From Chiloscyllium plagiosum (taxonomy: Eukaryota): DNA of 64,000 nt. The notes below the pieces were generated by a model. The model was not told the DNA's origin and made no database searches. It saw only the letters and a list, made by a program, of their open reading frames with translations. Positions within the stretch are counted from its first letter, which is position 1. Every line of letters begins with the position of its first letter. The translations under genes and the position numbers were made by a program. Shown piece after piece: positions 1 through 64,000 of this stretch. The stretch spans positions 22,021,296 to 22,085,295 of the forward strand of contig NC_057725.1 in NCBI RefSeq assembly GCF_004010195.1. Reading direction: 5' to 3'.

Positions 1-289
1 GAGAAGGATAGTTCAAAACTTCAGGAGCTCTCAGGCTGATGAAATGTAAAGAAACATGACAGATATGTAGATAAAAGTGAAGTCAGGAGAAACAGCATGG
101 CAATGCAGTATAATCTGGTTGGTGTTATTTTGTTCACAATTTTCTGAAGGTGGCAGAAGTTGATAAACTGGTTCAGAAAGTATAGGGGACAATTGTTTCT
201 GCAAATAAGAACAATGAATTTGAAAACAAGGAAAACGCTAATCATTTATGAATCATCGGTTCGGCCTCTGTTGGAGTATTGTGTACAAT

Positions 290-790
290 TCTGGCTGCAA
301 AATGTCAAGAATGATTTCAAGGCCTAGACATGTTACAGGTGAGATTTACCAGGATGGTTTCAGGGATGAGGGATTTCAAGTTTTGTGGAGAGATGACAAA
401 AATTGGGATTGTTCTTCTTTGAGCAGGGATGGCTCAGGGAAACCCAATGTAGGCATTCAAAATTATCAGGGGTTTTGATAGAATACATTTAAAGAAGTTG
501 AAATTAGAGCTTGCACATTTAAAATAATTAGCAAAAGAATTAGAGGTGAGAGGAAAAGAACTTTTTCCTTAACTGTTTGTAAAGATTTGGAATATGCTAC
601 CTGAAAGAGTGGTGTAAGAGAATTCCACTGGAACTTTCAGGAGAATATTGGACATGTATTTGAAGAAAACTAACTTGCAAGGCTATGGGGAAAGGCTGGA
701 GTGTTGGAATAAATTAGACATCTCTTTTAGAGAGCTGGTACAAGTACAATGGGTTTAATGGCCTTCATCAATACTGAGAGATTTTATGAT
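290..790 (+). mobile_element. Old degenerate CR1-type LINE 3' fragment
   Basis: Degenerate RT C-terminal and 3' UTR sequence (agatttaccaggatgg..., ttgttcttctttgagcag..., tttggaatatgctacctgaaagagtggtg) resembling the other CR1 copies in the window; boundaries approximate. Confidence 0.65.
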
Positions 791-1090
791 TCTAAGAGAA
801 GTCATGACACAGATCCTTGGGGCATTTTCCCTGTGCCATTTTTTAACAGCTTCCAGGAAACAGAGGCTGGATAATTAAATGATGCCAACAAAGGTCAGAT
901 CCATCAATATTTCCCTTTTCAGGTCACTGCAAAATCACTCAAGGCTATTCAAATACAGCTCAAAGATTTTACATACATAAGTCTGTGCATTTTTAATTCA
1001 TTCATTAACTCTTCTCTTGTCAGCAAATAAAGGCCAGACATCCTTCAGTTTAAACATCATTGCTTAGCAAATGCATGTTTCTAATTCAAA

Positions 1091-1270
1091 GTTTGGGAGA
1101 AGATTTGTAGCTCGGGTGCTCGTTGTTGTGGTTCTGTTCGCCGAGCTGGGAATTTGTGTTGCAGACGTTTCGTCCCCTGTCTAGGTGACGTCCTCAGTGC
1201 TTGGGAGCCTCCTGTGAAGCGCTTCTGTGATCAAATGCCGGAGGAAAGCTCGGCGAACAGAACCACAACA
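1091..1270 (-). mobile_element. Short Penelope-like (PLE) terminus with hammerhead-like core and 24-bp inverted repeat
   Basis: Minus strand 1200-1161 reads gca-CTGAGGA-c-gtcacc-tagaca-ggggac-GAAAC-GTC-tgc. Perfect inverted repeat 1124-1147 / 1247-1270. Shares the terminal motif (agaagatttgtagctc) with the element at 13998-14590. Confidence 0.7.
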
Positions 1271-1719
1271 GTTTCTAATCCCCCAATGGTGTGAGCCCAA
1301 TGTTTCCTTTAACAGCACAGCTGAGAATCTATTGATCCCATGTAGCTTTAAATTGTCAGAGTAACCAATAGCCAAAAAGGGCTCTCAGTCATGATTTTTT
1401 TTTTCTGTTTTAGGAAAATGTATTGTTAGCTTTATGAGCATTTTAAATTTTTAAAAATGCATTTTTAAAATAAAAATCACTTTTTACTTATTTCATTTCA
1501 ATTTAATTTAAGTTAATCCCATCTCTTCGTGTCTATCTTCACCCCTTCACCCAAACCTCGTTCCAATTTGTAGAAAAATTATAGCTCTAAAGTTTAGGAA
1601 AAAGAAAAACGGTGTCTCAAAGTGTTTTACAGCCAGTAACTTTTACTGTGAGTGTAGTCATTATTTTGGGGTTTTTTTTCAAAAATATACTTTATTCATA
1701 AAAGCATCTTCATATAAAT

Positions 1720-1930
1720 ACATAGTCATTAATGTAATGCTGAAAACACTACAGTCAATTGTTGTCAACAAATTCCCACAAATAGTAATGGGAGAATGAC
1801 GAAATAATCTACTTTTTAGTCAGGTTGATTGATTGATAAATATTGGCCATGACACCAAAGATACCACTCTTACTATTTTTCAAAACAGTCTCATGAGATC
1901 TTTTTGCACCCACCTGAAAAGGCAAATGAT
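1720..1930 (-). repeat. DeuSINE-like (SacSINE1/AmnSINE1-type) fragment
   Basis: Reverse complement resembles the recalled Deu-domain consensus (caggtgg..aaaagatctcatg..actgttttgaaaa, gtgtcatggccaatatttatc). Confidence 0.55.
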
Positions 1931-2619
1931 TAATTGGTTTTAGATGAACTTCCAATAATACCTCTTCAGTCTAGCACTTTTAGTTTTGTCCTCAAGAGCT
2001 GGTTTTGGACTAGAATGTTGAACTTTGTGATTTACAGGTAAAGCATCTATAGGTTGAGCCACCACTGACTGGGAAGTGCAGTAAAAGGCAGCTTCATTGT
2101 TTCAGTTTCTAAGTGTCAAACACTTCTTGCTTACTATTTAGTTCTGATAACTCCTTCTCTTTCGTGTCTTGTTTCAGTGTCTCTCTGTTCTTAAACTCTT
2201 CTTCACTGATTGCATTCAATAGATTTCTGCACGTTTTCCTGAAATTGAACATGTACTCAAGGGTCTTGCAGGACCAGAGGGAAAGAGAAGGGGAGTGCAA
2301 CTAATTTGTTTCAACAAAGTTATCAAAGGCACAATGATACAATTGTGCTGTATCTTCTGGCTACAGAGGCATTGAGCCAAGAGGTGGGATTCATAATTAG
2401 GCAGGACAGTGGGGTTCCAGAATTCTGCTAACTGAGCAAATTCAATTATGGTGAAGGCCCAAGTCAGCCTTCCAGTCTTACTGTCAATTATTGATCACAG
2501 TTAAAGGCCGAATCCCTCATGGGCCACAATGACCTCAGCATCAGGAACAACTATAGGCCAGTTCAGAGAGAGGTCAATTGAGGGGATCCCTCAATCTATT
2601 ACTGATTTGCACATGCAGT

Positions 2620-3118
2620 CATAGTCATACAGCACAGAAAAAGACCCTTTGGTCCAACAAGTTCACACTAACCATAATCCCAAACTAAACTAGTCCCACT
2701 TGCCTGCTCTTGGCCCATATCCCTCCAAACCTTTTTGATTCATGTACTTATACAAATATCTTTTAAACATCGTAATTGTGCTCACATTCACCACTTTCTC
2801 AGGAATTTCAATCCACATGCGAACCACCCTCTGTGTAAAATGTTTGTCCCTCAGGTCTTTTTTAAACCTCACTCCTCTCATCTTAAAAATGTGTCCCCTC
2901 GTCTTGAAATCCCCCATCCTAGGGAAAAGACACCTACCATTAACTTATATCCCTCATTATCTTATAAACTTCTATAAGGTCATCTCTCCACCTTCTATGC
3001 TCTAGTGAAAAAAGTCCCAACCTATCCAATCTTTCTTTATTAGTCAAATTTTCCAAACATGGCAACATCCTGGTAAACCTCTTCTGAACCCTCTCCAGCT
3101 TAATAATATCCTTCCTAT
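2620..3118 (-). mobile_element. CR1 LINE 3' end
   Basis: ORF 2690-2917 (TRGHIFKMRG..FFTQRVVRMW..LP..VV..TFKR.LDKYM-like) is the CR1 ORF2 C-terminus, followed by the typical tail. Confidence 0.85.
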
Positions 3119-3420
3119 ATTATATATATGCTTGAGGGATTGTTGCCAACACATTTGAAACAAAATTAACATCATCAAACTTTCAACTCAAAGGGAAAAT
3201 CCTGCCTCATTTAAGTACTACAGCAGGTAGCAGGGCCAAGAGAGGGGAATGGAAGACAGCAATTAAAAAAGAAAATTAGGGAAGGACAGAATTGTGACAT
3301 AACAACATCAAAGCAGAAGGAAAAACAGAACCATATTAATTCTATAAATATATTAACAATAGAAAGAACAAAACAAGTTAAGACACAGAACCTAACTAAA
3401 GTCAAAGGGAGCAACTCAGT

Positions 3421-3742
3421 TTAGATTAGATTAGATTACTTACAGTGTGGAAACAGGCCCTTCGGCCCAACAAGTCCACACCGACCCGCCGAAGCGCAAC
3501 CCACCCATACCCCTACATTTGCCCCTTTAACCTAACACTACGGGCAATTTAGCATGGCCAATTCACTTGACCCGCACATCTTTGTGACTGTGGGAGGAAA
3601 CCGGAGCACCCGGAGGAAACCCACGCAGACACGGGGAGAATGTGCAAACTCCACACAGTCAGTCGCCTGAGTCGGGAATTGAACCCGGGTCTCTGGCGCT
3701 GTGAGGCAGCAGTGCTAACCACTGTGCCACCGTGCCGCCCAC
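3421..3742 (-). mobile_element. HE1-type V-SINE, full length
   Basis: Minus strand: tRNA-like head gggcggcacggtggcacagtggttagcactgctgcctcacagc..gggttcaattccc, V-domain (tggagtttgcacattctccccgtgtctgcgtgggtttcctccggg), CR1-like tail ending in (taatc)n. Confidence 0.9.
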
Positions 3743-4399
3743 AAGAAGTTGCAATAATACTTCTTTTAAAAATGCTAATGGAGAAAAAAATGGGACTTAG
3801 ATAGATTGATCTCTACAATCTGATGATTTCCAACCCAGGGGAAAGAAATTGAAGATATTGCAATCACTATTTCTCAAAGCTCCTTGATTCAGGAGTTACG
3901 ATGATGGATTGGAAATGCCACGCTATTAGATAAGAAGGGTAAAATGAAAAGCAGTATTATTTAACACCCCATGTAATGGAAATCTCTCCCTGAACCACTC
4001 GAACTTTCAACTTCCATTTCCACTTTTCAGATCCTCCATAAAACCCTACTTTTTCTAGTATCTTCTTCTTTAGCTCAGTTACAATGATTTCACCATACAT
4101 CTATGAAAGCTTTAGAACATATTCCTGCATTGTCTTGTGTTAAAATGCGAGCTGCTGTTGCTCTCTGATGAAAAAGGGAATGGAGGTAGAAATTGCAGAG
4201 AATTCCTCAAGATGACAAGTCTTTATTTGCAAACAAAAGCTGTGGCCATCAGAGCAGACAACCCTGAAAGCCCGTGAACAGTGAGCAGACTGTAATGTCT
4301 ATGCTGTTCTAAAAGCCACGCCCTGTCCTCGTTATATTAGCATAACCAATCGAACTAATCCTACATTATATCCCCTTAACCAATCAGAGTCTGCCATGA

Positions 4400-4520
4400 T
4401 TTGGAGATGCTGGTGTTGGATTGGGGTGTACAAAGTTAAAAATCACACAACATCAGGTTATAGTCCAACAGGTTTAATTGGAAGCACTAGCTTTCAGAGC
4501 GCCGCTCCTTCATCAGGTCA
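4400..4520 (-). mobile_element. PLE-type terminus (family B) with hammerhead-like core
   Basis: Minus strand CTGATGA-a-ggagc-ggc-gctct-GAAAGCTA-gtg at 4518-4485. The same repeat recurs at 21908-22075 and 36400-36492. Degenerate flanking duplication (gagtctgccatgatt / gactctgccacaatt). Confidence 0.65.
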
Positions 4521-5419
4521 TTGTGGAGACTCTGCCACAATTGTCTTCTGGATTGCTGCAGACCCTCACGTTGTGCCGTCGTCATCTTTCTTTACCTTTT
4601 ATCCCCTGACAGGCTGCAGTCACGCAAGGCTGACTCAAGCACGCAACCCAGACCTTACACTTACATAACATCCCAACATGTATTACTTTGTAGTTATATA
4701 TTCATCTTTACCATATCACCTCCACATGATATTGAGAAGTACTCAACAGATAATGAAATACATTTGAAATATATTTGCTGTTGTTCACTGTAAGGTTTCA
4801 CACACACCATTACTGGCTGCGCCGTATTGACAGGGTGATACCTCCTCAGGGTCAAGACTTTCTGCTGCAAAGCAGGTTGATTTCTTGACTGACAAATCTT
4901 TGTGTAGGTAGGGCAGGGCAGCCCGTGAGGCAGCGGGATCCGGATTTGCCTCTGCCACTGCTCTTCCTCATTCAAATGTTGAGGCTCAAACAGCAATGCA
5001 GCTTATTGGGCAAATTGTTGGCATTCTGAACAACTGGTAGCAAAACCCTACTAGTCATCAAAATCGATGCTGCCATGCTTCAAGGAGAGATTCATCAGAG
5101 TGTCTTCAAAGCACTTTCTTCATCCTCCCCTGGAACATGGGTTATTTGAATGTTCTTGCTAACAGCAATGAGAAATGACTGGATAGTGTTGGCTGAGTGA
5201 TAAATTTATGCATTTATCTCTAATCCTATGGGATATTTTACATCCGCTTGGAATAGCCCACAACTTATCATCTCTTCCAAAGTGCCAAGGACACAACTGT
5301 GCTCAAGTGTGTGGGATGGAGTTGGAGGCTGTACACTTCTCAAACAGGCAAACACTACCATTAACCCAAGGCTGACGCTACACTATGAGGATTTTAAACT
5401 TTCAGTTTGACTCATCAAT

Positions 5420-5899
5420 AGATCTTTCTAATTCAAAAGATTATGAGTTCAAGTCCCACTTTAGAATGGAGCACATAACTTAGACTGATATTTGGTGCAG
5501 TTCTGAGTCCCAGAGGTGAATATTAAATTGAAGTCTGACTGCCTATGAACATAAACAACACTATAAATAATACCTGAGGAAATGTCAAGAACTCTCTGGC
5601 GCCTTGCCCTACATTCCCTACAATATTTATCTAGCTGAGGTGCAATATTATCCCTGCTGAGTAAGAGGGTGTGGATTCAAATCCCATTCCAGATATTTGT
5701 AGCACATTACTGAGACTGATACTTTATTGATGCATTGTCAAAGGTACTGTCTTTTGGGCAAGATGCTACAGATAAACCTTGTGGTTTCTCATGTGGCCAT
5801 TATAGATACCATTGAACTGTTTTAAAAAGACCAGCAAAGTTCTCCCCAGTGCCCTGAACCAACAGATTATCTGGTCATTCACACGTTACTGTTTATGCC
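5420..5899 (+). repeat. Two adjacent DeuSINE-like copies; the second continues at 6994-7040 after an insertion
   Basis: tRNA-like B-boxes (gagttcaagtcccac, ggattcaaatcccattcc) and Deu-domain motifs (gttctccccagtgccctg, aacagattatctggtcattc..., atgggatcttgctgcatgcaaatt). Confidence 0.6.
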
Positions 5900-6993
5900 T
5901 GTTACAACTGAAGCTGGAGGAGACCACTGCCACTCTAACCCCACAACTCCATGACGCACGGGAGTTTTAAAATAAAAATAGTTTTTCCAGTTACCTTCCA
6001 GTCAATTAAAGACCTTACCCACTTTTGATCATAAATACAGAAGAGTTATCAAATGATATTTTTAATAAATATAATCATTGGCTTATTATGAAGACAAAAT
6101 GTTTTCAATGAAGATGCAATAATTGCTTAGCATGCACAGTTTGAAATATAGATTGTATAAATGGCTAACCCTCTAAGTAACCCAATTCATACATGTGCCC
6201 ACTCACTTACTCATACATTATTCATGAAAAGAAAAATGAAAATGACTTTCTCTGTAGAGATTGGCATTCTGAAAAAAGACACTTTGAAGGCAAAATGATA
6301 TATTGTTCTGAAGAGTGTTGCTCGGAAGGTAAGGCATGTACGGTCACTATGGCTAATCAGGAATGGTTACCTCTGGAGTCTTTCAAACATAGCTTGCTCA
6401 GCAAACACAATATTAAGACGTTCCTTCAATCCTTTCAGAAGAACAAATAGATTTTACCCTGAACTCAAAAAGAGGGCTTTCTTTCAGAAATGGGAAAGAC
6501 CAGTTTCTTGCAGGTTTCTTGCCGCCCAACTGAAGACCAGATAAAAACAACAAATCCTTCAATCAGTGTTCGAAACGCCCCAGCAAGACTCTTCTTTTTT
6601 TTGTAGATGGCGATAGTATCACTGGGGGAGGTCAGCATTTATTGCCCATTCCTAACTGCCCTGGAGAAGTTGATACTGGGCTGTTCCATTGAATTGCTGC
6701 AGTAATTGGAGGATTAGAGGTATAGAGACACCCACTTTCTATTAGGAAAAGAGATCCAGGATTTTCTGCAACAATGAAAGGACAAGAAAAACATGCAGCT
6801 GTCACCACTCATGATATCTCGAGGAAACCTTGCTTAAAAAAAAAATCTCCAATGTCCACAGTGAACTTTCAACTGCCTCATTTAATGAAATTACTCCAAG
6901 TGGCTCTACAAAGATTGAAATAAATCTATTTTTCCACAAACCTACAAAATCTAACTCCTCCAAATAATATTAAAGAATAGGATCCTCATAACA
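5900..6993. mobile_element. Probable solo LTR (TGTTA...TAACA) inserted into a DeuSINE
   Basis: Termini tgtta (5900-5904) and taaca (6989-6993). Flanks atgcc / atggg. The DeuSINE sequence is continuous once the insert is removed. Confidence 0.55.
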
Positions 6994-7502
6994 ATGGGAT
7001 CTTGCTGCATGCAAATTCACTGTCATGTTTCCTACTGTATAAGCTGTCCTTTAAGAGTGGTTGATTGGGAAGCTGTGGGAGGTCATGGCTGCTGCTGGAA
7101 GGAGAGTTAGCAGGAATGCAGAGCGGCTACACATAGGGAATGTACGGAGGGGATGGATTTGCTGAGTTGACCATGGGCCTTCCTGCTCATAACTTAATTC
7201 TGGTGAAGGCTGGTTGATGGGGAAATTCAGCTACATCATAGTCCCACCAAATTAACTGCCCTTCCTGCTTTCAAGTTTGCTCAAGTTAACAACAGGGAGG
7301 TGATGGCTTATTGGTATCATCACTAGACTTTCAAACTAGCGACCAGTTAATGTTCTGGGGAGTGGAGTTTGAAACCCACCATGGCAGATAGTGGAATTTG
7401 AATTTGATAAAAATCTGGAATTAAGAGTTTAATGATCGTGAGTTGATTGTTGGAAAAACCCATCTGGTTCACTAATGTCCTTTAGGGAAGGAAATTTTCT
7501 TA

Positions 7503-8705
7503 TAGAGTCATGGAGATGTACAGCATGGAAACAGACCCTTCAGTCCAACTCGTCCATGCTGACCAGATATCCCAACCCAATCTAATCCCACCTGCCAGCA
7601 CCTGGCCCATATCACTCCAAACCCTTCCTATTCATATACCCATTCAGATGCCTTTTAAATTATGCAATTGTACCAGTCTCCACCACTTCCTCTGGCAGCA
7701 CATTCCATACATGCACCACCCTCTGTGTGAAAAAGTTGCCCCACTAGGTCTCTTTTATATCTTTCTCCTCTCAACCTAAACCTATGCCCTCTAGTTCTGG
7801 ATTCCCCGACCCCAGGGAAAAGACTTTGTCTATTTATCCTATCCTCATGATTTTATAAACATCTATAAGGTCACCCCTCAGCCTCTGATGCTCCAGGGAA
7901 AACAGCCCCAGCCTATTCAACCTCTCCCTATAGCTCAAATCCTCCAATCCTGGCAACATCCTTATAAATCTTTTCTGAACCCTTTCAAGTTTCACAATAT
8001 CTTTCTACTAGGAAGGAGATCAGAATTGCACGCAATATTCCGACAGTGGCCTAACCAATGTTCTTACAGCTGCAACATGACCTCCCAACTCCTGTACTCA
8101 ATACTCTGACAAATAAAGGAAAGTATACCAAATGCCTTCTTCACTATCCTATCTACCTGTGACTCCACTTTCACGGAGTTATGAACCTGCACTTCAGGGT
8201 CTCTTTGTTCAGCAACACTCCCTAGGACCTTACCATTAAGTGTATAGGTCCTGCTAAGATTTGCTTTCCCAAAATGTAGCACCTCCCATTTATCTAAATT
8301 AAACTCCATCTGCCACTTCTCAGCCCATTGGCCCATCTGATCAAGATCCCGTTGTAATCTGAGGTAATCTCCTTCGCTGTCCACTACACCTCCAAGTTTG
8401 GTATCATCAGCAAACCTACTAACTATACTTCTTATGCTCACATCCAAATCATTTATATAAGTGATGAAAAGTAGTGGACCCAGCATCGATCCTTGTGGCA
8501 CTCCACTGGTCACAGGCCTCCAGTCTGCAAATCAACCCTCCACTACCACCCTCTGTCTTCTACCCTTGAGCCAGTTCTGTATCCAAATGGCTAGTTCTCC
8601 CGGTATTCCTTGAGATCTAACCTTGCTCACCAGTCTCCCATGGGGAACCTTGTCGAATGCCTTACTGAAGGCCATATAGATCACAACTATTGCTCTGCCC
8701 TCATC
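7503..8705 (-). mobile_element. CR1 LINE, 5'-truncated (RT plus 3' tail)
   Basis: ORF 8064-8513 carries the CR1 RT motifs SGVPQGSMLGPLLF..YINDLD..FADDTK. Confidence 0.92.
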
Positions 8706-8760
8706 ATCCTTACCTGGTCTGGGCTACATGTAACTTCAGACTCACAGCAATGTGGTTGAG

Positions 8761-8960
8761 GTGTGCGTATGGAACAAGCTGCCAGAGGAAGTAGTGGAAC
8801 CAGGTACAATTGTAACATTTAAACGGTATCTGGATGGGCATATGAATAGGAACAGTTTAGAGGGATATGGGCCAAATGCCTGGAAAATGGGACTAGATCT
8901 GATTGGCATGTCTAGTCAGCACAGATGAGTTGCATCGAAGGATCTGTTTCGGTGCAGCAT
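8761..8960 (+). mobile_element. CR1 3' tail fragment
   Basis: tggaacaagctgccagaggaagtagtgg..gagggatatgggccaaatgc..gggactagat, the same tail as other CR1 copies. Confidence 0.8.
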
Positions 8961-9089
8961 GAGTCTTAACTGTCCTCTAAGCAATTAGGGATTGGCAGTA
9001 AATGCTCACCTAGCCAGCAAAGCCTTCATCCATGAATGAATGAAAAAAAAGTGCAAATATTCTAACTTAGGTCATTGTTGTAATGTAAA

Positions 9090-9370
9090 AGATCACTGAC
9101 AGCAGTTTAACACACAGCAAGATCCCATGAACAGCAAGATGAGAGTGAACAGATAATCTGAATCTTTTCCATGTTGATTGAGGGTTTAAAATTTGCCAGG
9201 GCATTAGAAAGAATTTTTATGCTCCTTTTCAAGATAATGCCACAGAATCTTTTACATTCACCTGAGAGATTTAATATTTCATTTCAAAATTTGCATCTTT
9301 GACAGAGTAGCTCCCTCTCAGTACTGCACAAGGGTTCAGCCTCGTTACTTATGCTCCAGACTCTGGATAG
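9090..9370 (-). repeat. DeuSINE-like fragment
   Basis: cacagcaagatcccatgaacagcaa..cagataatctg..ttttacattcacctgag..tttgacagagtagctccctctcagtactgcac is the reverse complement of the Deu-type consensus. Confidence 0.6.
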
Positions 9371-11673
9371 CTTTGCAAGCTTCTTTCTGCATTCCTCACA
9401 AAACCATTTTGCAGCCTGTACTTCTATTTAGTGAGGCTTTGGGTCAGATGAAGTGCTTTCAACTCATTGTTTGCTCATTGTCACATTAATTCTCTCAATT
9501 ACAAATATGGAAACCTGGAGTTAGATTTTTCCCAAAGTGCAGATGATAGTCCTTTGATTGCAAAAGATAAGTGACATTAAATATTGCTGTTGCCAAGTTG
9601 TTACATCTGACCACTGACAAGCTGCCAAGGAAAAGAAAAGCACTGTGGAAGTGGAAAAGTCATTAACCACATGGAAGTAGATTATCCACTGAGTAAAGTG
9701 CTATCCTGCATTGTACAATACTGAAAGACTAATCCAATTTGAAATTCAGACTAAGACATGAGGGGAATTATTCAAGTGCTAGGAGAACAGTGCAGAGACC
9801 AGCCATAACACTGTTCACTAGTATTAAGAGTCTGAATTAGAAGGACAATTGGGAAAGATTTTGTTTTTCAGCCAAGAATGGATTTGTCTGATAGGTTATC
9901 ATAGACATAGATATGGATATAGAATTGACCAATCACAGGGTTCAGTTTAAACATTAAGGAGTAACGCAAGGAACATATGTTACAATAGTAAAATAACATT
10001 TTATGAGCTAATATTAGATAGTATTTAATTACAGTTTTTCTGCTGTCGAGAACCCTTAGTGTGTTCAAAGTCCATGCTTGCTAAAATAAGCCTTACAGTA
10101 TTCAGATAAGAAGGTGTTATCTTACTCCTGTTGCATCCTCTTTTCATAAAATGTTAAATTCCCACTACACAGCAAAGTGGAATGAACTTCCAGATGGGCA
10201 CAAAAATCCCAGAATTTGCAGTCGAGAGAATGGATTAAGATGGGCTAAGTAGTCTTCCTCATCCATACGTACCTTGGGAACTGTGTTCCTTGCTTTCATT
10301 TCTCATTTGACAAAGCTGTGAACAAAGAGAAGCAACACAACCGACAGGCCATACAGATTCTAGTCAAATAACCCCTGCTCAGGGGATAGGAATCACATAT
10401 TTTAATTTGTCCAAAAATTAATCAGGTCTACAGACTGGAAGAAAATAGATTAGACTATGACTTGGCAAAGTCTATTTATTGTCGTGTTACCAAGCTGCAC
10501 TCTTAACCGGTAGAACGAATCACAATGGGAGGCACAGCTCTACGTTTAATCAATGAGACAAATATTTACGAGCTGATCTCGATGCAATTATTCAAATCAT
10601 TGTGCTAACAAGGCTGGAGCAGGATCTCTTATTTCATTTACTGAAATATTTACCCACACTAAAGTTTGATTCTAATCAAATTTAAAGCAGACATAAAGCA
10701 TGCTTTGAAAGTCCTACACTGACAACAAATCAAAATTACAAACAATCAAAGTCAAATCATCAGAATGACATGATATTCTCAGCGACTCAATAGCTTTCAA
10801 ACTTAAATAAGTTGGTAACTCCTCCATATTGATATTGCATACAGGTATCCAACAAAGGTCAATACTCTCCTAAGATCCCCTCCACAAACACTGACACTGG
10901 ACCTTGTATAAATTCTGGCATACTCATTGTGACCTCTTGCAAACAACACTATTATACTTTGTACAATTTCTGATAGCCTTTTGGGGTCAATCTATAAGCG
11001 CTGCCACATTGCCAGAGATCCTCTCTAAACTCAGGCACCCTCTCTGGCTCCTCTGCAAATAATTGGCACTTCTACAAATGGTTTCAACGCTTGACAAGTA
11101 GTTACATGCTCCCAGCCACCTGCGAAAAGTAGCCTTCATAGTGAGCTCTGAAAGCTTCCAGTACCACCCCACACTCAGAGTAAGACACTGATATAGTTTT
11201 AAAGAACCATTGCAAACAGTAGAACATGCCCAATGCAATGCAGAGCAAACATGAGAATATTGCAACTTTTAGGAAAAAAACTAAAGATTGTGTGATCTAC
11301 AAACTAGTGCCAAGATTCATTTGATCTTTGGAACTGCAAGCTGGCCATGCTTCCGCAAGCTACTACAAATAGATTACAACAGGCATGCTTCAACAACATC
11401 CTTGTGGAATGTCATACCTATCACAGCCAGGACACACCAAACTAAGAACACCGCCCCCCGCCCCCCTAACACCCCCACCCCTCAACCCCACAGTTTTCCA
11501 ACTCCAGATCTACCAGGTTATGAAGAATTAGTGAAACTGGTTATGCAAAAGGAAATACTAAGGACCTCGACCTCCCATTACTGTATGTCAACAATTCTCA
11601 CCATGGGAGATGGAAGTTAGTTCGTTAATAAGGACAGACTATCAATTGCTTTTCACTGTGCATCAATGGCCAG

Positions 11674-12792
11674 TCATAGAGATGTCTGGCATGGAAACAG
11701 ATCCTTTGGTCCAACTCATCCATGCTGACCAGATATCCCAAACTAATCTAGTCCCATTTGCCAGCACTTGGTCCATATGCCTCTAAACTGTTCCTACTCA
11801 TATACCCATCCAGATGCCTTTTAAATGTTGTAATTGTACTAGCCTCCACTACTTCCTTTGGCAGTTCATTCCATACATGCACCATCTTCTGCATGCAAAT
11901 GTTGCCCCTTAGGTCCCCTTGACCCTAAACCTATACCCTCTAGTTCTGGACAACCCCATCCCAGGAAAAAGATCTTGTCTATTTACCCTATCCATGCCCC
12001 TCATGATTTTATAAACCCCCATAAGGTCACCCCTCAGCCTCTGACACTCCAGGGAAAACAGCCCCAGCCTGTTCAGCGACCCCCTTTGGCTCAAATCCTC
12101 CAACCCTGGCAACCTGCTTGTAAATCCTTTCTGAACCCTTCCAAGTTGCATAACATCCTTCCTATAGGAGGGAGACCAAAATTGCGAGTTACATTCCAAA
12201 AATGGCCTAACAATGTCCTGCACAGCTGCAACATGACCTTCCAACTCTTTTACTCAATACTCAGACCAATAAAGGAAAGCTTACCAACTGCATTCTTCAC
12301 TATCCTATCTACCTGTGACTCCACTTTCAAGGAGCTAAGAACCTGCACTCCAAGGTCTCTTTGTTCAGCAACATTCTTCAGGACCTTACTATTAAGTGTA
12401 TAAGTCCTGCCCTAGTTTGCCTTTCCAAAATGCAGACCTCACATTTATCTAAATTAAACTTCATCTGCCACTCCTCGACCCATTGGCCGATCTGATCAAG
12501 ATCCCATTGTCATCTGAGGTAACTTTCTTCGCTATCTACTACACCTCCAATTTTGGTGTCATTTGCAAACTTACTTAGTATACCTCCTATGATTACATCC
12601 AAATCATTTATATAAATGGCAAAAAGCAGTGGATCCAGCACCAATCCTTGTGGCACATTACTGGTCACGGACCACCAGTCTGAAAGGCAACCCTCCACCA
12701 CCACCCACTGTCTTCTACCTTCGAGCCAGTTTTGTAACCAAATGGCTAATTCTCCCTGTATTTCATGTGATCTAATCTTGCTGACCCATCTA
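11674..12792 (-). mobile_element. CR1 LINE, 5'-truncated
   Basis: ORFs 12510-12704 ([22 protein letters not shown]) and 11909-12244 (RP.LE..QFWSP...LGLFSLE.RLRGDL). Confidence 0.92.
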
Positions 12793-13997
12793 CCACCATC
12801 ACAGGAACAAGCTTTTGCATCCCTTTATTATAAAATCCTGCATGATTTGTGGAAATAACACAGGAGAAGCATCACTGCTGAAACCAGACTCTAACATCTG
12901 GCCCTTAGAGAGCGACAAGGCTTCAATTCCAAAACCTTCTAGATGCCTGTTCTAAATGTTTCTGAATTTACCTGTAAAGAAAACTGGGTTTTTGGTTACC
13001 AGAATTACTGAAGCGGCCTGTGTTATTTCTTGTATATCTCTTATTCAAAAGAAACTTCCATAGCATTTTTTGTCATCAGTAATCTGGATTCATAACAATT
13101 TCAACTCCAGATTGGCAAAAGCACCCCACACTCATTAGACTCATACAAATGTGTGAAATATTAAGTATTCTAATTGGTCTTAATGTTTTGCAAAACTGAA
13201 ATCCTTTTTTTTAACATGTGTATGGCATGTGCAAAGTAGCAGAATATTTCCAGGAAAATACATGGGAATAAATAATGTTCCTTGTTTCAAAATCCATGTA
13301 ATTTCCCTGCCAGTGACAGCCATAACACTGCAAGTTCTGACTTGACAAAGACAAAGTTAGATAGAGAAAGGAAAATAGATCTACCAATTAATTTGATGGT
13401 CTAGACAGACAGACAAACGGACTGGCTAACTAATGTCTTTCTCATCATGTCGCTCACAGAAATCCTAAAAAAATTGATTTAAACAGGATGAACTAGGTGT
13501 CACATTTATGTGTTAACCGATACACCGTCACCAATTTAAGATGATTAGTTCAGCTCATAATGTGACTCATTTACAATTACTTGAAATGACACTGGGACCT
13601 GTTCTTTGCAAACAATATGTTCCAACCTTGCATCATTTTGATTTACTTAAGAGTTGGAAAATCTATAGTGCCACAACACTGTCTCCATGGCAATATCTAA
13701 GCCAATCAGAACTGACTTACAAACCAGTCTTTATCCTTTTCTTCTGCAGTATAAATTGTTGTGTCTATTTGAAACTTGACATTCTTGTGTTTATCCCAAT
13801 GAATGCAGGATGAAATGGTTCGATATGTCTCTCCTGGCAATGTAACATTTTTTTTGCTTTGGAATTTTGGCTAAACGGAAACATATACTTAGAAAGAGGA
13901 CGTGGCTTTTTAATGAAATGGGTTTTGGAGGAAAATGCAAAGCAAAAATCATTGTAATGTGATGATGATATGATTAATATTATACACATACCTATGG

Positions 13998-14590
13998 TTA
14001 TAGGTTTGCTAATTGAGCTGGAAGTTCATTTTAAGATGTTTCATCACCATACTAGGTAATGTCATCAGTGAGCCTCCAGATGAAGCACTGGTAGTATGGC
14101 CACTTTCTATTTATGTGTTTGGGTTTCATTGGGCTGGTGATGCCATTTCCTGTGGTGACGTCATTTCCTGTAGTGATGTCGTTTCCCATTATTTTTCTCA
14201 GGGGGTGGTAAATGGGATCCAAGTCAATGTGTTTGTTAATAGAGTTCCAATTGGAATGTCATGCTTCTAGGAATTTTCATGCATGTCTCTGTTTGGCTTG
14301 TCCAAGGATGAATGTGTTTTTCCAGTCGAAGTGGTGTCCTTCCTCATCCGTACTAGTGAGAGAGAGTCATGTCTTTTTGTGGCTTGTTGATGTTCATGTA
14401 TCCTGGCTAGTTTTCTGCCTGTTTGTCCAATGGAGAGTTTGTTACAGTTCTTGCTTCATCAGTGCTTCATCCGGAGACTCACTGATGATGTTACCTAGAA
14501 TGGTGATGAACCTAAAAACGAACCTTCCTGCTCAGTGAGCAAACCTATACCCAGAACCTCAACCTGAGCTACAAATCTTCTCAAAACCCG
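13998..14590 (-). mobile_element. Truncated Penelope-like element with inverted termini and GIY-YIG endonuclease C-terminal relic
   Basis: About 90-bp inverted arms (13998-14092 vs 14459-14550). Minus-strand translation of about 14350-14195 gives DEEGHHFDWKNTFILGQAKQRHA*KFLEA*HSNWNSINKHIDLDPIY, typical of the PLE ORF end. Hammerhead-like core in the arms. Confidence 0.8.
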
Positions 14591-15279
14591 CTGATACATA
14601 CTATATTTATTACTATAATAAAAGTACCAACTATTTAGTTTAAGACAATTGTAATTGGATTATTAATGTAATAAAATATAAAACATGATTTGTCAGAAAA
14701 TTAATGAAGGGACTAGATGTTTAGTAAGAAAAATGTCTATTAAAAGGAGCAAATACAATATTACTATTCACAATGTACAATGAAATTAATCATGGAAGTC
14801 CTGGGAGTGGGCCAGAATTAATTTTTTGTTAAATTAATTTTTGAGCTGCAAATGTGACTAGGTTTCAGTGGGAATATACATATTTTTAATTTCAATACAG
14901 TTAAAACTTTGTTGGCATTTGTTAAACAGTGGTGCTGATTGTTACAATGGTAGTTAATGGGCAGTATTGAAAATGGAGGAAAGGTGATCCTAAACAGTGA
15001 ATTAACTCTTGACCCTCACTTTTATTTGTTACTCCCTGTTAGTACTGCCTTGGTCTATTAATATGGTTTCGAGCTCACCTTTTCTCTCAGTCAGTACTTA
15101 TGGCTGCAGATCATGAGCATGTAGATTATCAAATATCTTTACTCCTTCAAAACCTGTCCCAGTTATGGAATATTATACTCCCCTATGTTCCCTTAAGCAT
15201 CGTACCGTGCTTCATGCAGGTCTTGTTGTTTAAGCTCCCTCCACCTCTTTAGCTCTAATAAAAATAGATTTGAAATGGT

Positions 15280-15920
15280 GAAAATACAGGATCTGTGGAC
15301 CAACACAGGGATTTAGGATTCCATATTAAAACTGGTGGACAGGCAAACTTTTCTTAAAGGCTGATGGAACCAAAGCCTTTTCACAAAGGGGCTGGAATAC
15401 AAAGCAGTGGAAGTCGTTCAACAGTTCAAAGTTCTGTTTAGGCTGCATGTGGAATATTGTGGACAGTTGTAAGTACTACACCACAGGAAGATCTTGGAAG
15501 GAATGTACCATAGATTCACCAGAATAACACAGGTGCAGAAATGGATAAAATATGAGGACAGGTTGCAGAGTTTAAATTTGGATGTAGAAGATTCAGGATG
15601 ATCTAATTGATGCATCAAGATGATTAAAGGATTATGATAGGGTAATGGGGGAATCTATTACCCCTGGTGTGGCTAGTCCAGAACTAGGGAATATCATCTT
15701 AAAATTAGAGCTGCACCATTCAAGGATGACAGCAGCTGGCATTTCTGCACACAAAGGGCGATGGAGATCTGGATTTCCCCAGAAAACCCTTTCAGATAGA
15801 GGGCCAATTGAAAACTTCAAAGCTGTCATTGGTAGATTTTGTTAGACAAAGCTATTGAGTAATATTGACCAAGGCAGATAAATGGAATTAAGATGCCGAT
15901 CAGCCATGATCTAACTGACT
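15280..15920 (+). mobile_element. Old CR1 LINE 3' fragment
   Basis: Degenerate gttaggctgcatgtggaatattgtggacagtt..tagattcaccagaataa..cagccatgatctaactga pattern of CR1 3' ends. Confidence 0.65.
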
Positions 15921-16814
15921 GAGTTATAGAATTATACAGAACAGAAGGTAGCTATCTGGCTCATCACACTTGTGCCAGCTCTTAGAAAGAACAGTGTAGT
16001 TATACCCACCATTCTGCTCTTTCTTGATAGCCCTGCAAATACATTAGCTTGAAGTATTTATCTAATTTCTTTTTGGAAGTTGCTATTGCCACCCCTCCCA
16101 GTAACACATTACAGATCAAACAACTTGCTGAATAAAAAGCGTCTTCTTCATGATTGATGGAAGAAGCTTAAGAAGCTGTGTAGCAATTCTGTTACATATG
16201 TTCCAGCATTGTTTTCATAATAATACAAATGGATAAAAGCATTTATAATGTAGATCAAACAGTTCAACCAAAATATGAAGTCGTACTTGAAGACTCCATT
16301 TGTTCCTAAATTATTCCTTCTTTCAATAATTGTGAAGCAACAGAATACAACAGTATGTCTCCAAATTCAAAATTTTAATTTCACAGCCCCTTAATTTCAT
16401 GAATACAATATTGATTTTATAAGTTTGTTTCCACCACTGTGTTCTTCTTTGGTATCAAAGATGTTAAATTGAAGATAAATTATAACCTCATAAACCGTAC
16501 CAGATAATAAGATGGTTTGAACTAACTTAACAAGGACAGATTCGTTACATTTTAACTGCAAAGGGACATCAATGCTGCACAGCTAGTGTCACATTTTGTT
16601 CACCTAAAGATGCCGCAGGTTCATGAAAAACTAATTCAGCTAAAACTGTTTCTACTTTTGATGCTTTCAGGATTACCTCTTGGATCAAAGTTTGCTTTAA
16701 AATTATCCCAATGATTAATGCACCTAAGTCATAATGCATTCATTGCTGTTCTTGCTCTTGAGTGGGAATTAAATAAGAGTTTATAAAAAGGGGTTACAAC
16801 ACTTGTAAGACAAC

Positions 16815-17268
16815 TTGGAAGCATTGGAAAAGGTCGGGAGGGAAGGTCCTATGAGGAAAGGCTGAGAGTCTTGGGTCTGTTCTCATTGGAAAGAAGAAGG
16901 TTGAGAGGGGATTTGATAGAGACATACAAGATGATCAGAGGATTAGATAGGGTAGACAGTGAAAGTCTTTTTGCTAGGATGATGATGTCAGCTTGTATGA
17001 GGGGGCATAACTACAAATTGAGGGGTGATAGATTTAAGACAGATGACAGAGGCAGGTTCTTTACTCAGAGAGTAGTAAAGGTGTGGAAAGCCCTGCCTCT
17101 CAATGTAGTTAACTCAGCCACATTAGTGAGATTTAAACAATCTTTGGATAAGCACATGGATGATGATGATGGGATAGTGTAGGGGGATGGGCTAGATTAG
17201 TTCAGAAGTCTGCGCAACATCGAGGGCGATAGGGCCTGCTCAGTGCTATACTGTTCTATATTCTATGT
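16815..17268 (+). mobile_element. CR1 LINE 3' end
   Basis: ORF 16871-17182 LGLFSLERRRLRGDLIETYKMIRG..RGHNYKL..FFTQRVVKVW, ending in a ttctatattctatgtt tail. Confidence 0.9.
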
Positions 17269-18579
17269 TTCGTCACAGACTACAGGAGAGAATTTTTCCA
17301 CTCCAGAAATCCACTGAAAAGTTGCATTCGCTACAAGTGGAAATTAATTAATGGAACTGTTTCGTCAGAGAACATACAATTTCCTGATAAAGGTCTCATT
17401 AGGGTCTTGTGTGGTAAAGTTTCTGTATTTCATTTCTTATCGTCAAGAAAGTGGCTCACTATCACCTTCTCAAGGACACTTAGAGTGGGCAATAAATCCT
17501 GAGAGTAGCCAGCGATGATCACATCCCGTGAACTGGCAAATTACAAACCTATGCCTTTGCCAGAACATGCTCCTGTACAAACCCCACCCCTTCCATTCAT
17601 TTGTGTCTACGTCCCCCTTCAATATGTGGCCTCGGGTGGATGCAGTACAAAGAGTAATGCAATCGATTTTTTAACCTTGCATTCTTAGGTAGGGATTTCT
17701 GCTGAAGGCAGGTGTTGAAAAGCTGAGTACATGCTGCCAGGACTTTCTGGTCATTCATCCAACTAGTCGTAAAATGCTACATAGCACTTCTGACCAGTGT
17801 TTTCAATTGGGCTCAGCTAAAAGCACAAGATTAGGAATTTCAGCCTTTAAAATAACTATCCCTCAGTAACTGGAATATAATCCTTGAAACTGCTCACCAA
17901 ATCTTTTTCAACACTATTCCAGATCCCATTATTGAAGCTATGTGTTCCATATGTAAAAAGAACATTATGAAATTGCATTGCATGAGATTTAGAATTCTGA
18001 TAATGTGGCCTAATTATAATATATTCTTGCATGCAAAGGCAAATCAATACTGACCTTTGCTGGGAAAATAAACGCACACCTCATTAAACATCAAACTCAA
18101 TACTATATTTTAATCCATTGGGAAATTTCTTACAATTAGAGTTTGCAGAAGGAGCTGGGGGTGTGCAGTCAGCAAAGGTTAGATGTGAATCATAAAAGGA
18201 GTGATGGGGCCAAGAAGCAAAATGCCAATTTGTGGCTAAAAATATTCAGAAAAGCTAAGTGAAACTTGAAGCTAATGTAGTTTTCATGAATTCAAAGACA
18301 CTGGCAAAAATGATAATCTGCAATATAAGCCTTTAGCACAGGAATTGCATCCTATGCAATATTCTGCTCTTCCAATGTTATTTTCTCTATAAGATTGCAG
18401 ATTCCAACAGACCTGTTTTTGGGATTTAGGTTTCACCTCTTAATTTTTCATTTAATGAACATCGTTTAGAGTAAAGAACAAAAATGTTCTAAGAACATAA
18501 AAAATACTATTCCTTTTATAGACAATATATTTTCTCACCTAAGATGCTTGCAGCAATGTCCTGAAGATGAAACTTGAAT

Positions 18580-18697
18580 GACTAGAAATTCCGGAATAGA
18601 CAGACAGAAGGCTGAAAGAACACAGCAAGCCAGGCAGCATCAGGAGATGGAGAAGTCGACATTTCGGGTGTAACCCTTCTTCAGGACTAGAGATTCC
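18580..18697 (-). mobile_element. Short hammerhead-core element (family A variant) with TSD
   Basis: Minus strand CTGAAGA-agggttacaccc-GAAAT-GTC. Flanking duplication gactagaaattcc (18580-18592) / gactagagattcc (18685-18697). Confidence 0.6.
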
Positions 18698-19019
18698 AGG
18701 TCAATCATGGAGGGTTTGAAACCATAGACTAGAAGGAAAAACACAGATAGGCAGCTTGGTTCCAGTGGTGATATTTTCATCTCCGAGTCAGAAGGTTCTA
18801 CTTTCAAGTTACAGTTGAGGACATAAACCAATGTGATACCTCAATGCAGTATGAGGGAGTGCTGCAGTTGCCATCATTTGGGTAAGATGTTATCTACCCA
18901 AACCTTTTCAGATGAATACTTGAGATCTATAAGGCTATTTGATGAAGGGCAGGGAGTCCTCCTAGAGTTTTGATCAACATTCTTCCCTCAAATGAATTCA
19001 CCAAATGGCCACCATTTGT

Positions 19020-19520
19020 AAGACACAAATCAGGAGTGTGATGGATTATTTTCCACTTACCTGAGTGGACTCAGCTCCAACAACACTCAGGAAGTCAACG
19101 CCATTCAGGACACAGCAGCCAACTTGATTAGCAACTTTGTGTCAACATTCACTTCCTCCAAACCTAATGCACTGTGGCTGCAATGTGCAGTATCTACAAG
19201 ATGCATTGATGTATGTCACCAAACATCCTGCGACAGCATCTTCCAAACACACAACCATTCCCACCTAGAAGAGCAAAGAGGGCAGATACATGGGAACCAC
19301 CACTTCCAAGTTCCCTTCCATGCCACACACCATCCTGACTTGGAAGAATATTGCTGGGTCAAACTCCAAGAATTCCATCTCTAACAGCATTGTGGTTGTC
19401 CTTACACTCCAAAGACTGCAGCACTTCAAGCAAGCAGCTCACCACCACCTTCACCATGGCAATTAGGATGAGCAATAAATGTTGGCCAAGCCAGTGATAT
19501 CCACATCCTGTATCCAATAA
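19020..19520 (+). mobile_element. 3' end of a second LINE family (CR1/L2 group) whose tail matches the MetaSINE-like SINE
   Basis: aggagtgtgatggattatttccactt..gctccaacaacactcaggaag..caggacacagcagcc ORF-end relic; tail ggcaattaggatgagcaataaatgttggccaagccag matches 8980-9030. Related fragments at 39870-40170 (-), 44720-44930 (+) and probably 63560-64000 (+). Confidence 0.65.
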
Positions 19521-20531
19521 AATAATTAGCCATTCCTCTTATCGATGTTTTTGAACTCTTGCTGTATATAAATTAACTGGTCCTTTGCACAAAATAAAAA
19601 CAGAAGTGCTGGAGAAACTCAACTAGGTCTGGCAGCATCTGTGGAGAGAGAAACAGAGTTAGTGTATCAAGTCCAGAATGACTCTTCTTCAGAACTCATT
19701 AGGTCTTTTGCCTATTAGGCACCATGCTCCAACATAAATTGCTGTATCGGAAACATTTTTAAGTGATTCTGTGCTCCATGATATGAATGCCAGTCTTTCC
19801 TGCCTTCCCCACAGGCCCTTGTTCTGTATAGAGTTCTGTAATATCAGCAAACAACAATCTGATTATCAGAAGCTGTTTCTTTTTCCATTTTAAAGGGGCA
19901 CTGTCTATTTGACATTCTTTTCACTTGTTCCCAAGAGGACAATAATGTGGCACAAATCACATTGCAACACATCATGACAAATATAAATGCTGCACCTTCT
20001 CTTCCCCTTTTTTCCAATTCCCAAAAAGCTCTTGGACAAACAATTTTCTTAAAAAGCGCTCTTCCATTAATCTTGGACTGTTAGCAACCCAAAGGATTGT
20101 GTGCTTTTTTTTTAAATCAACAAGCTGTTCACTGTTCAGGAGAAATACAACACAACTGGAAACTTCTATTCTCCATATGAGTACTGTTAAAATGTCAGGA
20201 ATGGATTCCGCCAGTAATGTTATCTTTATTGTAATAAAAATGGCCTCTAAAAATTACAACATTTGAAAAATCAAAAGCTCTTAAAACTTAAAGCTCTTAA
20301 AGCATTTTCTCCCTTCCCCATTCTTCCTTTTATTTTACTGTTGTGCAGAGAGAGGAAGGCAAAGAGATTTTGGAGGTTTCAAGATAGATATTTGAATAAA
20401 CAGACAGTTGATAAATATAGTATATCACCACCTGAAACAAGAGAAGAACACCTCTCATTAATTGTCATGATTGGTAATGCCTCTTTCAACATTGGTCACC
20501 TTCTGAACTAGACCAACCACAATAACTCAGT

Positions 20532-20703
20532 AACTATTATAGTAGGTAATAACAAGCACTGTAGATGCTGGAAACCAGATTCTGGATTTGAGTGGTGTTG
20601 GAAAAGCACAGCAGGTCAGGCAGCATCCGAGGAGCAGGAAAATCGATGTTTCGGGCAAAAGCCCTTCATCAGGAATAGAAAGTAATAGAAACTATTATAG
20701 TAG
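20532..20703 (-). mobile_element. Short hammerhead-core element (family A) with 14-bp TSD
   Basis: Minus strand CTGATGA-a-gggc-tttt-gccc-GAAAC-ATC. TSD aactattatagtag at 20532-20545 and 20690-20703. Confidence 0.75.
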
Positions 20704-21281
20704 CACAGATGCTCATATTCTGTTACAAACTGATCACTTTCTGGTCCCTTTAAGCATTACACTACCTATAAGCCTCAAGTGATGAGTGTGCAAGAATATG
20801 GGCTATCCACTAGTGAGCATAAAAACAGAAGGACCAATTGACTGAACACATGGCTGAAGGAGGGAGAGCAACAGATTTCTGAGGCAATGGAAGCAGTCCA
20901 GGTCATATACAAGCTGGACAGATTGCATCTTAATAGGACCGGGATTGATAGCTGGTGATAGCCCCAAACACAACTCCCCAACCCCCTTCCCAATATCCCT
21001 AAACCCACCTCCTCACCATTCCTTCCTGGCCAAACTGTAGAGTAGTCTCTCAGTTTGTCCAGTTGCCAGACAGGAAACAGAGTGAGAACAATAACAATGC
21101 AGTCCTACTGACAGCTATGACCAGACATCCATGTTCCTGGTATTTCCAGGTGTCCTGATCCCTCACTGTCATACAGCGAATAACAGAGGCCTGACCCGCT
21201 CCATGTGACTTTCAATCAAGAACTACACAGAATTTACAGACCATTCAATCAAACAGGTCTTTTCCCATTTTTGACAATGAC

Positions 21282-21393
21282 CTACTCATACTTAAGAAGG
21301 GCTCATGCCCGAAACGTCGATTCTCCTGCTCCTTGGATGCTGCCTGATCTGCTGCGCTTTTCCAGCAACACATTTTCAGCTCTACTCATACTT
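21282..21393 (+). mobile_element. Short family A element with 12-bp TSD
   Basis: gaagggctcatgcccgaaacgtcgattctcctgctcc..gctgcctgatctgctgcgcttttccagc. TSD ctactcatactt at 21282-21293 and 21382-21393. Confidence 0.75.
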
Positions 21394-21649
21394 CACCTAA
21401 CCCTATCAGCATATTCATCTAATCCTTTCTCCCTCATGTCCTTATCTGGCTTCCCCTTAAAGGAATCTGTGCACGTCCTCTGACACTCTACATAGGCAGT
21501 CAAGTGCAATCTTTGGGTAAAGATTGTTCAATGAAATGAAGTGTGTTAATGAACAAAGGAAAGCCAAAGCTATAGAGGGGGACATTCATTGGAGGATTAC
21601 TTGTATATACTGTATATGGTTGTTGTACACAGGAGTCCCATGCAAAAAG

Positions 21650-21856
21650 GATGGAACAAGCTGCCAGAGGAAGTGGTGGAGGCTGGTACAATTGCAACAT
21701 TTAAAAGGCATCTGGATGGGTATATGAATAGGAAGGATTTGGAGGGATATGGGCCGAGTGCTGGCAGGTGGGACTAGATTGGGTTGGGATATCTGGTTGG
21801 CGTGGACAGGTTGGACTGAAGGGTCTGTTTCTATGCTGTACATCTCTGTGACTCTA
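21650..21856 (+). mobile_element. CR1 3' tail fragment
   Basis: WNKLPEEVVEAGTIATFKRHLDGYMNRK ORF end and ctgtacatctctgtgactct tail. Confidence 0.85.
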
Positions 21857-21907
21857 AATATTAAAATGGAAACATACATAAACAAGTCTAACAAATGGAA
21901 TTTTTAT

Positions 21908-22075
21908 TTGGAGATGCGGGTGTTGGACTGGGGTGTACAAAGTTAAAAATCACACAATACCAAATTATAGTCCAACAGGTTTAATTGGAAGCACACTAGC
22001 TTTCGGAGCTCAGCTGCTTCATCAGGACACCTCCACAACCACCTCATGAAGGAGCGGTGGACCTCATGAAGGAGC
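21908..22075 (-). mobile_element. PLE-type terminus (family B) with partial inverted copy
   Basis: Near-identical to 4400-4520, followed by oppositely oriented acaaccacctcatgaaggagc repeats. Confidence 0.65.
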
Positions 22076-23241
22076 AGTCGATCCAGAGAAATGAGCCACT
22101 ATTCTCTTGGGAGAACAGTAGGACTTCCCCTACAATAGTGAAAGCCATGATGTGGAAACACTGGTGTTGGACTGGGGTGAATGATTTTCTTAAAATCTTA
22201 CTTTGCAGGCTGACCAGCTATGCTGAATCAATCAACTGTTTAAACTCCTCAGCCAAAGACCATGAACAGCGACTCATGATGCAAGGATGGTCATTGCCTC
22301 TTGCCCACCTCTGTGTGAAGTTTCGTTAAGAACACAATTTTTTTTATTTTTCAAAACATTGCATTCATAATGATGCCCAATGAATACTTTGTTTACGGCT
22401 GTAAAAAGCTAGTTATTGCTGTAACACGGTTAAATGAGGTCTCATTCTACACACAAAATGCTAACAATGAAATATGAGGAGAGCACAATTTTAAAGGGAT
22501 CCCAATTTCAATAAACTGGAACACATGATGTCCATTTGCACCTTGAGGTCTTCTGCAATCAGTGGGTGCAACAGCAGCATACAGTGCATCACTATCTCCA
22601 GGCTTTAATTTATTTTGCAAATTTTATTTTATTTACAGTACCCCTTTGAGAGAGATTGTTAACTAGCTAATTTATTTATTTACTTACCATTTACTCAAAA
22701 GAGAATAAACCGACAACTATAGATGCTGATGGTGGGTTGTACAATTAGAAACAACACATTTTGTGACTTTTCACTTTGTGAATAAATCCAAAACTGAGTA
22801 AAGATTGTCTTTGGGTATCCTCCTTTACAAACTGTCGATCAGCAGTTTAATAAATTGAACAATATGGCATGAGTGTAATTATACTAGCTTGCTCAAAGAT
22901 AACCAAATCTTTATTTTGTGTTATACATACAGTTCTGACTTATATTTGTTTTCATTATGAATGCCCATGCTCAACTTTGGAAACTGATTGTATGAAACTT
23001 GTCATGCTCTAATAATACCCTTTCTCTCAGAGGTGATGATCCAGCACCATCACTAGCAGAAATGGGTAAATACAGCAGGGAACGTTTACATTGGCAGATT
23101 CCACTATAAATGTAAATTTATCATGGAAAATGCTGAATCAAAGAATAAACTGATTTAAAATGTTTCAGATGTTACTAGCTGCTTTCTGATTGGTCTATGC
23201 ATGAGAGGTTAAAAGTAGTCTTTGACTGAAGTGGTGAAAAT

Positions 23242-23472
23242 GCAGGAGATCATTAAAGGAGAAAGTGAGGACTGTAGATGCTGGAGATCAGAGCTTAAAA
23301 ATGTGTTGCTGGAAAAGCGCAGGAGGTCAGGCAGCATAAAAGGAGAAGGAGAATCGACGTTTCGGGCATAAGAAGAAAGGCTTATGTCCGAAACGTCGAT
23401 TCTCCTTCTCCTTTGATGCTGCCTGACCTGCTGCGCTTTTCCAGCAACACATTTTTAAGCAGGAGATCATTA
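23242..23472. mobile_element. Family A element as a near-perfect fold-back with 14-bp TSD
   Basis: About 80-bp inverted arms (23293-23372 / 23381-23460). TSD gcaggagatcatta at 23242-23255 and 23459-23472. Confidence 0.8.
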
Positions 23473-24079
23473 TAGCCCAGCACACAAGTCTAATTTAATC
23501 CCTATTTTAAATCCACACAGTCTTCCCTTATATTTCTTATTCCATTATGGGGGAAGAATGTAATTACAGGCTAGCAATTTTTGCATCAGAGGTTCCATTA
23601 ATTGTGAGTGCATAGGTATTTATAATGGAAAAGATTTGTTAAAACTGCACATAGAGCAAGATATTTTCATATATTTGATAGATTTTACTGATGATTGTTG
23701 TGAAAAAGGTACTCAATGCAGCCTTGCTTGTGAATTAATGAGAGTCTCAGTCATGCAGCCCAAGTGACTGAAGCATAGCTGTGTTTACAGTTTATAGGAG
23801 CTGTTAAATTAACAGAGCAATACCAATGGGAAACTGTCACACTTCAAAAAATGCCGAGTATGCATTTTAAATATATCTGCAATCAGATAATATACAAGCA
23901 TTAACATGCTACGCATTTAGTCCATTTACAGCCTAAATTTAGCATTTGAAATTGTAAAGTGTACACGAAGTATTCCAATGTGACACATGGCAGCAACATC
24001 TGTTACTTAATTCTGTGCAAGTCCAAATCAAAATGCCAAGTTTTTATAAAGCATCAAGAACTTGTGACACATACCCTGA

Positions 24080-24093
24080 GTGCCCTCTAGTGT
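24080..24093 (-). promoter_or_regulatory. Candidate CTCF site
   Basis: Minus strand ACACTAGAGGGCAC matches the CCASYAGRKGGCRS core at 13 of 14 positions; motif match only. Confidence 0.4.
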
Positions 24094-24473
24094 TCTTTTA
24101 TGAAATGGATCCATTTGCTGAGTGAAAAACACTTAAATTCTGTCTGCACTTTCATCCTGCACTTACTTTGAAATAAAAATGATCTTCTTCGATGGGTTGA
24201 TGGTGTGATACAGACTCCATTATGTTTTCTTTGTTATCACCTCTAAATTCAGTATTGCACTGGGGTTAGCCTTGATTTAGCATTCAAGTCTAACCTGCAC
24301 CTCAGAAAAAGGAAAACAATCCCAGTCTATCCAATCTCTCTATATAACTAAAACTCTCCAGCCCAGGCAACGTCATGGTAAATTTTCTCTGCACCTTCTC
24401 CAGTGTAATCACATCCCTCCTATAATATAGATTCCTGAAATGCACTGTGCCATCATTGTAAGGTTAAACTCGA

Positions 24474-24640
24474 GCATTACAGAGGGCTAGGAGAAAGTGA
24501 GGACTGCAGATGCTGGAGATCAGAGCTGAAAATGTGTTGCTGGAAAAGCGCAGCAGGTCAGGCAGCATCCAAGGAGCAGGAGTATCAACGTTTCGGGGCT
24601 CATGCCCGAAACGTCGATTCTCCTGCATTACAGAGGGCTA
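24474..24640 (-). mobile_element. Family A element with short fold-back and 16-bp TSD, inserted in an old CR1
   Basis: TSD gcattacagagggcta at 24474-24489 and 24625-24640; contains acgtttcgggg-ctcat-gcccgaaacgtcg. Confidence 0.78.
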
Positions 24641-25489
24641 TCAGTTGGCACAATCAAAATCCACCTAACTATTCTAATCTCGATTTCCAGCATGGGGCCC
24701 ATAGCCTTGTATGCTTTAACATCGCAAATGTACATCTAAATACACCTTAAATATTAAGAGTGCTTCTGTCTCCCGCGACCTCTGGGTGAAAAAAATCTTT
24801 CTTCATATCCCCTCCAAATCTCCTACCTTCTCTCTTAAATCTATGACCCTCCTGGTCATTGATGCCTTCACCAAGGGGAAAGGCTTCTTTCTGTCTATGC
24901 CCCTTATATTTTATATGCCTCCACCCATCCCTCAGTTTCCCCTGCTCCAAGGAAAACAACCCCTGTCTTTCAAACAAAATGAACTGCAAATGCTAGACAT
25001 CAGAAACAAAAACAGAAATTGCTGGAGAAACTCAGCAGATCTGGCAGCATCTATGGAGAGAAAGCAGAACCAATGTTTTGGGTCCAGTGTCCCTCCTTGA
25101 TGTGTTCTTTAGACTGTAACACGTCTTCAAGAATATATTGCTGCTTAATGGTATTACCTTTACAGATATGGAGATATCAAATCTGAGACAAGATACTACA
25201 GCATTTGGTTGTTTAGAATTGCATACTGAAGTTGTCACATATGGTATATTGTTCAGGTAAGAGGTGTGTCTGCTGTGGTCAAATGCTCTCAAGTGCTTTA
25301 AGTTGTCAACAGTCTCTAGAATAATTTGCACTAAATTGAATATTTGCTTTCAAATGAATCTTGGACAGTTTACTTAACTCTGCATCCACTGCGATTTGGA
25401 CTGTTCATTCCAGAGTTAGTTTTGATTGAAGAAGTTACATGACTGATTTATTGAAGAAATCAATGACAATTATATTAGAAATGAGCTTT

Positions 25490-27370
25490 TGTTTTCAACA
25501 GGAATGGCCACAGGGGATTCCTACACTCGCTGCCTATTCCCTGAGTCTTTCCTGGTGGTCACTCAGCTACTCTCCGCCAGCACCTTAGGTGTGACCACCT
25601 CACTAAAACTCTTATCTATGAAGCACTCAGCATCTCGGATGATCTTTAGTATATTCAGTTCCAGCTTCAGCTCCAGCTCCTTAATGCGGTCTCCCAGGAG
25701 CCACAGCTGGGTGCACCTCTGACACGTGTAGTCATCAGGGACAATGGAAGTCTCCCTGAGCTCTCACATCATACAGGAGGAACATACAACTGCCCTAACT
25801 GCCATCTTAACTACTGTAAAACTAAAAAGGAATGTAAAAAGGATTGTCTGGATTAAATTCCATCTGTCATTTTTGTGCCTATGTTTCTAACTGATCTATG
25901 TCCTACTGTATCCTCTGATAATCCTTCTCACTATGCACAACGCCACCAGTCTTTGTATCGCTCGCAAACTTACTAATTAGACCAGCTCTGTTTTCCTCCA
26001 AATCATTTATGTCAACATGAACGCCAGAGGTCCCAGCACTGATCCCTGTAGAACACCACTAGTCACAGCCCTCCATTCAAAAAAGCATCCTTTCACCACT
26101 ACCCTCTTAACTCCTATGACTAGGCCAGTTCTGTATTCATCTTGCCAGTTCAGTCCTGATACCATGTGAATTCATCTTTTGCCATGTCTGCCATGAGGGA
26201 CCTTGTCAAAGGCTTTACTGAAGTCATGTAGACAACATCAACTGCTTTTGCCTCATCAATCATCTTCATCAACTCCTCAAAACTCGATCGAGTTAGTAAG
26301 GCATGACCTCATCTGTACAAACTATGCTGTCTATCATTAATAAGTCCATTTGTTTCTAAACATGTATAGATCTTGTCCCTGAGAATCTTTTCCAATAATT
26401 TCCCTACCACTGACATGAGGCTCACGGGTCTGTAATTTCCAGGATTATCCCTGCTACCCTTCTTAAACAATGGGACAACATTGGCTATTCCCCAGTCCTC
26501 TGAGACCTCACCTCTGGCTAAAGAGGATACAAAAATGCCTGTCAATGCTCCAGCAATTTATTCTCTTGCCTCCCTCAATACTCTGGGTTATATTCCATCA
26601 GGATCTGGGGACTTATCTACCTTAATACTGTTTAAGATGCACACCTCTTCCTTTTTATTAGCAACTTGGTTTAGAGACTCAACATTCCCTTCCCGGAGAT
26701 CATCCTCCACCTGTTACTTCGCTTTGGTGAATAGTGACACAAAATATTCGTTTAGGGCCTCACCTACCTCTACTGGCTCCACACATAGATTCCCTCCTGT
26801 GTCCTTCAGTGGGCCAACCTTTTCCCTGACTACCTTCTTGCTTTTTATATATATAAAAAGCCTTGGCATTCTCCTTAATCCTGCTTGCTAATGACTTTTC
26901 ATGATCCCCTTTAGCCCTTCTAGTTCATTGTTTAAATTATTTCCTACTTTCTTTATATACTTCAAGGGCTTTATCAGTTCATATCCTCCTTGACCTAATG
27001 TATGCATCCTTTATCTTTCTGATCAAGGTCATAACATCCCAAGTTCATGTAACTTGCCATACCTATCCTTCATTCTCAAAGGAATATGTCATTCCTGAAC
27101 TCTTCCCCCATATTTGATGTAGTTGTATCCTCAACAAAATTCCAATCAAAATTCCCCAGTTCCTGCCTAATATTGTTGTAGTTTGCCTTCCCCCAGTTTA
27201 ACACCTTCATCTGAAGACTGCTGTTATCCCTATCCATGAGTATCTTAAAACTCACAGTATTATGGTCACTACTCCCAAAATACTACCCTTCACCCCACCC
27301 CAAACCTTCACTCACCTGACTGGGCTCATTTCCCAAAACCAGGTCCAATATAACCCCCTCCCTGGTTGGA
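25490..27370 (-). mobile_element. CR1 LINE fragments (ORF2 middle part; probable ORF1 relic at 25490-25810)
   Basis: ORF 26309-26545 (V.EDWGIANVVPLFKKGSRDNPGNYRPVSL.SVVGKLLE) and RT domain relics. Confidence 0.88.
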
Positions 27371-27664
27371 CTGTTTACACAAGAAACTGGGAAAAAACAC
27401 ATTCTCTTCCTCAAAGAGCAAAATAGGATCATTTGCATCCATTTAAAGAGGGGGCCAGGGTTTAACATCTTATCCGAATGAAGGTACCTGTGACAGTGCA
27501 GCACTTCCTCAGCATTGCATTGGGAGTTCCTACTCTAGATTTTGAATTGTCTGGAGTAAGACTTGAACCTGCAATCTTCTGATTCAAAGTGGGGATTGTA
27601 GAGGTATTAACACAAAACGTGAAAGCAGGAAGTATCTATTTAGCCCATCTGCTTTACTCTGCCA

Positions 27665-30545
27665 ACCTGGTTGATGTTCAGGGGGCTGGGAACCAGAAGA
27701 GAAGACGAGTAGACAGTGAGGTGGAAACTAGAGACTGTAAGGATCATGAAGTTAGCATTACCAAGGGGAAGAGTAGGCAGGGAGCAGATGAATGCAAAGG
27801 AACTGGTGGTCTGAAGTGCACATACTTTAATGCAAGGAATATTGTGGGTAAGGCAGACGAATTTAGGGCTTAGATTGGTGTCTGGGAGTATTAGGCGAAA
27901 GTGAGGACTGCAGATGCTAGAAACCAGAGTTTAGTTTTGAGTGGTGCTGGAAAAGCACAGCAGGTCAGGCACCATCTGAGGTGCAGGATAATCGATGTTT
28001 CAGACAAAAGCCCTTAATCAGAAATGGAGCCTGTCTAGAAGTATGACGTTACTGTGATCACAGAGACTTGGTTGAAAGAAGGGCATGATTGGCAACTAAA
28101 TGTTCCAGGATATAGATGATTTAGACAGGACAGGGAGGGAAGTAAAAGTGGGGAGGAGTTGCATTGCTGGTCAGGGATGATATCACGGTTGTGATAAAGG
28201 AGGACACTATGGACAGCTTGAGCAGTGAGGCATTATGGGTAGAGCTGAGAGATAAGAAGGGTGCAGTTACATTGTTGGGGCTGTACTACAGGCCTCCCAA
28301 CAGTGAGCGTGAAGTAGAAGAACAAATAGGTAAACAGACTATGGAAAGATGTAGAGGCAACAGGGTGGTGGTGATGAGAGATTTTAATTTTCTCAACATT
28401 AACTGGGATATACTTAGTGTCAGAGGTCTGGATGGGGCAGAATTTGTGAGGAGCGTCCAGGAGAGTTTTCTAGAGCAGTATGTCAATAGTCCAACTAGAG
28501 AAGGGGCCATATTGCATCTGGTGTTGAGGAATGAGCCAGGCTAGGTGGTAGAAGTTGCGGTGGGGGATTTCTTTGGGAATAGTGACCACAATTCAGTAAG
28601 TTTTAGAATACATGTACTCGTAGACAAAGATATGAGTGGTCCTAAGGGAAGTATACTAAACTGGGTCAAGGCCAATTATATCAAAATTCGGCAGGAATAT
28701 GGATTGGGGGCAACTATTTGAAGGGAAGTCCACATTTGATGGGAGGCTTTCAAAGAAAGGTTGAAGATAGTGCAGGACAGGCATGTCCCTTTGAAAACAA
28801 GGGATAGGAAAGGCAAGAATCGTAAACCGTGGATGATAGAGAAATTGTGCGACTAACCAAGAGATAAAGGGAAGCATACATAAGGTCCAGGCAGCTAAGA
28901 ACAGAACAGGCCTTGGAGGAATATTGGGAGAGTAGGACCAATCTTAAACAAGGAATCAAGCAGACTAAAAGGGGTCATGAAATAACTTTAGTGAGCAGAA
29001 TTATGGAGAATCCCAAGGCCTATTATTCATATATGAGAAGCAAGAGGGTAACTAGAGAAAGGGTTGGTCCACTAAAAGATAAGGAAGGAAGATTGTGTGT
29101 CGAACCTGAGAAAATGGGTGAGATTCTCAATGATTACTTTGCATCAGCATTCACTGAGGAGAGGGACATGATGAATGTTGAGATTAGAGATAGAAGTTTG
29201 TTTACTTTGGATCACATTGACGTAAGGAGGGAGGATGTGTTGGGTAGGCTAAAGGATATTAAGGTGGACAAATCCCAGGACCGAATGGGATCTATCCCAG
29301 GTTGCTGAGGGAGGCAAGAGGGGAAATAGCTGAGCCCTGACAGATATCTTTCTAATATCCTTAAACATAGGTGAGGTGCCAGAGGACTGGAGAGTTGTTA
29401 ATGTTGTCCCCCTGTACAAGAAGGGTAGTAGGGATATTCCAGGTAACTACAGACCAGTGAGCCTGACATCAGTGGTGGGAAAGTTGCTGGAGAAGAGAAT
29501 AGGCTTATCAGTGATAGGCAACATGGTTTTGTGCGGAGGAGATCGTGCCTTACCAACTTAATAGAGTTCTTTGAGGAAGTGACCAAGTTTATAGATGAAG
29601 GAAAGGCTTCCCCATGGTAAACTAATGGAGAAAGTGAAGTCACATGGTGTGCAGGGTTTTTTAGCTAGGTGGATAAAGGAGTGGTTGAGCAACAGGAGAC
29701 AGAGAGTAGTAGTTGAAGGGAATTTCTCAAAATGGAGAAAGGTGACTAGTAGTGTTCCACAGGGATCAGTGCTGGGGCCAGTGTTGTTTGTGATAAACAT
29801 AATGATCTGGAAGAGGGCATTGTTGGTCTAATCAGTAAGTTTGCAGATGACACAAAGATTGGTGGAGTCACAGAAAGCATTGGGGACTGTCAAAGAATAA
29901 AGGAAATATATGGTATGCTTTTTCTTCATCGGATGGGGCATTGAATATAAGAGCTGGCAGATCATGTTAAAATTGTACAAGACTTTGGTTCGGCCGCATT
30001 TAGAATACTGTGTACAGTACTGGTGGCCACATTACCAAAAGGATGTGGACGCTTTGGAGAGGGTGCAGAGAAGGTTTACGAAGATGTTGCCTTGTATGGA
30101 AGGTGCTAGCTATGAGGAGAGGTTGAGTAGGTTAGGATTGTTTTCATTAGACAAAAGGAGACCAAGGGGAAACCTGATTGAGGTTTACAAAATCATGAAG
30201 GGTATAGACAGGGTGGATACAGATAAGCTTTTTTCCAGGGTGAAGGATTCAGTAATGAGAGGTCACGCATTCAAGGTGAGAGGAGAAATGTTTAAGGGGG
30301 ATACATGCGGAATGTACTTTACACAGAGGGTGGTAGGTGCCTGGAATACATTGCCAGCAGAGGTAGTAGAGGCAGGCATGGTAGATTCATTTAAGATGCG
30401 TTTGGACAGATACATGAGTAGATAGGGGAGCACAGGGATACAGATCCTTAGGAATTGGGCAACAGGTTTAGACAGTGGATTTAGATCAGCTCAGGCTTGG
30501 AGGGCTGAAGGGCTTGTTCCTGGGCTGTAAATTTTCTTTGTTCTC
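27665..30545 (+). mobile_element. Long degenerate CR1 LINE (APE endonuclease plus RT plus 3' tail)
   Basis: LKCTYFNARNI..K, ETWL, GLYYRPPNS, DFNF.NINW, NYRPVSLTSVVGKLLE, VPQGSVLGP and RPHLEYCVQ motifs broken by stops, frameshifts and deletions; a family A element is inserted at about 27893-28030. Confidence 0.95.
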
Positions 30546-32379
30546 ATTACTGTAGACACGTCCGTTGGCCTCATGCCCCACATCTCACTGCAGGAGTCAG
30601 ACTGAGTAAGTGCCTCTTAAATATTTGGAGAAAGGTACATGGATCTAACACCAAGTCATTTCAAGAGCATGGAAAGAAAGATCTCTCCTTTAAGATGTTC
30701 CACTCGTACCTAAATATATGGACTATTAAATTAATATCTCAATGATCTCTTGAACAGCTAACTCTAATTAGTCATGCTTTAGAAAACAAAGAAAGCTGTC
30801 GTTCCCAGTGGGCCATTAATTAAAAAGCTGCAACACATCATTAAGTCTTTCGATGGGTCAGTAAGGAAAGAGAGCAAATTTATTAAAATACAATGCTCTC
30901 CCTGTGAAACATTGAGAAAAAAAATTGCAGCCCAGCGGGATACTGCACTCATTATTGGAATAAACAAGGAGTTGTTTTCTTTGCAGGATGATCTGGATGT
31001 ACTGTCTGAAACGGAGGAGGAAAGGGAGATTCGAATAAGTTTCAACAGAGAATTTGATCAGCGTATTTGGAAAATTATAATTTACAGAGCTATGGAAAAA
31101 GAACAGGAAAGTGAGACTAATTATTCAGCTCTTACAAAGAGTCAGCAGTGGCATGATGAATTGAATGATCTTCTTTAACGCTTTGAGTTCCTTTTGATTC
31201 CTGGCATGTGATGGGACCTGTCACTTAGAACAAATGCGTGCCCTGAGGCTCTTCTGAAAGACAATAGGAGCGCCAAGGGGATTTTACAGATGGCAGCAAA
31301 TGAAGAGGTCATAATCGAAGGGCCAACAGCTCAACAACAGTGACAGTGCCACTAAACACAGCCGAGGCTGCAGGGAGAAGGAGAGAGCAGCTCTGTATTG
31401 AGGTGATGTCGATGGGTTGGTGAGATTCTCTTTAAAGAACAGTGTCCCTGCAAGCAGGATCTGGTGGTCAGATAGGTGAACCCTGCAGTGGCAGAGTTGG
31501 AGCAACAGTGCGATTGAAGAAGGGCCCCTTTATGGCCATTGAAATACCCCAATGTTTCTCAGATTCAGCTTCCTTTCAGTAAACTATTTTACAAGATTGG
31601 TTGCTACCTTTCTTATCAACTTATCAGCAGCATTTTCAAAGCATCTCCCTGACTGCACTGGTCAACAGGAGAAATACATCCGGCTCGTGTAAAACAATTT
31701 TCTCTCCCTCTTTAGTCTTGCCGGTGTCCAAGCCTCTCTCTGACATCTGCAGAGGTGCAGCCATCTGTGCTCTCCTGGACCTCTGAGGCCCACAACATAC
31801 ACTAAGGCTGCTGCCCAGTGACCTATTTCCTGCTTCCTGCTCACATACCACACAGTATATTCACATTGGGAGTTACATTTTGTCACTTACATTTGTAGAA
31901 CAGAGAAGATCATTCAGCCTATTGTGGTGCTGCAGCCAAGTCCTGACATCAGCAGATTTGAACTGCCATCTCTATCCATTTGCTTGCTCTGGTAGAGAGA
32001 TCTCTTATTCCTGGGCTATCAGAACATCCCGCTGTCCACTCTCAGCCTATTGAAGGCACACAGGGAATCATCATCAAACCATGGGGCCATCAATGTCGCT
32101 CCTGGCAGCCAATGCTATGGGAATGGGTCCCTTGACCTTGTCAGTGTTGATCTGGTGATATTTTCTCCTTTATTATCAGAGGAAGCAGGAAATACAGCTG
32201 CCACAAAAAATTACATTAAATCATCATCAACAGATCACCCTTAAGTACTAAATTTCAAGGTAACAAACCAAGGCAACCTCTGATCAGAATTTTATTCCAG
32301 GTTGATTTTCAGACTGGAAGAAAATACTTCAATTTTAATTGGTAAAAAGATAACAATCTCTCCCTCAAAGTGAACAAAA

Positions 32380-33095
32380 TGAAAGAGGTCTCTGTTGGTT
32401 TCAGGAAGCAAGATGGAAGACACACCCTTATCTTCATCAATGCAGCTGTGGTGGAGTTGGTCTAGAGTGTCCTAGGAGTGACGATCACCAACCATCTGTC
32501 CTGGTCTACTCATGTTGAGGCGATGGTCAAGAAAACACAATAACGCCTATACTTCCTCAGAAGTCTAAGGAAACTCGGCATGTCCATAAAGACTCTAACC
32601 AATTTTTAAAGACACATCACAGAAAGCATTCTATCTGGATGCATCAAGGCTTGGTACAGCAACTGCTCTGCCCAGGACCATAAGAAACTACAGAGAGTTG
32701 TGAACACACCCCAGTCCCTCATGCAAGCTCACCTTCCCTCCACTAATTCTATCTATACTTCTCACTGCCTCAGAAAGGTCGCCAACATCATCAAAGATTC
32801 CTTCCACTCCGGTTATAATGTCTTCCAACCTTTTCTGTTGTGCAAAAGATATAAAAGCTTAAACACAGAGACCAACAGATTCAAGAACAGCTTCTTCCCC
32901 ACTGTTATTAGACTTCTGAGTGGACCTCTCAAATTTTAAATTTAATATTGATCTTGCTGTTTGTGCACCTTCTCTGCAGCCATAACATTGTATTCCTTAT
33001 GCACGTTGTATGGTATGATCAGCCTGTACTGCACGTAAAACAAAACTTTTCACTATACCTAGGTTCATGTGACAATAATAAATCAAATCAAATCA
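32380..33095 (+). mobile_element. Rex1/Babar-type LINE 3' end
   Basis: Degenerate KKTQ*RLYFLRSLRKLG..LTNF..ESILSGCI.AWYSNCSAQD.KKLQRVV and T.RFKNSFFP..IRLL; ends in acaataataaatcaaatcaaatc. Confidence 0.8.
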
Positions 33096-33464
33096 TTAAA
33101 GTTTTTTAAAATGTTATCACATGATTCACCATGCACATGCAACTTTATAATTCCATATATTCCTTGGACTTGGAAATTCTTTTACAAATGTGGTCACTGG
33201 TGCATCAACCATCATGTCTGATGAGCTTTTTGGCCACATAAAGAGCACAACTGGTTGGTTGTGAAAGCCTGAACTTCCTGACGAATATCAATCCTGCCTC
33301 TTGTGGTCTTTTCAGCACCTCGCTCTCACTCTCACTCTCATGTATGCTCGTGAATTTGCACCTAATTGATAGTCCAACTCATCTTATTTTTAAGCAGTTT
33401 GCAATTCTGCTCTCCTTCCCTGAGAAACTAGACAGTGTCAATACCAACACAATAAAAGTCAGAG

Positions 33465-33652
33465 CTGGTAATAGCAGGAGAAAGTGAGGACTGCAGATGC
33501 TGGAAATCAGAGTTGAAAAGTGTGGCGCAGGAAAAACCCAGAAGGTCAGGCAGCATCCGAGGAGCAGTAGAATTGAGATTTCGGGCATAAGCCCTTCATC
33601 AGACCTGACCTGCAGTGTTTTTCCAGGGCCACACTTTTTGTACTGGCAATAG
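33465..33652 (-). mobile_element. Family A element with partial fold-back and 10-bp TSD
   Basis: tttcgggcataagcccttcatcag core. TSD ctggtaatag (33465-33474) / ctggcaatag (33643-33652). Confidence 0.7.
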
Positions 33653-34104
33653 TACCCTACCTCTTGCTTCTCTGGATCTTTATCTAATTCTGTTTTCGTC
33701 ACAATATCTCTGAATGTACCATGAGCACCATCCTCTTCCACCCTTTGTCAAGCAAGTTGGCATTGGCAAAGCCCGGTTTCAGACCAACTCATGCACCATT
33801 TCAGATCCTTAGGATTCGGAGCTCAGTGGACACGCAGAATTTCCATGTTTCTGCTTTGCATACAGAGACACACACTCATCTTATGCATTCATGCATGAAG
33901 TGTCTTATGATGTTTGTTTCATTTCTTAATGCTAACTCATGTTATTGTTACCTAGATGCTACCAGCGTATGTGACTTGCATTACGTTTTAGTACACGGAC
34001 TTTTCAGCGCTACATTACAGCCTATCAAGCTGTCTGACTGGCACTGTCTTTTAGTACAGGGGCAGCTTATAGCTTTTCAGAGCATTGAACAATCAAAAGA
34101 GTAG

Positions 34105-34810
34105 AGATGTCAGAAATGATTATCAGAAATGAGATAACAAAAATCCAGAGAAAGTATATTCCTGTCAGGGTGAAAGGGAAGGCTGGTAGGTATAGGGAAT
34201 GCTGGATGACTAAAGAAATTGAGGGTTTGGTTAAGAAAAAGAAGGAAGCATATATCAGGTACAAACAGTATAGATCAAGTGAATCCTTAGAAGAGTATAA
34301 AGGACGTTAGGAGTATACTTAAGAGGGAAATCAGAATGACAAAAAGGGGACATGAGATAGCTTTGGTAAATAGGGTTAAGGAGAATCCAAGGGGTTTTTA
34401 CAAATATATTACGGACAAAAGGGTAACTAGGGAGAGAATACGACCCCTCAAAGATCAGCAAGGCGACCTTTGTGTGGAGCCACAGAAAATGGGGGAGATA
34501 CTAAATGAATATTTTGCATCAGTATTTACTGTGGAAAAGAATATGGAAGATATAGACTGTAGGGAAATAGATGGTGACATCTTGCAAAATGTCCAGATTA
34601 CAGAGGAGGAAGTGCTGGATGTCTTGAAACGGTTAAAGGTGGATAAATCCCCAGGACCTGATCAGGCGTACCCGAGAACTCTGTGGGAAGCTAGGGAAGT
34701 GATTGCTGGGCCTCTTGCTGAGGTATTTGTATCCTCTATAGTCACAGGTGAGGTGCCGGAAGACTGGAGGTTGGCAAACGTGGTGCTACTGTTTAAGAAG
34801 GGCGGTAAAG
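34105..34810 (+). mobile_element. CR1 LINE internal ORF2 fragment
   Basis: ORF 34336-34836 (KENPRGFYKYI..LNEYFASVFT..DKSPGPD..VPEDWRLANVV); same subfamily as 61840-62525. Confidence 0.92.
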
Positions 34811-35884
34811 GAGTGTGTGATGGCGCGTTGAAATAATGTTCAAATGCAGCTTTGTTTGTGGATGTTCGGTTGACTACTTCATGACTCACCCTCACTAGTA
34901 TCTTTACATACTGATGAGGAAAGACACCACTTCGGCTGGGACAACACAACCAGCCATCTGAAATCGAATCTTCCAGCTCAGCGAGCAATCCTACATCCAA
35001 GAGAAATCAGAGTTAATGTTTCATGTCCAGTGCAGTTCTTTCATTTTTTTTGTTAGGATGCATCCCTAATTTAAGTTGCACAGTATCTGATCAAGTCTTA
35101 GAAAGTGATGATGCAGTTTGCAAATGTTATGAGGATCAGATTATGGAAAATGAAGGGCTAACTAACTAACTTAAAAGTAATGCTCAGACAGGACATGGCT
35201 ACTTTCTCCAGAGGGCAACAAACTTGGTGCCAAAATAAAATATTCCAGAGGTGCAAGTGAATGGAGGAATACTGTCATTATAGTGTTATCAGGAAAATCC
35301 ACTAGCAAATATAACATTAGTTACATGTGCGAGGTAAGATTTATGGATTGGTGAAATGTGGTCAAGATGTGAAAGGCTAGAAAGCGCAGTACGAGTTCTG
35401 AAAGTGGACCTGGAAGTGAACATGATCCTAGGAAGAAGATCACAAACGTGCAAAATGAATTTGAGTTATAGCAGAGGACAATCTTATTGCAGTAGTCCTG
35501 AATGAGATAGGTAAAGAGTACAGCTTGGAGTTTAACAAGTACAAGGATTATGTAACAGGCTGAGAATACTCAAGAGAAATAAAAGGCCTTATGATCATAA
35601 AGTTTTAGTGGCTACAAACAAATTAGAAGATAAGTTGCAAAACATTGTCAAAGTAAAAGAGTTAGTGAGTTGGAAAGAATTTGATATATGTATGAAGCAC
35701 CACATAGAGAATAGCCAGCCTTATCAGACAGACAGATAAGGAAACAAAAAATGCTACTAGCTGAGACATAGGAAGCCAGACCAGCGGCTCAATATTCCAA
35801 AGAAAGTCTTGATGATCGAGATATTAGAGTGGAATCCCCTATTGCACAAAAAGTCATCTTCAAAATGATCTCAGTTCTTTTTTA

Positions 35885-36492
35885 ACAACACCCTCACACA
35901 TGCACCCCCTCACAGACTTAAGACACTCTACACTCACATACACACACATATACAATCTTTCTCACACTCACAACCCCCCACCCCAGACAGACAGACAGAC
36001 AGACACACACACACAAAGACCCACATGTACACAGAGACTTATACATTTGTGGGGTGAATTTATACTTGCAGAGTTACATTGTACTTTGCTCAAAAACTGC
36101 ATGAATTCATGTAAGACTCTGTTATCTCACTTTTTAGATTAGAATCAGTCTAAACATTATGGTGCAGACAGAGAACAGAGGAGTTAACACCTTTGATATA
36201 TTGTCTGGCTAACACCAATTGTTACAGTTAACCTGAGAATGTAACTTTTAAAATAAAGCTTTGTGATTTACACATGAAAGAAGTGAAACTACCAGGGTAT
36301 TCAAACAGATGAAAGACTCAACAAACAATCAAGGTATTTTTCAATGTATAATTTCAGTTACATCACATTGTAAATTTTTGGTATAAATTCTGTGTCTTAC
36401 AATTGTGTCCTCCACAACCACCTGATGAATGAGCAGCGCTCCGAAAGCCAGTGCTCCCAATTAAACCTGTTGGACTATAACCTGGTGTTGTG
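35885..36492 (+). mobile_element. PLE-type 3' region (family B) with CA-rich microsatellite and hammerhead-like core
   Basis: Ends in cac-CTGATGA-atgagcagcgctcc-GAAAGCCA-gtg..ttaaacctgttggactataacctggtgttgtg, the reverse complement of 4400-4520. Confidence 0.65.
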
Positions 36493-36576
36493 AGATAAAG
36501 CAGAGTTAACTTTTCAAGTCCAGTGATGCTTCAGAAAATTGTTAATCTCAGGTAGTTGCATCAACGCAGGATTGAC

Positions 36577-36805
36577 AAAGGAAACAACAAAGCAAAAGTG
36601 AACACTACAGATCCTGGAGATCAGAGTCAAGATTAGAGTGGTGCTTGAAAAGCACAGCAGGTCAGGCAGCATCTGAGGAGCAGGAAAATCGACGTTTCAC
36701 GAGAACCCTCTTTCCTGATGAAGGGGTCCTGCCCGAAATGTTGATTTTCCTGCTGCCTGACCTGCTGTGCTTTTCCAGCACCACTCTAATCTTGAAAGGA
36801 AACAA
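36577..36805. mobile_element. Family A fold-back element with 11-bp TSD
   Basis: Inverted arms tcaagattagagtggtgc..gacgtttc / gaaatgttg..gcaccactctaatcttga with a central cctgatgaaggggtcctgcccgaaa. TSD aaaggaaacaa at 36577-36587 and 36795-36805. Confidence 0.75.
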
Positions 36806-36809
36806 TGAG

Positions 36810-38285
36810 GAAGAACTCAGTATTCAGGACGATTTCCTCATACAATGTTGTAGATCCAGTCAGTGGTTAAGTTATTTCGGATCTGGTGATGGATAATGAG
36901 GCAGGTTAAATAAATAATCAGAGTAAAACTCCCTTAGAAAACAGTGACCATACCATTGTAGAATTCCATTGAGAGGGAGGTCCTTGGGTTGAAATCAACT
37001 GTGCTAAACTGAAATAAGGATGTTCACAAAAGAATGAGGATGTTGCTGGCTATGGTTGACTTGGAAAGACGTTTAACAGCAAAGACAGTTGAAGAACAAT
37101 GGCAGACATTTTAATAGTTCATGGTTTAAAGCAAAGACATTCCAGTGAGAAAGAAGGATTCTAGGAAGGTGACAAACCAACTATGGTTATCCAGGCAATG
37201 CAATGAAATTGAACGATCAAAGATACCACGTGGCAACAAGTCATGGTAAGTCAGAGGATTGGGAAAGTTTTAAAAACCAACTAAAGGCAACCAAAAAATA
37301 ATATTGAGAGAAAATAAACTTTTAGGGTCAAGTTACAAGTAATATCAAGATGGACAAGAGCTTCTTTAAATATACAAAAAACATCAGGAGAAGCCAAAGG
37401 GAAGATAGACCCCTAGGAATAAGGTTGAGGAAGAAATAATGAGGAAGCAGAAAATGGCAGAGAAGTTGATTAAAAACTTTGCATCAGTCTTCTCTGTAAA
37501 AGAAACTAAAAGCATTACAAAATTACTAAATCAAGGGGCAAAAGGATGAGAGGAAATAACTACAATAACTATCTTGAGAGGAAAGCGTGTTAGGGTGTTA
37601 AGGATTGATCTCCCCTGAACCTGACAGTATGTTTTTAGGATATTAAAGTAAGTAGACATAGTGGATACGTTGCTATTAATCTTACCAAATCCCTTACACA
37701 CTGGAAAGGTCCCAAAGGATTAGAAAACTGGTGATGTAACACCATTTTTTACACTTAAAAATGGAAAGATGTGATGGAGCATTTCGAAATAAATATTATC
37801 AAGCATAGTCAACATAGTTTCATAAAGTGGATTCAAAACCCTTTATCTAAGAAAAGATATACTGGCATTGGAGGCAGCCCAGGGAAGGTTCACGGGGCTG
37901 ATACCAGGCATAGAGGGACTGTCTTATGACGAGAGGTTGAGTAGGTTGAGTCTGTCCTTGTTGGAATTTAGAAAAATGAGAGGCAACCTTATGAAACAAA
38001 CAAGATTCTTAGGGAACCTCTTAGGATAGACGGAGAAAAGTTGTTTCCACTTGAGAGAGTTTAGGACCATAGGGAATAATCTGAGAATAAGGGGTCACAT
38101 AGTTAAAACCATTGCTGAGGAATTTTTTTCTGAGGGTGTGAATCTTTGGAATTCTTTACCACAGACTGTTGTTGGGGCTGAGTTATTTAAATATGTTAAA
38201 GGATGAAGTAGGCAATTTTTAAATCAGTAAGTGAATCGAGGGTTATGGGGAACAGGTAGGCATGTGCAGTTGAGGATTATTAAAT
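36810..38285 (+). mobile_element. Old fragmented CR1 LINE
   Basis: Degenerate APE-end (acagtgaccatacc), linker (tttgcatcagtcttc) and 3' RT-end motifs. Confidence 0.7.
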
Positions 38286-40293
38286 TATAATGCTAAGGTT
38301 TATCTATTTCTCTTGACCATTATTGTTGAATTTACTGTCATCACCCTTTCAGGCACTGCATTCCACATTACAACTCATACTGTAAAATAAAGTATTACCA
38401 CACACCACCTCTAGATCGTTTGCTGATTACCTTCAGTCTATGTCTTCTAGTTATTAATCCTTCTACTCGAAATAACTTGTTCCTTGTTTACTCTAGCATC
38501 CTGCAAGTGCTACCTTTCAAAGCTACTCAATCTTCTCCGTGAAAAGAACCAGCCCAAATTATTTAGTTTCTCCACCCCTCTTATCATTCTAGTATATCTC
38601 CTCCTACTCACCTTGGAGAAGGTCTTTTAAAAATTAGTGTGCATATCGCTCCAGCCACCTTTGACCCGCACCCACTTTAAACCATTTAGTTCCTATTGCA
38701 TTTAATCACTTCTCCCTCCAGTGTACATTTGCGTTAACCAAAAGGAGGGGAAGAAAGATAAAGAAAATAAGTTAACAAGGAGGGAGAAAATAATGCTAAC
38801 AGCATTAGATGTGTTGTAAACATACTTACGAACTAGGTGTGCAAATAATACAAAAAAACTTCCAACACTTGATGTTTGAATCTTGATTTTAGTATAATTA
38901 AATGTCTCAAATCATTTTTAACTTGCATGTTTCTTGTACTTTTCGCATCCCAACAAATCTCTTCAATAATGAAATGTGATCACAGCTGCTGAGAAGACAA
39001 ACATGGTAAATAAGTTGTGCCCAACAAAATGTTATTGACTAGTTACTCTAACTTGATGGCTTTTGAGGTTTACAGTTTGACTAGTATATCGGGAGAACTC
39101 CTCACTTATATCTTTCTCTTACTGGTAATAATCTTTTAACTGTCTGAACAGACAGACAGGACATTAGTTTAATGCCTCATTGTATGCATGCCGGTGTCGA
39201 CAAAATAAAGGCATCCATGACCCGTGCTTTAAATGCACATCAAGTTCTTTGCCTGAGCAAATAAGGATCCGGGTACCTTTTTTGAACCTGTATTCGTGAA
39301 CTGAGTCGCCTTGAATGTAGTTACTAGCCAATGTTCAGCCAGCTACATTCAGGACTGCACGTGTTACCTAGCCAAACTTAACAGATCACTGCAAACGGTG
39401 ATCAGAAAGGAAAGTTTCGTTGACCTGAAACATTATCTTTCTGTTTCCACAGATGTTTCCTATTCTGCCCACTTATTTCCAGCAGCAAGGGAAGCTTTTC
39501 TGTACATTAAAACACATGGCCATGAAGCACTTTTAAGGATGCCTTATGGTGGTAAGAGATACTGTATAAATGCAAGTCTTTGCCTTATTAAAATATGTTT
39601 ACCTGAAATATGGAGCCATGTCATTCAGTAATGCTCCATCTGGTGCTATATTAAAACCATGGACTATTAGTAGTCAACTTTCCCCTTCATGTCATAACCT
39701 CCCTGCTCTTTATCAAATGTTAGAGCATTTATGTCCAGCTAGGAAAGGACACAATATAAATTTAATGTGACACTCCCTCAGTACCATACTAGGAATGCCA
39801 GCCGAGATTTTTTCTGCTCAGATTCATGAAATGACTCCTGAATCCAAGCTGATTTAGGGTAAGAGCTTTATTTTATTATGTAATGGAATGCAAATGACCT
39901 TACCAAAGCTAGCCTATTCCTGATTGCCCTTGAAGGTGGTGTTGATGGTAAACAACCTTCGTGAATTGTTGCAGTCCACGTGGTGTCGGGACACCTGCAC
40001 TGCTGTGTGGAAGGGAGTTCTACAATTTTGATCCAGTTCAATAAAGGATCAGCAATTTGGTTCCAAGTCAGGTTGATGAGTGACTTGAACGAGATCTTCC
40101 AGATGGTGATGTTTCTATTACTCTTCTGTCTTTTCCTTCCTGTGTGGTTGAGGTCACAGATTAATGACAAGTTGTCAAAAGAAAGCTGGATATGAAATCT
40201 ACTAACCAATGAACCACAGCATTCCAATAGGTCAGCAAAAGATCACTCCATGAAAAAGGAGGAAGTTGCATTATAAATGTTTTTGTTATTTAC

Positions 40294-40476
40294 CAAGATC
40301 TTCCAGCAATGGCATTCAGTACATCTCATCATGGTCCTCTTCAATAGCCCTTGTGCACTTTTCCAGCTACTTCAGTATTATTGTATTCGCAGGACATTTG
40401 GATAATTCCAGTCGCCAATGATTGTTTAAAAGCAGTTGTACATAAGTGGGGTTTGTTCCCATATGCCTCAAATATT
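40294..40476 (-). pseudogene. CRY2: Cryptochrome pseudogene exon 4 (183 nt vs expected 185)
   Basis: tttgcag| IFEAYGNKP(fs)PLMYNCF*TIIG(fs)RLELSKCPANTIILK*LEKCTRAIEEDHDEMY*MPLLEDLG |gtaaat aligns end to end with recalled CRY2 [62 protein letters not shown]; 2 frameshifts and 3 stops. Confidence 0.88.
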
Positions 40477-40896
40477 CTGCAAACACATTGCAGACATTTT
40501 TTATAATGAGGGAAAAACATTTTTTACACTGACAAACAACAATTACACATCATTCAAAAAACTCACAAATATTTAAGCTTACTGAGCACAGTGAAAAAAA
40601 ACAAACACGGGAGTTATTGAACAGCTCCCTGTCTTTTTTCTGTGTTAGTATCAGCTGAGTGTCACATTTATTTAATTTCCTTCAGCTGGTACAGGTTTAG
40701 TATGATGACTGGGCAGATTTATTCCAACTGATCTGTCAGAACACATGTACTGCAGTGAGACCTTCCTTCCTTTAATCCAAAAATACCAAACGTTTAAATC
40801 TGCAACATACACTCACCATTTTTTACAATGAGAATACATAAGACACCTTCAGTAGTCAAGTCTAAGTCTCCCCAAGCAGTTTAAGAATTTGAGTTC

Positions 40897-41632
40897 AGTG
40901 GAATGCCACAAGGATCAGTGCTGGGTCCTCTACTTTTTGTCATTTACATAAATGATTTGGATGTGAGCATAAGTTAGTAAGTTTGCAGATGACACCAAAA
41001 TTGGAGGTGTAGTGGACAGCGAAGAGGATCTGGACCAGATGGGCCAATGGGCTGAGAAGTGGCAGATGAAGTTTAATTCAGATAAATGCGAGGTGCTGCA
41101 TTTTGGGAAAGCAAATCTTAGCAGGACTTATACACTTAATGGTAAGGTCCTAGGGAGTGTTGNNNNNNNNNNNNNNNNNNNNNNNNNNNNNNNNNNNNNN
41201 NNNNNNNNNNNNNNNNNNNNNNNNNNNNNNNNNNNNNNNNNNNNNNNNNNNNNNNNNNNNNNNNNNNNNNNNNNNNNNNNNNNNNNNNNNNNNNNNNNNN
41301 NNNNNNNNNNNNNNNNNNNNNNNNNNNNNNNNNNNNNNNNNNNNNNNNNNNNNNNNNNNNNNNNNNNNNGGGTGAGAGGGGAAAGATATAAAAGAGACCT
41401 AAGGGGCAACTTTTTCACGCAGAGGGTAGTACATATATGGAATGAACTGCCAGAGGATGTGGTGGAGGCTGGTATAATTGCAACATTTAAGAGGCATTTG
41501 GATGGGTATATGAATAGGAAGGATTTGGAGGGATATGGGCCGGGTGCTGGCAGGTGGGACTAGATTGGGTCGGGATATCTGGTCAGCATGGACGGGTTGT
41601 ACATGCTGTACATCTCTATGACTATGACTCTA
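40897..41632 (+). mobile_element. CR1 LINE 3' part in intron 3 of the pseudogene, spanning an assembly gap
   Basis: PQGSVLGPLLF, FADDTK, WAEKWQMKFN and FFTQRVVHIWNELP motifs. Confidence 0.9.
41163..41369. other. Assembly gap (N run)
   Basis: Run of n characters inside a CR1 copy. Confidence 1.
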
Positions 41633-42116
41633 CGTCTGAAAATCAAAAACTACTACAGTATAACACCTTTATTTTATTCTTTAAAGTATACACACTCTCT
41701 CTACCCCCTGGATAGTTTAGAGCTCGGGGGCCCACAGTCCCAAAGGATTTAGCCACTTCGGACTGAGCTAAGAAGTACCTTTGTTTGGGGGCTGTGGATC
41801 TTTGGATGCTGAGGTGTTGAGTATATTCAGGACTAAGATCGATAGGTTGTAAGACACTGAGGGAATCAAGGGTTTCTAGGATTAAGTAGGCAGGTGGAGT
41901 TAAGGTTAAAAATCAGTACTATCTTACTGAATGGCAGACCAGGCACAAAATACATTCTTCTGTTCCTCTTTCTTAATTCATTATGTATTAATAGCAACAA
42001 GGGCACTACACACACAAAAAATCTTTTGCTTTATATGACTTACTTTACACATTATAGAACTATCAAGTAAAAATAGTCCATTTGATTTAAAAATCAAAAA
42101 AACAAAATGAATTTAT

Positions 42117-42254
42117 CAGTAAACATTATGCAGGATATGTGAGATTTGGGCAATAACTTCCAAATAACTTCACCAACGTCGTAATGGCTACATCCCTTGC
42201 CTTTCCAAAAGACTCAGATTCTTATTCAAAAGTGAGTTGTGTCATATTATATTC
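42117..42254 (-). pseudogene. CRY2: Cryptochrome pseudogene exon 3 (138 nt vs expected 143)
   Basis: ctgcaccag| EYNMTQLTFE*ESESFGKARDVAITTLVK(5-nt deletion)EVIAQISHILHNVY |ataaat vs recalled CRY2 [47 protein letters not shown]; Tyr to TAA stop, frameshift, donor GT changed to AT. Confidence 0.88.
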
Positions 42255-42459
42255 CTGGTGCAGAAAAATGAAAACATTACACTGCAATAATATATATAGT
42301 TACATGGGATTTGGGTGTGTGGTGGTTGCTCCCAGAGTTTCCTGTAGTGCAAAACTGTAGCTAGGCTAGGCCGATGAATCAACTGGCAGGTCATAGATTG
42401 ACTTTCTGCCTCCTTATAGGGTGAAAGCACAAACCTAACTGCATTAAATCTAAATTTAC

Positions 42460-42565
42460 CTTAAATAATTTTGGAAATATACCAGGTGATTGCCATCAAA
42501 TAACAAAAAGCCTGGAGTTAAGTTTCTTCAGATTGTTATCCAGATCCTGGCACTGGAGGTGAAAT
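42460..42565 (-). pseudogene. CRY2: Cryptochrome pseudogene exon 2 (106 nt vs expected 109)
   Basis: cccttctctttag| [34 protein letters not shown] |gtaaat vs recalled CRY [36 protein letters not shown]; one codon deleted, Arg to TGA stop, both splice sites intact. Confidence 0.92.
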
Positions 42566-43739
42566 CTAAAGAGAAGGGAGACAATTGATTTGCAAAGAAA
42601 ACTCCTGATCTCTGTCAAAAACGTAAGAAATAAGAGATGGAGGTAAGCCATGCTAATTTTAAGCCATTTTATAAGATCATTGCTGAACTTACGCATCATA
42701 TCCTCTCTGTGAACATACACTGTTTCATAGAGTGCCCAAAAAGTTACCACTTTAAAATTTAGTCTTATATATTTGAAAACTGAACAGCATCCACAGATCA
42801 CTGGGGCAAGAGTGCCAAAGACCAGCATTTGTAACATTAGCTCAATCAAATACTGTTGGAATAGTGAGAGCAGGGCACGGAAGTAAATGGTCAATTGTAC
42901 AGTTATTCAGGAGGTAGACTAGGATTTATCTGTCTTAATTTATCCGGGGTAACTATCTAGGAATATAAATGAAACACCTTAAGTTACTGACTCTAGCTCA
43001 GAGTGGGATATTTTTGCATAGGGCTTCTGGGAAAAGTAGGATTGCCCTTTAGAAGTTCAAACTTCTTGGGAAATTCCCAGGGAGTAATGGCATCAGTATT
43101 TTGGTGGGGTCCTGATTTGCATCTTGGGTCATAAATCTGATCTCCCGATGATCTGGGGAGTGGAAGATCTGGCCCATTTCCCACCAATCTTTTTCAGGTA
43201 GTACATTCCAAATGATTATAACTGACTAAGTTTCACTTCTTTTGTCGTCCATTATGTAACTAGCCATTACCATTCAGTGGGGCTTATATCAACTGGAGGA
43301 TCCAACAATGACTGTTTTATGTCCTCTCAAAAGCAGGATGCTTAACCAAGACAATCTATAGTATTGACAATATTGTTTTAATGTTAGCAGAGAAACTCAC
43401 GAGCAACAAAATTTAAGGTAGGAAGCAATGCCACTTCCTTATGTTATGGAAGTGAGCTGTCAGACTAGATTAATATTTAAACATAAAATGATAATAAATG
43501 TTTGGTTTATCCTACGAGTTAATTTTTAAAGAATGATTCAGACATTTAAGGCTCACTTTTCTAGGTACCCAAGAAATAACGAACAGAAAAATCGTGGCTA
43601 ATTATACAATTGACAGCCCCACCCCTACTCCTCCCATTTTCATTGTGAAAAAGTATCATTCAATTAACATCATTTTTGTTTTAAAAAATAAAATATTGTT
43701 AAAGTGTTTCTCTTGTTTTTTTATTTCTATTGGCATTTG

Positions 43740-44460
43740 AGCCACGGAATAGCGGCTGTTAAAATGCTGTATCTCTCAGGACAATGTTTTTTTTAAACTG
43801 TCTCGTTGTAAGAGTTCCGAGCCCTATCCGGGACGTTACCTGAAATACCAGTGCTGACTGAAAGACAGACTTTCCTTTCAGTTCCCTTGTTACTAACTGC
43901 AGGAATTTACCGCAGATCTCCATCCCCGGGCACTCCAATCCAAATTCACTCAAACACTAAAAACAATTCACTGACACAACGGACATGGAATTCGGGAGGA
44001 AATTAAACAAACTTTTGCTACTTGCACCATCCACCCCGCATCTCACCTGGAAAACTAAAAAAGGCAACGTTTAATCTCAAAATCTAACGACTTCCTACTT
44101 TAACAGAGACTGGTCATGGGCTTCTTTATTCAAAATACGTCACTCCCAGAAATGGAAACTTTTGCTCTTGCTTTGATTAGGAATGGGCAAACCATTAATT
44201 TTTTTTTTAAAAAAACGACAAAACTCAATTTATTGATCCGGATGTTTGAAGATCCTGCAAACCCCGGATACGTGATGTAAACAGATCTGACAGGGTCAGC
44301 CCCCGAAAGGGAGCGCTGCAAGGCTGGGTTGTCCTGGAGTAGCGAAACCACTGCATTGAGCTACAAATCATTTTAACTCCAGCTGAGAGCAACCGGACCT
44401 ACCAGTAAATAGGATAAAACCTGATTCCTTGCGATCTAATGGACGCTCTGCCGATCACAA
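43740..44460 (-). promoter_or_regulatory. Relatively CpG-rich region around cryptochrome exon 1 (relic promoter / CpG island)
   Basis: Visibly more CG dinucleotides than the flanking non-repeat DNA, centred on exon 1; CCAAT motifs near 44707 and 44729. Confidence 0.45.
44224..44371 (-). pseudogene. CRY2: Cryptochrome pseudogene exon 1, coding part (148 nt vs expected 158)
   Basis: ATG at 44371: MICSSMQWFR(10-nt deletion)LLQDNPALQRSLSGADPVRSVYITYPGFAGSSNIRINKL vs recalled vertebrate CRY M.VNSVHWFRKGLRLHDNPAL....GAD.[22 protein letters not shown]; frameshift and damaged donor (ag|tttt). Confidence 0.92.
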
Positions 44461-45829
44461 AGTACATCACTCCCAGATGCTTTTACATGTAAAAGCTAGT
44501 GTTTTGTTTTGAAGAACTGGTTACTCTCCTCCCAGGGGATCGAAGCAAAGTAGCTCGTCATTGAGAATAGGTTTTCTTAAAACTACATAATCAGAAGAAA
44601 TTGCACTAAATCTGTTGAACAACATGAGCCAGTTTCTGTGCAAACATAATATCAAGCTGGTTATCAAAACGCAACATTTAATAAGAAGGGAAGGTCGCCA
44701 AAGCTCATTGGACAGCCTCGTCCATATCCAATGGAGCAGATGTATGGGAACGCCTCCACCAGCAACTTCCCCTCCAAGCCACGCGCCATCCTAATTTTGA
44801 GCCATATCGCCATTCCTTTACTGTCACAAGTCAAAATTCTGAAACTCCCTCCTGAATTGCACTATGGTTTTTGTTACAACACAAAGACTACAATTGTTCA
44901 AGGAGACAGCTACCATCATCTTCTCAATGTCCAGAGGTCAGGAAGAGATAGATCCTAACTTATTTCTTGGAAAAACGATAGCATGTTGTTGAAATCATTT
45001 TTCTTAAAATGGACTCTCTCTGCTATTGAACACGGAATGAGCAGGTTGACTGCTTGCCAAAGTTTCCAGCAATTACTAAGGTAAAAGTGTACTCTTCACC
45101 TCCAGCCTTGTGAACATTCCAGCCAAACCAACAGAAAGGAGTTCTAAACAAGATGGCTAAGCCAATTGTGAACAATGGAGACTGTCAAACCTATTACAAA
45201 ACAGAAATTGCATGAATGATTTATTGTCACATGTATTTTACAATTAAATACAAAAAAACACAATGAAAAGTTTTCATTTGTCGACAATCAGGCATCATTT
45301 TGATAGTTGCAGAATAAGAGAAAATGAAAAGATGTAGCTTAGAAGAGAAGTCCATCTATGTATAGATTCTGAGCTAACACAGAACCGCCACTGCTTTGCC
45401 AGACCCAACTTACATCAAAGTCACTGATCCTTGGGCGCGATCATTTGGCGCTGGGCCGATTCACCTTTGTCACCACCCATGCCGGGCACACCAATGTCAA
45501 AGACTATCACCATGGTCAGTGGTGCCGTGATACCTTCCCACTACCGGTCCCAGCCAATGATGAAGTTGCCTATTCTCAGGCACCATGTTTCGTTGCTGGG
45601 CCTACCTCACTGATGTCACCTCAGGGCTTGCTCTCCTCTGCGCTGGGCTCATAAATTGCTGGAAAATCTCAGGCTATTACAGCTTGATGCAAAAACCTTG
45701 GAGCCACTAACATCACTATTCACAGCTTTGAGCGACAATATACATGTCCAACAACTCTGGTGGTTGAGTGGGGCGGCGAAATGTTTTTGGGTTGATTATG
45801 AAAACTAGATTACCAGTGTATTTGTTTTC

Positions 45830-46060
45830 AGGTGTCAACTGTGGTTCAAATCAAGGTGCTTGCACTCAAAAAGCTACCTAAGTCTCAATGAGAGAGTCCA
45901 GTATAAAGATCTATTTGAAAACATCATTACAATAAAGTACAGTGGATGATGCTTTGTCTCCGGTGAAATGTTAAACTATTTGTCCTACCAGGTGGATGTA
46001 AAAGATCCCACATCACTATTCAAAGAACAGCAGAGATCATGACCAATATTTATCCAAATA
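45830..46060 (+). repeat. DeuSINE-like fragment
   Basis: ggtgaaatgttaaac..caggtggatgtaaaagatcccacatcactattcaaagaacagcag..ccaatatttatcc matches the recalled Deu domain. Confidence 0.65.
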
Positions 46061-46089
46061 CCAAAATAGCTCCTTGCTATTTATAAATA

Positions 46090-46320
46090 TTTTCTAATCA
46101 ACCTGTTCAGGTATGTCATCCAACATCGCTGAAACAGGTGGGACTTGAACCCAGATCTTCTGGCTCAAAGATAGGGACACTACACAATGCCCCTTCTTTG
46201 GAGGTGTTTTTAATCAATATGATTAAGGCATGTTACGATACTCTGATGCAGGTGAAACTTGAGCCAGGAGCCTTCAGGTCCAGCAGTGAGGACACTACCA
46301 TTGCATCACAGGAGCCAGCT
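46090..46320 (-). repeat. Tandem pair of tRNA-like (B-box) repeat units
   Basis: Two similar ~115-bp units: aatcaacctgttcaggtatgtcatccaac..ggtgggacttgaacccag..gggacactac and aatcaatatgattaaggcatgttacgatac..ggtgaaacttgagccagg..aggacactacc. Confidence 0.55.
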
Positions 46321-47136
46321 CGTATTAATTTATATAGATATGGCTTTGACACATTTTATTTCTGATAACCAACTTGATATTATGTTTGCATAGAACCTGG
46401 CTCATTGTTAAACAGCTTTAGTGTAATTTCTTCTGGTTATGTAAAAAAAACTTCTCAATAAATTGTTTTGCTTTTGGAGGAGAATAACTAGTTATTCAAA
46501 ATAATCATTGGGCGTATCTAGTTACATAATTAAAGAAAATGCTTTAGTATTTCTATTTGGCAAAATCCAACATCAAGACCTTGCCTAATTCAAAACCAGA
46601 AGCCCACTCCACCATGGGGTCATCTGTTCTGTACAGTCACTTCAAGGATTGAAAATACAGGAATCCTGTTACTGAGTATTCCTGCCCTTTCATATTTGAA
46701 GACTGTGGACCAAGAGCAAAAAAATAAGTCTGACAAAATACTGTTTCCTGGCCTAATTTCCAGTGCATTTCTTCTGGAGTTAGGACAGCACTGGAACAGC
46801 TGCTGGTTATATTGTAAATGTGTGCTTACTTAAATGTCAAGGATAATTAACTATCCTACCAGAGAGTAAAATTTGTGCTTGCAAGATTGAGTCATTTAGC
46901 CTTCAATCAGAATGTCACAATCAAGCTAATCGCCAGTTCTATTATACAGTTGTTCTGCACTTCTGATGTCATACAACTCCATGAATCTCCAACTGGCTGC
47001 ACAAAATATCCATATAATAGTTCAAGAGTGATTTTAAAAAGCTCACATCTAGGAATAGTCTAAGTTGTCCATCATGTTCATTAAGCATTGAACCAATTGT
47101 ATTGCAGATTTTAACATGACCTTTTATTTAATTTCT

Positions 47137-47365
47137 GGGGAGTGTTGCTGAACAAGGAGACCTTGGAGTGCAGGTTTTATAGCTCCTTTTCAGTGGAGTC
47201 GCAGGTAGATAGGATAGTAAAGAAGGCGTTTGGTATACTTTCCTATTTTGGTCAGAGTATTGAGTAAAGGAGTTGGGAGGTCATTACAGCATTAGGTTAG
47301 GATAGCTGGTCGGCATGGACAAGTTGGACCGAAGGGCCTGTTTCTGTGCGGTACATTTCTATGAT
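47137..47365 (+). mobile_element. Internally deleted CR1 3' fragment
   Basis: gggagtgttgctgaacaaggagaccttggagtgcagg..aagaaggcgtttggtat joined to the tail ggaccgaagggcctgtttc. Confidence 0.8.
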
Positions 47366-48634
47366 TGGGTTCAAAGTCATGATCAGTTCAACAAGTCAAA
47401 CATATTTTGTTTTCACTTGGCATGGGAATTGTTGTGGGGAGATGAATAATTTCTCATACTTATCAGCTCAAATTGGTATTGTCAGAATCATAGGATAAAT
47501 CATTCGCAAGATTTTACATGGTCTCGAATGGTCCAGACATGAGATATGAATAATTTGCATTTCGCTCCCCATTAAGTGAACATTAATATTCATCCTTAAA
47601 TATAATAATAATTGTAGAAGAATTTTTGGTTAGAAAATGTTAAGCTGTTTGTCCTTTCTCTTTGCCTGGTTTGTTAGATGCTAATGTATTTGCCATCAAG
47701 CAGACTTTATGAACCCTTGCTTGACAGGTTCTTAGTGGAAAGGAATTTCAGCCGATTCAAATTTTGATCCACAACATGCCAACCCACACCATGTTATCTC
47801 CTTAGAAGTAAAAGTTCTGGACCAGCATTAGACGAACAAAAATGGAACAGTTTGCCAACAGTGTTTTCCTTAACCAGGATCCTGAAGCTAAGCAGCACTG
47901 TACCCGGTTGTAACTACTTGAAACAGAAGCAAACTGTAAAACACATATTTAAACATGGTTTGGCTCCTTCATAATAACATATTAAACAAAATAATGTTTG
48001 GTGCGTTTGGCTCAATCTGGTTCAGTATGATCCTACTTAAGTTTATTTTGTTCTTTTTAAAACAATCAAGAAAAAGTGAATTAATATTTTGCAGTTGGCA
48101 TCTTATACAAGGCAGACTAAATTAGCCCTCTCTATTAGAAATGTATTGAATGCATAAAAACTTCTGGCAGATTGATTTTTACTTCATTTAAAATCTAAGT
48201 AGTTCATTATTCTTTTGTTCTGTTGCAGTGATATTGATCTCTTAAATTATTTGGCAAAATAAATTAATTATGTCCTGTGTATGATGCAGTTCGGTAGACA
48301 CTGAGAAACTATTTCCTCTGATGGGGGAAATTGAGAACCAGAAAATATGAATAGCCACTGTTCAGTCCTGATGCAACATATGTTTCATGCAACGTTGTTA
48401 TCTGAGAGAAGGAGTTAAGAATTCAAGCCCTAATGAAGCCATTATTGTTTCTAGGTCAACGTCCTCCCTACTTAAGGCTGACATTCCAAAGTAGTACTGA
48501 GGGAATGCTACACTATCAGGAGGCAGATAAAATGTCCGCTCTGCTTAATCAGGTAACACAGAGTTTTTCCATACATACCCAGTTTCTTGACAACATTTAT
48601 CTCTCAATCATATTCATCATGACATATTAATTAT

Positions 48635-51190
48635 AGAACAATACAGCTCAGTACAGGCCCTTTGGCCCTCGATGTTGTGCTGACCTTACATCCTACTCTA
48701 AGGTCAAACTAACCTACATAGCCTCCATTTTACTATCTTCCTTGTGCCTATCCAAGAGACGCTTAAATATCCCTAATGTATCTGACTCTATTATCACTAC
48801 TGGCAACGCATTCCACGCACCCACCACTCTCTGTATAAAGAACCTACCTATGACATGTCTCCTAAACCTCCACTAATCACCTTAAAATTATGCCTCCTCA
48901 TGATAGCCATTTCCGCCCTGGGAAAAGGTCTCTGGCTATCCACTCTACCTATACCTTTCGTCATCTTGTACACCTCTATCAAGTCACCTCTCATCCTTCT
49001 TCTCTCCAATGAGAAAAGCCTTAGCTCCCTAAACCTTACTTCATAAGACATGCCCTCCAGTCCAAGCAGCATCCTGGTAAATCTCCTCTGCACCATCTCT
49101 AAAGTTTCTTCATCCTTCCTGTAATGAGGTGACCAGAACTGAATACAATATTCCAAATATGGTCTAACCAACGCTTTATACTGCTGCAGCATAACCTCGC
49201 AGCTCTTAAACTCAACCCCCTGCTAATGAAAGCTAATACATCAGAAGCCTTTTAACAATCCTATCAACTTGGGTGGCAACTTTGAAGGATCTATGGATCT
49301 ATGGACATGGACCCCAAGATCTCTCTATTTCTCCACACTACCAAGAATCCTGGGTTTAACCCTGTATTCTGCATTTGAATTTGACCTTCAAAAATGAATC
49401 ACTTCATACATTTCCAGGTTAAACTCCATCTGCCACTTCCCAGTCCAGGTCTGCATCCTGTAAATGTCCCGTTGCAATCCACCACTCCACTAAACTTTGT
49501 GTCATCGGCAAACTTACTAACCCACCCTTCCACTTCCTCATCCAAGTCATTTATAAAAATCACACAGAGCAGATGTCTCAGAACCACTGGTCACCAAGCT
49601 CCAGGCTGAATACTTTCCATCTACGACGACCCTCTGTCTTCTACGGGCTAGCCTATTCTGTACCCAGACAGCCAAATTTCCCCCTATCCCATGCCTCCTT
49701 ACTTTCTGGATGAGTCTACCATGGACAAACATCCATTGCTCTACCTTCATCAATGTGTTTTGTCACATTCTCAAAGAATTCAATAAAATTTGTGAGACAT
49801 GACCTACCCCTCACAAAGCTATCTCTAATCAAGGTATGGTTTTCCAAATAATCAGAAATCCTGTCTCTCAAAATCCTCTCCAATAATTTGCCCACCACAG
49901 ATGTAAGGCTGATTGATCTGTAGTTCCAAATGATGATCCCCATTTCCTGTCTTGAACAAAGGACTAATATTTACAGCCCTCCAATCTGGCACTACTCCAG
50001 TGGACAGTGAGGACACAAAGATCATTGCCAAAGATGCAGCAATCTCTTCCCTCACTTCCTGCAGTAACCTTGGGTATATCCCGTCTGGCCCAGGGAACTT
50101 ATCTATCCTTATGGTTCTCAAAATTTTCAGCACATCCTCCTTCTTAACATCAACCTGTTCAAGCATTTCAGCCTGTTTCATGCTGTCCTCACAAACGTCA
50201 AATTCCCTTTTAGTAACGAAAAATGAAGCAATGTATTCATTAAGGACTTCCCCTACCTCCTCCGACTCCAGGCGCAAGTTCCATCCACTATGCCTGAGTG
50301 GCCCTACCCTCACTCTTGCCACCCTCTTGTCCCTCACATAAGTATAGAATGTTTTTGGGTTTTCCTTAATCCTGCCCGCTAAAGCTTTTTCATGTCCCCT
50401 TCTAGCTCTCCAAAGACTATTCTTCAGTTCCTTCCTGGCTACCTTGTAACCCTTTAGAGCCCTGTCTGGTCCTTGCATCCTCAACCTTAAGCAAGCCTTG
50501 ATGAGATGTTCCACATCCTTTGTCACCCAAGGTTCTTTCAACCTGCCATCCCTTCCTTGCCTCAGTCTGACAAATCAGCAAGTGCTTCCTAAACAATCTC
50601 CACATTTCTGTCATGCATTTTCCTGACACCGTCTGTTCCCAATTTAGGCACCTCAGTTCCTGTCTAACAGCATTGTAAATCCTCCTTCCCCAATTAAATA
50701 CTTTCCCATACCATCTGCTCCTATCCCTCTCCATGAGTATAGTAAAGATCATGGAATTGTGACCACTATCACCGAAATGCTCTCCCACTCAGACTGGACA
50801 CCTAGCATAGTTTGTTACCAAGCACCAAATCTAATATGGCCTCCCCTCTAGTCAGCCTATCTACATATTGAGTCAGGGCCTGACAAAAACTGCTCCATCC
50901 AAAGTATTTGAACTAAGGAGGTTTCAATCAATATAAAGGAAGTTAAAGTCACCCATGACAACAATCCTGTTACTTTGCACCTTTCCAAAATCCGCCTCCC
51001 AACATGCTCCTCCTCATCTCTGTTGCTATTGGGGGGTCAGTAGAAAACTCCCAATAAAGTGATTGCACCTTTCCTGTTTCTGACTTCCACCCATAATGAC
51101 TCTGTCAAAACCCTCCTTGACAACCTCCTCTTCTGCAGCTGTGATCCTATCCCTAATTAGCAATGCCATTCCTCTACCTCTTTTACCTCC
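48635..51190 (-). mobile_element. Long degenerate CR1 LINE (APE end plus RT plus tail)
   Basis: ORFs 50417-50788 (GEHFGDSGHNS), 49852-50541 (KENPKTFY, GPDGIYPR), 49399-49587 (INDLD..KFADDTK) and 48848-49192 (LVRPYLEYCIQFWSPH). Confidence 0.95.
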
Positions 51191-51668
51191 AAATCAGTTG
51201 TTTATCTTGTCATTTGAGGAATTAAAAGTATGCAAACTGGCCACCAAGTATAGTGACTGTACTTCAAAAAGTAATTTGTTGTCTGTGAAGTGCTTTGAAC
51301 ATTCTTCAGCTGTGAAATGCACATTATAAATGCAAATTCTTCTGTTTCAATCCCAGATTACCCTCTCCCTTTCTGAAGTTAAATCTGCCTCAGGTGTCAT
51401 CAATAATGAATATATTTGTAAATTGATAATGAACTTTACTCCACTGCATTAGTGATTAGGATAATACTATTAATACATGTCTACAAATCACACAGTCTTC
51501 TTTAAACCCATGTTGCCAAAATAAAATTTCCCAACATCACCATAAAACTTCCACTTTATTCAGAATATTGAATGTTTATGAAGAGTAAAACTAACAGTCT
51601 AAACTATGATTGTCACCAGAAACTAATTAGAGAATTCAGAACAAATCTCTTTAACTGAAGAGCTGATG

Positions 51669-51766
51669 CAAATGTGGAATGGATGCTGCCTGACCTGCTG
51701 CACTTTTCCAGCAACACATTTTCAGCTCTGATCTCCAGTCCTCACTTTCTCCTCAAATGTGGAATG
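51669..51766 (+). mobile_element. Truncated family A element with 13-bp TSD
   Basis: gatgctgcctgacctgctgcacttttccagcaacacattttcagctctgatctccag..tcctcactttctcct. TSD caaatgtggaatg at 51669-51681 and 51754-51766. Confidence 0.75.
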
Positions 51767-53283
51767 TACCAACAGGGTAAGGCAAGTGTTGAGGAAGTCA
51801 GATAAACATTTGAAGGACAGGTTATTAGGTGAGGAAGGATAGGAGTTGTCTGAAATGCAGCATAAAAGCTGGTATTGGCTCGTTGAGCAGAATGATCTGT
51901 TTGTGCTTTAGGTTTGACGTAGCATCTCATAATAGTTTCCTGACTCAAAGGATAAAAGAACTTTGGAACCAAATGTGTGTAGGTTTAATGATAGTGCAAA
52001 CCCAGCGACTGCAAATCCACAATCCCATTTTACATCTCTCCCAATTGATATTTTTCTTCAAGTCACAGATAGACTTTCACCTTGTGCAAGTGTGTCTCAA
52101 TATAATGCAAAAACTGAAACTGCAGTTCAAATTCCAGTTCGGCATAGTATTTGATCTCAATAATCCATGCTGCAAACAGTAAACCCATATTGCAAACAGT
52201 AAACAGGGCTATTAAAATAAATCAGTTACAACAAAAGGGGCATGCTGCAATCATTTGATCTAATTTAAGTAAGGGCATTTCCTGCACAAGTCCCGTCCCA
52301 ATGTGATTCCTTATTGTGATGCTCTGAATTGCAATCCATATTAAACATTTTATATTTGCATTACAGAAGCTTGTTTGAACACTTCTGTTGCTATTAAAAC
52401 TGGATTCATCCCCCTTGCCTTATTTTAGAGTCATGGAGATATACAGCACAGAAACAAGCTTTAAGGTTGCTTCCAACTGGAAACAAGGTCATGGTAATGC
52501 TCCGTGAAGCTACAAGTGTTGAAGCATTTGCTAAAAACTAAGTGCTGATGTCTCCCTTTTTTGGAAAGATAAAGGATGTGCTGGATCTGCTAATCCACAG
52601 TTTTGGCTCCTAGGAAATTTTGCCCTTTACTTTTCCAGAAACAGGAGCAATAAAAAGACTAAATAGCCTATTAAATGCAGTTATTTTTGCTTTTTGGGGT
52701 GATGTTGAAGGATGTCGTTCTTGATGTGGTTTAAGTTAATGTTGGAAAGACGAGGGGGAATACTGCTAAGCCATGGTCTGTTTTTGGGTTGTGTTAATGT
52801 TCAGGGGATAGGTGTTTGCAACCTAATAAAGACCAAAAATATTTTCCTAAGATTCCTATTACTATCAGTAGATCCAGCTTAAATCCACAAGTCAATATTG
52901 GCTGTGACCCTTTCTTTGCATCCCACAAATGATAATACTAAATAAGTAGTTAAAATCAAAGTGTTTGAAAACTTGACAGTAACGTGCATATTTGTTCAAA
53001 ACCTATCTTTGTTCTGGAAAAAAAAAGGGCATTTCCTTTCTGGTTTTGTCGGGTTTATTGTTTGATCAACAGAACTGCAAGAAGGTTTAGGAAATCTGCT
53101 TCTTTTGTGCATTCCTGTGTTCATTTATATTCTGTTTTCATGTTTGCATATGAAAAGTGCAAACCAGGGCATATTAAACACAGTAAAGTTATACATTGCT
53201 TTTAGTCAAGTTCAATATTAACAATTTTGTTACATGCTTGAAATTAACTTCCACGTGAGTACAAAAATAGTGATTAAAAAGAT

Positions 53284-53293
53284 TTTATTTATT
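53284..53293 (-). terminator. Candidate polyadenylation signal of SLC35C1 (two overlapping AATAAA)
   Basis: Plus-strand tttatttatt gives AATAAATAAA on the minus strand, about 1.17 kb past the stop codon; position is plausible but unverified. Confidence 0.4.
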
Positions 53294-54459
53294 TTCAGAG
53301 TATCAAAGATGTTTTAGATATACAGTATTTTAATTGGCAGGTTCAGACCCATTGCACAGTACTTACAGAAAACCCCCAAAACAGTCAAACAGTACTTTTC
53401 ACCCAGCCACAATGCATTTACATTTAAAGTGTAAAAATAAAATAATTCTTACAATCAAATTACCTCAGGCAAAATTTTCAACAATTAAGATGCTCTTTAT
53501 CCTGACAAATGTCTAAAAATATACATCTCAAACAATAAAAAGAAGTTTTGATCACCCTGTGCCTCTTCCAATTTTTTAAACTGCTATTGAAACCCCTACC
53601 ATCACCACAGAACTCCTAATGTTACATTGAACATGTTACATATTGTTTCTAGTTATGTGAAAGAACAAAATTAGACATCATTAGTATTAAAAGGTTACCA
53701 AGACATCAAATATGAACATCTTCATGAACAGAAAATAGAACTTGTTATCACAAGGAGTGGCTTAAGTAAATAATATAGCTGCATTTAAGGGGGCATTAGA
53801 GGAGTATATGCAGTGTATGGGACGAAGAGTTTCCACATAAAACACTGAATGAGACAAAAAGCAGTTACACCTTTTACAAGAGTTCCTTGGGAGTGTACCA
53901 GTCAGAGACAATCAATTTTTGAAAACGCTAAATAAACAAATGCTGTAGACCAATAGCCAATGAACAATATTTTGTATGAAAAAGTATTTCCCGGAGTTTT
54001 TCTAATACATAGTACAATTCCTTTTACCCACAAGGATTTCAAGAAATAATTATGAACTTGTACAGCAGGAGTGGTGTGTTAGTGCATCTGCTGACAAATC
54101 CAGTTCCTGAAGGACAATCATCAACCATTCAATGAGTGGTATTTCAACAGTACAGTTAAATAAGCCAACTTTCCATTCTCTTCCAAGTTGTTAATATTGG
54201 CACTGTGGAGGTTGAAGTGGTTGCTCCAATGGAGCACATGATGCTGTTAGTGTCTACTTCTGGTCATTGGCAGCAGAGAGAAGAATTTGGAAGTGAAGAG
54301 GTCAGCTCATATTGAGTGAGGAAGGAGTGCTCCAAAAAATGATTATTATGCAATTTTGAATGTTTGCCACTTTCCATTCTCTGACCACCCAGACTCTCCT
54401 CCATCATGGCAGACAATCAAGCTTCCACTGTAGACAAAGTGTAACCGAATATCCATATT

Positions 54460-55019
54460 TTAGACTCCAGTTTCATTCTTCTCACGATTTCTGTTCACCG
54501 TTTCATCTTGCACTTTCTTCATCTCTAATCCCTTTACCCAGGTGTATGCAAAGGATCCAAAAAGGACCAGTATGTTACTAGTCCACCAGAGAAAGGTCTT
54601 TAGTTCTTCATAGTAAAACACTGCCAGAACAGTTTGTGCACACGCTTTAGCAGTACCAGAGACATTGTGCGTCAAGGGACTGGTGAATTTAATCTGCAGT
54701 CCTGTGACGTATCCAATAGCAAAACCAAACATACCACCCAGGATCATTACACCCCAAAAGTTAGTGCTGCTTATTTTGTCAAAGAGATACAATGTTTTCA
54801 GTTCCCCACTGATTGTAATTAATGGAATAAAGAGGATACAGGCGTTAACATTGTTGTAGTAGGTTAATTTCCAGATGCTGCCGTCTACAGCTGGCAATAC
54901 CTTCTTTGTGTATATGGCATTCAGGGACACACACAAACTGGCAATCACACCAAACATTACTCCAGCCCAGGACAGACTGCCTGTTGCACCTTCCTGATTT
55001 AATCCCAGGCAAAAACCAC
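54460..55019 (-). CDS. SLC35C1: GDP-fucose transporter 1, last coding exon (exon 1 not seen in the window)
   Basis: Acceptor tttcttttctacag| at 55020-55021, phase 1, then an open frame [99 protein letters not shown], closely matching recalled human SLC35C1 exon 2. Confidence 0.97.
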
Positions 55020-56263
55020 CTGTAGAAAAGAAATGATAAAAACCATAAAGCAGCAGAAAAATCTACTTCTTTAATACTCAGATAATATGCTTCAACGACT
55101 TAGACCACTAAGCATTTTGATTATGGTGTACTTGACACAATAATGGAATCTGCAGCAAGTTGGAGTCCTTCAAACTGGTTTTGACTTCCAGCCAGTTTGT
55201 TCAAACAAATGTAAGGAGCCTCAAACAATACCTAGTATTCATTTATGACCACAAGGAAATGATAGAAAAAGGGCTGACATTCCATTTGAGAAGTTGTGTT
55301 CTTGTTTAACCCTCACATTCCCAACGGTTGCAAGTATGCCTTGAATTCCTCATCAATGCCAATTCACCCATCAATGGAAATTTGATGTGCCCAGACTCCT
55401 TTGAATTCTGGGCCTTTTGTTCGGGTCTTCCCAGCTCTAGTGAAACAATTTCAATCTCTCCTCCTAATGAATAACTCTCAAAGTATCTCCTGTCCTCTTT
55501 CAATATGTTTGATGCATTTTTTCTAGTAAGGCAAACTAAATGGCTAACTATTTACTTGAATAGGTTTTGACATTGTCTCTTTGCTCCTGCGCTCCCTGCT
55601 TCTATTCGAGATCTGTATCTACAATTTCTTGGACGTGTGTGGTCTCCAGGATACAGCGTGTGCTTGTAGCCACACGTGCAGGAAATACTCCACAGCTGTT
55701 CACACTTAAACTCAGGGTTTCAGAGGAAAAGCGGCTGGAGTCACTGCAGGGCCTCCAGGACACTAAGTATTTCTTGATGTTTGCATTCCATGAGGAGGCC
55801 ATCCTGTAACTCCAGAGATTTTAGGAGGATGATAATTGGGTGGTCCTCTAACAAGGTATGAAGATGCAGGAAGTGAAGTTTCCTTGGGATTATGGCACTC
55901 TCAAATAGGTTCTCAGTGCAGAAACACCTTGGGAGAATGCAGTTCAGAGCATTTCACAACATCACGGGACAAATCAATTTGGAAATGTAGCTACGATTGT
56001 GGTTTGATCAGAGCTTTAGACAGGGGTTTTCTGCAAAAGTCAACATGAATCTTGATGAGTTGTTTCCACCTTGCTTTCAGAGTAAAAGACATCATGGAGA
56101 GACTGCAGAACATTATGAAGACATTTCATATTTAATATTTCTTGGAGGATTTGCATTTTGATGGATTAATTTATTTCAAGATCAATGTGGACATCTGGCT
56201 TGGTTTAAACAAAAGTCACTGTGGTCATGAGTGAGCCATGTATGATTTGTGACTGACTACATT

Positions 56264-56333
56264 CACTTCGGCGGATCGGTGTGGACTTGTTGGGCCGAAG
56301 GGCCTGTTTCCACACTGTAATCTAATCTAATCT
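56264..56333 (+). repeat. HE1 SINE 3' tail fragment
   Basis: cttcggcggatcggtgtggacttgttgggccgaagggcctgtttccacactgtaatctaatctaatcta. Confidence 0.85.
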
Positions 56334-57479
56334 ACATATGCAAGAATACACCAGATCAACAAACTTCAGAACATTCTATATTGCATCTCTTTTGCTTTTA
56401 AGAATAACCACCAGAAAGTATTTTTTTCAAAAAGTCAACCTCTGCAGACAGATAAATCCATTTCTCCCTCCTTTACCTCAAGTGTAAGTGTGTGTGTGTG
56501 TGTATTGGGCTATTTAGAGGTTTAAACATATTTTCAATAATACAAATTGTATTGGTTGGTGGGCACTTGGCTCAAATTTACTGTTACAGCACTAGAAATG
56601 GATAATGTACATGAAGATTTAAATCTATTTAGTTGGAGTTGAAGAAGATCTGAAGAGCTATTATGCTACTGGGTATGTACCACCAAATGATGTAAAGGCC
56701 AGAAAGGAGCATGTTGCAAGTACATTTCTGAAAGATGCAAGAACTGTTGGTAAAGGAGGAATCAGATTATCCATACAGACTGGGAAAATAATAATTTGAA
56801 GGGCAAATGGAGGGAGGGATTCCACATGAATGAACTCTTGCTCAGCATGTTTCCAACCCAAAGACGAAGGAAGTGGTGCTGGTTATAGTTTGGAATGGGA
56901 CGGAGGTATGTTGAACATGTTTGATCCAGGAAACAGTGATCATAATATCATTAGGTTTACAGTAGTAATAGAAAAGGAACAATTAAGTGTGAAAATACTC
57001 AAACAGCAGGACTAATGTTACAGAGTTGAAAATGAATCTGGCCCAGATGGATCAGAATCAAAGACTAACAGATAAAGCAGCAAATGAGTAACGTGGGGCC
57101 TTTAAAAAGGAAATAGTTCAGATGCAGACTGGAAACACTTTATAAGAGGTAAAGGAAGGACATTCAATGTTAAAGCTACCTGGATAATTAAGGATGGAGA
57201 TTAAAATTACATGTTCCAATCATTCAGCTGAACATCAATTTAATTGGACAAGTACAATGAGAACTGAAGAGAAAATAAAAAAGAGGAAGAGTCATGAGAG
57301 TACATTTGTAAATAAAATTAGTAACAAAAAGGGAATGCAAATATCTCTCATAAACATTAAATAGGTACAACAAAAAAGGAAAGAGGTGACTCAGTAGGAT
57401 CATAAAAAGGAAAAGCAAAAGATCATGGCCAGTGTATTAAAGGAATACTTTCCAACTGTCTTCAGTAAAGAATGGATGA

Positions 57480-57740
57480 GTTATCCAGGGGCCTTGTGCT
57501 CCAGAGACACGAGTTCAAATCACACCACAGCAGCCGGGTGAATTTAACTCCAACTAGATCTTAAATCTGAAAGAAAAATCTAGTCTCAATAATCCTTAAA
57601 CTACTGAACTGTCCTAAAAACCTCAGGGAATGAAATTTGCCATCTTTATTTGGTCTGGCGTATAGGTGACATCATAGCATGATGGTCGACTCTGAACTGC
57701 CCTCAGAAATGGCTGAATAAGACTCTCAATGTATCAAACC
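57480..57740 (+). repeat. Diverged MetaSINE/MER131-like copy
   Basis: gagttcaaatcacaccacagcagc..cagggaatgaaatttgccatctttatttggtctggc..actctgaactgccctc, related to 7296-9050. Confidence 0.55.
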
Positions 57741-58199
57741 ACTCTTCTCACTGCTTCTCCAGGGATCACCAACTTGACATGGTGGTGTGGTTCGTAAGCT
57801 CAGACAATCCCATGCAATGCCATGGTGGCAAAGTCAGGGCAGATACCAGACAAAGTGCAGTCCAAAAATTTCTCAAAAGCACAACCAGCAAAGGAAAACT
57901 GCATGTCTCACTGGCTGCAAAGATGGAAGAAGTCTGCAGTTGCAAGGGGGTCCAGGTCAGCGTGGCTTGACATGTCACTGAAATGTAATCACCAACCAGT
58001 CAAGTTTGCGGGGTCAATGTTAGAACGTCAAGGTTAAACGAAACCACATACAGGCTTCCAACAGAGTTCATTTGCCAAGTCCTGTGACAACGGAGGGCAG
58101 TCCCTAAATCAAGAATGTGTATGCAGGTGGTAGTTGCTTTAAGGTTGTTGGACATCTGCGTTGGGACAGAAGTGTCTTTTGGGCAATAGCATCTGGGAC

Positions 58200-59100
58200 C
58201 ATAAAACCATAAAATACATGAGCAGAATTAGACCATTCGGCCCATTAGTCTTCTCTGCCATTCAATTATGGCTAATATGCTTCTTAACCTCATTTTTCTG
58301 CCTTCTCCATGTAACCTTTAATCCCCAGACTAATCAATAATCTACTTCTGTTTTAAATACTCTCAATGATTTGGCCTCCACAGTCTTCTGTAGCAATCAG
58401 TTTCACAGATTCACCACTTTCTGGCTGAAGAAATTCCTCATCTCAGCTTTAAAAGGTTGCCCCTTCACAATGAGGCTGTGCACTTGGTGGAGACAACTTC
58501 TCCATATCCACTTTATCCAGACCTCGCAGTATTCTGTAAGTTTCAATCAGATCCCTGCCTCATCCTTTGAAAGTCCATTGAGTATAGACCCAGATTCCTC
58601 AACTGCTCCCCATATGTTAAGCCCTTTATCCCTGGGATCATTCCGCAAACCTCCTCTGGACCCCCACCAATGCCAGCACACCCTTCCTTAGATAGGAGGC
58701 CCAAAACTTCTCATAATATTCCAAAATGGTCTGACCAGCACATTACCTAGCCTTACATCCCTGTTCTTGTATTATACCCCTCATGAGATGAATGCTGCAT
58801 TGCATTTGCCTTCCTGCCAACTGAAATTGCATGTCAAACTTAAAAGAATCTTGAACTCACTCCCTTTGTGCTTCAGATTTCTGAATCCTTTCCCCATTTA
58901 GAAAACAGTTTCTCTCTCTTCTTCCTACCAAAGTGTATAACCTGATACTTTCCCACATTGTATTTATTCCATCTGCCACTTTTTTGTCCACTCTCCTATC
59001 CTGTCCAAGTTGTTCTACAGCTTCCCTACTTTGTCAACACTATTGTCCCTCCACCTATCTTTGTGTCATCTGTAAATTTAGCGACAATGCCCTCAGTTTG
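58200..59100 (-). mobile_element. Old CR1 LINE 3' fragment
   Basis: Tail ccataaaaccataaa..gaattagaccattcggccc and VAKFTDDTKIGG relic at the end of ORF 59026-59277. Confidence 0.8.
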
Positions 59101-61239
59101 TGGATTTGTGACCAGCTTTTGATGACAAAGGCCACTTGCTTGACAACAACTATGTGATTGGCTCCTGGTCATGGAACAGCTTGTGGGTATGAATGACATG
59201 GCCAAAAGCATTTGGACCTCTAGAAGGGGGCGTTGTGTTTTCCTCTCTACAGTAAAAAAGAACCTGAAGAAAGCCACTTTATTTTCCTTTACCAGTTGTG
59301 GCTTTTAAAGAGTAACTGAGACGCTTTGCAACTTGTTCTAGTTACCTGTGTCTTCTGCGAAACAGTAAAGAAATAATCTGAAGAAAAAGAATTAATGAAC
59401 TGCAAACCAAAGGGACCATTTCAGCAAACCTTGTGGACAGTCTTTCCCTTTCTATTCCCCCTTCACCTTTGACACCGATGTTTTCTGTCTATGTGGGGGG
59501 AGTTTTAGATGAGGACTAGAGTTTTAACTAACACAGGTAGGTGTCTACAGTTCATTGTTGTTTAAATGGCTAGAATCTATTTATTTATAATAAATAATAA
59601 CTCTTATTAAGTAGAGAAATCTGCTGCATGCTCTCTGTCTGCCTGGGTCTAAACTGATGGGTAAATTGGAGAACTTTTGCAAACTACATTAAGATATTTT
59701 CTGACAATTCTGGGAATAGCTGGGCTTGATTTTCAGTGCCACTCCAGTGGGTTGTGACAACATAAAACCACATAGACACATTCTAGAAGAAAGCAAGCAT
59801 TTGTACCTCCTGGATTATGTCATTGCTCACATCAAAGATTAAGTGGTATCTGTATCACTCGATCCATTTGGGGGATTGGTACATTTGGACAGATCATTAA
59901 CTTTCAATGTCTTTGTGCTAGGTGGAAGTGTAACACTCAAAGATTCAAGAACAAATTATGATAATTATTTCAGTCCTAAAGCAGACCAAATGAAGAGATG
60001 AATTCCAAGTGCAACTCTTGACCAGTCTGGAAAAATCACACATCCAACTTAGTTCCAGAACAGTGAGATAAAATAAAGTCAGCTGTTCTAGACTCCTTTG
60101 ATTGGGCCACTGGGTACAAGCATTATCACCAGAACTGGTTTAATGAAAATGCTGAACAGAGAGATTTCCTGAAACACAAACAAGCCAGGCGGAACAACCC
60201 AAGGTCATAAGTCAAGGCGGCAACATTCCAAAAGCTGAAGTCTGATACCCGAGACAAAACTAGAAGGTAAAGGAGACATGGTGAAAAGGAAAAGCCCAAG
60301 AGATCCAACAATATGTTGATCATCATAACAAGTAACTTTATCTGAAGCCATGTCCAGGCCAAGCCAAATGGATAAAAGGCAAATGAACTCCATGCTGACT
60401 TCAGAAAAGTAACATTTGTAACGATTCACATGAAGAGAAAGAAATCTTGCTGCAGGAGTTATCAAGGAATTTCCTTCTTGCTCACTGAATAAAATAATTA
60501 GACATATATTCTCCCAAATTACCTAGTTTCTACAGTTGAGGAAACCCCCTAGATGATGGGTATTTAATGGAGGTAATGATGCTTACCCACCATCTGGATA
60601 GTAGGAGATAGCCGTACATTACATCTTTTCAGGAAGGCTCCCCACACTCATGCCATTCAGACACTTGACAGATTGACAGCAGGCCTTTCCCAGGATCAAG
60701 AAACCCAGAGGCAAAAATCTTGCTTGCTGAGAATTAGCTACTAATCATAGGTGTTCCCTGTACTGAATGGTAGCCTCACAAGGAAGTGGTACAGGTGGGG
60801 ACTGGCAACAGACATAGGTGACTGCTGAGTGATTGCAGGATGGTAGTTGGGGTCCCAGGTGAGAAGGGTGGTCAGCAATGAAGTCAGGTGTCTGTACTCA
60901 ACAGCCACTCTGCGTTCTCTGATCAGGACCAGAATGCTTTTGATTGAGCGCTTCACTGTGGGAGACTGTTGGCTGGACTGCACAGGATTGACAGCTGGGT
61001 CCCGCACGGCAAGGCCTCCACATACACACATTGCTGGATAAATACCAGTGGTGGCAGGATGAGGCACTTAAGTGGGCATTATAACTCAGTTCAACTCTAC
61101 AGGTCAACTGCTCTGTTTTTTTACGATTACAAATAGCCTCGATGGAATTACTTTATCTACGTTGCCTTCATGCTAAAACTAAATTGACCACCATCCAAAA
61201 CGTACAGCTTATAGCGTCAATGCCTACTCTGTACCAGAA

Positions 61240-63135
61240 CTGCACTAGAGAACGTGCAAAACTTGACCTATTCTTGGGAAATAAGGCAGGACAAGTGACT
61301 GAGGTGTCAGTGGGGGAGCACTTCGGAGCCGGCGACCATAATTCTATTAGTTTTAAAATAGTGATGCAAAAGGATAGACCAGATCTAAAAGTTGAAGTTC
61401 TACTTTTAGGGCGGCACCGTGGGCGGCACGGTGGCACAGTGGTTAGCACTGCTGCCTCACAGCGCCCGAGACCCGGGTTCAATTCCCGCCTCAGGCGACT
61501 GACTGTGTGGAGTTTGCACATTCTCCCCGTGTCTGCGTGGGATTCCTCCGGGTGCTCCGGTTTCCTCCCACAGTCCAAAGATGTGCAGGGTCAGGTGAAT
61601 TGGCCATGCTAAATTGCCCGTAGTGTTAGGTAAGGGGTAAATGTAGGAGTATGGGTGGGTTTCGCTTCGGCGGGTTGGTGTGGACTTGTTGGGCCGAAGG
61701 GCCTGTTTCCACACTGTAATGTAATCTAATCTAATCTAAACTGGAAGAAGGTCAAGTTTGATGGTATTAGGCAAGAACTTTCAAAAGCTGATTGGGGCAG
61801 ATGCTTGCAGGTAAAGGGACAGCTGGAAAATAGGAATCCTTCAGAAATGAGATAACAAGAGTCCAGAGAAAGTATATTCTTGTCAGGGTGAAAGGGAAGG
61901 CTGGTAGGTATAGGGAATGCTTGATGACTAAAGAAATTGAGGGTTTGGTTAAGAAAAAGAAGGAAGCATATGTCAGGTATAGACAGCATAGATCGAGTGA
62001 ATCCTTAGAGGAATATAAAGGCAGTAGGAGTATACTTAAGAGGGAAATCAGGAGGGCAAAAAGGGGACATGAAATAGCTTTGGCAAATAGAATTAAGGAG
62101 AATTCAAAGGGTTTTTACTAATACATTAAGGACAAAAGGGTAACTAGGGAGAGAATAGGGCCCCTGAAAGATCAGCAAGGCGGCCTTTGTGTGGAGTTTC
62201 AGGAGAGGGGGCAGATACTAAATGAGTATTTTGCATTAGTATTTACTGTGGTAAAGGACATGAAAGATATAGAATGTGGGGAAATATATAATGACATCTT
62301 GAAAAATGTCCATGTTACACAGGAGGAATTGCTGGATGTCTTGAAATGCATAAAGTGGATAAAACCCCAGGACCTGATCAAGTGTACCCTAGAACTCTGT
62401 GGGAAGATAGAGAAGTGATTGCTGGGCCTCTTACTGAGATATTTGTATCATAAATAGTCACAGGCGAGGTGCCGGAAGACTGGAGGGTTGGCAAACGTGG
62501 TGCCACTGTTTAAGAAGGGTGGTAAGGACAACCCAGGGAACTATAGCCCAGTGAACCTGATATTGGTGATGGGCAAGTTGTTGGAGGGAATCCTGAGGAA
62601 CAGGATGTACATGTATTTGGAAAGGCAAGAACTGATTAGGGACAGTCAGCATGGCTTTGTGCTTGGGACTCATGTCTCACAAACTTGATTGAGTTTTTTG
62701 AAGAAGTAATAAAGAGGATTGATGAGGTTGGAGCGGTAGATGTGACCTATACGGACTTCAGTAAGGTGTTCGACAAGGTGCCCCATGGGAGACTGATGAG
62801 CAACGTTATATCTCAAGGAATACAGGGAGAACTAGGCATTTAGGTACAGAACTGGCTCAAAGGTAGAAGACAGAGGGTTGTGGTGGAGGGTTGTTTTTCA
62901 GATTGGAGGCCTGTGACCAGTGGAGTGCCACAAGAATTGGTGCTAGATCCACTACTTTTCATCATTTATATAAATGATTTGGATGTGAGCATATGAGGTA
63001 TAGTTGGTAAGTTTGATGACGACACCAAAATTAGAGGTGTAATGGACAACGAAGAAGGTGACTTCAGATTACAACGGGATCTTGATTAGATGGACCAATG
63101 GGCTGAGAAGTGGCAGATGGAGTTTAATTTAGATG
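61240..63135 (+). mobile_element. CR1 LINE (APE end plus RT) in the SLC35C1 intron, interrupted by an HE1 SINE
   Basis: LDLFLGNKAGQVTEVSVGEHFGAGDHNSI, KENSKGFY, NPGNYSPVNL, SQHGFV, FDKVPH and GVPQ motifs. Confidence 0.93.
61409..61738 (+). mobile_element. HE1-type V-SINE, full length, nested in CR1
   Basis: Nearly identical to the reverse complement of 3421-3742; short duplicated head gggcggcaccgt-gggcggcacggt; (taatc)n tail. Confidence 0.92.
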
Positions 63136-64000
63136 ATGCCAAAACAAATGTATTCAAGGGGTGGCTGGACGTAGCACTTCGGGTGGATGGGACCAGAGGT
63201 TTTAGGGAATAAGCAGGAATTAGGCTTTGGAGTTGGATGAACAGCCATGATCGTGATGAATGGTGAAGTGAGCTCGGAGTCAAATGGCCTCCTCCTGTGT
63301 TTCTATGAAGTCTCCTATTAATTGCTCAGTTGTGGGACGGCAATAACTGGCATATTAAATACGAGTTGGAAGAAGCATTGAGGATACAGAATCTATTCTC
63401 AATTGAGCACTTAAATAACCAGCAACTCGAAAGACTTGGCAGCTTCAATGCTGGCCAAGCAGGTTGTGTCCTGAAGGATAGATCTTCCAGACTGGTTTAC
63501 TTAACACCTGGCACAAGCCCAATGCAAAGGAAATGCCTACATCATCTTACCCTCACCAGTTTGTCACAGATTTACCCATTACAGCCTTACTAGGAATGTC
63601 ACCATACAAAATCTCTGTGGAGATGAAGTGCTATCTGCAGAGAGGATACATTTATCCCGCTGTGAGGTGTTATTGTTGAACTGAATGGGATAGATTCAGA
63701 AAATATCTGGCAACATTCGAATTGTATTAAACCACAATCTATGACCTTATGGCACTGTACACCCCTCACTGTATCATTACCATCAAGCCAGGAAACCAAC
63801 CCTGGTTTAACAAGCAGCAGCAACCATACCTAAAAATGAGTTGCCAACCTGGTAAAGGTACAACATGGAACATCCATGCTAAACAGCAGAAGCAGTAGGC
63901 TACAGACACAACTATGTGATCCCACAATAAATGGATCTGATTCTACAGTTCCGCCAGTACAGGACAATTAAATAACTAACTGGAACAGTGAACTCCAAAA

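What the first reader, a model, noticed from the sequence alone, without database searches (positions are those of the whole stretch)
40294..44371. Fossil circadian clock gene: probable unitary CRY2 pseudogene next to SLC35C1
Seen in sequence: four minus-strand segments (44371-44224, 42565-42460, 42254-42117, 40476-40294) translate into cryptochrome exons 1-4 in the right order, with the canonical boundaries and phases. Every exon is disabled. Exon 1 has a 10-nt deletion and a damaged donor. Exon 2 has a codon deletion and an Arg-to-TGA stop. Exon 3 has a Tyr-to-TAA stop, a 5-nt deletion and a GT-to-AT donor. Exon 4 has two 1-nt deletions and three stops. Established knowledge: CRY2 lies directly downstream of SLC35C1 on the same strand in human, and exons 3-4 here carry CRY2-like residues (LTFE, KPP, EL.K.P). 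Inference: the introns rule out a retrocopy, so this is the syntenic CRY2 locus decayed in place. That would mean loss of a core clock repressor in this shark lineage, with the many lesions pointing to an old loss. The ORF track shows only two fragments of it, so annotation would probably miss it. I cannot confirm whether this loss is already published.
Basis: partly seen in the sequence, partly recalled or inferred. Interest (0 to 1): 0.9.

Follow-up and report, generated by a model that had tools for sequence, protein, structure and literature searches.

The report
Dead CRY2 clock gene, bamboo shark
This bamboo shark genome keeps only scraps of the body-clock gene CRY2 (four crippled exons and a stray tail exon) and no working copy was found, which gives physical traces of a likely ancient loss that was already reported as an absence in carpet sharks.

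Summary
Confirmed. The four minus-strand segments are cryptochrome exons 1-4 with 12 lesions (5 stops, 4 frameshifting deletions, 1 codon deletion, 2 dead donors). The read-through groups inside CRY2 (100/100), as sister to lamniform and carcharhiniform CRY2 (96/92). A place outside CRY2 is rejected (AU p=0.002). The assembly's only intact cryptochromes found are CRY1 and a likely CRY3/cry1b, so this is a unitary pseudogene. The frameshifted tail exon lies 34 kb away on the opposite strand, beyond the SLC35C1-like gene and upstream of CSTF3, its neighbour in catsharks. So the gene was also cut by a deletion and probably an inversion; a scaffold flip at an N-gap is not excluded (about 40%). Decay is about 0.18 changes per site, roughly nine times the per-branch distance to two related species. 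The absence of CRY2 in carpet sharks is in print (PMC9498864), and cry2 losses are known in other fishes; my searches found no description of the remnant. Zebrafish Cry2 is non-repressive, so 'loss of a core repressor' is unproven. Real, with moderate interest.

The parts
44224..44371 (-). CRY2 pseudo-exon 1: ATG kept, 10-nt deletion, donor reads TT
   Evidence: best database hit is catshark CRY2 (3 hits among 18 candidates)
42460..42565 (-). CRY2 pseudo-exon 2: codon deletion, Arg-to-TGA stop at 42498
   Evidence: Pfam DNA_photolyase E 0.006, under the cut-off
42117..42254 (-). CRY2 pseudo-exon 3: Tyr-to-TAA stop at 42224, 5-nt deletion, donor reads AT
40294..40476 (-). CRY2 pseudo-exon 4: two 1-nt deletions, stops at 40428, 40369 and 40318; donor GT intact
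41163..41369 (.). 207-N assembly gap inside a LINE copy in intron 3
54460..55021 (-). Last coding exon of the SLC35-family transporter gene (name SLC35C1 recalled). Its first coding exon lies about 7.5-8.1 kb past the window's right edge, also minus strand. The CRY2 tail exon (G000:C16:22099964-22100111, plus strand) and CSTF3 lie further right, outside the window; see Noticed in passing and the full report
   Evidence: (Pfam TPT)

Best explanation
These are the remains of the shark's only CRY2 gene, which carries stops, frameshifts or dead splice donors in every surviving exon and likely died long ago, probably in an ancestor shared with other carpet sharks. Shown: orthology to CRY2, the lesions, no other CRY2 sequence found in the assembly, exons 5-9 not found, and the tail exon on the opposite strand next to CSTF3. 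Inferred steps: (1) CRY2 was already under loosened constraint in elasmobranchs while CRY1 and a second CRY1-type gene (likely CRY3/cry1b) supplied CLOCK:BMAL1 repression; (2) after the split from lamniform and carcharhiniform sharks it was inactivated and then drifted neutrally to about 0.18 changes per site; (3) a deletion removed the FAD-binding core (exons 5-10); (4) the block holding the SLC35C1-like gene and exons 1-4 was inverted (about 60% real, 40% scaffold flip), likely after the gene was dead. It cannot make a cryptochrome; the order of the first hit (point lesion or deletion) is unknown.
For: Tree: PSEUDO inside CRY2 100/100, chondrichthyan CRY2 100/98, sister to Carcharodon+Mustelus+Scyliorhinus 96/92, end branch 0.52 against a median of 0.041. 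Holding it outside CRY2 with the CRY1-type rows is rejected, AU p=0.0019. Of 25 diagnostic columns 19 are CRY2-like, 3 CRY1/3-like and 3 neither; it shares M93 and A108 with galeomorph CRY2. Pfam and protein searches of G000 find full cryptochromes only on C19 and C26; both have 9 open core exons and fall outside CRY2 100/100. Searches with CRY2 exons 5-6, 7-8 and 9 hit only those two loci at E<0.3, while one search did find the decayed exons at 26-39 bits. CRY2 proteins appear for 9 chondrichthyan species and no carpet shark (120 listed of 3816 hits; members of 5 clusters), though 5 carpet-shark species are in the collection for the neighbour CHST1. PMC9498864 reports MCRY1 only in Orectolobiformes.
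Against: The assembly has 101,977 contigs and many gaps (22 N-runs in the 664 kb held), so a copy missing from the assembly cannot be excluded. The genome search scores only its best candidates, and one search used a stricter first look. Three diagnostic columns side with CRY1/3, and exon 2 alone is no closer to CRY2 (20-22 of 35) than to CRY1-type proteins (22-24 of 35). The best PDB hit for the exon-4 piece was a CRY1 (27.9 bits against 25.8 for CRY2). The pseudogene is a long branch. Lesions were not seen directly in other species, so a single shared loss is inferred from absence. No contig spanned the gap between the SLC35C1-like gene and the tail exon.
Confidence: 0.92

Rival explanations
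1. The pseudogene is real but the opposite orientation of the tail exon is an assembly artefact: the block from about -25152 to 74818 (extended window coordinates) was scaffolded the wrong way round between two inverted copies of one young LINE.
For: The orientation switch must lie in the 6.5 kb between 72.1k and 78.67k, which holds a 261-N gap inside a LINE. An inverted copy of the same LINE sits at the gap -25491..-25152, and flipping between the two would restore CHST1(-), SLC35C1(+), CRY2(+), CSTF3(+). No contig from 3 contig runs spans the gap.
Against: About 400-600 bases left of the gap two pieces of one older repeat are joined in opposite orientation (13 of 24 other copies hold the small piece on the opposite strand), and a contig of organism C runs across that joint. 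A 900-bp duplicate of a CSTF3 exon and intron at 86.8k (78% identity) also shows that the interval rearranges. A flip would leave 65 kb with no exon trace between exon 4 and the tail. None of this proves the large inversion.
Confidence: 0.4
2. A dead duplicate: an intact CRY2 exists elsewhere but is missing from this assembly.
For: The assembly is fragmented, and the genome searches give lower bounds.
Against: The remnant sits at the expected locus between CHST1/SLC35C1 and CSTF3. Five searches of G000 with CRY families or CRY2 pieces show no third core. No carpet-shark CRY2 protein appeared, and PMC9498864 agrees.
Confidence: 0.05
3. The deletion or inversion was the killing event, and the point lesions came afterwards.
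For: Loss of the whole FAD-binding core would inactivate the gene at one stroke, and the surviving exons are similarly decayed (51-69% identity to sawshark CRY2).
Against: The repeat at the candidate junction has relatives 84-87% identical (best 40 of 2606 candidates), about 0.07 per branch, younger than the 0.18 decay. If the junction lies there, the inversion post-dates death. The deletion itself cannot be dated here.
Confidence: 0.25
4. A decayed CRY1, CRY3 or CRY4 copy, or a retrocopy.
For: The exon lengths match the genome's own CRY1-type genes as well, and the top PDB score for the exon-4 piece is a CRY1.
Against: Introns at all three conserved positions; 63-64% nucleotide identity to the genome's own CRY1 and CRY3, which are 74% identical to each other; AU p=0.0019. 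The entry 6ptz (bird CRY4 by my recall) was not hit at E<=10 by the exon-3 or exon-4 pieces. No CRY4 row was in the tree.
Confidence: 0.02

Closest known systems
Reported absence of MCRY2 in Orectolobiformes (PMC9498864; passages and section 3.5 read, supplement not readable)
   Same: Same gene and same shark order; the genome belongs to a bamboo shark.
   Different: In the passages I read the paper reports absence from protein collections. Here the remnant, its lesions, the missing core and the displaced tail exon are shown, and one of the two retained CRY1-type genes is likely CRY3/cry1b.
cry2 losses in Notothenioidei and Cottoidei (PMC13557501; passages)
   Same: Loss of the same clock paralogue in a vertebrate lineage, with the syntenic region kept.
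   Different: There most species lack any intact exon and the losses are tied to polar or deep habitats. Here exons survive in a shark group of warm to temperate waters (PMC8529718 passage).
Intact CRY2 of Scyliorhinus, Carcharodon, Mustelus, Pristiophorus, three skates and Callorhinchus (P0124, P0126, P0127, P0197, P0132, P0134, P0243, P0245, P0234)
   Same: Orthologues: 57-60% identity over exons 1-4 to the two tested, shared tail exon; CSTF3 is the same-strand neighbour in catsharks.
   Different: Those are annotated as proteins (the Carcharodon and Mustelus models lack a proper exon 1). This one is dead and lacks exons 5-9.
Loss of Cry3 (cry1b) in tetrapods (PMC4350181 passages; PMC4558521 abstract and synteny section)
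   Same: Loss of one ohnologue of the Cry1/2/3 group while two remain.
   Different: A mirror image: tetrapods kept Cry1 and Cry2; this shark kept Cry1 and likely Cry3.

Membership tests
Vertebrate cryptochrome (Cry1/2/3 group) | Photolyase-homology N-terminal region with conserved exon lengths and phases | tested here: met
CRY2 orthologue | Groups within CRY2 in a tree, not with CRY1/CRY3 | tested here: met
   100/100; AU p=0.0019; 19 of 25 diagnostic columns
CRY2 orthologue | Conserved neighbours (CHST1, SLC35C1 upstream; CSTF3 downstream in sharks) | tested here: met
   CHST1 named, about 720 kb to the left; SLC35-family gene adjacent (the exact name and the human order are recalled); CSTF3. 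Orientation is partly inverted
CRY2 orthologue | MAPK8IP1 directly downstream as in human (recalled) | tested here: inconclusive
   No PID hit near the locus among 23 matches (54 candidates scored); one unidentified hit at C16:25.59 Mb
Unitary pseudogene | Disabling lesions in the coding sequence | tested here: met
   12 lesions in exons 1-4 and 1 in the tail exon
Unitary pseudogene | No intact orthologue elsewhere in the genome | tested here: met
   limited by the completeness of the assembly
Unitary pseudogene | Orthologue intact in outgroups | tested here: met
   CRY2 proteins from 9 chondrichthyan species
Unitary pseudogene | Lesions present in raw reads | tested here: inconclusive
Single ancestral loss in Orectolobiformes | The same lesions in other carpet sharks | tested here: inconclusive
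Processed pseudogene (retrocopy) | Introns absent | tested here: not met
   Three introns at conserved positions
CRY4 | Groups with CRY4 | tested here: inconclusive
   No CRY4 row in the tree; the recalled CRY4 PDB entry was not hit; nesting among shark CRY2 argues against it
Core clock repressor (mammalian-type CRY2) | Represses CLOCK:BMAL1 | not testable with these tools
   Zebrafish Cry2 is non-repressive; shark CRY2 is untested here

The most novel reading that the evidence does not exclude
CRY2 is being retired across elasmobranchs. Catsharks, white shark, smooth-hound and skates carry CRY2 with altered FAD-pocket residues (Q289, W292, H355, H359 in mouse CRY1 numbering), and carpet sharks lost it outright in one old event later sealed by a deletion and an inversion. 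They would run a clock on CRY1 plus CRY3, the mirror image of the mammalian CRY1 plus CRY2 pair.
Probability: 0.35. Interest if true: 0.62.

Novelty: new member of a known kind. Interest (0 to 1): 0.42.

Why it matters
It turns a database absence into a verifiable gene loss with datable lesions, in two laboratory-kept genera (bamboo and epaulette sharks, if the loss is shared). These sharks are then natural CRY2 nulls in which one can ask whether CRY1 and the tetrapod-lost CRY3 suffice for a clock. Shared lesions and the rearrangement would also be phylogenetic markers within carpet sharks.

Tried and rejected
1. Profile and tblastn searches for exons 5-10 in 264 kb and 664 kb found nothing above the control. 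A local search for the poorly conserved exon 10 gave only chance hits, so its absence is weakly tested.
2. Laying 3 contig runs and 1 RNA run on extended coordinates 71400-79100 did not span the gap. In the RNA run (about 2% read, single-cell polyA) the tail exon had depth 0 and the SLC35C1 first exon about 1; this is too thin to use. No RNA holder was listed for exons 1-3; that is no evidence either way.
3. The gap length (261 against 471-492 missing LINE bases in 8 of 9 other copies) is uninformative, because other gaps are also short.
4. Flank-pairing tests around the two LINE gaps gave 0 spanning hits for all 4 pairings, and the continuation of the interrupted repeat was not found in 664 kb with 24 copies.
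5. Dating in years from the epaulette-shark mutation rate was rejected because it is per generation (PMC10587355 passages).
6. The first frame test of the tail exon was off by one residue and was redone.
7. An all-against-all ORF comparison of the two intact loci was swamped by repeats.
8. The ORF at 30783-31175 has no Pfam match.
9. The scan's earlier notes held nothing.
10. PMC7575087 and PMC11457068 (passages) had nothing on this point.
11. The supplement of PMC9498864, which the paper's text cites for the per-species distribution, could not be read.
12. PDB searches with exon 1 in its broken frame and with the transporter exon gave no match.
Full report
Setting. The window is G000:C16:22021296-22085295. 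Coordinates beyond 1-64000 below are extended window coordinates. The genome is a bamboo shark: its CRY1 exon is 99% identical to Chiloscyllium punctatum CRY1, and the neighbouring CHST1 protein is identical to one labelled Chiloscyllium plagiosum.

Observation. All four segments are as described. Lengths of 148, 106, 138 and 183 nt compare with 158, 109, 143 and 185 in the genome's two intact cryptochromes. Against sawshark CRY2 the read-through is 113 of 189 identical and scores 450, against -83 to -131 for five shuffles. It shows five stops, four frameshifting deletions (10, 5, 1 and 1 nt), one codon deletion and two dead donors (TT after exon 1, AT after exon 3). I did not lay reads on these exons. 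Eight runs from five same-species samples hold 0.72-0.95 of the 341 sampled words of 41400-44800 (one sample may be the assembly's source), and twelve lesions are too many for base-calling error.

Identity. The 40-residue exon-1 piece hit only three proteins among 18 candidates, all catshark models in which CRY2 is fused to CSTF3. I built a 39-row, 199-column tree from a chosen subset of the hits. The pseudogene lies in CRY2 (100/100), in chondrichthyan CRY2 (100/98), and is sister to Carcharodon, Mustelus and Scyliorhinus (96/92), the position expected of a carpet shark (expected order recalled); its branch is 0.52 against a median of 0.041. Two rows I had grouped with CRY1 before the run (Anoplopoma, Lates) fell in CRY2, in line with their database names. 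Forcing the pseudogene to the CRY1/outgroup side is rejected (p=0.0019). Of 25 diagnostic columns 19 are CRY2-like, 3 CRY1/3-like and 3 neither. Against this, exon 2 alone does not discriminate, and the top PDB score for the exon-4 piece is a CRY1. No CRY4 sequence was in the tree.

Unitary status. Pfam PF03441 and PF00875 find cryptochrome domains only on C19 and C26. Both genes splice into open 497-residue cores and fall outside CRY2 (100/100). C19 joins CRY1 with weak support (84/66). C26 joins bichir and eel paralogues (99/94), and one member of the bichir cluster is named cryptochrome 3b, so C26 is likely CRY3/cry1b; its synteny was not checked. Searches with catshark CRY2 and with pieces covering exons 5-6, 7-8 and 9 give only these two loci and the remnant; the other hits had E of 0.3 or worse. 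One search found the decayed exons at 26-39 bits, so an equally decayed exon 7 should have shown. CRY2 proteins were seen for nine chondrichthyan species and no carpet shark (120 listed of 3816 hits, limited to 305-973 residues; five clusters), while five carpet-shark species are present for CHST1.

A fifth remnant, the C-terminal tail exon, lies at 78669-78816 on the plus strand. Its first 13 codons fit catshark CRY2 best in the phase-1 frame (11 minimal changes against 17-24 at other offsets), which places a 1-nt deletion near 78709. Intact CSTF3 follows on the plus strand at 130143-213763; fused models in two Scyliorhinus species imply that CRY2 lies directly upstream of CSTF3 there. CHST1 is about 720 kb to the left on the minus strand. 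With the human order recalled as CHST1(-), SLC35C1(+), CRY2(+), the block holding the SLC35C1-like gene and exons 1-4 is the part that is turned round.

Is the inversion real? Not settled. The switch lies within 72.1-78.67 kb, which contains a 261-N gap in a young LINE, and an inverted copy of that LINE lies at the gap near -25.3 kb; a flip between them would restore collinearity. No contig spans the gap, and flank tests were blank. In favour of a real event: just left of the LINE, at 74231-74436, two pieces of one older repeat are joined in opposite orientation, a contig of organism C crosses that joint, and a 78%-identical duplicate of a CSTF3 exon lies at 86.8 kb. I put a real inversion at about 60%. 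The repeat's nearest copies are 84-87% identical, so a junction inside it would be younger than the gene's death.

Age. At 124 codons invariant in the functional chondrichthyan CRY2s, 42 are changed; at least 45 differences over 287 non-synonymous sites give 0.18 +/- 0.03. Mostly non-coding contigs of two related species in the flank differ by 35 of 1003 and 40 of 1116 (B), and 63 of 1441 and 77 of 1925 (C) (the two longest such pieces per run), about 0.02 per branch. So the decay is roughly nine times older than those splits; part of it may pre-date death. [quoted passage not shown] A single Mesozoic loss is the simplest reading but rests on absence in other species.

Mechanism. Of 265 columns invariant in 20 bony-vertebrate CRY1/2/3 proteins, chimaera CRY2 changes 11 and sawshark 14. 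White shark changes 22, catsharks 27-28 and skates 35-40; smooth-hound changes 38, of which 16 lie in an N-terminus that is not a true exon 1. Leave-one-out values in bony vertebrates are 0-15, and a bamboo-shark CRY1 model changes 14, half of them in a similarly odd N-terminus. The changes include Q289, W292, H355 and H359, which are FAD-pocket residues in mouse CRY1 (PMC8255803 passages; numbering checked). Zebrafish Cry2 is non-repressive while Cry1a and Cry1b repress (PMC4558521 abstract; PMC4350181 passages). The likely story is therefore redundancy: a drifting CRY2 was dispensable beside CRY1 and CRY3, was inactivated, decayed, lost its core by deletion and was probably inverted. The redundancy step is inference, and the drift could also reflect a changed function.

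Prior knowledge. PMC9498864 states that Orectolobiformes have MCRY1 only (passages; section 3.5); its supplement could not be read and may bear on which species were covered. PMC13557501 reports cry2 losses in notothenioids and cottoids (passages). Seven searches (listings and abstract starts seen) showed no description of this remnant; the library lacks most subscription journals. The scan's own notes held nothing.

Verdict. A real unitary CRY2 pseudogene (confidence 0.92), a new member of a known kind that documents a loss already noted as an absence. Interest 0.42. The boldest reading, staged retirement of CRY2 across elasmobranchs with a CRY1 plus CRY3 clock in carpet sharks, has probability about 0.35 and would merit 0.62.

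Noticed in passing
L090:7669-7816 (+) = G000:C16:22099964-22100111, extended window 78669-78816: Part of the finding but outside the window: the CRY2 C-terminal tail exon, on the opposite strand to exons 1-4, with a 1-nt deletion.
   Followed up: yes
L090:3231-3436, extended window 74231-74436: Two pieces of one old LTR-retrotransposon-like repeat joined in opposite orientation, just left of the LINE that holds the 261-N gap; possible scar of the rearrangement.
   Followed up: partly
extended window 130143-213763 (+), L050-L058: Intact CSTF3, on the same strand as the tail exon.
   Followed up: yes
P0121-P0131 (Scyliorhinus canicula and S. torazame models): Catshark CRY2 is hidden in annotation under the name CSTF3; several models splice the CRY2 tail exon into CSTF3, up to a 1257-residue fusion. 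Read-through or an annotation merge; a name search would wrongly score catsharks as lacking CRY2.
   Followed up: partly
P0124, P0126, P0127, P0197, P0134, P0243, P0245: Elasmobranch CRY2 proteins carry many changes at otherwise invariant positions, including FAD-pocket residues; the white shark and smooth-hound models lack a true exon 1 and the latter lacks part of exon 7.
   Followed up: partly
G000:C26:48119858-48191402 (L017-L025): Intact second CRY1-type gene that groups with bichir and eel paralogues; likely CRY3/cry1b, which PMC4350181 described from ray-finned fish and coelacanth. Its exon-2 donor is GC.
   Followed up: partly
extended window 86810-87706 (+), L041: Decayed 900-bp duplicate of a CSTF3 exon and intron, 78% identical to the intact gene, 43 kb upstream of it.
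   Followed up: partly
G000:C19:51519541-51520509 (L091): A CHST1-like single-exon sulfotransferase lies about 85 kb downstream of CRY1, echoing CHST1 near CRY2; possibly a paralogon remnant.
   Followed up: no
L067:2575-5964 (+): 1130-residue open frame with zinc fingers and reverse transcriptase, followed by an endonuclease-like frame (by eye); looks like a nearly intact non-LTR retroelement.
   Followed up: no
extended window 217497-217847 (-) and 306417-306857 (-), L059 and L068: Tcp11- and DEP-domain exons follow CSTF3 on the opposite strand, matching the recalled human TCP11L1-DEPDC7 order.
   Followed up: partly
window 30783-31175 (+): 131-residue open frame outside the repeat mask with no Pfam match; unexplained.
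   Followed up: partly
extended window -12534 to -8787 (L037, L038): Fragments of an LTR-retrotransposon-like element (gag-, integrase- and RT-like frames by eye).
   Followed up: no
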